Shown here piece after piece: positions 1 through 53,908 of a stretch of DNA of 53,908 nt. Each line of letters starts with the position of its first letter. Position 1 is the stretch's first letter. Origin of the DNA: Microcoleaceae cyanobacterium (lineage in GTDB: Bacteria > Cyanobacteriota > Cyanobacteriia > Cyanobacteriales > Microcoleaceae); assembly GCA_051652765.1 (NCBI GenBank), contig JBOFUV010000100.1, forward strand, positions 1 through 53,908, given 5' to 3'. A program made the translations under genes and the position numbers. Under the pieces are notes generated by a model. It made no database searches and had not been told where the DNA came from. It was given only the letters and a program-made list of their open reading frames with translations.

Positions 1-203
1 GGCCCGCGCAGGCCAGATGCCACTCCACAAACATCTCATGAATCATGCTTGATTGCTATAGTTCATCAAGTAATGTCGGCGATCAAAACTCCATGACAGA
101 TCTAATTTCTAGCTTTTTCCTGCCTACAACCCACTCAAGTTTGCAGCGTTCACATTAAGCGGGTTGTAACCTTATCCATCCCAGATGGACAACCTTAGGT
201 TTC

Positions 204-605
204 CTAGTCTACACACTCATCGGATTCAACTTCTAGGTCAACTAACTTGCAAATTAAATTGGAGGGAGGAAATGTCCAATTATTTAAGCAACTCCCCAGA
301 TTCAAACTCATCTTAGAATCTTGTATGGGAACAATGCAGATAGCCAGTTGTCTAACGCCCCCCGTCAATGCCTGAATGGGCTGACTCAGACTAACAACCT
401 CTTGTAAAAGCTGCTCAGCAACCTCTAAAGCAGGAGCAATAATAAAAAAGGTCTTCGTGCCCGTTGGGCTAGGAGCAATCCCAAAGCTACATTCACTCAC
501 GAGCAGTTGAAGGGGCAAACTTAAAGAGTTGTGAAAGTGACGAACAAATGCTTTATAGAAGGATTCACTGAGGGCACGGTCATCAAATGTTGGCTGAGAT
601 AGCAT
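204..605 (-). CDS. Hypothetical protein (133 aa)
   Basis: Open frame with ATG and an upstream GAGGAA; downstream of leuA on the same strand; no recognised motif. Confidence 0.6.
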   Translation of the reverse strand: MLSQPTFDDRALSESFYKAFVRHFHNSLSLPLQLLVSECSFGIAPSPTGTKTFFIIAPALEVAEQLLQEVVSLSQPIQALTGGVRQLAICIVPIQDSKMSLNLGSCLNNWTFPPSNLICKLVDLEVESDECVD

Positions 606-918
606 AGCCAGTTCCTCTTAGAGTGTTGAAGTCTTTTGCAGCTTTCCTGCACTTACTTCATGATTATATTAACACTTTTTAATATAAGAGAATTAACTGA
701 ATTTTTTTGTGATAGTTTAACTTAATCATTGTGATTAAATAAAGTAATATTAGACGATCCAAATCACAATTTTGGGGATAAAGTCCCCCAACTCCTCTTT
801 GATTTTGTTCAACTGATTTAGGATGGCCATATGGAGATGCTGATTTGCAGCATGAACGTGGTGAAGGCTAGAAGCTTTCACCACGGGCATTTTATCAGTC
901 ATGACGGATGACTAGCGG

Positions 919-2556
919 TTAAGACACTGCTACTGGTTTGGCTGCTTCTGTGATCGGAGCCTGATCAATCGAACCCTGAAGACGATTCAACGCATTGACG
1001 TAGGCTTGAGCAGAGGCGACGATAATATCTGTATTTGCCGCATGACCAGAGAACACTCGCCCGTTATACCGCACCCGAATCGTCACTTCGCCAATCGCAT
1101 CAATTCCCGCTGTTACGGACTGAACCGAAAACTCAATCAGTTCATTTGGTAGGTTGACAACGCGATTAATCGCTCGGTAAACCGCATCAACTGGGCCTGT
1201 ACCAATCGCTGCATCCGTCAGCTCAGAACCCGTCGGTGTCCTCAAGGTTACAGTTGCCGTTGGGCGAGCCTGACTCCCACAGGAAACTTGTACCAACTCT
1301 AAACGGAACAACTCTGGAGCCTGCTGAATTTCATCATGGGCGATCGCTTCCAGATCCCAATCCGTGATTTCCTTTTTCTTGTCTGCCAATTCCTTGAACT
1401 TGACAAATGCCTTATTAATCTCAGCCTCAGCCAATTCAAACCCCAAATCTTTGAGACGAGCCTGAAAGGCATGACGGCCAGAATGCTTCCCTAAAACAAT
1501 TTGATTGTCAGTCAAACCAATGGACTGGGCATCCATAATTTCATAGGTCAGCCGATTTTTTAAGACCCCGTCTTGGTGAATCCCAGATTCGTGGGCAAAG
1601 GCATTTGCGCCCACAATCGCCTTGTTGGACTGAACCAGCATCCCGGTGAGATTAGACACCAAACGAGATGTTTTATAGATCTCGCGGGTGTTAATTGCGG
1701 TTAGAGGAGTCTCTGAGTCGGGCGATCGCCCCAAGAAAGGGTTGAAGTACTGCCGCCGTGTATGCAACGCCATCACCAATTCTTCAAGGGCGGCATTCCC
1801 GGCCCGTTCTCCGATGCCATTGATCGTGCATTCAAGCTGACGGGCCCCATTTTTAACCGCTTCTAAAAAGTTGGCAACGGCTAGCCCCAAGTCATTATGG
1901 CCATGAACTGAGATGATAGCTTGATCGATATTGGGCACATTTTCTGTAATCCCCCGAATCAACGCCCCAAACTCAGCGGGTGTTGTATAGCCGACGGTAT
2001 CCGGAATATTTACAGTTGTTGCCCCGGCAGCGATCGCCCGTTCTAAAACTTGATAGAGAAATTCTGGGTCAGAACGCCCTGCATCTTCAGGCGAAAACTC
2101 CACATCTTCCACAAAAGACTTCGCATAGGCTACCATCTCGGGTACTATCTCCAGCACGTCTGCCCGCGTCTTTCGCAGCTTGTGCTGCAAGTGAATATCT
2201 GAAGTGGCCAGAAACGTATGAATGCGAGGATGAACTGCAGGTTTCAGGGCTTCAGCGGCTGCCTCAATATCTCCTCTGGTAGCGCGAGCTAAACTGCAAA
2301 TGATCGGGCCGTCCTCAGTCCCAACCGTGCGGGCAATCCGATTCACGGCCTCAAAATCACCCGGACTCGCGTAGGCAAATCCAGCCTCAATAATATCCAC
2401 CCCTAACCGCACCAACTGCCGAGCGATGGCTAATTTCTCATCTACATTGAGGGTTGCCCCTGGGCATTGTTCCCCATCCCTTAAGGTGGTATCGAAGATA
2501 ATAATTCGATCAATGGTTGGGTCGGGGTTAGACTCCTGATTCAATTCAATGGCCAT
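919..2556 (-). CDS. leuA: 2-isopropylmalate synthase
   Basis: [25 protein letters not shown] and HESGIHQDG motifs, plus the C-terminal regulatory domain (GTGPVDA); GGAGG RBS upstream. Confidence 0.97.
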
Positions 2557-2611
2557 AGCTGAAAACCTCCAAATCTAGTGATATCTGGCTTAAGAATTCA
2601 AAATATTGAAT

Positions 2612-2674
2612 ATGAAACCTTCAATATGAAACATTCAACATGAAACCTTCAACATGAAACCTTCAACACGAAAC
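2612..2674. repeat. 14-bp tandem repeat ATGAAACCTTCAAC, about 4.5 copies
   Basis: Units start at 2612, 2626, 2640 and 2654, with a partial unit at 2668; intergenic, upstream of leuA. Confidence 0.9.
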
Positions 2675-2828
2675 AATTAGCCTCCCAGGAGAGCAACCCC
2701 TCCAGCCCGAAGTGCAATCCAGTTCTGCTTGATTCCCGTTTGAAGCTGATAATTCATAAGTGATCTAATTTGCTGAAATCAAATTTGCTGAAATCTAATG
2801 AAATCTAACCCAGTCAAGAAAGATCTCT

Positions 2829-3353
2829 TTACTGAGGATCTACTTTTTCAATATGATCCCGAACCTCATTCAGATCAATGTACCGATCCGTTGCATTCCG
2901 CAATTCTCGGGCAATCATGCCTTCTGTGGAGACAACCGTAATGTGAGTATTCTTAGATCGCAATAATTCAATTGCCCGTTCAAAGTCCCCGTCCCCACTA
3001 AACAAAATAACATGATCATACTGATCGACGGTATTAAACATATCGACAACGATCTCGATATCTAGATTTGCTTTCTGAGAATAACGACCGGAGGTATCGT
3101 CATAATACTCCTTGAGAATTTTGGTTCGAACCGTATAACCTAGGCTAATTAAAGCATCCCTAAAACCCCGTTGATCTTGGGAATCTTTCAATCCGGTATA
3201 CCAGAATGCATTGACTAAGGTCATATCACTTTGCTCATGGCGAAAATAGTTTAAAACTCGCTTTGGGTCAAAGAACCAACCATTTTTTTGCTGGGCGTAG
3301 AACATATTGTTACCGTCTACAAATATAGAAAGACGGTTTTTGGAACTATACAT
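2829..3353 (-). CDS. LabA/DUF88 family NYN-domain protein
   Basis: IFVDGNN, KANLDIEIVVD and LFSGDGDF NYN/PIN-like acidic motifs. labA-like, but labA versus lalA cannot be resolved by eye. Confidence 0.9.
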   Translation of the reverse strand: MYSSKNRLSIFVDGNNMFYAQQKNGWFFDPKRVLNYFRHEQSDMTLVNAFWYTGLKDSQDQRGFRDALISLGYTVRTKILKEYYDDTSGRYSQKANLDIEIVVDMFNTVDQYDHVILFSGDGDFERAIELLRSKNTHITVVSTEGMIARELRNATDRYIDLNEVRDHIEKVDPQ

Positions 3354-3903
3354 AGAAGCCTAAGACCTAGATAATTTGTAGAAAAGAATTTAATCTAAAT
3401 ATCACAATATTAGCATTTTGAACCTGCAAAGCGTTGTAATCTAGTTCGCATCCACTTTTGTGCGATCCTAAATGTGTTAAAGCTAGGCACAAAACATAAC
3501 TGATCCATTTTTGACCTAGATTAAAAACATTAAATATCTGGCAAGGCAGAATCCGAGAAATCATAAAAACACATTTCATGCTGTGAACTTTTACTCCTTG
3601 CACAAGATAAGTCACTGACTCGTCTAATATCAGTAAACACCACTTCCCCAAAGTTCATGTTTCCAGAAAAGCCAGGAACCATCAAAGCATCTACCTAGCT
3701 AAAGCTAAGCCACACCAGAAGTACAAACAGTCTCTAGTCAGATTCCAATCCTACTTAGAACGGATTTTTTAATTAAATGCAATTTAAATCACATAGGTTT
3801 ATAGAACCTTTGAGATAGATCTGTATATACTATTGGATAGATGGGATAAATAGAACTTTATGCTTAGTATATCGTTTTAGTGTCCACACTGCTTTATCAA
3901 TTC

Positions 3904-4557
3904 TTAAGCCTTCTTACTCTCGAGTGCCCATCGAGCCAGCTCAGTGCGGTTATGGAGGCCAGTTTTCCCCAACATATTACTGACATGGCTTTCGACGGTT
4001 CGCTGACTCACCTTCATTTCTATGGCGATATCTCGATTTGCCTTGCCTTGAGCAACAAGCTGTACAACCTTTAACTCCGTTGGGGTCAATTCTACATCGC
4101 CTCGAACTTGAATTGTGGATCTCCCTTCAACCCCAATCCCCTGACGTTTCGTGAGGCGAGACGCTTGTCGAAGCGAAGATTCAACTTGAGCAACCAACTC
4201 CTCCGGTTCAAACGGCTTGACAATGTAGACATCTGCTCCCGTGTTTAACCCTTTGACTTTATCCTGGCTTTGACCCTTTGCGGAGAGGAAAAGCACAGGA
4301 ATCCAACCGATTCGAACATTCTCCCGAATAGTTTTCACTAAGGTATAGCCATCCATCTCAGGCATCATAATGTCACAAATAATTAAGTCCGGCAGGTCTT
4401 TTTCTAAAATTTCTAATGCCTTGACACCATTTTCAGCCGTAACAACCTCATATCCCCGAAATTCCAAGTAATCCCTAACTAACAGAACTAAATTAGGATC
4501 ATCATCAACTAGCATGAGTCGCTTTTGATCGCTGTTGCTCATTTCCTTCATGTTCAC
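3904..4557 (-). CDS. NarL/FixJ-family two-component response regulator (receiver + LuxR HTH)
   Basis: LVDDD, DIMMPEMDG and KPF receiver motifs; LTPTE...GKANRDIA...RTVESH HTH. Confidence 0.93.
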   Translation of the reverse strand: MNMKEMSNSDQKRLMLVDDDPNLVLLVRDYLEFRGYEVVTAENGVKALEILEKDLPDLIICDIMMPEMDGYTLVKTIRENVRIGWIPVLFLSAKGQSQDKVKGLNTGADVYIVKPFEPEELVAQVESSLRQASRLTKRQGIGVEGRSTIQVRGDVELTPTELKVVQLVAQGKANRDIAIEMKVSQRTVESHVSNMLGKTGLHNRTELARWALESKKA

Positions 4558-4756
4558 TATTTGTAATGGCCACTGAGTCCTGAGACCCGATCTCTATTCC
4601 ACAAATTATAGAGTAGGTTATCAACAACTAGAGTAAGTTTAAGTTAACTTAAGGCAGCTCATTGAACTGCTGTCCTTAAACTCAGCCCCAAATTATTGCA
4701 GTCAGGCGTATGACATCTCAGGGAAAGTTAGGGGTTTAAGCCTGAAAAAAGGGCTG

Positions 4757-5212
4757 TCACCCATCAGATTCATCCTTATTTCTGCTGGTAAATAAAGCAT
4801 ACTCCTCTACAATTTTTCCCGCCAAGAGATGATCTTGAATAATTCGTTCAATGACTGCGGGAGTTGTCGCCCGATACCAAACTCCGTCCGGATAGACGAC
4901 TAGAATGGGCCCATCACAACAAACTCTCAAACAGTTGGCTTTTGTCCGAAAAATATAATTTGAATGTTCAGTCGTGGGTTGATCCAGCTTGAGGGCTTTT
5001 AACCGACTTTTCAGATAGTTCCAAGCCTCTAAGCCTGCTTCTTTAGAACAACAGTTGGGTTTGGTTTGATCAGCGCAGATGAAAATATGATGCTGAATTT
5101 GATTGAGTCCTAGAGTTTGCACACAGGTTTGTAGAATGCTTGGATCGGTACAGAACTCGTCGGTACAGGGCGCGGTTGCTTTAGGAGCAGAACGAGAAGA
5201 AGAACTTGTCAT
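4757..5212 (-). CDS. Thioredoxin-like (2Fe-2S) ferredoxin
   Basis: HIFIC...CC and [22 protein letters not shown] pattern. Confidence 0.88.
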
Positions 5213-5353
5213 TGGAGCAGTCCAGGGTTAAAAAGGTGAGTCGGTGATCAATTGGTCAGTGCTGCTGATGAGTGCTTGACTCCAGCCTATGACAAGATTT
5301 TATGGCCTGAGGGGGCATTGTCCCTATGTCCCAAGCGTAGTTGGAGAGGGCTA

Positions 5354-5369
5354 GTTCGGGAACCCGTAC
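5354..5369 (+). promoter_or_regulatory. K-box upstream of groESL
   Basis: GTTCGG-GAAC-CCGTAC matches the cyanobacterial K-box GTTCGG-NNAN-CCNNAC. Confidence 0.85.
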
Positions 5370-5380
5370 ATCTAGATGTG

Positions 5381-5410
5381 TTGCGATCAAGTTCATATTT
5401 TCGGTAAATT
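5381..5410 (+). promoter_or_regulatory. groESL sigma70-type promoter (-35 TTGCGA, -10 TAAATT)
   Basis: Hexamers 18 nt apart, lying between the K-box and CIRCE; the -10 overlaps CIRCE. Confidence 0.65.
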
Positions 5411-5435
5411 AGCACTCAGAGCTTGAGAGTGCTAA
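5409..5435 (+). promoter_or_regulatory. CIRCE element (HrcA operator)
   Basis: Perfect TTAGCACTC-N9-GAGTGCTAA upstream of groES. Confidence 0.97.
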
Positions 5436-5544
5436 CTTTGTAAAAGCTAACTTTGTAAAAGTCTGAGAGGGGTTGATCCAGTCCTCCTTCCTCAGCAAGG
5501 CATTCTCTCAATTTTGTAAGGTGATAACTTAGGAGGTTTGTAAT

Positions 5545-5856
5545 ATGGCTGCTGTCGCGCTGAATGTTTCCACAGTGAAGCCGCTTGGAGATCGGGTGTT
5601 CATTAAAGTGAGTGAATCTGAAGAGAAAACTGCAGGGGGAATCTTGCTACCTGACACTGCAAAGGAAAAGCCTCAGGTCGGAGAGATTGTCGCAGCAGGC
5701 CCTGGAAAGCGCAATGATGACGGCTCTCGTTCTGAGCTAGAAGTCAAGGTCGGTGACAAGGTTCTGTATTCCAAGTACGCCGGAACTGACATTAAGCTCA
5801 GTGGTGAAGAGTTTGTTCTGCTAGCCGAGAAGGATATTTTGGCTGTTGTTGGCTAG
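5545..5856 (+). CDS. groES: Co-chaperonin GroES
   Basis: [24 protein letters not shown] and [18 protein letters not shown]. Confidence 0.99.
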
Positions 5857-5997
5857 TTGTAATTGACCGATAGATACCTTGTGAGGTAGGGAAAAGCCCA
5901 AGTCAAGATCGGATTCTGGGTTGGAACCCCCAAATACAAGGTTTTAATACAAGGTTCTGAATGCACAGTTCCTTCGCAGAAAATTCTACTAATTTAA

Positions 5998-7644
<1,647 letters not shown>

Positions 7645-7763
7645 CTTCTCAAGAGATTTAGAATCAAGGGCGCGAAGGGTAGCAAGGGCTTGAATCCAAG
7701 TTGTACCTGACGTGACCAAAAATCATCCTAGGAATAACTGAAGAGAGTTGTTCTGAATTTAAC

Positions 7764-7792
7764 GAGGTCAGTCGTTGACTGACCTCCTTTTT
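7764..7792 (+). terminator. Rho-independent terminator of groESL
   Basis: GAGGTCAGTC-gtt-GACTGACCTC perfect 10-bp stem followed by CTTTTT. Confidence 0.85.
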
Positions 7793-7881
7793 GTTATAGC
7801 CCTCTGACGAAGACTTGGGCTATAACCCAGAAACCCTGTAGAAACGCTGTATTGAAAGCCTCTATTAGAAAGTACAATCCA

Positions 7882-8133
7882 TTATAGATTTGGCATCAAG
7901 TAATTTCGGTTTTGTCCATGAGTTAACAGCTTCTGTTCCCGTAATAACTCTTGATAGGAGATTGGAACTGTTAGCGGCCAAATGATACTCGCAAACACTA
8001 AAACAATCAGACAGAAAAATCTGTTGTTGTAAGGCAAACAGGTGTCTTTCTGTAACAAATTAAACCAAGTTTTAAACCAAAATAGAGAGACAACGCAATA
8101 AATCAATACAAGAATGGAAAGAGAAGTCGTCAT
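7882..8133 (-). CDS. Small membrane protein (83 aa)
   Basis: Two hydrophobic segments and a WPLTVPISYQELL motif; AGGAG 8 nt before the ATG. Confidence 0.75.
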   Translation of the reverse strand: MTTSLSILVLIYCVVSLFWFKTWFNLLQKDTCLPYNNRFFCLIVLVFASIIWPLTVPISYQELLREQKLLTHGQNRNYLMPNL

Positions 8134-8281
8134 CTTCGGTGCTCCTGTTTAGTACTGGTATCAAATCTATTTCCAAAGAAAACCCGACTATTAGTCACAC
8201 CAAATCTACTGAAGCTGGTGTAGTTGTTGGGATGTGCTCGTAAAGTCAGAAACTTTGTTAATTCCTCAGGGTAGGGATCAT

Positions 8282-8533
8282 TTAGCTCAAGTTGATATCA
8301 TCTTGATTTGATTCCCCTTCCCCCACGATGAGTTCACATAAAAGCTCTAAATAGACCATGGGCAGCATCGCCAATACACCAATACTTGTAATCCCGATCA
8401 CGGCCAACAAATAAAGATGCTTTTTGAAGGATAAATGCCCATTCTTTTCAATCGATGAAACAGACTGTTTTGCAGAGTAAGACTGGGGTTGAGCAGAGTA
8501 AGAACCTGAAAAGGCAGATTGTAAAAAGATCAT
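8282..8533 (-). CDS. Small membrane protein (83 aa; start revised to ATG 8533)
   Basis: AGGAG 8 nt before ATG 8533; one hydrophobic helix ending LPMVYLELL. Confidence 0.6.
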   Translation of the reverse strand: MIFLQSAFSGSYSAQPQSYSAKQSVSSIEKNGHLSFKKHLYLLAVIGITSIGVLAMLPMVYLELLCELIVGEGESNQDDINLS

Positions 8534-8683
8534 CTTCAAGACTCCTAATGAATGCACAGTTGCGGTAGTTGGAATTGTCGGTGTTTCCTGAAAACCAGTC
8601 ACAATTTGGCGAGACCGATCCAGAATTCTGTGTACTTAACGTTCCTGTGTGTTTAACGTTACTTGCCTAGACAAGGTTCCACT

Positions 8684-8833
8684 TCAAACTAGGGCTTGTA
8701 GATCAGGGCGATTTTTCTCCCACAAGAACTCGCTGTAGTCTGCCATCTCATCTAGTCCCAGGAAGTTGAGCAAAAGTTCAGTAACACACCAAATGAGGGC
8801 TAACATCAGTAACTTTCTCCATCTTACATTCAT
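8684..8833 (-). CDS. Small protein, 49 aa (MNVRWRKLLMLALIWCVTELLLNFLGLDEMADYSEFLWEKNRPDLQALV)
   Basis: Translated by hand; AGGAGG 7 nt before the ATG; below the ORF-track length cutoff. Confidence 0.75.
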   Translation of the reverse strand: MNVRWRKLLMLALIWCVTELLLNFLGLDEMADYSEFLWEKNRPDLQALV

Positions 8834-9574
8834 TCATCAACCTCCTAGATGAGAGCTATCAGATTGAACGTTAAGGTCAACTCCTTTTGGATCTAGGGGT
8901 AGAGCATAATCGTTCTTGGGATTTAAGAGGCTTGATTGACCTCCATCTAAACATACGTCTCACCTATACCCCTTATGCAGTTTTAGCTGGATGCTGAACA
9001 ACGGGATGTTGAACATCTAGATGTTCAACAAGGTTGTAGTACTTGACTGCTTTAAATTAGGTAGGTTCCTAATCGTCCAATTTTTTTGCTGAAAGGTGAG
9101 GTTTCCTTGCTCCTCCCCTACAAAATTCAAGATGGCGAACTAGAACAACAGGACTCTGCTAACTCAGGCTTTGTTCAGATCGCAATCTCCCTGAAGATAA
9201 GCATCACCGTTGAGGACTCGTCGGGTTGCTATCAACCTGCGTAATAACTGAAATACCGATGGAACGCTGACATTATTCTTTGAATAACTGCTGAATGTTT
9301 CGCAGCAGCTATTAAATAACAGTCCAAAAGAGTAAGTTTCAAACCTTAGGTATGACATAACTCATAAAACATCTGCATAAACATCACACCTACCGCCATA
9401 TGAATCAGTAATGTATTAACTCTTTTGAGTTTGACATTGAGAACACATAGATACATTGACAAAAGTGATGTTTAAATCTTGATGTTTAGATCTTGCCATT
9501 AAATCTCTGATTAGGGCTATTCGTCGGGTTATCTCCATGTTGTCTCCATGTTCTGTTTTCAAGGTAAAGCAGCT

Positions 9575-9940
9575 ATGACGATTCATGAAATGCTCAAGCA
9601 ACTTGTTAGGCAAATTGATGATTCTTTAGCTTTTCCCATTCTCCAAAAAACTGAAGAAAGTATTGATGAAATTGTGTTTGAATCCGATGTTGGGGATGCT
9701 CACTATTACTTAATCCGTTCTCGCACTCAAGCTGAAAATCTAGCCAATCTCAGTCCACGAGAACACGCGATCGCCCGTTTGGTTGCCAGAGGTTTACCCA
9801 ATAAATTAATTGGCAAGCATTTAGGAATTAGTCGTTGGACAGTCGCAACTCACTTGAGAAGAGTTTACAAGAAGCTCGGTGTTACATCCAGAGCAGCAAT
9901 GACAGCAAAGCTCATTGAAGACCACCTACTTCACAGTTAG
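9575..9940 (+). CDS. Stand-alone LuxR-type HTH transcriptional regulator
   Basis: LSPREHAIARLVARGLPNKLIGKHLGISRWTVATHLRRVYKKLGV; no receiver domain; the start could also be 9548. Confidence 0.88.
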   Translation: MTIHEMLKQLVRQIDDSLAFPILQKTEESIDEIVFESDVGDAHYYLIRSRTQAENLANLSPREHAIARLVARGLPNKLIGKHLGISRWTVATHLRRVYKKLGVTSRAAMTAKLIEDHLLHS

Positions 9941-10037
9941 TGTTTATTATCTCTTCACCCCTGTTCACACATTACTCGACATTCAGGTATTTGCTGTCTA
10001 CACTTCTTCATTTCAATTATCTTATTGGGGGGTTTCT

Positions 10038-10352
10038 ATGCACTTGAAAAAGACCAAGCAGGTATCGATCTTGCTCCTCACAACGATCACCAGTTTAGGA
10101 GTATTGGGTACAACATTTGTCAATCATGGAATCAAATCCAGTCATTCACCTTCCCAATATTGGGTCAATTGTGATCCTCCCTGTCGGCGACCTGGAGGCT
10201 CACGGTTCTCTGAACCTTTAGATGTTAGCTTTAATGATAGTTTCAATACTGAATCTATTGTTAGGATCTCAAGCGTTTCATATACACTAAATCACACCGT
10301 TTGGTTTCAACGCCTGCCATTAAATGATACCCTTGACGTTCATACAATTTAA
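10038..10352 (+). CDS. Putative small secreted or membrane-anchored protein
   Basis: ATG 10038 after GGGGGG; basic plus hydrophobic N-terminus (MHLKKTKQVSILLLTTITSLGVLG); CDPPCRRPGGSR motif; the 3' end overlaps the convergent GNAT gene. Confidence 0.45.
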   Translation: MHLKKTKQVSILLLTTITSLGVLGTTFVNHGIKSSHSPSQYWVNCDPPCRRPGGSRFSEPLDVSFNDSFNTESIVRISSVSYTLNHTVWFQRLPLNDTLDVHTI

Positions 10353-10740
10353 CAGCTTCCTTGAGAACGCTTACCGTCTCCAGCCAGATTTCTTGGAATC
10401 CTTTTGCGGCGATCGCCTGCTCCAATTTCTGTAAAAGAAACTGACCCAAACCCTTTCCCCTTGCCTCGGGTCGTAAGTACATTTTGCGAATTTCTACTGC
10501 ATGATTTCCTCGATGCGTGGGATAGTATGCAGCCGTCCCAACGAGCTTTCCTTGAGATTCCACAACCCAAAACTCTCCTCCAGTTTGATGATAGAATGCC
10601 TCAACTTGGTAGACATCTGCATCTGCTCCATCGGGTTCACATCGCAAACCGTATTCTGCTAGGATGGTAGCAATTAATTGTACCGATGCATCGTAATCGT
10701 CAGGTTGCCAGGGACGAATGAAAAAGTTTTGATATTGCAT
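10261..10740 (-). CDS. GNAT family N-acetyltransferase
   Basis: EIRKMYLRPEARGKGLG acetyl-CoA-binding motif and AVKLYERQGY. Confidence 0.92.
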   Translation of the reverse strand: MQYQNFFIRPWQPDDYDASVQLIATILAEYGLRCEPDGADADVYQVEAFYHQTGGEFWVVESQGKLVGTAAYYPTHRGNHAVEIRKMYLRPEARGKGLGQFLLQKLEQAIAAKGFQEIWLETVSVLKEAVKLYERQGYHLMAGVETKRCDLVYMKRLRS

Positions 10741-10776
10741 TTAACAATTAATCTGACAATTGATCTGACAGTTCAT

Positions 10777-11385
10777 CTAGCTATGAATTCTTGGTTCAGG
10801 ATGTAATGTGGCTAGGATTTCACTTTCAATTTCGGCAAGTTCTTCTAACCGTTGAGTAACGGTTTCAGTGTCAAAATAAGTTGTTGCCAAACCCCAATAA
10901 ATTCCATAGTGGCGAGCTTCTGAAGCCATTAATCCTCGATAAAATTGAGCTAATTCTAGGTCAGGACAGTAGGCGGCGAGTAAGCCAAGTCGTTCATGAC
11001 TACGGGCTTCAATCAACGCTGAAACCAACAAAGCGTCGAGTAGTCGTTGGGGTTCATTGCGGCGAATTTGCTGACTTAAGCTAGAGCCGTAGGGAGGAGC
11101 AGCCAGTGGCCCTAGGGGAATACTGCGCCGTTCTAACCACTGATTTACCAACTCAAAGTGCTCTAACTCTTCCTGGGCGATCGCTGTTAACAGTCGAACC
11201 AATTTTGTATTTGAAGGATAGCGAAACATTAAGTTCAATGCTACCCCTGCGGCCTTGCGTTCACAGTGAGAATGATCAAGCAGAATCGTGTCTAAGTCAC
11301 CAAGAGCCTGATCAATCCAGGCTTGAGTCGTAGGCTGTTTGAGGAACTTAATCTTGGGCAACGTTGGAACACTGAGTTGGAACAC
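10777..11385 (-). CDS. miaE: tRNA-(ms2io6A37) hydroxylase MiaE
   Basis: DHSHCERKAA, EELEHF, IEARSHERL and SEARHY di-iron motifs. Confidence 0.93.
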   Translation of the reverse strand: MFQLSVPTLPKIKFLKQPTTQAWIDQALGDLDTILLDHSHCERKAAGVALNLMFRYPSNTKLVRLLTAIAQEELEHFELVNQWLERRSIPLGPLAAPPYGSSLSQQIRRNEPQRLLDALLVSALIEARSHERLGLLAAYCPDLELAQFYRGLMASEARHYGIYWGLATTYFDTETVTQRLEELAEIESEILATLHPEPRIHS

Positions 11386-11489
11386 TTGGGGTCACTAGCT
11401 GAGAGTCAGTTACTTTGCTAAACTCCATTTTACTGAATTTTACTGATTTCTTGACTGAGAAGACGAGCAAAACATCTCTCTAGGGCTTG

Positions 11490-12299
11490 CTATTCGTCTA
11501 TGAGCAGGTCTTCAACACTTACCAACAACCGCAGCAACGTATCCAAATCACTGATCTCACCAATGATGCGGCGCACAGGTCTAGGCCAGACTTTGATTAA
11601 GGTTGGAGTTGCTGAAATTTGATCGGCCTCAGCTTGTTCAGGATGCTTCAGAACATCAATCACTTTCAAGGTATAGGGATGGTGATCTAGCTGCTCTAGC
11701 AATTGATGCAAGGTTTTCAAGGTTCGTTCAGCCGCTAAATTATGACCTGAAACAAATAATCTTAGAACATAGCCTTGGGTTTTGGGAGTTTCTATCGGCA
11801 TAGACAAGGAACCCTCTCTAGGGAGTGGTTGCGCCTGCGAGGTAACCTTTTGTTTTCTAAAACTATGGGTGTCTAGGTCTTGCAGGCAGATCACTAGGTC
11901 ATGATTTTCCCAAAGCTGAAAAAATTGCTCGTAGTGAGCAGCAATGATCAGCGGATGACAAACTTCTTTCGCATCTGAGACGGGCTGCCAAACCAGACCT
12001 TCTGTTCCAAAAACAGCATTGAGTAAAGACTGATATCGAAGGGTTGGAGGGTAAGCCCCGGCAGACTGCCTCACGGTTTGAGTCTTTGGATCGAGCCATC
12101 GGTCAAAGGTCGCCGTGTAGCAGGGAACTAGAAAATGCGGAACTTCAGGTAAACTCAAAATCTCCTGAAGCGCGGCACATAGCTGCAGATGCCAACGAGC
12201 TTGCTTACTGGGATCAATGCAGTAAACAAGGTCTCCCCCTGGAGTGAAAAGGGCGATCCCTTTAAATAGACTGGGCAAGCTCAATGACGTGAGATCCAA
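11490..12299 (-). CDS. Long KaiB-domain protein
   Basis: C-terminal YVLRLFVSG...LKVIDVLKHPEQAE...ATPTLIKVWPRPVRRIIG KaiB domain preceded by about 170 aa of extra sequence. Confidence 0.88.
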   Translation of the reverse strand: MDLTSLSLPSLFKGIALFTPGGDLVYCIDPSKQARWHLQLCAALQEILSLPEVPHFLVPCYTATFDRWLDPKTQTVRQSAGAYPPTLRYQSLLNAVFGTEGLVWQPVSDAKEVCHPLIIAAHYEQFFQLWENHDLVICLQDLDTHSFRKQKVTSQAQPLPREGSLSMPIETPKTQGYVLRLFVSGHNLAAERTLKTLHQLLEQLDHHPYTLKVIDVLKHPEQAEADQISATPTLIKVWPRPVRRIIGEISDLDTLLRLLVSVEDLLIDE

Positions 12300-12496
12300 A
12301 TCATGAAACTCACTCGCTGTCTAAAGCAAATCTGCAAGCATGAGGAGCATTGGATTCCTAATTTCCTCATATTGTTCACTCTATTCCAAGTTTGGGACTA
12401 AGCCATCTAAATTTCACACTTTTCTTGGACTCACGGCTGAAGTTCACTCCAAGCCTTCTAGTCTTTCCGACCCAACAAAACCTGTGCCCCGTTGCC

Positions 12497-13729
12497 CTAG
12501 ACCCGTCCTCGTAACATCTGACTCATCTCGTTCGGGTAGGGGGACATGTCTAAACAGGTTTCTTCGGTAATTTGGCCCGCTTGATACAGAGAATAGAGAG
12601 ATTTATTCATCGTGGTCATGCCTTCATAGGTATCCTTGAGCATGATTTGGTTGATCTCTTCATACTGGTCTTTGACAATGTATTCCTTGATGACATCGGT
12701 ATTAATCAGAATGTCATGAAAGGCAGCCCGTTTGCCATCGGTCGTTTTGCACAAAAGCTGAGCGATAATTGCCACCAGGGTTTCAGCGATCGAAACTTTG
12801 ATAGAATACTGCTCTTCAGCAGAAAACATATCCAGAATTCGAGTCAACGTCTTAATCGCACTGTTGGTATGGAGAGTTCCCGCGACTAAGTGACCGGTTG
12901 ATGCCGCCTTGAGCGCAATCTGCATAGTATCTTTGTCTCGAATCTCACCCACTAGCATCATATCTGGGTCTTGACGTAGGGCTCCTTTGAGGGCATTAAA
13001 AAATTTCAGCGTGTGTCGCCCAACTTCTCGGTGCTTGATTAGGCAGCGCTGACTCTTGTGAACAAATTCCACCGGGTCTTCAATCGTAATAATATTGTAG
13101 GCAAAATTTTTGTTCATGTAGTCAATCATTGCAGCCAGAGTTGTGGATTTACCAGAACCTGTAGGCCCAGTGATCAACAACAAACCTTTATGATAATGGC
13201 AAACTTTCTTAAAGACTTCTGGCAGTTTGAGCTGTTCAAGGGTCAAAATTGTTGAACCGATTAAGCGCAGCACCATAGAAGGCCCACTCAGAGAGTCAAA
13301 AATGCTGATCCGAATTCGCACAAAGCCCAAATCCGCAGCTCCATCAAAGTCAAGATGATCCTGGAACTGCCGAATTTCATCATTCGTGAGGATTTCACGC
13401 AACCAAATCATAAAGGTATTCAGATCAGTCTCAGGCAACTCAAGGGCAGAAATATCGCCCCGAATTCGGAAGCGAGGGGGTTCTCCTACTCCCAAATGCA
13501 CATCTGATGCTCCTTCATCATTAGCCCGCTTAACAATTTCTCTCAACGTCAGATGCCCAGCTGGGTTGGAGCCTGTGGATGTAACCGTTGCTACCCCTGA
13601 TTGACTGCTCATCTGAGAAACTCCATTCTCATCAGCACCAGCCGGAAGTGGGGGAGCTTTGGGTGCTGGGGGACGGGGAACGCCAGGGGTGGGAGGACGG
13701 GGAACAGGGGGACGGGACGATTGGGTCAT
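12497..13729 (-). CDS. pilT2: Type IV pilus retraction ATPase, PilT2 type
   Basis: GPTGSGKSTT, TIEDPVE, ALRQDPD, GEIRD and TGHLVAGTLHT; Pro-rich N-terminus. Confidence 0.88.
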   Translation of the reverse strand: MTQSSRPPVPRPPTPGVPRPPAPKAPPLPAGADENGVSQMSSQSGVATVTSTGSNPAGHLTLREIVKRANDEGASDVHLGVGEPPRFRIRGDISALELPETDLNTFMIWLREILTNDEIRQFQDHLDFDGAADLGFVRIRISIFDSLSGPSMVLRLIGSTILTLEQLKLPEVFKKVCHYHKGLLLITGPTGSGKSTTLAAMIDYMNKNFAYNIITIEDPVEFVHKSQRCLIKHREVGRHTLKFFNALKGALRQDPDMMLVGEIRDKDTMQIALKAASTGHLVAGTLHTNSAIKTLTRILDMFSAEEQYSIKVSIAETLVAIIAQLLCKTTDGKRAAFHDILINTDVIKEYIVKDQYEEINQIMLKDTYEGMTTMNKSLYSLYQAGQITEETCLDMSPYPNEMSQMLRGRV

Positions 13730-13966
13730 AGCACGCTACCTCAGAGTCATTGATGATTGCTTTTGCTCAAGGACATTACTTAGTCTACCCCTGACTTCTT
13801 CAGACCGCAAAATTCCTGTAAAAATTTACTGTTAAGAGCAATTTTTCTAATCGCTCAGAAATGGGTGCAATTGGTCAGAAATTGGTCAGAAAAATATCAG
13901 CCCTGTAATTATCAACCTGTAATTTGTCAACCTGTAATTTATCAATGGGTAGAGGAGATGACAGCC

Positions 13967-15382
13967 ATGAATTCAACAGACTTAGCATTGACTTCTGCCT
14001 TGGAACAGGCCCAACTGATTCGCTCTCGACAGGTCTCGCCCTTGGAACTGACCGAGATGTATCTCAGCCGGATTGAACAGTTCAATCCCCAACTCGGCAG
14101 CTATTTTACCGTGATGGCTGATGCCGCGATCGCCCAAGCCCAAGCTCAAACTGAACAATTGACTCAACCAAACCAGACGGAACTCCCCCCATTCCTAGGA
14201 GTGCCAATTTCGATCAAAGATTTAAACCCAGTGGCCGGAGTTCGCTGTACCTATGGTTGTAAAGCCTTGATGCAACAGGAGGCAACCTATGATGATGGAG
14301 TCGTCAAGCGGATTCGTCAGGCTGGGTTTATCATTCTCGGTAAAACGGCAACGTCAGAAGTTGGCTCCTTGCCCTACACCGAACCGGAGGGGTTTCCTCC
14401 AGCCCGCAACCCTTGGAACTTAGACTATACGGCGGGAGGCTCCAGCGGGGGGGCGGCGGCGGCAGTTGCAGCAGGGTTATGTGCGGTGGCCCAGGGTTCG
14501 GATGGGGGCGGCTCCGTGCGAGGGCCTGCTTTTTGTTGCGGTTTAGTTGGAATTAAACCGTCCCGTGGCCGAGTGTCCCATGCCCCAGTCGGAGATTATC
14601 AAAACGGCATTTCAACCAATGGCCCGATCGCCCGTACTGTTGCTGATGCCGCCGCGTTACTGGATGTGATGGCAGGTTACATGATCGGAGATCCCTATTG
14701 GCTGCCCAACCCCGAGGTTTCCTTTCTAGAGTCAACCCAGCAACCATTAAAGCCCCTGAGAATTGCTATGACAACTACAGTGTCCCCGGTTGGTCAAGCC
14801 ACAGAGGATTGTGCTCAGGCCGTGCAACAAACGGCTCAACGTTTGGCAGCAATGGGCCATGAGGTGGAGTCAGCCTGTCCAGATTTTGCAGATTTGATTG
14901 ATCCGTTTGTGATGGTTTGGCGCTCTGGTGTGGGGGCTTCAGGCATCCCCAAAGAGGGGTTAACTCCCATGAATCGTTGGCTCGCAGAACAACCGGGATC
15001 AGCCGGGGAGTATCTCCGGGCCGTGTCTCAAATGCAAGTGATTGCCCGCAGAATTGTGCAGTTTTTTGAGCACTATGATGTTTTGCTGTTGCCCACCTAT
15101 ATGCATTCAGCGATTCGAGTGGGGGAATATGCTGACCTGTCTCCAGAAGAAACAGTGCAGAGGATGATCAACTGGATTGCTCCTTGTCCCCCCTTCAACG
15201 CCAGCGGCCAACCGGCGATCGCTTTGCCAACGGGACTTGATGCCAAGGGCTTACCTGTTGGCGTGCAGTTGGTCGGGCGACCTGCGGCTGAAACAACCTT
15301 GATTGCCTTGGCCGCTCAATTGGAAGCCCAGGGTGAGATCAATTTCAAGGACTGCCGTCCAGCCCTGTTTAGCAAGACTTAA
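13967..15382 (+). CDS. Amidase signature family enzyme
   Basis: PISIKDL, GGSSGG and GSDGGGSVR; GAGGAG at 13952 supports a start at 13967 (13958 is an alternative). Confidence 0.93.
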   Translation: MNSTDLALTSALEQAQLIRSRQVSPLELTEMYLSRIEQFNPQLGSYFTVMADAAIAQAQAQTEQLTQPNQTELPPFLGVPISIKDLNPVAGVRCTYGCKALMQQEATYDDGVVKRIRQAGFIILGKTATSEVGSLPYTEPEGFPPARNPWNLDYTAGGSSGGAAAAVAAGLCAVAQGSDGGGSVRGPAFCCGLVGIKPSRGRVSHAPVGDYQNGISTNGPIARTVADAAALLDVMAGYMIGDPYWLPNPEVSFLESTQQPLKPLRIAMTTTVSPVGQATEDCAQAVQQTAQRLAAMGHEVESACPDFADLIDPFVMVWRSGVGASGIPKEGLTPMNRWLAEQPGSAGEYLRAVSQMQVIARRIVQFFEHYDVLLLPTYMHSAIRVGEYADLSPEETVQRMINWIAPCPPFNASGQPAIALPTGLDAKGLPVGVQLVGRPAAETTLIALAAQLEAQGEINFKDCRPALFSKT

Positions 15383-15428
15383 AATCCCAATGTAAAACCG
15401 CAGGAGTTAGAATCCCAAGGGTTAGTGG

Positions 15429-18074
15429 CTAAGGCGAGATAAAATGGGCCCAAACGTTGCCATCTGGCCCAGCCACTTGATTGAGGTAGCCGTAAGAGTA
15501 CAGTAGCCTGCGACCATAGGTGCTGGTATAGCCCGAGTAAGCATCTCCCCAGGGATCATTCGCAATGTAGCCGCGACTATCGTAGCCCGTCAGGGTAATA
15601 ATATGACCGGATGGAATGATAAAGTCACCCGCCAAAACCACCGGACGGCGATTGAGCAACTCCTCCTTGATCTCATACCACTGTCGAGTAGTGTTGAAGC
15701 TGGTCTTGAACCCATACGCTTTAATCAAGGCTGTAAGGACGTTGTGTTCGGTGTAAGACCCTGCCCCGGCATAGTCCAGTGTCCATTGCAGCAACTCATC
15801 CTCCAACTGCCGCCCAAACCGAGGCCGAACTCCGTGGTAGGCCATCACCATGGCGATCGCCGTCACGTTACAGGTGGCCCAGGAATAGCGCGGATTATCC
15901 CGTTGTGAAAAGTAAGGGACATTGAGTTCTAGCTGAGGCGGAATTGGCGTTAGGGTTTGGCTGCCTGCTCGCAACTGCACATGGCCGGGAAAGACATAAC
16001 CCGTATTCCCAAAGTTCGGGAGTTCTTCCGTCAGGGCAACTCGAAGATGATTGGCTTCAACCCCATAGCTGTTGACCCCGTAAACCCGTCCCAAAGATAA
16101 GGTTGTTTTTTCATTGGCACTGAGTTTACTCGCGTCAACAGGTTGCTTTTTTAACACTGTGGTTGCCTGGATGGTCATCGTCAGGGCGTTGGGATTGAAG
16201 AGAATTTCCTTGCCCGCTCGAACCAACTGAACGTGTTGCCAGTAAATATACCCAACGTTGCCAAACCCCGGAATTGACTCAGCCAGAGTCACGCGAAAAT
16301 GTCCATCTGTGCTAGCATAGCCCCGAATTGCCAGGGTTTGACCCAATAACAGTGACGCATACTGGTTCGAGTTCAAGCTAGCAGTATCAACAGGCTGGGG
16401 CTTGATCGCGGTTGTTTTGATCACCAACAACTGAGCATTGGCCTCAGTGTTGGGGACTTCTTCAAGACTGAATTTGAGTTCTTCCTTACCTTTTTTCAAG
16501 CTGATGTGGCCAGGGAAAAAGTAACCAAAGTTGCCGACGGGAGGAATGCCGTTGTTGAGTAAAACCTTGAGATGGCTATCGAGTATGCCGTATCTTGAAA
16601 CGGCAAAGACTTGACCTGCGGTCACGGCAATTTTCTGATCTGATCTGAGTCCACCAGAATCTAGGGGAGCGACTTTGAACAGAGTATCTTTTGTAACCGT
16701 CAGGGTCAGAGACTCACCCACCGTTAAGGGATCTTTACTCACGGTAAGGTTAACGACTTGAGTTCCTACCAATTTTTCCTGGGGGTTAAAGGCCCGCAGC
16801 CGCAGCCAACGGTATCCGACTTCTTGAAACCCTTTGGGGAGAATAACTTCCCAGGTGCCCGTAGAGCGATTGAGCGTAACATTCAGCCCATATCGATCCT
16901 CCGCTTTCAGGGAAATCGTTTCCACCTTGCGCGAATCAAAGGTTCCTCGCAGGGTTGTGGGTTGGTTCACCAAAACCTCTGTAGGGCCGTTGTAGGTGAT
17001 GACCTCGGCGTCCGGCATGATCGGAACCCCTGCCTGGGTTACCTGGACAAAGTCAGGATAGACATAGCCTGTGTTGCCGAATCCAGGAAAGTTTTCGGTC
17101 AGGGCAACTTTGATATGCTCTTCCTCAAAGGCATAACTCTGTATCCCATAAATCATCCCTGGAGCTAGACTAATCTTGTCTGCATCAGAGAGATAGGCTG
17201 AATCTACGGGTCGCTTTTTGAAAAAAGTTGAATTCACAACCGTTAGGTTCAGGGCGTTGGTATTGTAAGGAATTTCTTGATTCTGTTGAAAAATTCTGAC
17301 GTGGTGGCGATAGAGGAAGCCAGAATTGCCAATTCCAGGAACTCTTTGGGTAGAAGAGACCCGAAAGTGGTTCTCCACACAGGCATAGCCCAAAATGGTG
17401 AAGATCCGACCTTGGGGGACGTTAACAAATTGATTGGGGGCTAATAGGGCAGAACTGCTGGGTTTGAGTTTGAATAAAGTGTCCGTTGTAATCCAGAGCA
17501 ACAGCGTTCCCGTCGGGGTTGGGGGTAGATCCGCTTGTTCAAACCACAGGATCTCTGACCCTTTGGCTATCGTAACGTGGTCTAAGAAGACATACCCAAC
17601 CTCTCCGACATTCGGTAGGGGTTTATTCAGATCAACTTGGAGATGATTGCCGACGACTTTGTAACGGTCAACTCCCAAAAATTCTCCGGCATTGATCTTG
17701 TACTTTTCCGTTGCGGTGAGCTTGGCGGAGTCAACGGGGGATTTTTTAAACAATGTGTCTTGTAGCGGAATCAGTCTAAAAGGTGAGCCAATGTTGATCC
17801 CTTCCCGTTCAACAGTCACCTCGAACACTTGATTGCTCACCGCTTGGTTCTGAGCATTTTTACCCTGGAGCCGGAACCAGCGTTTTCCTACAAGGTTGAA
17901 TCCTTTGTCTAAGCCGACATACCAGACTTTGGTGTTGGCGTTGAGGTTTACGGCGAGAGGGAATTTGTCCTCCGCCACCACTGACACAGTTTGAATTTTC
18001 TGCGGATCGTAAATTCCCGTCAGAACAATAGGCTGATCAACAACAACAGTTTTAGGGCCAAGAAAGCTAAGCAT
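15429..18074 (-). CDS. C39-like cysteine peptidase with repeated N-terminal domains
   Basis: C-terminal VPYFSQRDN, TCNVT (Cys), SGHII (His) and NDPWG; six T-x-(F/L/I)K-x-x-P-x-(D/S) repeats. Confidence 0.85.
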   Translation of the reverse strand: MLSFLGPKTVVVDQPIVLTGIYDPQKIQTVSVVAEDKFPLAVNLNANTKVWYVGLDKGFNLVGKRWFRLQGKNAQNQAVSNQVFEVTVEREGINIGSPFRLIPLQDTLFKKSPVDSAKLTATEKYKINAGEFLGVDRYKVVGNHLQVDLNKPLPNVGEVGYVFLDHVTIAKGSEILWFEQADLPPTPTGTLLLWITTDTLFKLKPSSSALLAPNQFVNVPQGRIFTILGYACVENHFRVSSTQRVPGIGNSGFLYRHHVRIFQQNQEIPYNTNALNLTVVNSTFFKKRPVDSAYLSDADKISLAPGMIYGIQSYAFEEEHIKVALTENFPGFGNTGYVYPDFVQVTQAGVPIMPDAEVITYNGPTEVLVNQPTTLRGTFDSRKVETISLKAEDRYGLNVTLNRSTGTWEVILPKGFQEVGYRWLRLRAFNPQEKLVGTQVVNLTVSKDPLTVGESLTLTVTKDTLFKVAPLDSGGLRSDQKIAVTAGQVFAVSRYGILDSHLKVLLNNGIPPVGNFGYFFPGHISLKKGKEELKFSLEEVPNTEANAQLLVIKTTAIKPQPVDTASLNSNQYASLLLGQTLAIRGYASTDGHFRVTLAESIPGFGNVGYIYWQHVQLVRAGKEILFNPNALTMTIQATTVLKKQPVDASKLSANEKTTLSLGRVYGVNSYGVEANHLRVALTEELPNFGNTGYVFPGHVQLRAGSQTLTPIPPQLELNVPYFSQRDNPRYSWATCNVTAIAMVMAYHGVRPRFGRQLEDELLQWTLDYAGAGSYTEHNVLTALIKAYGFKTSFNTTRQWYEIKEELLNRRPVVLAGDFIIPSGHIITLTGYDSRGYIANDPWGDAYSGYTSTYGRRLLYSYGYLNQVAGPDGNVWAHFISP

Positions 18075-18305
18075 CGTTCAATCCAAAGTGATGGTAGATC
18101 AGCAACAGCCGAGGCTGAAATGAATCAACTTAACAGGATAGTTCAAGAACGAGCCATCCTCTGCTACCAAGAATTACACAGGTAAGCATAACTTAGAACG
18201 AGATCAACAAAGCCGCCTCAGATCACTCTCTAGACGGCTGTCAGTTTGAAAAAAAAGTTAAGTTTTCTTAAGTTGGCTCCTAACTTAACGAAATTGGCAC
18301 GGTAC

Positions 18306-18740
18306 TTAGCTCATCTTTGCCAAAATGTCTTGGGCGTGAGTCCCCGTATTGACCTTGTCATCAATATAGCTAATCACGCCTTCACCATCAATGATGTAAG
18401 TTACGCGCTTGGGATAGCCACCGCCTTCAACATCATAGGCTTTGGTAATCACACCCTCGGTATCGGCCAGGAGTTGGAAAGGTAGGCCATATTTTTCCTG
18501 AAACAGTTTGTGGGATGCTTCATTGTCCATGCTAACGCCCAGCACCACCATATCTTTGCTCGTGTACTCTGCGTAATTGTCCCGAAAGCTCTGCGCTTCT
18601 TTGGTGCAACCGGGAGTATCGTCTTTTGGGTAAAAGTACAAAACAACCGTTTTTCCCTTGAAATCTGCAAGGGAAACGGTTTTCCCATCAGAATCCTTGA
18701 CCGTAAAGTCAGGAGCTTTTGTGCCGACAGATAATGCCAT
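18306..18740 (-). CDS. Peroxiredoxin Q / BCP
   Basis: VLYFYPKDDTPGCTKEA and RVTYIID. Confidence 0.94.
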   Translation of the reverse strand: MALSVGTKAPDFTVKDSDGKTVSLADFKGKTVVLYFYPKDDTPGCTKEAQSFRDNYAEYTSKDMVVLGVSMDNEASHKLFQEKYGLPFQLLADTEGVITKAYDVEGGGYPKRVTYIIDGEGVISYIDDKVNTGTHAQDILAKMS

Positions 18741-18828
18741 TGGTGAGTTGCCCTCCCTGAACGAAGTCAGCTTTAGATTGTCTTTACGAACTCATTTTAA
18801 GGGATTTTGGTTCAGTGAACCCAGAACC

Positions 18829-20637
18829 CTAAGATTTTAGCTGAAACTCATCAAATTTAATGACCGAGGAATCGGGTTTACGAGTATCAAAATAGTAGCT
18901 ACTGACCGTTCCAGAACCCGTGTTCAAAACACTGAATGCAGTAATTTCATTACTGGCAATGTAAGGCTGAGGGGCGTTATCTTTTCCCAGCAAGGGTTGC
19001 AAAGTTGGAACAACAGGTTCGAGTCCATTTGGATCGCCAACAGCACTGTACTCTTCCTGAAATGCGGGCGGAACAAATCGTCTTTTATTCCCTACAAACG
19101 CTCCGTAACTATTACCAACATTCGAAGATTCTAAAAAGTGCATTCCATTCTCACTCACAAACCGATTCCACAGGTGAGAATGCCCAAAATAGACAAGCTG
19201 AACTCCTGCTTTTTCCAACACAGGAATTACATCACGAATGATGTAATCCTCTTTTTTGGGATATTCATAGCGAATCATTTCAACATTGCCGCTAGCATCC
19301 CGATCAATGACTTGAATTGGATTAGTGTACGGGGGAACAATATTATCTCCCAAGGAATGGGGCGGATGATGGAACATCACAATTTTGTATTTTGCCCGCT
19401 GAAATTCAGGGCTACCCAGCTCCTTTTGCAGCCAATTATATTGTTCACTTCCTGTTTGAATGGGTTCAAAAATATGTTGGCCATAACCCCAATTTTCAAA
19501 TTTTTTAAAGTCTTGATCTTTTTCGCGATATCTTCCTCTGGCATCCTGTCCTAAACTTGGAACTCGCCAGATATTTGTGATGTATAAAGTCACAAGTCGA
19601 ATATCTCCAAATGTAACCGCGTAGTAATTCTTTCCATCTCCGGGCAGGGTGAAAATTTCGTTGTAAGTCTCCGAATTGAAAGTATTATTTTTCAGCCAGG
19701 TTTGATCGGGTTTGGAAACACTCTTAGGCTTATTGTTTTGTGAGGATTGAGCTTGAGTTTGCAGATACACTTTCTCGGCTAATACTTTAGGATAAGGATC
19801 ATTATATTGCTGATTGAGTCCCGTCTCCATGGAGAACCGTCCCATCACTTCATGGTTGCCAATAGCTGGAAATAGGGGAACATTTTGAATGAGTTCTCCC
19901 CCTTGATAACGAGTTTTTAGTCCTGCTTGCTCCAGTTCGTAACTGGCTCGACCTTGGAGACAAGGAAAAAATGCTCCACCTCGGTAATCATCAAACCATT
20001 CTGAAGCGCGATCGGGAATATTGACTAAATCTCCTGCCAAAAAAATAGCATCAAGCTGATCAATTGTTTCACCCACTTTCTGTAAATTTGCAGCCGTCAT
20101 TGGCATCAGTTGATGATCAGAAGTGAGCAGAATTTTTAAGGGGACTCCGGGTTGAGGTTTCGGAGCCAAAGTAAAGGTTTTGCTATTAATTTTTTGACCC
20201 GTTTCCGTCACACTTAAAACTTGATAAGGAACCCGATTTCCTGGCCTGAGTCCCTGAATTTCTGCTTCATGTCTCCAAACCTCTCGGATTACAGGTTTCG
20301 AGTAGATTTTATTTTCTTTTGTTTGGGCTCCAATTTTTGAATCTTGATCTTCCCGAGTGCGACTCAGCTTACTCGTGGTTGCTGAAACTGTTTGATCTAG
20401 ATTTTCACCATAGGCAACTGTATGTTCAGTACCGGGAAATTCTGTGAACCAAACAACGCGAACAGAGGTTTCTGTTGGCAATTGTAAAAAGGGATCAGTC
20501 AAGAGTTTGGGTTGAGGTAGTTGAGTCATCATCAGGAAAAATAACGTTGCAATAACTAAAATTAAAACCCCAAAAACCCAAGGGTTCCGAGGCGAATTGG
20601 ATGAACCTTGAGGCAACTCAAATGGGACTATGTCCAT
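18829..20637 (-). CDS. Membrane-anchored metallophosphoesterase (purple acid phosphatase-like)
   Basis: N-terminal TM helix, an FN3-like region, and SDHQ, GDLVN, GNHE and GHSH motifs. Confidence 0.9.
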   Translation of the reverse strand: MDIVPFELPQGSSNSPRNPWVFGVLILVIATLFFLMMTQLPQPKLLTDPFLQLPTETSVRVVWFTEFPGTEHTVAYGENLDQTVSATTSKLSRTREDQDSKIGAQTKENKIYSKPVIREVWRHEAEIQGLRPGNRVPYQVLSVTETGQKINSKTFTLAPKPQPGVPLKILLTSDHQLMPMTAANLQKVGETIDQLDAIFLAGDLVNIPDRASEWFDDYRGGAFFPCLQGRASYELEQAGLKTRYQGGELIQNVPLFPAIGNHEVMGRFSMETGLNQQYNDPYPKVLAEKVYLQTQAQSSQNNKPKSVSKPDQTWLKNNTFNSETYNEIFTLPGDGKNYYAVTFGDIRLVTLYITNIWRVPSLGQDARGRYREKDQDFKKFENWGYGQHIFEPIQTGSEQYNWLQKELGSPEFQRAKYKIVMFHHPPHSLGDNIVPPYTNPIQVIDRDASGNVEMIRYEYPKKEDYIIRDVIPVLEKAGVQLVYFGHSHLWNRFVSENGMHFLESSNVGNSYGAFVGNKRRFVPPAFQEEYSAVGDPNGLEPVVPTLQPLLGKDNAPQPYIASNEITAFSVLNTGSGTVSSYYFDTRKPDSSVIKFDEFQLKS

Positions 20638-20762
20638 GACTTAAAACTCTCAATCTCAATCTCATTGCTCAAATTTATATCAAATCTGATTAAAAGCCAC
20701 AATAGAGATAGAGGAAGTGGCAGGATAAAACGCTTAAATGGGTTCAAATTGAGGTTTGCCTG

Positions 20763-20858
20763 AACTTGGATAAACTTGAAACTGCAACTGCTCGTCGATG
20801 TCAAGCTTTGCTCAAACAGGCTGAACTATTCGAAGGGTTGACAAATTTCTACTGGTAA
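20763..20858 (+). mobile_element. Probable IS630-family transposase C-terminal remnant
   Basis: Hand translation NLDKLETATARRCQALLKQAELFEGLTNFYW* resembles cyanobacterial IS630 transposase ends (recalled pattern LDELE...RC..L......I.GLT.FHWW); no start codon. Confidence 0.5.
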
Positions 20859-21014
20859 GACGGAGTCCATAGGAAATTAACTAGATTTATTGCCAACTCT
20901 CTTTTCCTTGAGTCCTTCACCCTAGAATATAATTTGAGAAGCCATTAAGGAGGTGAACCAGATTGGCTACTCCTTAGTTTACCTATCTTAAGCCAATTTT
21001 TTAAAGGATGACTG

Positions 21015-22082
21015 ATGACCATTACCCCAAGAGGTATGCCGATCAGTGAAGCATATCGTCTTTATAGGAGTGAGAAGCTTCTCGTAAATCGCCGATACCA
21101 AAGGAAGTTGGTCTGGACTCAAACTGAGAAAGTGAAGCTTGTAGACAGTATATTAAAGGGCTACCCAATCCCGTTGATTCTCCTTGCTTCACGGCCTCAA
21201 GTCCATGAATCCGGCGTTTACGAGATCATGGATGGTATGCAAAGATTCAATGCTATATTTACTTTTATTGAGAACATTTTTCCACTAGATGATGGGCGCT
21301 ATTTTGATATTCAACATTTTTCTTATGCCAAGGAATTGCTAGAAAAAGGTCTTATCCAGAAGATAGATAGTCATCAACCTCAGCTATCCCTAGCAGAGTG
21401 TGCGAGGATTATCGACTATCAGCTAGCTGTTACTACTTATCCAGCAGCAACAGAAGAGGAAATTACAGATGTTTTTGGGCGAATTAATTCAAATGGCAAG
21501 CAACTCAGCTTTCAGGAGAGACGGCAAGCTGGAGTTGTAACTCCTTTCTCAGAAACTGTCAGGAAAATTGCTTCTGAGTTACGAGGTGATTCCTCTAAAG
21601 AACTAATGCTATTAGTAAATATGCCTGAGATCAGTATTGATTCTAAACAAAACCACCATGGGTATGGGTTAAGGGCAGAAGATACCTTATGGTGTAAACA
21701 AGGGATTCTTCACATATCTCAATTAAGAGATAGCGAAGACGAACAGATGATTGCTGATCTTTGTGCTTCTATTTTACTTGGTGAACCTTTAGCATATAGC
21801 GGCGAACTATTAGACAAGCTGTACGATTCAAATACATCTGAATTTGAAAAGCTTGAAAATGCGCTTTCACGTTACACGACTGACCGCTTAATGCACGAGG
21901 TGAAGACAACCTTTTCCGTGTTGCGAGAAATTGTCGAGTCCTATAGTGACCAGCAAAATACCTTACGCCGAATAGTTCATCCTAATGCTGGAGGCAATCC
22001 TATTAAAACTGCTTTTTATGCCATTTTTATGGCTTTCTTTGATTTAATCGTACGTCAGGAAAGAACTCCTATTGATCCATAG
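21015..22082 (+). CDS. DUF262 (GmrS/ParB-like) domain protein; N-terminal part of an interrupted fusion
   Basis: YQRKLVW, DSILKGYPIP, DGMQR and FGRINSNGKQLS DUF262 motifs; ends at a TAG that is in frame with the next ORF. Confidence 0.88.
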   Translation: MTITPRGMPISEAYRLYRSEKLLVNRRYQRKLVWTQTEKVKLVDSILKGYPIPLILLASRPQVHESGVYEIMDGMQRFNAIFTFIENIFPLDDGRYFDIQHFSYAKELLEKGLIQKIDSHQPQLSLAECARIIDYQLAVTTYPAATEEEITDVFGRINSNGKQLSFQERRQAGVVTPFSETVRKIASELRGDSSKELMLLVNMPEISIDSKQNHHGYGLRAEDTLWCKQGILHISQLRDSEDEQMIADLCASILLGEPLAYSGELLDKLYDSNTSEFEKLENALSRYTTDRLMHEVKTTFSVLREIVESYSDQQNTLRRIVHPNAGGNPIKTAFYAIFMAFFDLIVRQERTPIDP

Positions 22083-22088
22083 GGAATT

Positions 22089-22814
22089 ATGGAGGCGCTA
22101 TCCGATGTGCATGGAAGCCTTAAGCAAACCTCAAAAGCTGTTAATGTTAAGGATAGAAAAAATAATGTTAACAAAATTAAAGGACTTGTAGACGAATATT
22201 TTGTCAAGAAAGAACCTCCTGTTCTTAGGCATGGTCCTGGTCTAGCATTGGATTTGGAGAACTCAATAAGGCGATCCTTGATAGAAACATCTCGCTACGA
22301 GTGTAAGCAGGGATTACTAAGCCTTTCAAACCAAAGAGATTTAGATCAAGAACTTCTACAAAGAATACTTCAGACAATTTGCGGCATTGCCAACTCAGGG
22401 CCTGACGGAGATGGGTATCTATTCATTGGCGTTGCAGATAAAGAAAAAGATGCTGAAAGAGTAAAGATGATCGATCAGGTTGAACCATATGAAATAAATG
22501 GCAGATATATCGTTGGTGTTGACAGAGAAGCAAAGGCACTTGGTATTGATCTTGAGCAATATACTGATATTTTACTTAATTCAATTAGAAATTCAGAGCT
22601 TTCTGATCCTCTTAAGACTCAGATCTTAGCAAAATTTGACACCATACAAATAACAAAGGCCCATCAAGTATTTTCAGTTATTCGAATAACCATACTTGCA
22701 CAAGTCGGAATATCTTATTTGGGAGATGATGCTTTTGTTCGGAGTGGATCGTCTACAAAGAAAGCAACAGCTAAAGAGATAGCGTCTATATGCGAGTTAT
22801 TCAGGCGCTCATGA
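22089..22814 (+). CDS. Schlafen/AlbA_2 domain; C-terminal part of an interrupted fusion
   Basis: IETSRYECKQG (E-x4-ExK), ICGIANSG...YLFIGVAD and FVRSGSST AlbA_2 motifs; same frame as 21015. Confidence 0.8.
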   Translation: MEALSDVHGSLKQTSKAVNVKDRKNNVNKIKGLVDEYFVKKEPPVLRHGPGLALDLENSIRRSLIETSRYECKQGLLSLSNQRDLDQELLQRILQTICGIANSGPDGDGYLFIGVADKEKDAERVKMIDQVEPYEINGRYIVGVDREAKALGIDLEQYTDILLNSIRNSELSDPLKTQILAKFDTIQITKAHQVFSVIRITILAQVGISYLGDDAFVRSGSSTKKATAKEIASICELFRRS

Positions 22815-22853
22815 AATTTTTGAATTGCTACAACTTCTTCAATTTGCCTACTT

Positions 22854-25049
22854 ATGTCGATAGAATCAAACTTTGACATTGCATTTACTGCCAGGTTGGC
22901 TTTGCGTGAAAAGCAAATTCAGCAGAATTATCGACCTATCATTGCTGTTCACAAATGGTTTGCCCGCCGCCCCGGCACTCTCTTCCGCAGCCTCATCCTC
23001 TCTGAATTTACGGATCAGCCTGTTGAGCAAACCTACTACTGCACAAACAACTTTGAGGGGCTAACCATTGCCGATCCTTTTATGGGCGGTGGGACACCAC
23101 TTCTCGAAGCCAACCGCTTGGGTTGTAATGTGATTGGTACTGATATTAATCCAATGGCTACATGGATTGTTCAGGAAGAAATCTCTGAGCTTGACCTCGC
23201 GATTTATTTAAAAACTGCCGACTATCTCCTCGCGTATCTTGAAAGCAAAATTGGCAGACTCTACAAAACTCGTTGCCTCATAACAGGACAAGATGTGGAG
23301 GTTAAGTATTTTCTCTGGGTCAAAACTGGAACTTGTAAAGCTTGTAACCAAAGTTTCGATCTTTTCCCTGGATATATTCTTGCCAAAGATGTGCGATACC
23401 CGACCTATGTTCTGGTTTGCTCTGCCTGTGGCCATCTAAACGAGGTTATAGATCCAGCTAACCCAGGTTCTTGTACCTGTGGTGCGGCTCTCACCGTCAA
23501 AGGGCCAGTCAAGCGTAGCCAGTGCGCTTGCCCCCACTGTGGACAAATTAATAGGGCTCCGTTTCATGGAGATGGGCCACCCTCACATCGTCTATTTGCG
23601 ATTGAATACTATAATCCTAATTTGAAGGAGCGATCGCGCCGTCTCTTCAAAAAGCCTGATGCCGATGACATTGCTCGGGTAGAAAAGGCTCAGTGTCTCT
23701 GGTCGGGTCTGTCCCCCTCTTATGTACCTGAAGATGTCATTCCTGAGGGGGATGAAACCAATCGATTACATCGCTGGGGTTACAAGCGCTTTTGCGAACT
23801 TTTCAACCCTCGTCAGTTGCTAGCGTTAGAAACGGCGGCAGGTTTTATAGCCCGGATTAAAGACCACCGTCTCCGCCGTGCTTTCGCAACTAACTTCTCC
23901 GACCTGTTGCGTTATCAAAATATGCTGTGCCGCTACGACACTATGGCGCTTAAATCCCTAGATATCTTCTCAATCCATGGCTTTCCTGTTGGTTACGTCC
24001 AAGTTGAATCTAACTTTCTTGGCATTAGAAAAGACAATAGTCTTCCGGTAGGTTCTGGAGGCTGGATTAACATCATTGAGAAATACTCAAAAGCTAAGCA
24101 ATATTGCGCTACACCGTTCGAGGTTACGTTTAAAGGCAAGAAGAAACTGACTGTAAAAATTGACGGTGAATGGATTGGAGAGCATAACCCAAAGGGTTCC
24201 ACAATCCATCCTCGAACCGTAGACCTTCGCTGCGTTTCTGCAACAACCCTTGAATTGCCGACCCACAGCCTGGATGCCGTTTTCACTGATCCACCCTACT
24301 ACGGCATGGTTCAGTATGGAGAGCTGATGCACTTTTGCTACGTATGGCTTCGTAAGCTAATGGGGGCAGACTTTCCAGGACTGAGTCAGGAGACGACTCG
24401 CCACCATGATGAGCTAACGGGTAACAATACTGCGGCACGGGGCATCAATCACTTTGCTGAAGGGCTGGCCCAGGTCTATTCACGCATGGCGGTTGCTCTC
24501 AAGCCTGGTGCCCCTCTTGTATTTACCTACCACCACAACCAACAAGAAGCTTATCTTGCTGTTGCTATGGCCATTCTGGATGCTGGTTTAACCTGTTCTG
24601 CATCTCTACCCTGCCCTGCTGAGATGGGGGGCTCAATTCACATCCATGGAACTAGCTCGTCTATTGTCGATACGGTTTTTGTTTGTCGCCATCATGGCAT
24701 CACCTCTCGTACCGGGCTCTTTGAAAATGCAGAGCAGCTCGCGCAGATAATTAATCGCGAGTTGGAAGAACTGCGTACCGCAGGTATGAAGCCTACTGCT
24801 GGAGACGTGCGCTGTATTGCCTTTGGGCACATCACCCGTATGGCTACCTGGAACCTGCGATCTAGTTGGAATTCTACTCAACCTACGAGCCAGAAGCTTG
24901 AGACGATTTGGACTGCGATGGATGTAATTGCCACCATTCGTGACTTAAGCATTGAGCTTGAGCATCTGAACTCTCCTCAGCAGATCATTAATTTTGATTC
25001 ATTGGCTGTACCAAAAGCTAAGGAGCAACTCAATGCCGTTGCGTTTTGA
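22854..25049 (+). CDS. DUF1156/COG1743-type amino-DNA methyltransferase with Zn-ribbon insert
   Basis: HKWFARR, DPFMGGGT (motif I) and TDPPYY (motif IV); CKAC, CSAC and CPHC Cys pairs. Confidence 0.9.
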   Translation: MSIESNFDIAFTARLALREKQIQQNYRPIIAVHKWFARRPGTLFRSLILSEFTDQPVEQTYYCTNNFEGLTIADPFMGGGTPLLEANRLGCNVIGTDINPMATWIVQEEISELDLAIYLKTADYLLAYLESKIGRLYKTRCLITGQDVEVKYFLWVKTGTCKACNQSFDLFPGYILAKDVRYPTYVLVCSACGHLNEVIDPANPGSCTCGAALTVKGPVKRSQCACPHCGQINRAPFHGDGPPSHRLFAIEYYNPNLKERSRRLFKKPDADDIARVEKAQCLWSGLSPSYVPEDVIPEGDETNRLHRWGYKRFCELFNPRQLLALETAAGFIARIKDHRLRRAFATNFSDLLRYQNMLCRYDTMALKSLDIFSIHGFPVGYVQVESNFLGIRKDNSLPVGSGGWINIIEKYSKAKQYCATPFEVTFKGKKKLTVKIDGEWIGEHNPKGSTIHPRTVDLRCVSATTLELPTHSLDAVFTDPPYYGMVQYGELMHFCYVWLRKLMGADFPGLSQETTRHHDELTGNNTAARGINHFAEGLAQVYSRMAVALKPGAPLVFTYHHNQQEAYLAVAMAILDAGLTCSASLPCPAEMGGSIHIHGTSSSIVDTVFVCRHHGITSRTGLFENAEQLAQIINRELEELRTAGMKPTAGDVRCIAFGHITRMATWNLRSSWNSTQPTSQKLETIWTAMDVIATIRDLSIELEHLNSPQQIINFDSLAVPKAKEQLNAVAF

Positions 25050-26052
25050 AGTTGACTACCAAGATCCCACCTTCCCTTTCGATCCTTTGATCGATGAGGT
25101 TTTTTCTGAGCTGAAGTCGAGCTTTTTAGAGATGCCGCGAGGTGATGGATTCATCGACTATAGAATCTTCGAGCAGGGCTATCAGACGCTCAAGCGGGCA
25201 ACCAGTGCTTTTGAAGTAGTGACACCTGAAACAGTCGAGTCTGCTGTCACAAAAACACCAATTTCGTTAGTTGTATTCCGGGCCATTCTTGGCTTCACGC
25301 CACCGGAGTGGGCTTATATCACCACAGAAATGACTGGGTTTATTGTCGGGCAAGGGGTTGCCCGCTCAATTGATCGCAGGATTCGTCTCCAACCATTAAC
25401 GCCTAAGCCTCTGGGTAATTCGCTGACAGATCAGCGCATCCGAGCCCTGATCAATGCAGGCGTACAAACCCTGCTGGCGGGTGCAAATCATGAAGTACAC
25501 TCTATCCTGCACCGACTCGATAAAGTTGATACTCGTGAAGGACTTCGGAGTCTTCAGCCCATTGCTGATCTTGGTGTACCGTACCCGGTTGTGCTCTATG
25601 AGCGATTTCTCGGTCGCCCCTTTGCCTCTCATCGCGATTCTGTCAGTGAGCTTGTGGGCGAGTTAGTCGAAGGGGCCATTAAGGATATTCTCACCGCTGC
25701 CAAGGTAAGCTTTCGCGAAACCAAACGCGCTGAGAGGATTAATGGTTTCGACCAAGCTCCTGACTTCATAATCCCTGACGAGTTCAATCCGGTAGCGTTG
25801 ATTGAGGCAAAGCTTACCGAAGACGATGGCACTGCTCGTGACAAGGTAGCGCGTGTACAGCGGCTACGTACACTGCGTGATGAAAGTGGCAAACACTATG
25901 ATGTCATTGCCTGCATAGCTGGACGAGGCTTCAAGGTTCGACGTGAGGATATGCGGCGACTCCTAAAAGCGACTGATGGAAAGGTCTTCACGCTTTCCAC
26001 TATGCATTTGCTGATTGATCATACTCGCATTAGAGAGTATCGCGTAAAGTGA
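25033..26052 (+). CDS. Putative restriction endonuclease, PD-(D/E)xK fold
   Basis: APDFIIP...LIEAK catalytic motif; AGGAG at 25021 and ATG 25033, overlapping the MTase 3' end by 17 nt. Confidence 0.78.
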   Translation: MPLRFEVDYQDPTFPFDPLIDEVFSELKSSFLEMPRGDGFIDYRIFEQGYQTLKRATSAFEVVTPETVESAVTKTPISLVVFRAILGFTPPEWAYITTEMTGFIVGQGVARSIDRRIRLQPLTPKPLGNSLTDQRIRALINAGVQTLLAGANHEVHSILHRLDKVDTREGLRSLQPIADLGVPYPVVLYERFLGRPFASHRDSVSELVGELVEGAIKDILTAAKVSFRETKRAERINGFDQAPDFIIPDEFNPVALIEAKLTEDDGTARDKVARVQRLRTLRDESGKHYDVIACIAGRGFKVRREDMRRLLKATDGKVFTLSTMHLLIDHTRIREYRVK

Positions 26053-26082
26053 TATGGTTAGCATGTTGAATCTAACGCACAT

Positions 26083-29000
26083 CTAATGTGAGTCAACGAC
26101 TTGACCATAGCCGCCCCCACCCGGCGTTTCAATCACGAAGACATCCTGGGGCTCCATGACCACCTCAGCCTGACTGCCCAAAGGCTCCCGCCGACCGTTC
26201 TGTCGCTCGACCCAATTGCGTCCAATTTGACCCGGCTCACCCCCCCGGAGTCCAAAGGGAGGCACAATCCGATGACTGGATAAAATCGAAGCATTCATCG
26301 TCTCTCGGAAACGAATCCGACGCACCACTCCATTTCCCCCCTGATGCTGTCCCCGCCCCCCGCTCCCTGGGCGAACTGCAAAGTCATCAACAAGAACAGG
26401 ATAGCGCCATTCCAAAACCTCCGGGTCGGTAAGACGGGAATTCGTCATGTGGGTTTGTACCGCGTCCGTGCCCTCAAAATCTGGCCCTGCACCAGATCCG
26501 CCACAAATGGTTTCGTAGTATTGATATTGGGCATTGCCAAAGGTGAAATTATTCATCGTGCCTTGGGAGGCGGCCATTACCCCTAACGCCCCGTACAAGG
26601 CATCGGCGATCGCCTGGGAAGTTTCCACATTGCCTGCCACTACCGCCGCTGGATACCGAGGATTCAGCAGACAGCCCTCCGGCACAATGATCGTTAACGG
26701 TTTTAAGCAGCCTGCATTCAGGGGAATATCATCTTGAACCAAGGTACGGAAGACGTAGAGTACAACCGCCTTGCAAATCGCCAGAGGGGCATTGAGGTTA
26801 TTGGGCTGTTGCGGGGAAGTCCCGGTAAAGTCGATCTCAGCCCTACGAGTCCGGCGATGAATCCGAATTGCAACCTGAATGCAACTGCCATTATCCAGGG
26901 GATAGGAAAATTCACCCTCCTGGAGGACATCAATCACCCGACGCACGGAAGCTTCGGCGTTGTCCTGAACGTGCTGCATATAGGCTTGGACAACATCTAA
27001 CCCATAGTGGGCAACCATTTTCTGTAGGGCCTGAACCCCGCGTGTGTTGGCGGCAACTTGGGCTTGCAAATCGGCCAAATTCTGAGCGGGATTGCGGCAG
27101 GGATAGGAACTTGAAGTCAGCAGGTCTAACACATCTTGTTCCCGGAATTGTCCCTGGGCAACCAGTTGAAAATGGTCAATCAATATTCCTTCCTGGTCAA
27201 TGGTGGTACTGGTCGAGGGCATAGAACCAGGAGTTATCCCCCCAATGTCGGCATGGTGACCTCTGGAGGCAACGTAAAAGAGGGGGGTTGGAGAGGATGA
27301 GGTTAGGAAAACGGGAGTGATGGCGGTAATATCAGGCAGGTGTGTGCCCCCGTTGTAGGGATTATTGAGAATGTAAACATCCCCCGGTTGTAGGGTTGCC
27401 CCTTTAAGAGTGATCAGACTGTTAACGCTTTCGCTCATGGAGCCTAGATGCACCGGAATATGGGGAGCGTTGGCCACTAAATTGCCTTGCTGATCAAAGA
27501 CTGCACAGGAAAAATCTAACCGCTCTTTGATGTTGACAGAAGAACTGGTGTTTTGCAGCGTGATCCCCATTTCTTCAGCGATCGCCCGGAATAGATTATT
27601 AAAGATTTCGAGCATGACCGGATCGGGAGTGTGCAGGAAGTCTCGGTTCTCCAATGCTGCTGTTTGTTGTTCATCTGACTCCAGATTCCGACTGAGGACA
27701 AGCTGATTGCGATCGCCCAAGTTCCCTTGCCAACCTGGTTCAACCACGTTGGTTCCCGTCGGTTCAATGATCAGGGCTGGCCCAAAAATCCGATCACCGT
27801 TCTGGAGGGTTTCCCTGAGAAATACGGAGGTATTGTGCCATTGCCCCTTGCTATACAAGGGAACTTGGGTCACAGGAGTCAAGGGGTGGGGGCGATCGCT
27901 GGGGAGACTGGGTTCCTGGGGCGGGAGGGTTCTAGCAATCACCTCAACAGAAATGGCTTCTACCACTAGGGCTTTTTGAGTCATCAAAAAACCATAGCGT
28001 TGGTGATAGGCTTGCTCAAATCGAGTTTGTATCGTGGCAGCATCCCCAAATTCAACGATTAAGACAGAGTCAGTTCCGGCATAGCGCAGATGGGCCCTAG
28101 GGAGAGTCAAAATCTCTGTCTCCTGAATCAACTGGGGCTGAATCGCTGCTTTTCCTTGGGCGGTGAGATCCGTTACAATCCTGACTAGGGCTGAAACCTG
28201 CGCGTCTATCAAATCGACTTCAACGGATTGTTCACGAATTGTGCTGATGTCCGCTAACCCCATGCCATAGGCGGATAGCACCCCCGCGTAGGGATGGAGA
28301 AACACTTGCTTCATGCCCAAAGCCTCGGCAATCAGACAAGCGTGTTGTCCTCCTGCCCCCCCAAAACAGCAAAGGGTATAGTCAGTAATGTCGTACCCGC
28401 GCTGCACCGAAATTTTTTTGATGGCATTGGCCATCTTATCAATTGCGATCGCCAAAAATCCTGCGGCAACCTGTTCCGGGGTGCGTTCATCACCAGTTGT
28501 TGATTGGATTTCAGCCGCCAGGGTGGTGAATCGCTGCCGCACAATCTCGGCATCTAGGGGCAAATTGCCCCCTGGTTCAAACACCTTGGGAAAGAAATCG
28601 GGCTGTAACTTGCCGACCATAACGTTGCAATCCGTTACTGTCAGGGGGCCATCTTTGCGATAACAGGCAGGCCCCGGATGGGCTCCGGCTGATTCAGGCC
28701 CCACTCGATAGCGGGCTCCATCAAAGTTCAAGACTGAGCCTCCCCCCGCTGCCACGGTATAAATCGCCATCATCGGGGCCCGGATGCGGACTCCAGCCAC
28801 TTCCGTTTCAAAGGTACGTTCATACTCCCCGTTGTAGTGGGAAACATCTGTAGAGGTTCCCCCCATGTCAAAGCCAATGATGGCCTCAAACCCGGCGGCG
28901 ATACTAGTTTGCACCGCACCCACAATCCCTCCGGCAGGGCCTGATAGAATGCTGTCTTTGCCTTGAAACTGACGGGCATCGGTAAGTCCGCCATTGGACT

Positions 29001-29751
29001 GCATGAACATTAGTCGGGGAGGAGGAGAGTCCGAAGGAGAACCAGAGGAAGAACCATTGCCTAACTGGCTGGCAACTCGATCAACGTAGCGTCTCAAAAT
29101 TGGGGACAAGTAGGCATCGACTACTGTCGTGTCACCCCGACTAACCAGTTTCATTAAGGGGCTAACTTGGTGAGAAACAGAGATCTGAGTGAAGCCAACG
29201 ATTCTGGCTAAGTCCGCCGCTTGCTGTTCGTGGGCGGAATAACGGTAGCCATGAATGAAGACAATGGCACAAGCGCGAATTCCATCTTGATAAACCTGTT
29301 CCAGGTCGGTCTGTAATTGAGCTAGATTGAGGGGGCGCAATTCTTCTCCTTGGGCGCTGTAGCGTTCCTCCGCCTCAATCACCTGCTCATAGAGCATATC
29401 CGGCAAAATGATCTGCCGTGCAAAGATGTTGGGACGATTTTGATAGCCAATCCGCAGGGCATCCCTGAACCCTTGGGTGATCACTAAAACAGTGCGATCG
29501 CCCTTCCGTTCTAGCAAGGCATTGGTGGCAACGGTTGTACCCATTTTGACGACAGAAATTTGCTCCGCAGGCAAAGGGGCATCCGCAGGAAGACCCATCA
29601 GCTCACGAATGCCTTGTAGGGGGGCATCGACATAGCGTTCAGGGTTTTCAGAAAGCAATTTGTGCAGGACTAACAGGCCATCTGGACGTTGGGCAACGAT
29701 GTCAGTGAAAGTTCCCCCCCGATCAATCCAAAATTGCCAGCGTCCTACCAT
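26083..29751 (-). CDS. 5-oxoprolinase (fused hydantoinase A/B)
   Basis: [48 protein letters not shown] and ETPGGGGYG. Confidence 0.95.
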
Positions 29752-30082
29752 CGTTATCCTTGCTAGTATCTGTTTATAACTGTCCGTTTATGATAGCAAT
29801 CAGCAATGATTGGTGAGTAGGGGGTGGAGAAGACGTTGCTCTCTTCTTGGGGACTTCTTACCCAAACCCTTTTCTAAGATCTCCCCTGATTGATTCAGGC
29901 TCGCTATACTTACAGAAAGTACAACTTTCAAGTACGCTTTTCAAATGCGATTGTTAGCAATTTCAATCTGATAAACTTACCCAAGACTTGCGGTAAAGCA
30001 GCAGAACCCTTGAAGATCTGAGGGCTTTGGATCTATCCTAAAAAAGACTAGTAATATGCTACTGTGCTAGTCCTTAATCCTT

Positions 30083-32569
30083 ATGGTAACTCACTTCGAT
30101 TTCATCGTAATTGATACCGCAGGTCAGCCACTTCTCCGGGAACTTGCGATTGTTGATTATCAAGGAAATTTAATTTATGAAGCCTGGACAGATCCCTATT
30201 CTCAGAATCCCGGCACTTGCCCTCAAACTAAGCCCCTTGAGCAGATTATGCAGGATTTTCTGGAGTTGGCTCAATCTAAAACAATCATTTGTCATTATGC
30301 ACGACAAGATATTGAAGTCTTACGGAATACCTTTCGTGCCCTCGGAATTCCTAAACCCCATTTAAAATTTGAATGTAGCTTTGAGCTTGCCCAGCGATAT
30401 TTACCTGAATTTGATCGTCATTTTCTAGAAACCTTAACTCAGGATCTCAATTCCAGGTCAAAAGATCGGTTTTTTAAAAAAGATTCTAGCCATCAAACAA
30501 AATATGAGGCTCTCTTTACCTTTCAACTGTATCGACGCATGATCAATGAACGACTCAAAGCCCGTTTGAAACAACAACCCAATCCATTTGGCTCGAGTCG
30601 AGTGGATACTCCATTTCAAGATCATGTGGACTTTCAAGCCATTTTTGAGAATGAGTTTGAGCGCTTAAAATCTTGCTTGATGGATATTAAGCGAGACCAA
30701 AATCATCAAAGTAAAGGGGCGGTTGTGATTGGGGAACCGGGTTCAGGCAAGACCCATTTAATGATGCGGCTGGCGAAAAGTGTCTTAAAAACCAATCGTT
30801 TACTCTTCATTCGCCAACCGAATAATCCAGATGCAATTTTGTTTCATACTTATAGCAGAATTCTAGAATCCCTGATTCAAAATGTACCAGAGAGCGATCG
30901 CACTCAACTCGAATATCTGCTGGCCAATAGTTTTACTGAAATTATCAAAAAAACCGAAGCTTACTCGACTCCAAAAACTCAGAAAGATGAAAAAATTCTC
31001 AATATCATCCGGGAAGGAAGTCTTAAACTGTTTACAGAATTAGGGCAGGAAGAGACAAAAACCAAGCGAGAATACTGGCAACATATTGAAAAACGGGCGC
31101 AGGATTGGTGGTTGCAAAACTTTTCCTCCGCAGGATACGCCCCAAAAATTTTAAAGGGAATGATTCGGTTTTGCGGCTACACAGATTTTAACCGTCGCCA
31201 AATTATTACCCAATGGCTCGCTTTGAATGATCTTTCTCAAGCAGATCTCGATAAAGTTGGCTTAGAAAGTTGGGGCGAGGATGTGAGCCGAGAAGAAATT
31301 TCTTTGGCTGCTTTAGAGGTTTTTAGTAAGCTTTCTCTTCTGGATGAACCACTAATTATTATTTTCGATCAACTTGAAGGCTTGGGCTTAGCTCATAATG
31401 AACGGTTATTGCGAAGTTTTGGGGAAGGGATTAAGGAAATTTTCACCCACGTTCCCAATAGTTTAATCATTTTAAACTTGTTTCCTGACCGCTGGGAACA
31501 GTTTCAACAAATCTTTGATGGTTCAATTGTAGATCGAGTTTCCCAGTCTCAGATTTTTTTAAACAAACCCTCTAGTCAACAGTTGAAGAAACTTTTAGAA
31601 CTCAAGATACAATCGGTTAGCATCTCCCTTGAAGAATTGTTTGAACCTGGTGAAATTGCAGCTATTTTAGACCAGGCTTCCATTCGAGCAATGTTGAACA
31701 CAGCGGCTGATTATTATCGCTACAAAATTGACGGAATTACCCTTCCCAAACGTTTGAATCCTGCGGCTATTGAACCCAAAATGGAATCAGAAGTTGAAAA
31801 ACAACTTCATCAGTTGATGTTAGATGTTGCCCAAATGAAACAGGTGATCTATCAACTGACCCAACGATTCGATCAGCTTGATCAAGGAACACGCGAAACG
31901 GTTGAATCGATTCCTCTTTTGCCGCCAATTTCTAATGAATTTGTGATCCAGAATCAACGGTCAAGTCCTTTTCAAGATTATGCTTTGCAAGAGACTTTGC
32001 AAGATTATCTCCAGAAACAGCGCAGTCAACTTGCAACGAGTTACAGCCAGCCTCAGATTATCACAGCCAGTGATGACCTAGGGAAATTAACTACGATTTT
32101 AAATGCATTGAGTCGGATTATTTCTCCCCTAAAATTTGAGAGTCTACGATTAGGGATGCGGGTTCTACCTGAACATCTCCGAGTTCAAACTGCAACCCAT
32201 CAATTTGTTGTGGCTTTTCTATATCAAAGTGGAACTCAATTTTTCCATCGAATGAGAAACTTCAATGAATTGGTCAAACAACATCCTGAGATTCAATTCA
32301 ACCTGTGTCGGGACGTTGGGGCAGGATTAATTAGTGCTAAAAAGAGTGCAGAACTTTTAGAGCAGTTTCAAAACACGACCAATGGAACCTTTATTATCAT
32401 CAATCAAGACCAGCGCATGATCTTTGAAATGATCTATCAAATGATTGTTGATATTCAAAATCGGGATTTAGATATCAATTTAGAAGAGGCATTGAACTTT
32501 TTTATCATGATTCATCGAGACTACTGGTTATTTCAAAATCTTACTCTCTTGACCTTGGAGTCATCTTAA
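30083..32569 (+). CDS. Degenerate DEDDh exonuclease domain fused to a P-loop ATPase
   Basis: N-terminal FIVIDTAG...LRELAIVD exonuclease-like fold; Walker A GEPGSGKT; Walker B IIIFDQLE; coiled coil. Confidence 0.8.
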   Translation: MVTHFDFIVIDTAGQPLLRELAIVDYQGNLIYEAWTDPYSQNPGTCPQTKPLEQIMQDFLELAQSKTIICHYARQDIEVLRNTFRALGIPKPHLKFECSFELAQRYLPEFDRHFLETLTQDLNSRSKDRFFKKDSSHQTKYEALFTFQLYRRMINERLKARLKQQPNPFGSSRVDTPFQDHVDFQAIFENEFERLKSCLMDIKRDQNHQSKGAVVIGEPGSGKTHLMMRLAKSVLKTNRLLFIRQPNNPDAILFHTYSRILESLIQNVPESDRTQLEYLLANSFTEIIKKTEAYSTPKTQKDEKILNIIREGSLKLFTELGQEETKTKREYWQHIEKRAQDWWLQNFSSAGYAPKILKGMIRFCGYTDFNRRQIITQWLALNDLSQADLDKVGLESWGEDVSREEISLAALEVFSKLSLLDEPLIIIFDQLEGLGLAHNERLLRSFGEGIKEIFTHVPNSLIILNLFPDRWEQFQQIFDGSIVDRVSQSQIFLNKPSSQQLKKLLELKIQSVSISLEELFEPGEIAAILDQASIRAMLNTAADYYRYKIDGITLPKRLNPAAIEPKMESEVEKQLHQLMLDVAQMKQVIYQLTQRFDQLDQGTRETVESIPLLPPISNEFVIQNQRSSPFQDYALQETLQDYLQKQRSQLATSYSQPQIITASDDLGKLTTILNALSRIISPLKFESLRLGMRVLPEHLRVQTATHQFVVAFLYQSGTQFFHRMRNFNELVKQHPEIQFNLCRDVGAGLISAKKSAELLEQFQNTTNGTFIIINQDQRMIFEMIYQMIVDIQNRDLDINLEEALNFFIMIHRDYWLFQNLTLLTLESS

Positions 32570-32672
32570 CATTACTGCAGAATCCGCTAGTTTATGAAAG
32601 ACTTGACTTACTTTGCGATCAGGCATTGAGAGGATAGTTGAAAAGTCAGACTTGCTTTTTAATGGGTTGGCA

Positions 32673-32719
32673 GAGCAACCCTAAATTCCTATGCTTGGGT
32701 TAGGAATTTCGGGCTGCTC
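32673..32719. terminator. Imperfect inverted repeat between convergent genes
   Basis: GAGCAACCCTAAATTCCTA ... TAGGAATTTCGGGCTGCTC. Confidence 0.55.
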
Positions 32720-32787
32720 GCGCTACTCAAAACCCCCTTTAAAACATCCTCTGAAGATTTTAGGGTTAACCTGCTACTGCTAATATC

Positions 32788-33213
32788 CTAAACAAGGCAG
32801 GGCTGCTGATCGAGTTTAGAAGTGAACGCTTCATCTTGACTGAAACGATCTTCCATACCAAAGCCGCGCTTAAATTCTTTTAGAGTTGTTTGTTGCGCTT
32901 CTAGGGCAGTGATTAAAACTTCTGCTGCTTTACGAGGTTCGCCTCGACCACAGAAAAAGAAATCAGCGGCAAAGTAGCCATACTCTGGCCAAGTATGAAT
33001 CGCAATATGAGACTCTGCCAAGGTGGCAGTGGCGGTTACACCATGGGGACTGAACTGATGCACACACATGTCAATCAGTGTTGCTTGTCCTGCGGCGATC
33101 GCTTCTAAGATAGCTCGACGGATGCGCTCTGGATCGTTCAGAACATCGGTCGGACATTGCCATGCATCGAGAATCAGATGTTGACCCAATTGTTTCATTT
33201 GACCGGATTTCAC
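32788..33213 (-). CDS. speD: S-adenosylmethionine decarboxylase proenzyme
   Basis: GQHLILD, HQFSPHGVT and LAESHIAIHTWPE (E/S autocleavage); the start could be ATG 33198. Confidence 0.93.
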   Translation of the reverse strand: MKSGQMKQLGQHLILDAWQCPTDVLNDPERIRRAILEAIAAGQATLIDMCVHQFSPHGVTATATLAESHIAIHTWPEYGYFAADFFFCGRGEPRKAAEVLITALEAQQTTLKEFKRGFGMEDRFSQDEAFTSKLDQQPCLV

Positions 33214-33338
33214 CTCCCTTGTTTCGTTTTCACCTTTTCAGGTTGTCCTTAGAATATTGTAAAGTCTCCTTGGTAAACATCCTACAACGGGGTGAACCTG
33301 TTGGCTGTGATCTAGATTCCCCATCCTCAATCTGAATA

Positions 33339-36158
33339 CTAGATGCTCCAAGTTGCCAGGTAAGTATCTGTTCCACCGAGGGGATTACGATTCAAAGCCC
33401 CTGGAACGGTTGCAACTCCAGCCTGTTCAACCGTTCCGAACAACACAGCCCGACCCTGGTCTACAGCAAAACCATTGACTTTCCCCTTGGAACCATCGGC
33501 ATCGCCACTGGCCGTCAGGGGTGTCCAAGTCCGTCGTACTTGGTAATCTGGAGTCAAGGTTAAGACCGCCATTTCTCCTAGGGTGTAGTTGCCAACGGGC
33601 TGATTGTTAATGGTGCGGCTGTCACGATTTTCAAGGGAAGCTGCCGATGAACCGCCAATGTAAACGTTGCCAAACTCGTCGGCGGTGATGGAGTTGGGCG
33701 TAAAGCTATTGGCATTACCGTTACTCAGGCGAGTCACAATGAACTGACCTTGTTCTATTTCCCCAGTTGCTGGATCAATCTTGCCATGGAACGTAAAAGA
33801 GCCGCCCCCTGCTCCGGAGAAATTGTTGAAGCGATCGACTTCAACTTTGGTCGCTAGGGGTTGGGTGATATCGTTGCCATTCCGTTGGAAGACGTTGTTG
33901 CCACCATCAGTGCGACCGAGGAAGTATAATTCTCCATCTTGACCAAAGATGATCTGTACCCCGCGAGTATCCGCTCCCAAATTTTGTCCCGTGACTTCGG
34001 CTGCACTGTAGTCCCAAGTATTCCAGATTTGATTCAGGGCAGGATCAAACCCTCTCAAGAAAGGAATTTGTAGGGTGCTCGTGGCTTGATTGAACCCCGT
34101 AACAAAGACTGCTCCTGTGCTGGGATGAATCGCAACGTCCGCTGGACGAATATCCGTTCCCGTCAGAAGTACAGTTGCCAATTCAGTGCCCGTTGGACTC
34201 CAGAGGGTGATTCGGTCTGTACTTTCGGTGAGGGTTATGACAGTACCATTATTGGCAATGGCCACATCATCAAAGGTTCCGGGCTGTGACCAACTCAGGG
34301 TTCCAGCAGTCGAGTTGAATACTTGAATCCCAAAGGTTCCTACTGTGACAATCTCTCCGCTATCTCGATCCACGTCCAGATCCCGCACTTCTCCCCCCAA
34401 CGCTGTAACGGAAAGCGGGGCTGTATTGCCGTTCACAAGGCGACGCACTTCCCCCGCCCCATTAAAATTGCCAGCCGTGATGATGGCATTGTCCAAGGGA
34501 GAAATTTTTACCCCAACTGCGGTATCGGCTGCGGTCGTGCCTAAGTAAGTTGCAGTGGTGAAGGTTAGATTACTGGAGGGTTCATTGTCAACAATGTTGA
34601 GCACTGCTGAATCTTGAGTTCCCAGAATGGCTCCCCCCGTTGGATTAGTCAGGGTTAAGGTCAAAGACTCTACGAGTTCAAACGTTGTGTCATTCACGAT
34701 TGGAATTTGAATTGTTTTAGGGGCCGTGTCTCCATCTGCAAAGTTGACCGCGATCGCTGAGTTGATATAGTCTCCGGGGGCGATCGCAGTTCCATTCGCC
34801 TGGGTTAAAGTCCCACCGACTGCACCCACACTACTGCCTGTACGAATCACCGTGATTTCAGCCAGAGGAGTTCCTTCTTGCACCGTAAACTGGGCTTGAC
34901 TCAAAGCTAAAGTAATCACATCGTTATCCACAATTATGGCCGTTGTGATTGCTGTTCCCAGGGTTGCTCCTCCGGTCGGATTGCTCAAAACTAGGTCGAA
35001 GGTTTCAGATCCCTCCACTAAGCCGTCATCCAGCAGGGTAACAGTTACTGTTTCGCTAATATCTCCACTGGCAAAATTCAGAATATTACTGACTGGAGCG
35101 TAGTCCATAGCCGTGGCGCTACCATCGCGAGTACCATATTGAACGCTCACTGCCCCGTTACTGCCCCCGGTGCGATTGACCGTGAATTGCACTTGCCCAA
35201 CATCTTCATTCACCGTAACATTAGCAATACTGAAGCCCAAAGTTCCTGGTAATGGAGTTGGAACCGGGGTTGGGACTGGGGTTGGGATTGGGACTGGGGT
35301 TGGAGTCCCTGAATCTGAACCTTGGAACTGAAATTGTTCGTTGGTTAACGTGCTAGCCTCAACATCCTGCAAAATCGCCAGAAACTCGTTCGTCTCTCGA
35401 CGTTGGATGATGGTATCGTTTGCAAATTCACCTGTTCCCTGGAACAGATTTAAGTCGCTGGGCTTTAAAAGATTCAGCAATGCCAATACATCACGGTCTC
35501 CATCAAAATCCACAATCACATCGGCTTCCGCCAAGGTAGCTCCACCGGTGCCATCGCCAACAACAATCAGGTCACGGCCCGCACCGCTAGTCAGGGTATC
35601 GGCACCGCGATCGCCCAATACTGTGTCATCTCCTAGATCCCCGAAAATCCGATCATGGCCCGATCCTCCAGCAACTAAATCATTTTCCTTGCCACCGTAG
35701 AGCAAATCGTCATCAGCATTGCCCAAGAGTTCATCTGCACCGCGATCGCCGAAGAGGGTATCGCCCCCGCCATCTCCAAATAAAATATCATTCTCCTGAC
35801 CTCCGGCCAAGGTATCATCACCCTTCCCGGCGTAAAGGCTATCGTTGCCCAAGTTGCCGAATAGAAGATCATGGTCGGGATTGCCTTGAATAAAATCACT
35901 CCCGTCTAAGCCATAAATTGTATCGTTTCCGGCCAAACCCAACACCCGGTCAGCCCCAGCAGTTGCCAGGATAAAGTCGGCTTCGTCACTTCCTGGTAAG
36001 GGAGTGATTTCTGAGCCAGAAGAATCATTGCTAGAAAACTCATTGAAGAGAGGGGTCTCTGATGTAACAAGGGTTATATTTTCTGTCGTTAGAATTGAAG
36101 AGTTATAGTTGCCAAGCGGTAAAGATAAAGCCTGAAGCTCAGTTGAAATGATGTCCAT
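33339..36158 (-). CDS. Ca-binding surface protein: RTX (GGxGxD) repeats, PT linker, two Calx-beta domains and a C-terminal beta-rich domain
   Basis: GNLGNDSLYAGKGDDTLAGGQEND repeats; TPTPVPIPTPVPTPVPTP linker; VNRTGGSNGAVSVQY...DGSATAMDY Calx-beta. Confidence 0.88.
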   Translation of the reverse strand: MDIISTELQALSLPLGNYNSSILTTENITLVTSETPLFNEFSSNDSSGSEITPLPGSDEADFILATAGADRVLGLAGNDTIYGLDGSDFIQGNPDHDLLFGNLGNDSLYAGKGDDTLAGGQENDILFGDGGGDTLFGDRGADELLGNADDDLLYGGKENDLVAGGSGHDRIFGDLGDDTVLGDRGADTLTSGAGRDLIVVGDGTGGATLAEADVIVDFDGDRDVLALLNLLKPSDLNLFQGTGEFANDTIIQRRETNEFLAILQDVEASTLTNEQFQFQGSDSGTPTPVPIPTPVPTPVPTPLPGTLGFSIANVTVNEDVGQVQFTVNRTGGSNGAVSVQYGTRDGSATAMDYAPVSNILNFASGDISETVTVTLLDDGLVEGSETFDLVLSNPTGGATLGTAITTAIIVDNDVITLALSQAQFTVQEGTPLAEITVIRTGSSVGAVGGTLTQANGTAIAPGDYINSAIAVNFADGDTAPKTIQIPIVNDTTFELVESLTLTLTNPTGGAILGTQDSAVLNIVDNEPSSNLTFTTATYLGTTAADTAVGVKISPLDNAIITAGNFNGAGEVRRLVNGNTAPLSVTALGGEVRDLDVDRDSGEIVTVGTFGIQVFNSTAGTLSWSQPGTFDDVAIANNGTVITLTESTDRITLWSPTGTELATVLLTGTDIRPADVAIHPSTGAVFVTGFNQATSTLQIPFLRGFDPALNQIWNTWDYSAAEVTGQNLGADTRGVQIIFGQDGELYFLGRTDGGNNVFQRNGNDITQPLATKVEVDRFNNFSGAGGGSFTFHGKIDPATGEIEQGQFIVTRLSNGNANSFTPNSITADEFGNVYIGGSSAASLENRDSRTINNQPVGNYTLGEMAVLTLTPDYQVRRTWTPLTASGDADGSKGKVNGFAVDQGRAVLFGTVEQAGVATVPGALNRNPLGGTDTYLATWSI

Positions 36159-36328
36159 AGGGGGTTTCCTTAAAAATTAAATATTGCTATATTCTTTCTT
36201 TCAAGAACCCCTGAATTGATCAGGATAGATTGTCTAAAGTTCTAACGATTATTTCTCAGTTCAAACTAATCCGTAAAATTACGGTAAAATCATGACATTC
36301 TTCTAAGGATTACAGTATTTGTATCAGT

Positions 36329-36766
36329 ATGGAAATCTTTAACTCTAACCCAGCAGAACCAAACTCCAACCATTGGCAAAGTCAGTTAGATGAGTTTGTA
36401 ACAGCCAATCAACATGCTCTTGCAGCGCTAACTTGGGGACTTTACCAGCAGCGAATTGATAGAGATATGATATTAGGAATTGATTTAAAGCCAAGCCCTC
36501 ATTGGATCACTTGCTCACGGGAAGCCCTGGAACAGTTTAATCAAAATGTGGATCAGAAACTTCAGGAAATCTTAGGACTGATCGACAGTTTTAATCCTGA
36601 GACAGAAGTATTAATGATTGGGTTTGGGGGCCATGAAATTAAACTCATTTATTTTGAACCTGACCCCACTCCACCGGAATGTTTTGTACAGCTTGGTCAA
36701 GATATCGAGGCGCTGTTAGAACAGCTCGAAACTAAAATAAAGCAGCAGATTTTAGGGAATCAATAA
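36329..36766 (+). CDS. ccmS: Beta-carboxysome assembly chaperone CcmS-like protein
   Basis: WQSQLDEFV..NQ..LAAL.WGL, LGIDLKPSPH, QEILG and KLIYFEP..TPPECF match the recalled Slr1911/CcmS family pattern. Confidence 0.75.
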   Translation: MEIFNSNPAEPNSNHWQSQLDEFVTANQHALAALTWGLYQQRIDRDMILGIDLKPSPHWITCSREALEQFNQNVDQKLQEILGLIDSFNPETEVLMIGFGGHEIKLIYFEPDPTPPECFVQLGQDIEALLEQLETKIKQQILGNQ

Positions 36767-37640
36767 ATTCTAGAATAAATTGAGCCGTCAGTTTGGGCTG
36801 TTCCAAATGGGGAACATGTCCGCAGTTTTTGATCCAAATCAGTTGAGAATGAGGCAGTTTTTGTTGGAACTTTGCAGCATCCGCTGTTCCTAAAATACGG
36901 TCATTTTCTCCCCAGAGAATTAACGTTTGTTGCTGGATATTGGGCAGTTGGATGCTGAAGTTTCCATAGCCTCCACTCTTGGCAAAATTGACCAAAGCTC
37001 GATTCCAATTTGGGATTTCCAAGTGTAATGCCGCACAAATTTGAGCATCAGAAGAGGCAAAACTTTGATCAAAATAAGCGTTTTCACTAATACTCTGGCG
37101 AACTTTCGGATTCCGTAGAAATTCTGTAGCCAGGGAATCCAAGGGTGGAAATAAAAATTTTCCCAGAACTGGCCCTTGACTTGTGCCCGCACTGTCAATC
37201 AACACTAAAGATTGGACTGCGTTAGGATAAGTCAGTGTAAAATCCAGAGCTGCCGCACCTCCCATTGATGCCCCGATTAGAATCACAGGTTGGTTAATCA
37301 GGTTTTGCCAAAAAGAGTAGAGATGGGTCGTGATGGTTTGAGGATTAATCTTTAATGTTAAGTCTCGTTCGGTGAAGCCAAATCCCCACAAATCAACAGC
37401 CCAAGTCTCATGAACTGCACCAAGCAAGGGGAATAATCGCCGGAATTCTAATAGAGAACTGTCAAATCCATGGAGCAATAAAATAGGAATTCCTAGATTT
37501 TCTTGATGCACATAAGTTGTCAGAATTGGTTCGGGTTTCAAGGGAGTTTGAATTGACTTTGATACAATTTTTTGAGCAAATTCAATTGAAGTCTGTTCAG
37601 TCAGTTGTTGAGCCAGTGACGGCAGAATACTAGGAAACAT
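36732..37640 (-). CDS. Alpha/beta fold hydrolase
   Basis: LLLHGFDSS, GASMGG nucleophile elbow, WGEND and GHVPHLE; ATG 37640 preferred over TTG 37679. Confidence 0.92.
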   Translation of the reverse strand: MFPSILPSLAQQLTEQTSIEFAQKIVSKSIQTPLKPEPILTTYVHQENLGIPILLLHGFDSSLLEFRRLFPLLGAVHETWAVDLWGFGFTERDLTLKINPQTITTHLYSFWQNLINQPVILIGASMGGAAALDFTLTYPNAVQSLVLIDSAGTSQGPVLGKFLFPPLDSLATEFLRNPKVRQSISENAYFDQSFASSDAQICAALHLEIPNWNRALVNFAKSGGYGNFSIQLPNIQQQTLILWGENDRILGTADAAKFQQKLPHSQLIWIKNCGHVPHLEQPKLTAQFILEFIDSLKSAALF

Positions 37641-37799
37641 GGGAATTTCTGGCAGTTGTAGGAGAAGTGATATAGTCAAGTCTTTTTAAACTCAAACTTA
37701 ATCACTGCTACTTTGTCAAGCTGTCGAATTGATTTTTAGCTCAAACTCTTTTAAAATGAGGTGACTACTTCATCCTACTTTCTACCTAACTTTTAAGTC

Positions 37800-38969
37800 A
37801 TGCGTCTAGTTCATACAGCAGATTGGCATTTAGGCAGAACTCTGAAGGGTCAAGATCGCACTCCGGAAATTGAATTTGCCCTGGATCAACTGTTGCAAGC
37901 GGCAAAAGATCTAGAGGTAGATGCCGTTCTGATTGCGGGAGATGTGTTTGATAGCGCTAATCCCCCGATCGAAGCAACTCGGGTAGCCTATCAGTTTTTT
38001 CGGGGATTAAGTGATGCCAAAATTCCCGCCGTTGTGATTGCGGGAAATCATGATTCTGCTGCTCGAATTGATGGTCATGCTAGTCTACTGGCATTAGCAG
38101 GCGTAACAGCTCTGGGTAAACCTCGAATTGCTGCAGAAGGAGGGGTAATTCAGTTAGAAACCCAGGGAGGAAAGTTAACGTTAGGGGCAATGCCATTTGT
38201 GTCAGAACGAAAACTCCTTGATCCCGGTGAAATCTGGAACCAAAGTGAAACTGATCGGCGGTCTTCCTATCAAGAAGTCCTGAATTTTTTACTGGACAGT
38301 TTTGCTGAATTGTTCTCTGAAAATAGTGTGAATATTGTCATGGCCCACGCGACATTAGCAGGAGCAACCCTATCTCATTCTGAGCGTCCCCTTGATTCGT
38401 TTGGAGTTTATAGTTTGGCCGCGACTTGTATGCCCGCAACAGCCCAATATAGCGCCTTAGGTCATATTCACAAACCGCAAAAAATCATGGGAGCCAAGAT
38501 TCCAACCTACTATTCTGGCTCTCTGATTCAAGTTGATTTTGGTGAAGCAGAAGAAGAAAAAGGATACAACTTGATTGAAGTGGAACCCGAATGTCCTGCC
38601 CAGGTTACTTTTAAACCCCTGATCTGTCAAAAACCGTTGAAACAAATTGAGTGTCAACTAAAAACATTGGACTCTGAACTCGAACCTTATCGCGATTATT
38701 CAGGGTATATAAAAGTTATTGTTAATATCAAAAAGCGTCAAACCGATTTAGCTCAACAAGTTAGACAAATCTGTCCTCAAGCAATTCATGTTGAACTTAG
38801 ATATCCAAGTACAAATCTAGCCAATGAATCTATACAATCAACAGAGCAGTTTAATCCTTTAACGACTTATAAACGGTTTTATCAAGAGAAGAGAAATATT
38901 GACCCTGGAGAAACATTAATCCAACGATTTCGCGAATTATATGAGGAGCTAGAAAATGAGACCCATTGA
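37800..38969 (+). CDS. sbcD: SbcD/Mre11 nuclease subunit
   Basis: HTADWHLG, AGDVFD, GNHD, LGHIH and YSGS. Confidence 0.95.
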   Translation: MRLVHTADWHLGRTLKGQDRTPEIEFALDQLLQAAKDLEVDAVLIAGDVFDSANPPIEATRVAYQFFRGLSDAKIPAVVIAGNHDSAARIDGHASLLALAGVTALGKPRIAAEGGVIQLETQGGKLTLGAMPFVSERKLLDPGEIWNQSETDRRSSYQEVLNFLLDSFAELFSENSVNIVMAHATLAGATLSHSERPLDSFGVYSLAATCMPATAQYSALGHIHKPQKIMGAKIPTYYSGSLIQVDFGEAEEEKGYNLIEVEPECPAQVTFKPLICQKPLKQIECQLKTLDSELEPYRDYSGYIKVIVNIKKRQTDLAQQVRQICPQAIHVELRYPSTNLANESIQSTEQFNPLTTYKRFYQEKRNIDPGETLIQRFRELYEELENETH

Positions 38970-41900
38970 ACTCACTTTCCAGGGATTTACGAGTTTTCGA
39001 AAACGTCAGGTGATTGATTTTTCCCAGTTAGAACTTTTTGCAATTACTGGCCCAGTCGGAGCCGGAAAATCTTCGATTTTAGATGCCATGACCCTAGCAC
39101 TCTATGGAAAAGTTGCTCGCAATTTAAAAGCTTCAGAGTTACTGAATTTGGGCAGTAAAGTTCTAGAAATTGGTTTAAAATTCCAAGTTGGAGCGCAGCA
39201 ATACTATGTTTATCGAAAGTGGGAATATCAAACAAAAACTGCAAAAGTTACCTTTAGTTTAAATCAATGGATTGAAGGAGCATGGCAAGCTCTGGGAGAA
39301 CAAAAAGTTGGGGATATTGATGCTGCGATTGAGTCTATTTTAAGAATGGATTTTGAGACTTTTACTCGGGTTGTCCTTTTACCCCAAGGAGAATTTAGTA
39401 AGTTTCTCAAAGGCTCAGGCAAAGATCGTCGCGAAATTCTCCGACAATTAGTGGGGTATGAAATCTTTGAAAAGATGCGGTCTAGAGCCGAAGTATGCAA
39501 GGGCTCCCTGGGGAAAGAGTATGATCGTCTTCAATCAGAGTTGGCCAATTTAGTGACTCATCCTAAAGAGATATTAGAAAGTTGGCAAGATCAGTTACAA
39601 ACGTTGAGAGTTCAGGAACCTCAGTTAACAACAGAACTTACCCAAACTCAAATTGATCTTGAAAAAGAGAAAGGTTTACTTCAGCAAATACAGGTTTTAA
39701 GCCAATTTCAAGCAGAACTGAAACAGCATCAACAACGACAAGACGAAATTAAAATATTCCGGCAAAAATTAGATGCTTCTCGGATGGCAGAACGGCTCAG
39801 TGCCCCCTGGGAACTACTCACAAATACTCAGAAAAAGCAGACCGAACTTGTCCCTCAATTTAAACAATGCGCCTCAGATGTTCAATCCGCAAAGCAGAGT
39901 TTCAACATTCAAAATCATGCTTTAAATCAGTTTCGTGAACAAGCCCATCAGACCTATAATACATTGAAACAAAAACGTCTGGATTTAGAGGCTGCAATTG
40001 GTTTAGAAGCCCAACTTAAATTGCAACAGGCTGAAGTCGAAAAATCAAAGTCTCAACTCAAGCAAAAAGCTCAACAAGTTCAGCAAAGTAATCAGAAATT
40101 ACAACAAATCACCCAGAAACTCCAAAATCTTGAACAAGAATTACAGCAGGCCGATCAGACCTTGGCAAAAACGGCTCCCGGTGATGACTCTTTGCAGAAG
40201 TCTTTGCTGAGATTTGAGCAGGTTCAGCCTATGCTTCAAAAAGATATTATGTTGTGTGAACAACTGTTAGCAGACTGTCAATCTTTGCAAGATTTTGCTT
40301 CAGAGTTAGAAGACATCCAAGCACAGATTCTGAACATAACTGAAGACTGCGAACAGACCCAGACTCTGTACAATAGGATTGAAGCAGACTATCAGCAGGC
40401 GATCACGCTTAACTATGCAGCTGCGATCCGTAGCCATTTGCATCATGAGGATGAATGTCCTGTCTGTGGTGGGGTTTATCAATCATTCTCCTACTCAGAA
40501 GAAGCTGAAAATGATGCCAAGCTAAAGATTCTTAAAAACAACTTAGATCAGGCTTTAAATCAGTTAAAATCAGCTCAATCTTTACAACAAAAATCACAAA
40601 ATCATCTCGAAATTTTAAGGAGTCGTCAGGCAGATCTGGAGAAAGAATTTTCTGAACGCTCTAAGCAAGAAACTCTCTTGGGGCAACAGATTAATTCAAT
40701 TCTTGAAAGCTCTATTGTTGCAGAAATTGCTGGGAATTTAACCCTGAATGAAGTTTTTTCCCTCAAACTTAAAAAGCTATCTGAGCTTGAACAGAACTAT
40801 CAACATTTGCGAGCTATTGATCAGCAGTATCGGCAAATCCTGCGAATCAAAGAAAAGGCTGAAGCTGACTGCGATCGCCAGCAACAACTTCAAAGCTTAA
40901 CCCAGCAACAATTTGATTCTTTCCAGGCAGAGTACGAATTTTTACAAGAGAGTCTAGAGGCAAATTCTGATCAGCAATATCAAACTAATGTTCAACTCCG
41001 TGAAAAAATTGGCGAGGCTTCCTGTCAGAGCTTTAAACAATGGTTAGAGCAACAGGAACAAAAGCTAAATCAACAGTTAGAACAACTTCAAACTCAATGT
41101 CAACAATCGGAACAAACATTGCAGCGGCTTGAAGCAAACTATGATGCTTTGAAAACGCAGGTCGATCATCTAACTCAAGAGTTGAGCACTCGTCAATCTG
41201 ACTGGAAAAAAGCTTTAGAAACTGCAGGAATCGTAGAAGCTGATTTCCTGAAATCCAAGGCAGATCCAGTCCAACAAAAGCAGTGGGAATTACAAGTTAA
41301 GACATTCAATGATCGTCAGCTAGAACTAAGAACTCAAATCAGTCAAAAGCAATCTGAAGTTGGAGATCGAGCAGCCACAGAAGCCACGGTTGAGTACAAA
41401 GAACAACTCATTATTCAGGTCAGATCTCGATTGAATCAAGTTCAATCAGATATCAAACAGCTAGACCATCAAATTTCTCAGGAGGAGACGAATCGAAAAT
41501 TTGTGCAGGAAAAACAACAAGAATTAAACAGAGTCAATCAGGACTATCAAGATTACAATACCCTAGCCCTAGACTTACAAACCAATAATTTTCAGGAGTA
41601 TATTTTAGAAGAATTTCAACGCGAGTTAATTGCCAATGCCAATGTCATTCTCTGGCAACTGAGCGATCAGCGCTACATTTTGGACTATTCTAAGGGCAAC
41701 TATCGCATTGAAGATCACTGGAACGGGGGTGAACAGAGGGCCGTCAGCAGTTTGTCTGGGGGAGAAACGTTTGCGGCCTCTCTCGCCCTGGCCCTAGCGC
41801 TCTCTGAAAAATTAGCAAAAGGGGCACAGCTTGACAGCTTATTTATTGATGAAGGATTTGGCACCCAGGACGAAAATTCTTTGGAGATCGTGATTCAAGT

Positions 41901-42057
41901 GTTAGAATCTCTCCGGCAACAGCAACGATTAGTTGGAGTGATCAGCCACGTTCCGGCCATTGGAGAACGATTGGGAACCGAATTAAAAGTTGAAAAGTCC
42001 CCAGAAGGCTCACGGATTCGAGCTGAAGGGATCTTGGCGATCCCACCTGTTGCCTAG
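38956..42057 (+). CDS. sbcC: SbcC/Rad50 SMC-family ATPase
   Basis: GPVGAGKS, LPQGEF, Zn-hook CPVCG, LSGGE and FIDEGFG; long coiled coils; overlaps sbcD. Confidence 0.95.
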   Translation: MRPIELTFQGFTSFRKRQVIDFSQLELFAITGPVGAGKSSILDAMTLALYGKVARNLKASELLNLGSKVLEIGLKFQVGAQQYYVYRKWEYQTKTAKVTFSLNQWIEGAWQALGEQKVGDIDAAIESILRMDFETFTRVVLLPQGEFSKFLKGSGKDRREILRQLVGYEIFEKMRSRAEVCKGSLGKEYDRLQSELANLVTHPKEILESWQDQLQTLRVQEPQLTTELTQTQIDLEKEKGLLQQIQVLSQFQAELKQHQQRQDEIKIFRQKLDASRMAERLSAPWELLTNTQKKQTELVPQFKQCASDVQSAKQSFNIQNHALNQFREQAHQTYNTLKQKRLDLEAAIGLEAQLKLQQAEVEKSKSQLKQKAQQVQQSNQKLQQITQKLQNLEQELQQADQTLAKTAPGDDSLQKSLLRFEQVQPMLQKDIMLCEQLLADCQSLQDFASELEDIQAQILNITEDCEQTQTLYNRIEADYQQAITLNYAAAIRSHLHHEDECPVCGGVYQSFSYSEEAENDAKLKILKNNLDQALNQLKSAQSLQQKSQNHLEILRSRQADLEKEFSERSKQETLLGQQINSILESSIVAEIAGNLTLNEVFSLKLKKLSELEQNYQHLRAIDQQYRQILRIKEKAEADCDRQQQLQSLTQQQFDSFQAEYEFLQESLEANSDQQYQTNVQLREKIGEASCQSFKQWLEQQEQKLNQQLEQLQTQCQQSEQTLQRLEANYDALKTQVDHLTQELSTRQSDWKKALETAGIVEADFLKSKADPVQQKQWELQVKTFNDRQLELRTQISQKQSEVGDRAATEATVEYKEQLIIQVRSRLNQVQSDIKQLDHQISQEETNRKFVQEKQQELNRVNQDYQDYNTLALDLQTNNFQEYILEEFQRELIANANVILWQLSDQRYILDYSKGNYRIEDHWNGGEQRAVSSLSGGETFAASLALALALSEKLAKGAQLDSLFIDEGFGTQDENSLEIVIQVLESLRQQQRLVGVISHVPAIGERLGTELKVEKSPEGSRIRAEGILAIPPVA

Positions 42058-42125
42058 AGATCCTAATCTCAAATCCGGTTGATAGTCGTATTTTATTGTT
42101 TTGAAACCCCTGCGATGGGGGGATT

Positions 42126-42947
42126 TCAGGAATTGTCGTGGGCAAATCGACGGTAGAGGAAATCTAGGGCATAGTTGCGGACATTGTAGTATTCTACGGT
42201 TTCCATGATTTGGGCGCGATCGCGAGGCCGTTCAAAAGGAATTTCCACCACTTCACCGATAGTAGCCGAGGGGCCGTTGGTCATCATCACCAACCGATCG
42301 GCGAGAAACAAAGCTTCATCAATGTCGTGGGTAATCATCAACACAGTGCAACGATGTTCATTCCAGATTTTGAGCAACTCTTCCTGCAATTCTTCCTTTG
42401 TGATCGCATCCAAGGCTCCAAAGGGTTCATCGAGAATCAATACTTCTGGACGAATGGCCAGGGCGCGGGCGATCGCAGCCCGCTGTTTCATCCCGCCAGA
42501 GATTTGGGTGGGTTTCTTCTCCGCCGCTTCTGACAATCCCACCATGGCCAAATGTTCTCGCACAATTGCCCGTTTCTCTGCTTGGGATTTGCGGGGATAG
42601 ACTGCGTTAACGGCTAGATAAACGTTGTCGAACACGCTGCGCCAAGGCAGCAGGGCATAGTTCTGGAACACCACCATCCGATCAGGCCCAGGCTTGACAA
42701 TCGGTTGACCCTGGAGTAAGACCTTACCGGAACTAGGCTGGTTAAAGCCGGAAACCATATTTAACAAGGTTGATTTGCCACAGCCGGAGTGACCAATCAC
42801 GCAGATGAATTCTCCCTGATTTACCGTTAAGTTGACATCAGTCAACACGGCATAAGGGCCTTTGGGCGAAGGATAAACCTTACTCACGTTTTCAAAGCTG
42901 AGGAAGGATTGAGTCCGTTGTAGGGGTTTGACAACTGTTTTCTGCAT
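42126..42947 (-). CDS. cmpD: Bicarbonate ABC transporter BCT1 ATPase
   Basis: GHSGCGKS, ISGGMKQR and LDEPFGALD; last gene of the cmp operon. Confidence 0.88.
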   Translation of the reverse strand: MQKTVVKPLQRTQSFLSFENVSKVYPSPKGPYAVLTDVNLTVNQGEFICVIGHSGCGKSTLLNMVSGFNQPSSGKVLLQGQPIVKPGPDRMVVFQNYALLPWRSVFDNVYLAVNAVYPRKSQAEKRAIVREHLAMVGLSEAAEKKPTQISGGMKQRAAIARALAIRPEVLILDEPFGALDAITKEELQEELLKIWNEHRCTVLMITHDIDEALFLADRLVMMTNGPSATIGEVVEIPFERPRDRAQIMETVEYYNVRNYALDFLYRRFAHDNS

Positions 42948-43019
42948 GGTTAAAGCTGCTTGAATGTTTAGGTTAATGTTGGGTTTAGGTTTGAGGTTAA
43001 GTTTGAGTTTTACCTTGGA

Positions 43020-43084
43020 TTCTGGCTTGAAGTTCTGGCTTGAAGTTCTGGCTTGAAGTTCTGGCTTGAAGTTCTGGCTTGAAG
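43020..43084. repeat. 13-bp tandem repeat TTCTGGCTTGAAG x5 (perfect)
   Basis: Units at 43020, 43033, 43046, 43059 and 43072, in the cmpC-cmpD spacer. Confidence 0.95.
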
Positions 43085-43204
43085 CTCAGGGTTAATACTC
43101 AGGGTTAAATCGCGGCGTGATCCTGTTCCCAGAACCCCTAACTCAACTGGCTCATACATTACCGTTGGTTAGGGGGATGGCTCTAGCCAAGGGAATACCA
43201 AGAT

Positions 43205-45205
43205 TCAAGCCACTCGACGCGGCAGATCTAGAACAATGTCGGCGGTGGTAAAGTCCCGCTTGATGTTTAGATCGTTCAGGTATCCTAGGGGATCTTCTGT
43301 GTCAAAGGTTGTACCATCAAACAGTTGAATTTTGCCCTTGGTGTAACTGATGTCCGACAGTTCCAACTCGCGGGCGGCAATGCTAAATACCCCGACCCGA
43401 CAAATCCGCTCTAAAATCTCCACCCAATTCCGAGGGAAGGGCGTATCCCCCCACCGCGCCATCTGCACCATATGCCAGAGTTGTTCAGTGCGACTGGGAC
43501 GGTTCACCCCATTTCCAAAGAACATGTGGTGGGTGTAGGAGCACATATTTTTGTCTACAGGGCAGGCATCGGCATCGGATTCCTGCAAATGAATGTATTC
43601 CATCGGCGTTGCCACGTATTCCCGACGGGAGAGGATTTCCCGAACTTCCTCCGAGTGATTTGGATCGGCGCAATATCGACCCGCTTCTAACAAGGCTTTC
43701 ACCAATGCAATATGCGTATTGGGATAGGCAGCCGCCCAATCTTCCCGAACCCCCAGAACTTTACCTGGATGTCCCGGCCAGATTTCCAGGTCTGTCGCAA
43801 CAATGAAACCAACTCCCTCCACCGCCGCTCGCAAACTCCAGGGATCACCCACACAGAATCCGTCGATTGTATTGTTCCGTAAGTCCACCAACATTTGGGC
43901 GGGCGGAATAGTTTGCAAGTTGACATCCAGATCCGGATCAATACCACCGGAGGCCAGCCAATAACGGAGCAACAAGTTGTGCATAGAGGAGGGATGCACC
44001 ATACCAATCCGGTGTTCTTGACCGTCTAGGGCGAGTAACATCTGACGGTAGTTCTCTAATGTCCGAATTCCTTTGTCATAAAAGTCGCGAGACAGGGTAA
44101 TCGAATTGCCGTTGCGGGTCATGGTTAGGGAGGTAACAACGGCTAAAGGCTTGTTGTTCTGTCCCCCTAAGGATATCCACAAAGGCATTCCAGACGGCAT
44201 TTGGGCGGCATCCAGGTATCCTGCCACAATCCCATCACTAACACCGCGCCAACTGGTTTCCCGGATCAGACTCACCTCATCCAAGCCATGTTTTGTGAAG
44301 AAACCCTTCTCCTTGGCTACAGCCAGGGGGGCACAGGCCACCAGGGGAATGAAGCCAATATCCAAGTTGACTTTTTCTAAACCGTGACGGGCGATCACCT
44401 TTGTGGATTTGGCCCGCATTTTCTTTACCCGCTTCTGTTGATTGAGGAAGTAAATCATCTCACTCCGCAAGCTGTAGTAGCTGGGGTGCTCCACCACTTC
44501 CATGCGCTGGCGGGGCCGGGGGATATCCACCTCAAGAATCTGCCCAATCTGGGATTCTGGCCCATTGGTGAGCATGACAATCCGGTCAGATAGCAACACC
44601 GCTTCATCGACATCGTGGGTTACCATCAAGGCAGAAATTTGGTTGGTTTCGCAAATTTTCATCAGTTGCTCTTGCAAGTTTCCTCGAGTTAAGGCATCCA
44701 AGGCCCCAAAGGGTTCATCCAGCAGGAGTAACTTGGGCCGTAGGGCAAGGGCACGGGCGATCGCCACCCGTTGTTTCATGCCGCCAGAGAGTTGGGCGGG
44801 GTATTTGTCGGGAGCATGGCTCAATCCCACCATATCAATGTGATTGTCAATAATGGAATTGCGCTCTTCCTTCGGTAAATCTTTCATCACCGAATCTACA
44901 GCCAAGGCGATATTTTCCCGCACAGTGCGCCAAGGTAACAAAGAATAGTTTTGGAAGACCACCATTCGATCTGGCCCCGGTTGGGTAATCCGTTGTCCTT
45001 CCAGGGTAACCAGACCTTCTGTGGGGTTGTCTAATCCAGCTACCATGTTCAGCAACGTTGATTTTCCACACCCAGAATGACCAATCAAAGAGACAAATTC
45101 ACCCGACTTAATCTGCAAATCAATACCCTTGAGGGCAATATATTCGCCTCCGCCCGCTAGGGCAAAAGTTTTTCCAACTTGTTCGGCGCTTACCAGACTC
45201 GTCAT
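43205..45205 (-). CDS. cmpC: Bicarbonate ABC transporter BCT1 ATPase with C-terminal solute-binding-like domain
   Basis: Start revised to ATG 45205 (MTSLVSAEQV, 666 aa); ABC motifs followed by an NrtA/CmpA-like domain. Confidence 0.9.
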   Translation of the reverse strand: MTSLVSAEQVGKTFALAGGGEYIALKGIDLQIKSGEFVSLIGHSGCGKSTLLNMVAGLDNPTEGLVTLEGQRITQPGPDRMVVFQNYSLLPWRTVRENIALAVDSVMKDLPKEERNSIIDNHIDMVGLSHAPDKYPAQLSGGMKQRVAIARALALRPKLLLLDEPFGALDALTRGNLQEQLMKICETNQISALMVTHDVDEAVLLSDRIVMLTNGPESQIGQILEVDIPRPRQRMEVVEHPSYYSLRSEMIYFLNQQKRVKKMRAKSTKVIARHGLEKVNLDIGFIPLVACAPLAVAKEKGFFTKHGLDEVSLIRETSWRGVSDGIVAGYLDAAQMPSGMPLWISLGGQNNKPLAVVTSLTMTRNGNSITLSRDFYDKGIRTLENYRQMLLALDGQEHRIGMVHPSSMHNLLLRYWLASGGIDPDLDVNLQTIPPAQMLVDLRNNTIDGFCVGDPWSLRAAVEGVGFIVATDLEIWPGHPGKVLGVREDWAAAYPNTHIALVKALLEAGRYCADPNHSEEVREILSRREYVATPMEYIHLQESDADACPVDKNMCSYTHHMFFGNGVNRPSRTEQLWHMVQMARWGDTPFPRNWVEILERICRVGVFSIAARELELSDISYTKGKIQLFDGTTFDTEDPLGYLNDLNIKRDFTTADIVLDLPRRVA

Positions 45206-45242
45206 AATTTCTCCAGAGTTTTTTAGAGTACAATTTAATCCC

Positions 45243-45274
45243 TCTAAACTTCCCCTTGAAAAGGGGAATTTAGA
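45243..45274. repeat. Intergenic hairpin (CCCCTT-gaa-AAGGGG type)
   Basis: TCTAAACTTCCCCTT-gaa-AAGGGGAATTTAGA between cmpB and cmpC. Confidence 0.6.
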
Positions 45275-45311
45275 CAATTTTGTTCGGTTATTCCTTTGGG
45301 AAAGGGGGGAT

Positions 45312-46160
45312 TTATTTCTGGCTGCCGGGAATGATGAAATTCTGCAACCAGGCAATACCGCGATCCAGTAGTAAACCCACTGCACCGATGTAAACAACGG
45401 CCAAAATAATGTCGCTGATGTAGTTCTGTTGATAGGCATCCCAGATGAAAAACCCAATTCCAACAATCCCAGACATGACGATTTCCGCCGCAATAATTGC
45501 CAACCAAGCCAATCCAATCGCAATCCGTAACCCAGTGAAAATATAGGGCAACGCGGAGGGAAACAGAATATTGGTGTAGTATTCTCGGCGAGACAGTTGC
45601 AACACCCGAGCAACGTTATTGTAGTCATCCGGAATTTGCTTAACTCCTTCTTTGGTATTAATTAAAATTGGCCAAATTGAGGTGATAAAGATGACAAAAA
45701 TAGCTGCGGGTTGGTTTTTCTGTAGGGCAACCAAGGCAATTGGAACCCAAGCCAAAGGTGCGATCATTCGGAGGAATTGAAAGAGTGGATCTAAGGCTTT
45801 ATCAATTTTAGGGTTTGTTCCCACCAAAACCCCAGCGCTAATGCCAACAATTGCTGCCAAGGAATAACCTTGAGCAACCCGTCCCAAACTGGCTAGCGTT
45901 TGCCAGAATAACCCTTTATCTAAGCCCCCTCGATCATAGAAGGGATACATCAAAAGAATCCGTGTGCGCTCATCTGTCCAGACACTTGCTGGCCCAGGTA
46001 GTCGAGTAAAACCGGCTGAAGAGCAAAACTGCCATATTAGCAAAAACCCAAGAGTTCCGATGATTGGCAGAACGATATCTTGAGAATTTTTCTTCCAATA
46101 AGAACGAACTGAATAAATTGGATCAAATCCGCTGTCTTTACTTTTTAAGGTCGTGGTCAT
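45312..46160 (-). CDS. cmpB: Bicarbonate ABC transporter BCT1 permease
   Basis: PFYDRGGLDKGLFWQTLASLGRV, PLAWVPIAL and AWLAIIAAE. Confidence 0.9.
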   Translation of the reverse strand: MTTTLKSKDSGFDPIYSVRSYWKKNSQDIVLPIIGTLGFLLIWQFCSSAGFTRLPGPASVWTDERTRILLMYPFYDRGGLDKGLFWQTLASLGRVAQGYSLAAIVGISAGVLVGTNPKIDKALDPLFQFLRMIAPLAWVPIALVALQKNQPAAIFVIFITSIWPILINTKEGVKQIPDDYNNVARVLQLSRREYYTNILFPSALPYIFTGLRIAIGLAWLAIIAAEIVMSGIVGIGFFIWDAYQQNYISDIILAVVYIGAVGLLLDRGIAWLQNFIIPGSQK

Positions 46161-46345
46161 CTCAAGTTAACTCCTTGCACGCAATTACAAAACCTACAAA
46201 AATTGAATGGATTAATCTGCCTAACTGAAAAGGTACTTCAATCAAAAAAAAGTGAATGAAAACAGGCATAGCTATCGTGGACTAAATCTCTTTCCTTTCA
46301 GGAAACTGGTTGAACTTTTTCAGAGTTCACATTGTTAGTAGTGTT

Positions 46346-46405
46346 AAAAAATCGGCTTCTAGCTGGAAAAGCCAGCACAATTCTAACTCTCAAGCTAGAA
46401 ACCGA
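46346..46405 (-). terminator. Intercistronic stem-loop with U-tract after cmpA
   Basis: Minus strand TCGGTTTCTAGCT...AGCTAGAAGCCGA followed by TTTTTT. Confidence 0.55.
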
Positions 46406-46521
46406 GTCACTGCTATGCAGATTTAATCCTTTACTAAGCCTCTAGAGGAAGTAGGTGGGCGGGCAACGTTGCCCTCTGAATCTTTTGGTGAAAAGCATAA
46501 TGAACCTTGAATTAAACTTGT

Positions 46522-47892
46522 TTAAACTCGCTTGATTTTCAAACTATCGAGGTAGGCTTGGGGATTTTCAGGATTAAATTCAACCCCATCAAAGAATTTC
46601 TCAATACCCCGTGAAGTTTGGGCTGGAATATCTGCGGTCAATCCTGCTTCTGTTGCGGCTTCTTTCCACAAATCTTCACGGTTGACCTTGTCAATTAAGG
46701 CTTTGACTTGCGTAAAATCTTTGAAGTAATTATTATGAAATCCCCAACGCATTGTTTCCGTTAAAAACCATAAATCATGGCTTTTGTAAGGATATGAAAC
46801 ACTTCCTATCGGGTCTTTCCAGTACAACGGCCCCATTTCAAACTGGTTGATTTCAGGCTTGCCATCTCCCATTTGATATTTGCCTTCAAAGGGGCGAGTA
46901 ATCACTTCAGGGGGAATATTAAAGAAGTTCCGTCCAGAAACAATTTGAATCAATTCAGGTCTATTTTCTGGCTGATCGCACCATTGCTGAGCTTCCATCA
47001 ATCCTTTAAGCAAGGCTTTCGTTGCTTTGGGATTTTTGTCAACCCAATCAGCTCGAATCGCTAGGTGTTCTTCAGGATGAAAGGGCCACATTTGTGTGGT
47101 CAAACATCCCATGAAACCGATTTGGTCAGTCACAATTCGGTAAGGCCAAGGATCACCCGTACTGAAGGCATCCATGGTGCCATTTCGCATCCCTTGAACA
47201 GTTTCCGCTGGGGGAACGGCCAGCAAGTCAATATCGTTGTCCGGATCAACCCCTCCAGCCGCAAACCAGTAGCGAATCCAGAAGTCTTGATTCACACTTG
47301 GAAAGGTGTGGGCCGCTTTGAATTTCCGACCGTTAGTGGTGGCAAAGTCTTTGATGTAGGCAGCAGCGTTGGTAATATCTAGCCCCAGTCCCTTGCCCAG
47401 ATGGGCATTGGCTACCGCAACCCCATTACCATTGGTATTCAACTTGGCGAGAACATACATGGGAACGGGTTTCCCCCCGGTAATGATCCCTTCTGTGATT
47501 AAGTGGGGCATGGGCATTTGCCACTGCCCACCGTCAATGCCACCTCCTGCTGAACCAATGGTGACGTTGTCTCTGGCAGAAGCCCAGTTGGCTTGCTTGG
47601 AAACCTCTACGTCCTTCATGCCATATTTGGCAAAAAATCCTTTTTCTTGGGCAATGATTAACGGCGCTGATTCCACGATGGGAATAAAACCGAGCTTAAT
47701 CGTTGTTACTTCTGGGGCTTGCTCAGGGCTGACATTTGCGGGAGCTTGAGCTTCAGGCGCGGGAGACGTTGTTGTCCCTACGGGTTCGGGGGGGTTGCCT
47801 AAACAGCCTTTGAGGAACACAGAGCTTAGGGCAGAAGCACTCGCAACCTGCAAAAATTTACGCCGGGATTGCGGATGGAAAAAATCAGACAT
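46522..47892 (-). CDS. cmpA: Bicarbonate-binding lipoprotein of BCT1
   Basis: SRRKFL twin-Arg signal and LKGC lipobox; [40 protein letters not shown] and HPEE match recalled CmpA rather than NrtA; AGGAGG before ATG 47892. Confidence 0.92.
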
Positions 47893-48270
47893 AAAAACCT
47901 CCTGACAGTTTTGTTGAACCAATAAAAGACTGCTGCTTATTATGGGTTTAAAATGATGGAAATCAAGACAAGTTCTAATCGTTAAATCTCAAAAAAACCG
48001 TCGATTAAATCTTCTCAAGGACAATTGAAAAAGAACCAAGACACAAGTTAACTAAGGTTTAGTGGCTTTTAAACATCTCAATTTGAGATGCTATAAAAAC
48101 AAACTAAGTCTTTGAACTGGTGGAGAAAAACCTTTTAAGATTTCTCTCATGCTAGTAGTTTACAGACTTTTTGAAAAAGTTCATCAAATTCAACCTCATA
48201 TAAACTAACGATTTTCGATAAAACAATTAGTTTTTACTTATTGATTGATGTAGCAACTTATGATGTCAAT

Positions 48271-48288
48271 CATAGATTTAAGTCTATG
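48271..48288. promoter_or_regulatory. LysR (NdhR/CcmR or CmpR-type) operator ATAG-N8-CTAT upstream of cmpA
   Basis: CATAGATTTAAGTCTATG near-palindrome about 380 nt upstream of cmpA. Confidence 0.65.
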
Positions 48289-48330
48289 GTCACTATACCA
48301 TGGCGCATGAACACTTTTATCTTGGAGGGA

Positions 48331-48480
48331 TTATTCCTGAGTCAGCTTCACCAGCCGTTCAGCCAGAGCCTTTACCATTGAGCGATTAGAGACATCTTCT
48401 CCTCGTTCTAGGTAGTGAACCTTGCCTTCCAGAATCGGCAGTGTATGTTCAATCACATCAACTTTCCCTGAGTTGATCAT
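48331..48480 (-). pseudogene. C-terminal fragment of a P-loop ATPase (paralog of 49030-49260)
   Basis: Hand translation MINSGKVDVIEHTLPILEGKVHYLERGEDVSNRSMVKALAERLVKLTQE*. Confidence 0.7.
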
Positions 48481-48612
48481 TCTCTGCGATCGCATTGGAT
48501 GGGATGGAACGGTTTAGTTGATGTAGTTGATGTAGTTGATGAATTTTAAGCCTAAGAAGCATGAGCCTCCTTTTTAATAGGCTTCTAATAATTCTGATTT
48601 ATTCGAAGAGAA

Positions 48613-48686
48613 TGCGCCCGAAGGGACTTGAACCCCCAACCCTTAGTTCCGAAGACTAATGCTCTATCCAATTGAGCTACGGACGC
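48613..48686 (-). tRNA. trnR-UCG: tRNA-Arg (anticodon UCG)
   Basis: GCGTCCG/CGGGCGC acceptor stem plus A73; D-arm GCTCAATTGGATAGAGC; anticodon arm TTAGT-CTTCGGA-ACTAA; T-loop TTCAAGT; CCA not encoded. Confidence 0.93.
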
Positions 48687-48759
48687 AGATTTCCGAGCCT
48701 ACAGATCAAGTTGAATCTGTAGACTTTGACATCTTAATCATACAGGATTGTGCCTGATG

Positions 48760-48794
48760 GTTTCCAACAAATCCGATTCACTCAATTGGTATCT
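48760..48794 (-). CRISPR. Orphan degenerate CRISPR-like repeat (not an intact array)
   Basis: Minus strand AGATACCAATTGAGTGAATCGGATTTGTTGGAAAC resembles a recalled cyanobacterial type III repeat, CCCTACCGATTGGGTTAAATCGGATTAGTTGGAAAC; it lies downstream of a Csx3-ATPase-like remnant. Confidence 0.5.
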
Positions 48795-49029
48795 ACTTAA
48801 CCTGTTAACCTGCAGTAAGTCTTTTGAACATGAGTCTGACAAAACAAAGATTGACCTTGGTTGTGGCGTGCCCAAGAGTTCTCTCAAAGTTTTTGACTAA
48901 ACTCTTGCATCTTTTACATCTGAATTTTTGCCAGATGCTAAAGTTGAGGTTTTGTTGGTCGAGTACCACGCATCATATGGAGAATCGAGCGTCAATTATT
49001 ATCCAAGATGAGAGAAAATCAGTAAGTTT

Positions 49030-49400
49030 TCAGATGCGCTTCGACTTAGCATCGAGGGAATTCTCTTTAACCAAGTTAATTAGTCTGTGTGCTAAAGCTT
49101 TCACCATTGGGCGATTGGAAACCTCTTGTCCTCGTTCAAGATAGTGAACTTTTCCTTTTAAAATTGGAGACTCAGATTCAATGGTATCGGCTTGACCGTT
49201 ATAGTCGCTATAGACTATGGCAGCAATTGTCAAAGGATTATCCAGTTTGGTTTGACAAAATCAGGACAACCTGAGATGGAGTAGAAATCTTCTGGAGCGT
49301 CTGGATGTTCTAGAATTGCTAGCTTTAATCCCTCTTTGAGAACGGTTTTTCCAGTGTTAGCGGGGCCACAGAGGACTACTTTAACCGCAGATCTGGTCAT
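49030..49400 (-). pseudogene. Internally deleted and frameshifted P-loop ATPase resembling Csx3-associated ATPases of type III CRISPR loci
   Basis: The frame from ATG 49400 reads MTRSAVKVVLCGPANTGKTVLKEGLK...YSISGCPD; a second frame from about 49260 reads FCQTKLDNPLTIAAIVYSDY...VHYLERG...RPMVKALA. Confidence 0.65.
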
Positions 49401-49739
49401 ATTCGATCTCTAGGGTTTGCCCAACTTGATACTGAGGAGAATGGCTGATGGTTACAACATATCAATATGATCGCTGTAAGACCTATTACTTCGTTGTTAA
49501 TATTTCTTAATGCCCAATGTGCCAGTTGGAAGTGCGGAATGTGGGTTCTAAGCTTTTAGGTAACGGATTAACAAGGTTGATAAAGGAGTATTATTTTGTT
49601 CCCGCATCGAGAACATATTTGCATTTGTACATAAAAACATAACAAAACGTTAAGATTTTGGATTCCAGCACTGGAAAATAAAAAATAGAGTAAGTATTGA
49701 ATTTATATACTTAAGCTATTTTAAAAAATATCAAAAAAA

Positions 49740-52700
49740 ATGAGTATGAATACATACACTACCGACCTAATCTTTGTTGATTCTCAGGTTAATAACTATC
49801 AGGACTTAATCGCAGAAACCTCTCCCAATACCGAAGTCATCCTTCTGGACTCCTCTCAAGATGGCATCGAACGAATCACCCAAGCCTTAGCCGGACGAAC
49901 CAATATTGAGAGCGTTCAAATTATTTCTCACGGGAACGACGGACAGTTAAATCTGGGCGCAACAACATTAACTTCCGAAAATATTAACAGTTACACTCAA
50001 CAATTAAGTCAGTGGGGAAATGCTTTAACTTCAAATGGCGATATTTTACTGTTAGGCTGTAATATTGCCGCTTCAGATATTGGCAAAAATTTCGTACAAC
50101 AGTTGAGCCAGATAACAGGAGCAGATGTTGTTTCATCAGAGGATTTAACCGGAAATACAAATCTGGGCGGAGATTGGGTATTAGAATATGCAACCGGGTT
50201 AATTGATGCGCCTCTCGCCCTACAAATTGGAGCGATGGAAGCTTATGATCATGTATTAGCAGACTTTACAGTTAGCACAGCCGCAGAGCTAACGAATGCC
50301 CTCAATCAAGCCCGTAATAACTTTGAAGAAGATGAAATTACGCTAGCAGGTAATATTAACGGATTTACAAACTCCTTTGCGATTGATCTTCAAGATAATG
50401 AACCCCTAACAATTATCGGGAATGGTAACACAATTGATGGGGGTAATAACAGTCAAATTTTCCGCATTGTTAACGGAACAGTTCTTTTTTCTAATTTTAC
50501 TCTGCAAAATGGTCGCGCTAGAGGAGGCGATGGAATAACAGGCGGTGGCGGTGGTTTGGGCGCGGGTGGTGCTTTGTACATCGACGCTGGAAACGTCACC
50601 GTTGAAAATGTCAGATTTAATAATAACCAAGCCATTGGCGGAAATTCTCCCAACGGTGCCGGACGGGGCGGCGGTTCTGACAACCGAGGAAACGGCGGAG
50701 GGAGTGGCGGACAGTTAAACGGTGCCTTTGGAACTCCCGGTGTTGGAGGTCAGGGGGGTGATACACATGGCGGAGAGAACCGTGGTAATGCTCAAGCCAA
50801 GCAACAAGGGGGAAATGGCAGTTTTGGAACAGGTGGCGGTGGCGCAGGTGGTGGTGGTGGAGACGGCGTAGACCCCGTATTTGATGAAGATGCCGGTCGC
50901 AATGGCGGGAATGGGGGTAGAGGAGGATTTGGCGGCGGTGGTGGCGGTGGTGGTGGTGGTGGTAGAGATGATAATGATCCACCTGGATTTGGTGGTGACG
51001 AACACGGTAACAGAGGAGATGGGGGTCAAGGGGGAGAATTTGCCGGAAATGGCGGTGGCGGCGGTGGCGAAGTTCAAGATGGCGCTCAAGGTGGCGGCGG
51101 CGCTGGTTTAGGTGGGGCAATTTTTGTTAATTCTGGTGCCTCTTTAAACCTGATAGATGCAACATTTAATAATAATAATGCTCAGGGAGGAACGGGTGCA
51201 GGAAATGGTCAAGGTCGAGGCGGGGGAATTTTTGTTAGGGATGATGCCACCGTTAACAATGTGGGTACAATTTATAGTGGAAATACTGCCTCAACAGCCG
51301 ATAATGATGTATTCGGAAATATTGGTAATCTTACCCTTCCCACGCTACAAGTTTTTAGTTTAACGAACCCTGTTGAACCGGGTACAAATGGTGCTTTTCG
51401 CCTGACTCTGAATCAAGCTTTTGCTAATGACATAGAAGTTAATTATAACATAGCTGGAACAGCAACGAACGGAACTGATTATACGATTCTCGAAAGTCTT
51501 ACAATTCCTGCGGGTCAAACCTTGGCAGAAATTCCAGTCACAATTTTAGATGATACTCGTTTTGACCCCGATGAAACAATTGTTTTAACCCTCGCACAAG
51601 GAAATCCTAATTTTTATACCATTGGGTTTTCTAACAGCGCAACCCTGACGATTGATGATAACGAACCGGAAGTTAGTATTACAGCCGGAACGAATCCTCA
51701 AGAAGAAAATCAGGTTGAAGGAGCGTTTAATATTGCTTTAACCGAACCCGCTCCCGAGGGAGGATTAGCAATTGAATATACACTCGTAGAAACAGCTAGT
51801 TCAGATGATTATACCGCCACGTTAAACGGGGTGGAAATTCCGGTCGGTTCTCTTATTATTCTCGAAGGACAAAGGACGGCTGAAATTACGATTGAACCTG
51901 TTGATGATTCGTTAATTGAAGGGGAAGAAACTCTAGAAATTAGTCTAATTGAACCCGATGATTTAGAAAATTATGCACTTCAAGATGATGCAGCCACAGC
52001 AACACTGTCAATTATTGATAACGAAAAACTCCCCATTGTTAAACTGGGAAAAATTGGTAATCCTTCCGAAGATGGGCCGACTTCGGGAAGTTTTAGCATC
52101 TTTTTGGCCGACCCCGATACGGGTGAATTGTTAGAAAATCCACCCAAGAGAAGTGACGGAGAATTGTTAGAATTAGAGGTTTTTTATGAAGTTGGCGGCA
52201 CAGCAAATAACGGATTAGATTATTCTTCTATTTTATTATCTTCGATTATTCCCGCCGGAAAAACCAGCCAAGCTATCCCGGTAGAAACGTTAAATGATTT
52301 GATTGATGAAGGGAATGAAACGGTTACAATTACCCTTTCTGATGAAAAGCCAGAGGGTGCAATTTATACGATTGATACAACTCCCGCAACGCTAACTATT
52401 ACCGATAATGATACCGTTGGAATTAGCATTTCTGAAATTAACGGTGACACTAATGAACGGGGAGGAGAAGCGAGTTTTACCGTTAAACCAGATAGCGAAC
52501 CGGAAGAACCTGTTACGCTGAGCTTTACCAGTTCCGACACAACAGAAGGAACACTTTTAACCCCTTCTATTACTTTTGATGCTAACAACTGGAATCAATT
52601 CCAAACCGTTAACGTGACGGGGGTTGATGATAGCGAAAGAGATGGTGATCGCAATTTTACCATTCAAACCGATATTACCACTGAGGACGTTCAATATCGT

Positions 52701-53908
52701 GAATTAGACGTTGCAGAAATCGCGGTTAAAAATATCGATGATGAAACCGAAAACGTTTTAATTACTCAATCAAATGGAAGTACAGAAATCAGCGAAGAGG
52801 GAACAACAGATAGCTTTGAAGTGGTATTAACAGGTTTTCCCATTGATGATGTTGTTGTTAATATTACCCCAGATTCTCAAGTCGATCTCGGGAATGGAAT
52901 TGGACAACCCATCACCCTAAATTTTACGCCAGAAAATGCCAGTACGCCGCAAATTGTAACTGTAGAAGCGGTTGATGATGAGGTTGTAGAAGGCGAACAT
53001 CTTAGTAATATTAGCTATATTGCCAATAGCAACGATCCGCTTTATGCGGGTTTGGGAGGGGAAATAAATGTTGATATTACAGACAATGACAATCCCACCA
53101 TTAGCCTAAAATCTGTTGGAAATGGTAGCGAACAAAGTCTCATTCCCGGTGTATTTCAACTCGCGTTAGATCATCCCGCATCCAGTCAAGGATTAACCGT
53201 TAATTATACCGTTTCCGGGGTAGCAACTGCGGGAACAGATTATACAATTGTGGGTTTAGATACGGTTACGAAATCCGGTTCTGTTTATATCGCACCCGGA
53301 GAAACCGGAGTTAACATTAACGTTACTCCCATACAAGATTTATTCACAGAAATAGGCGGAGAAACTGTTACCATTGAGTTAGAAACGGGAACCGGATATA
53401 ACATCGGAACGGTTGCTCCTCAGAGTGTAATAATCACCGATGATGATGTACCGGGTGTGCGAGTTCTAGAAACCGGAAACGGTACCCAAGTTGTCGAACA
53501 AAACGCCGCACCTGTAGACTCAAGTAAAACAGATCGTTATCAAATTTCTCTCACCAGTTCACCCGGAGTTGGCGAAACTGTTGCCATTACTCCGAACTTT
53601 AATAATACTAACTTACAACTGCTTGATTCCAATCAAAATCCCATTACCGAAATTACCTTTGATGCGACAAACTGGAACCAATCACAAGTTATTAATGTTG
53701 TTGGTTTAGATGATAGTCAAGTCGGAACACTAGAACAAATTATTACTCATAGTTCGAGTAGTAGTGATACAACTTCTCCCTACAATAGCGGTTTAGAAAT
53801 CGATGGTAAACCTCTCCCAGAAGTTACCGTTGAGATTACCGAACCAACTTATGATTCTGGCGAAATTGCAGATGGTTTAGCACTCCTTTTTGAACGCATT
53901 GCCGAAAG
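49740..53908 (+). CDS. Giant surface/adhesin-like protein (DUF4347 + Gly-rich region + Calx-beta/Ig-like repeats), truncated by the window end
   Basis: MSMNTYTTDLIFVDSQVNNYQDL...IISHGNDGQLNLG DUF4347 start; poly-Gly region at about 50.5-51.2 kb; GTATNGTDY and DDSLIEGEETL Calx-beta motifs; the same frame reads sensibly at the window end (about 1389 codons). Confidence 0.9.
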   Translation, partial: MSMNTYTTDLIFVDSQVNNYQDLIAETSPNTEVILLDSSQDGIERITQALAGRTNIESVQIISHGNDGQLNLGATTLTSENINSYTQQLSQWGNALTSNGDILLLGCNIAASDIGKNFVQQLSQITGADVVSSEDLTGNTNLGGDWVLEYATGLIDAPLALQIGAMEAYDHVLADFTVSTAAELTNALNQARNNFEEDEITLAGNINGFTNSFAIDLQDNEPLTIIGNGNTIDGGNNSQIFRIVNGTVLFSNFTLQNGRARGGDGITGGGGGLGAGGALYIDAGNVTVENVRFNNNQAIGGNSPNGAGRGGGSDNRGNGGGSGGQLNGAFGTPGVGGQGGDTHGGENRGNAQAKQQGGNGSFGTGGGGAGGGGGDGVDPVFDEDAGRNGGNGGRGGFGGGGGGGGGGGRDDNDPPGFGGDEHGNRGDGGQGGEFAGNGGGGGGEVQDGAQGGGGAGLGGAIFVNSGASLNLIDATFNNNNAQGGTGAGNGQGRGGGIFVRDDATVNNVGTIYSGNTASTADNDVFGNIGNLTLPTLQVFSLTNPVEPGTNGAFRLTLNQAFANDIEVNYNIAGTATNGTDYTILESLTIPAGQTLAEIPVTILDDTRFDPDETIVLTLAQGNPNFYTIGFSNSATLTIDDNEPEVSITAGTNPQEENQVEGAFNIALTEPAPEGGLAIEYTLVETASSDDYTATLNGVEIPVGSLIILEGQRTAEITIEPVDDSLIEGEETLEISLIEPDDLENYALQDDAATATLSIIDNEKLPIVKLGKIGNPSEDGPTSGSFSIFLADPDTGELLENPPKRSDGELLELEVFYEVGGTANNGLDYSSILLSSIIPAGKTSQAIPVETLNDLIDEGNETVTITLSDEKPEGAIYTIDTTPATLTITDNDTVGISISEINGDTNERGGEASFTVKPDSEPEEPVTLSFTSSDTTEGTLLTPSITFDANNWNQFQTVNVTGVDDSERDGDRNFTIQTDITTEDVQYRELDVAEIAVKNIDDETENVLITQSNGSTEISEEGTTDSFEVVLTGFPIDDVVVNITPDSQVDLGNGIGQPITLNFTPENASTPQIVTVEAVDDEVVEGEHLSNISYIANSNDPLYAGLGGEINVDITDNDNPTISLKSVGNGSEQSLIPGVFQLALDHPASSQGLTVNYTVSGVATAGTDYTIVGLDTVTKSGSVYIAPGETGVNINVTPIQDLFTEIGGETVTIELETGTGYNIGTVAPQSVIITDDDVPGVRVLETGNGTQVVEQNAAPVDSSKTDRYQISLTSSPGVGETVAITPNFNNTNLQLLDSNQNPITEITFDATNWNQSQVINVVGLDDSQVGTLEQIITHSSSSSDTTSPYNSGLEIDGKPLPEVTVEITEPTYDSGEIADGLALLFERIAE

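Follow-up and report, generated by a model that had tools for sequence, protein, structure and literature searches.

A published class of DUF262-Schlafen proteins, pSlfn7, carries an Ex4(E/D)xK motif as its defining Schlafen feature, and one of its members, EcoSlfn7 from E. coli UC4224 (WP_028985442.1), defends E. coli when cloned as a single gene, reducing T7 plating 538-fold (Perez Taboada et al. 2026, PMC13056530). In the part of that publication available to us, protection amounts to 2.75 log against T7 and 0.52 log against T3, T5 is the second most strongly affected phage, and T2, T4 and T6 are also countered; a second pSlfn7 protein tested there, EluSlfn7, is almost inactive, and tRNA cutting is reported for RorSlfn5, not for pSlfn7. 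According to the accessible text of PMC12065111, the DUF262 domains of GmrSD and SspE are sensors of modified DNA. Excerpts of two further sources describe a DUF262 protein as a second layer: in the BREX and BrxU island of pEFER it is separate from a methylation-based system, BREX and BrxU acting against different phages (PMC8565348), and HEC-06/GmrSD lies within Hma and type I restriction-modification (R-M) loci (bioRxiv 2024.01.29.577857). In PrrC-EcoprrI and PARIS a putative tRNase adjoins an R-M system, PARIS being triggered by the DNA mimic Ocr; T3 makes a SAMase (PMC12707154, consulted in part).

We compared these systems with a locus of a Microcoleaceae cyanobacterium contained in a contig of 53,908 nucleotides (JBOFUV010000100.1), the whole of which was analysed and is referred to as the window. 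A cassette of about 5 kb consists of three co-oriented units on the + strand, namely a pSlfn7-class gene (21015..22814), a methyltransferase gene (22854..25049) and a nuclease gene (25033..26052). The first two are separated by 39 nt (22815-22853), while the nuclease ATG at 25033 precedes the methyltransferase end at 25049 to give a 17-nt overlap, and the cassette is flanked on the - strand by genes for a metallophosphoesterase and a hydantoinase/oxoprolinase. The sequence-only reading of this DNA had placed three co-oriented units at 21015..26052, with the 39-nt gap and the 17-nt overlap, and had pointed out their tight packing between opposite-strand genes; both descriptions hold. The first unit is broken by an in-frame TAG, which that reading mentioned only among its proposed checks. 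The shared segment extends from 20995 to 26070 (+ strand). It aligns by blastn with two other loci (L016 and L017) as a single block of 5,070-5,088 nt at 75-79% identity with differing flanks, and overlapping contigs of metagenome run X1 span the same interval and continue on both sides into unrelated DNA. A search of the same-genus genomes G001 and G002 found none of the cassette genes, and there the two flanking genes are not adjacent, so that an empty site could not be shown. Promoter and terminator scans gave counts no higher than shuffled sequence, none of the repeats listed forms a terminal pair bounding the cassette, and a tRNA at 48613-48686 was the only match of an Rfam scan.

The first unit comprises 599 codons encoding a DUF262 domain, a helical middle domain and a Schlafen domain in one reading frame, and its full-length homologues are single proteins. 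Pfam assigns GmrSD_N at 81.4 bits against a cut-off of 33.2, and SLFN_AlbA_2 at 42.5 bits against one of 25.3, the latter occupying the C-terminus in place of the DUF1524 HNH of GmrSD and BrxU; neither half of the unit has a Pfam match to GmrSD_C (DUF1524) or HNH at E<=0.01. With the type IV proteins GmrSD and BrxU it shares an N-terminal DUF262 carrying QRxxxW, DGxQR and FxxxN. The fixed residues of these motifs and of E424-x4-E429-x-K431 are invariant in 119/119 homologues; DGxQR (D73-R77; 21231..21245, + strand) is the predicted nucleotide-binding site, a role taken from the accessible part of PMC12065111, and the Schlafen catalytic motif (22284..22307, + strand) is also present in EcoSlfn7. 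The intact E-x4-ExK and missing HNH noted in the sequence-only reading are thereby borne out; its view that the combination was an unrecognised one is not, for the unit belongs to pSlfn7. It is 41% identical to EcoSlfn7 over 587 aa, with the same domain order, length class (589 vs 599 aa), motif residues and three top PADLOC cross-hits, and 51% identical to a listed pSlfn7 member from NZ_CP089312.1. A model of an intact homologue, P0008 (pLDDT 89.6), places a Schlafen-type fold after the helical middle domain, and its best fold match is BrxU, followed by AlbA_2/Schlafen-type domains. In PADLOC the N-terminal part scores best against Menshen NsnA and PD-T4-2A, which likewise combine DUF262 with a helical domain; however, the NsnB ATPase and any other partner gene are missing here and the effector is fused. 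A phage collection yielded nine partial DUF262 matches, none of them a full-length pSlfn7. The locus differs from that of EcoSlfn7, which lies alone in a P2-type prophage between replication and portal genes and has no such R-M pair, in that pSlfn7 here heads an operon-like cassette, and in its premature stop.

That stop is a TAG at codon 356 (22080..22082, + strand), in a helix (residues 355-361) of the middle domain some 50 residues before the Schlafen domain; standard gene calling therefore returns two ORFs of 355 and 241 aa. The copy is likely dead, cut by a nonsense codon in the assembly, and only the restriction layer is likely left in this genome. The closest relative has C at 22080, giving CAG instead of TAG; a relative in a rock metagenome run is 90% alike. 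We consider the loss recent because a single change is found at 153 near-invariant columns (0-2 in seven close relatives), dN/dS is as low as between intact copies, and of the other pSlfn7 copies that are broken (7/80), none is broken at codon 356. Read-through of this codon as a programmed event and a conserved split were both rejected, the stop not being conserved and no amber-suppressor anticodon being found. There remains a small chance that the gene is alive after all, the TAG being an assembly error, being read through, or separating halves that are made separately and reassemble: the rest of the gene is free of signs of decay, an in-frame ATG lies at 22089, 6 nt past the stop, and the TAG is known from the assembly. 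Against this, codon 356 is a sense codon in 80/80 GTDB loci as well as in the closest relative, none of the 36 tRNAs found has an amber-suppressor anticodon, TAG terminates 675 of 1,980 long frames in the genome, the break falls inside the modelled helix and not at a domain edge, and interrupted copies are nothing unusual for the family. This question concerns the state of the present copy and is compatible with any reading of the cassette.

The remaining two genes are intact and likely constitute a widespread, predicted type II-like R-M system. The methyltransferase (731 aa) carries FMGGG at residues 76-80, CxxC motifs and DPPY at 479-482, and the 5 of its 312 near-invariant columns that differ lie outside all three. 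A methyltransferase had been proposed correctly, but the DUF1156 label attached to it can be kept only as DUF1156-like, since the scores are below cut-off (20.1 vs 24 bits in Pfam; 99 vs 1000 in NCBIfam). The nuclease (339 aa; P243-D244, E258-x-K260), differing at 2/171 near-invariant columns, supports its earlier PD-(D/E)xK assignment by motif and predicted fold, although no family profile stands behind the name: searches of Pfam, PADLOC and NCBIfam return nothing at E<=0.01. Comparison of its model by VIA-align places it with type II restriction enzymes, at Z 10.8 to BstEII (rmsd 4.8, 245 aligned), Z 10.2 to BsoBI (rmsd 4.4, 234 aligned) and Z 9.4 to PspGI. As in the BstEII, BsoBI and PspGI/EcoRII group, a PD...ExK nuclease has a fixed methyltransferase partner, yet identity to that group is 11-15% and the nuclease here is without a family model. 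In a sequence search of solved structures, neither of the two alignments used gave a match under E 0.05. The large DUF1156-like methylase also sets the pair apart from the BstEII, BsoBI and PspGI/EcoRII group, enzymes of this sort being described from BREX-related and Hma systems; the cassette differs from those systems in turn by having no DUF499 ATPase or helicase gene. The methylase is present at 68/69 nuclease loci with room for it, as the suggested R-M-like pairing would predict. The pair constitutes a very conserved family (6,085 hits among 8,000 scored candidates); a plasmid search gave one distant nuclease match (30%), and a search of 400 sampled cyanobacterial genomes with the nuclease gave 0, which shows rarity only, as the sample missed both known carriers. 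A site-avoidance scan of 47 pairs detected general palindrome depletion only.

The co-occurrence of the three genes that the sequence-only reading had proposed to check was found, as one block, in three genomes, one metagenome and eight inferred contigs. Intact cassettes are carried by the cultured cyanobacteria Nodosilinea PCC 7104 and Leptolyngbya PCC 7375; in the latter the methylase gene lies between locus tags Lepto7375DRAFT_6972 and Lepto7375DRAFT_6974. The block is kept together to synonymous distances of 1.1-2.2 with dN/dS of 0.04-0.1, and divergence in one of the two proteins tracks divergence in the other (Spearman 0.56, 12 pairs, permutation p 0.0008). In the nuclease tree all pSlfn7-linked nucleases form one clade (support 100/97); an HTH gene lies upstream at four loci of its sister group. 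The cassette-linked pSlfn7 proteins likewise form one clade, and these patterns point to a single origin. Within the nuclease clade pSlfn7 is linked to 12 of 13 assessable members, 8 of these links being made only through contigs of matching length. The trio forms a genuine cassette that has persisted for long within a single lineage. Outside it the two modules mostly occur apart: the pair is found at 2/80 GTDB pSlfn7 loci (62 with room) and is missing from 78/80, and pSlfn7 is found at 0/80 metagenome loci of the nuclease (37 with room). A tblastn search of the 80 pSlfn7 loci with five R-M queries, insensitive to distant methylases, returned only L016, L017 and L081. The neighbours of the pair vary, other branches adjoining GmrSD/HEC-06, Lamassu or OLD-type genes; a HEC-06/GmrSD gene is its immediate neighbour at 8/80 loci (67 with room), which fall on at least two branches, and this suggests that this R-M family recruits DUF262 proteins repeatedly.

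It is tempting to ask whether pSlfn7 guards its neighbours in the manner of PrrC, monitoring the R-M pair or sensing anti-restriction proteins, DNA mimics for example, with its RNase firing when restriction is blocked. Long co-inheritance, tight packing and the repeated partnering of the R-M family with DUF262 are consistent with such a role, as is the far stronger action of EcoSlfn7 on T7, the source of Ocr, than on the SAMase-encoding T3. EcoSlfn7 is nevertheless active without a cognate pair, most homologues lack one and the pair lacks pSlfn7 at all 80 metagenome loci, so the link, confined to one clade, is not obligate as a PrrC-type guard would need. Furthermore, the sensor and catalytic motifs of pSlfn7 are unaltered in the cassette clade, and pSlfn7 stands in front of the pair whereas PrrC sits within its R-M locus (PMC12707154, part consulted); the folds of PrrC-EcoprrI and PARIS are also unrelated to it. 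The suggestion that the fusion needs or guards the pair thus loses ground, and we regard it as unlikely.

Still less probable, in our estimation, is a BrxU-like complement in which pSlfn7 would sense hypermodified DNA escaping the R-M pair and cleave RNA, not DNA. DUF262 senses modified DNA elsewhere, BrxU is the best match of the modelled fold, pSlfn7 occupies the upstream slot that HEC-06 takes at L110, L121, L127 and L132, and EcoSlfn7 acts on T2, T4 and T6, whose DNA carries modified cytosines. However, the phages most affected are T7 and then T5, neither of them hypermodified, there is little likeness to the GmrSD partners of the R-M family (24% over 99 residues, E 0.004), and Menshen NsnA is the closer PADLOC profile. 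Modified-DNA sensing, which the sequence-only reading had named as one of three triggers, fits poorly as the main one because EcoSlfn7 is strongest on T7, whose DNA is unmodified.

We therefore favour, as the probable explanation, two defence modules that travel together and act independently, the pSlfn7 copy here being cut. Independence of pSlfn7 is argued by the single-gene activity of EcoSlfn7, the rarity of the pair at pSlfn7 loci, a hand tally of the table in PMC13056530 (in the part available) that finds a type I-III R-M neighbour at 6/74 short-form pSlfn7 genes, and 18 cyanobacterial copies that lie tail-to-tail with acnB; independence of the pair is argued by its near-constant methylase, its freedom from pSlfn7 in the metagenome loci and its varied neighbours. 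In the first layer, the methyltransferase (FxGxG ... DPPY, probably m6A) would mark host sites and the nuclease would cut incoming DNA without the marks. In the second, intact copies would recognise infection through the DUF262 NTPase together with a helical domain that would bind DNA; the phage cue, for which modified bases would not be required, is most likely DNA or nucleotides in an abnormal state, or a DNA mimic, and it would switch on the Schlafen domain to cleave tRNA and bring about abortive infection. The pair may have acquired pSlfn7 once, in the upstream slot of a single ancestor, after which the block would have spread sideways among cyanobacteria, kept because its layers cover different phages, until a recent CAG-to-TAG change in this genome left restriction alone. 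The separate action of BREX and BrxU offers a precedent (PMC8565348, seen in part), with the difference that the first layer here is a two-gene pair and that the DUF262 protein, unlike those of the BREX and HEC-06 loci, ends in an RNase-type domain without HNH. Long cohesion, co-divergence, the 12/13 linkage and the repeated DUF262 partners were counted against independence, as were layer activities that are only predicted, tRNA cutting reported for RorSlfn5 and not for pSlfn7, the near-inactivity of EluSlfn7 and a TAG known from the assembly.

All three genes are of defence type, but they are not a new system: the layered arrangement put forward earlier keeps its defence genes, its R-M pair and its co-occurrence, and loses its novelty and, probably, its guard link, the pSlfn7 copy here being broken. 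In the literature covered, which included few subscription papers, neither the three-gene cassette nor the pSlfn7 mechanism is described. The finding is modest, since the fusion had been published and tested before and the copy is broken. The pair is a very conserved family whose nuclease lacks a model in Pfam, PADLOC and NCBIfam, and it may therefore hold an undescribed restriction specificity. Were the guard reading true, an uncatalogued R-M family would have recruited DUF262 sensors several times as an anti-restriction answer (HEC-06 upstream, HEC-06 downstream and pSlfn7), which would supply the pSlfn7 trigger and reveal a guard comparable to PrrC whose parts are a ParB-type NTPase and a Schlafen RNase. 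The intact PCC 7104 and PCC 7375 cassettes provide a way to ask whether an adjoining R-M pair alters the pSlfn7 trigger.

The layout proposed by the sequence-only reading, three co-oriented units on the + strand with a 39-nt gap and then a 17-nt overlap, was confirmed throughout. Unit 1 (21015-22814) is a single frame with an in-frame TAG at 22080-22082; Pfam GmrSD_N (DUF262) and SLFN_AlbA_2 match above cut-off, one in each half, and no HNH domain occurs among the Pfam matches, as that reading had it. The fusion is, however, not the unrecognised combination it was taken for: in the available text of Perez Taboada et al. 2026 (PMC13056530), DUF262-Schlafen proteins form the pSlfn7 class of 109 members, which lists the protein of homologous locus L057 (51%). 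The window protein shares 41% identity with the Escherichia coli member EcoSlfn7 over 587 residues. The 7,998 scored candidates contained 2,316 homologues of unit 1, those listed being mostly of 590-600 aa with both domains present; the closest homologues point to a cyanobacterial host. The Schlafen motif is indeed intact, the fixed residues of ExxxxExK, like those of QRxxxW, DGxQR and FxxxN, being invariant in EcoSlfn7 and 119 of 119 homologues. Modelling of an intact homologue, P0008 (pLDDT 89.6), gave BrxU as the first fold match, followed by AlbA_2/Schlafen/SAMD9 domains, with modest E-values.

On the P0008 model the TAG falls in a middle-domain helix (355-361), approximately 50 residues ahead of the Schlafen domain. 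This position is a sense codon in each of the 80 GTDB loci, and the nearest relative, in metagenome run X1, has C at 22080, giving CAG. TAG is an ordinary stop codon in the host genome, and no suppressor anticodon occurs among the 36 tRNAs found. The gene shows no further decay, with one change at 153 near-invariant columns (zero to two in seven close relatives) and a dN/dS of 0.065-0.073 against two intact copies. Stops or frameshifts lie elsewhere in 7 of 80 other pSlfn7 copies, leaving aside a stop at the natural end of L050. The simplest reading of these sequences is a recent nonsense mutation, although an assembly error could also have produced the TAG.

The two downstream genes, by contrast with this broken copy, look intact in sequence. 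Unit 2 encodes a 731-aa protein with the FMGGG and DPPY motifs of a methyltransferase, as predicted, but its assignment to DUF1156 scores under the cut-off. For unit 3 (339 aa), searches against Pfam, PADLOC and NCBIfam gave no match at E<=0.01; its model (pLDDT 89.8) is closest to BstEII, BsoBI and PspGI (Z 10.8, 10.2 and 9.4; Foldseek E 4.7e-4 for BstEII), and those of its Atlas look-alikes that have a Pfam family are of the DpnII/BanI type. Another methyltransferase of this kind, only distantly related (711 aa, 26%), lies at G000:C132 1916-4863 and overlaps an upstream 271-aa ORF, with which it possibly forms another two-gene R-M pair.

The three genes do form a genuine cassette: in the window and two further genomes (L016 and L017) they align as one 5.07-kb block, 75-79% alike, which sits at an unrelated site in each, and in run X1 overlapping contigs of even depth span 20995-26070. 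For eight further nuclease-pSlfn7 pairs, linkage was deduced from contigs of identical length. All pSlfn7-linked nucleases fall in one clade of 17 rows (support 100/97), 12 having a linked pSlfn7, four lying on contigs too short to tell and one lacking a match. The linked pSlfn7 proteins likewise form one clade (FastTree, 51 rows, covering about half of the GTDB loci), and the two proteins show correlated pairwise identities (Spearman 0.56, p 0.0008, 12 pairs). With dS values of 1.1-2.2 (one pair being saturated) and dN/dS of 0.04-0.1 across the three genes, these patterns together indicate one joining event, long kept. Such an event fits functional coupling and shared mobility alike, and does not separate them.

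Several features around the cassette deserve mention. Just upstream, 92 nt (20765-20856) show 73% similarity to a repeat that occurs four times close to the ends of contigs in a same-genus genome (G002), and may represent a mobile element's tail. In front of the metallophosphoesterase gene (window 18829-20637; L021 6069-9794; L183 611-10466), Nodularia carries a separate pSlfn7 (57%), and a type I R-M system occurs there in G018; this region may be a defence hotspot. Just past the oxoprolinase gene, a low-GC ORF of 828 aa (30083-32569) gives weak matches of the DEDD exonuclease and AAA/STAND types and is a possible further defence gene.

Across their wider families, the genes of the trio mostly do not belong together. 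Methylase and nuclease were found at 2 of the best 80 pSlfn7 loci (of 566 found; 62 with room), namely in Nodosilinea PCC 7104 and Leptolyngbya PCC 7375, directly downstream in both. From the nuclease side, the best 80 of 208 metagenome loci had the methylase in 68 of 69 with room and pSlfn7 in 0 of 80 (37 with room). Among other genomes, pSlfn7 occurred in 36 of 400 of the order; in a separate sample, 400 other genomes of the phylum, the nuclease was found in none. A hand tally of the available table in PMC13056530 placed a type I-III R-M neighbour beside 6 of 74 short pSlfn7 genes (the form in the window) versus 19 of 35 long ones; lone 'REase09' hits were omitted as probable self-hits because the type II REase profile matches EcoSlfn7 itself. 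The class, so divided by length, may hold two different systems. Eighteen cyanobacterial copies (L019, L020, L025-L029, L031-L038, L080, L086, L088) lie tail-to-tail with one conserved gene 38-98 nt away, identified as aconitase B at the three loci that were scanned. This arrangement points to a stable position in the chromosome for a defence gene standing alone. In Hymenobacter (L052 5134-7956), pSlfn7 has a gene for Pnkp-type RNA repair as its neighbour, 44 nt away and on the opposite strand.

The pair itself keeps varied company: the 40 of 183 neighbouring ORFs scanned include an HTH gene, HEC-06/GmrSD, Lamassu (L096, L116, L117, L131), OLD/ABC-type genes (ABC-ATPase/TOPRIM; L105, L154, L157), a helicase, a KAP NTPase, TIR and HamA. 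The HTH gene, upstream and overlapping (L099-L101, L105), may be a controller. Of 80 loci, 67 of them with room, 8 (a raw count) have a classical HEC-06/GmrSD gene, itself of the DUF262 kind, directly adjoining the pair: four upstream (L110, L121, L127, L132) and four downstream (L115, L133, L147, L153). These neighbours fall in two groups about 42% alike and seem broken in L110 and L115. Their presence on more than one branch favours the proposal that pSlfn7 monitors the R-M pair and fires its RNase when restriction is blocked, as guards such as PrrC and PARIS do in the available text of PMC12707154; we nevertheless consider this role unlikely for pSlfn7.

What pSlfn7 can do alone is illustrated by its tested members. 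In the available text of PMC13056530, a clone of the single EcoSlfn7 gene under its own promoter lowered T7 plating 538-fold and acted significantly against T2-T7 (log reductions: T7 2.75, T5 1.25, T4 1.16, T2 1.0, T3 0.52, T6 0.41) but not lambda, P1 or T1; for EluSlfn7, T1 was the only significant phage and the effect weak. The EcoSlfn7 gene resides in a P2-type prophage, between replication and portal genes. T7 DNA is unmodified, and the EcoSlfn7 phage range, strongest against T7, therefore speaks against base modification, one of the triggers first proposed, being the main cue; the nucleotide change also proposed does fit, as do host-DNA breakdown and a DNA mimic.

A two-layered arrangement can be proposed. 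In the first layer, the methylase would mark self DNA and the nuclease cut unmarked DNA; in the second, judging from EcoSlfn7, RorSlfn5 and the available DUF262 literature (PMC12065111), a ParB-type NTPase and a helical DNA-binding domain would control the Schlafen RNase. In the available portions of earlier reports, methylation systems are likewise packed with a second layer of DUF262 or RNase type: BREX with BrxU (PMC8565348), Hma and type I R-M loci (bioRxiv 2024.01.29.577857) and BREX joined by Schlafen back-ups (PMC12839542). Overall, the window holds a broken pSlfn7 ahead of an intact-looking, uncatalogued but widespread type II-like pair, together forming a lineage-specific cassette.
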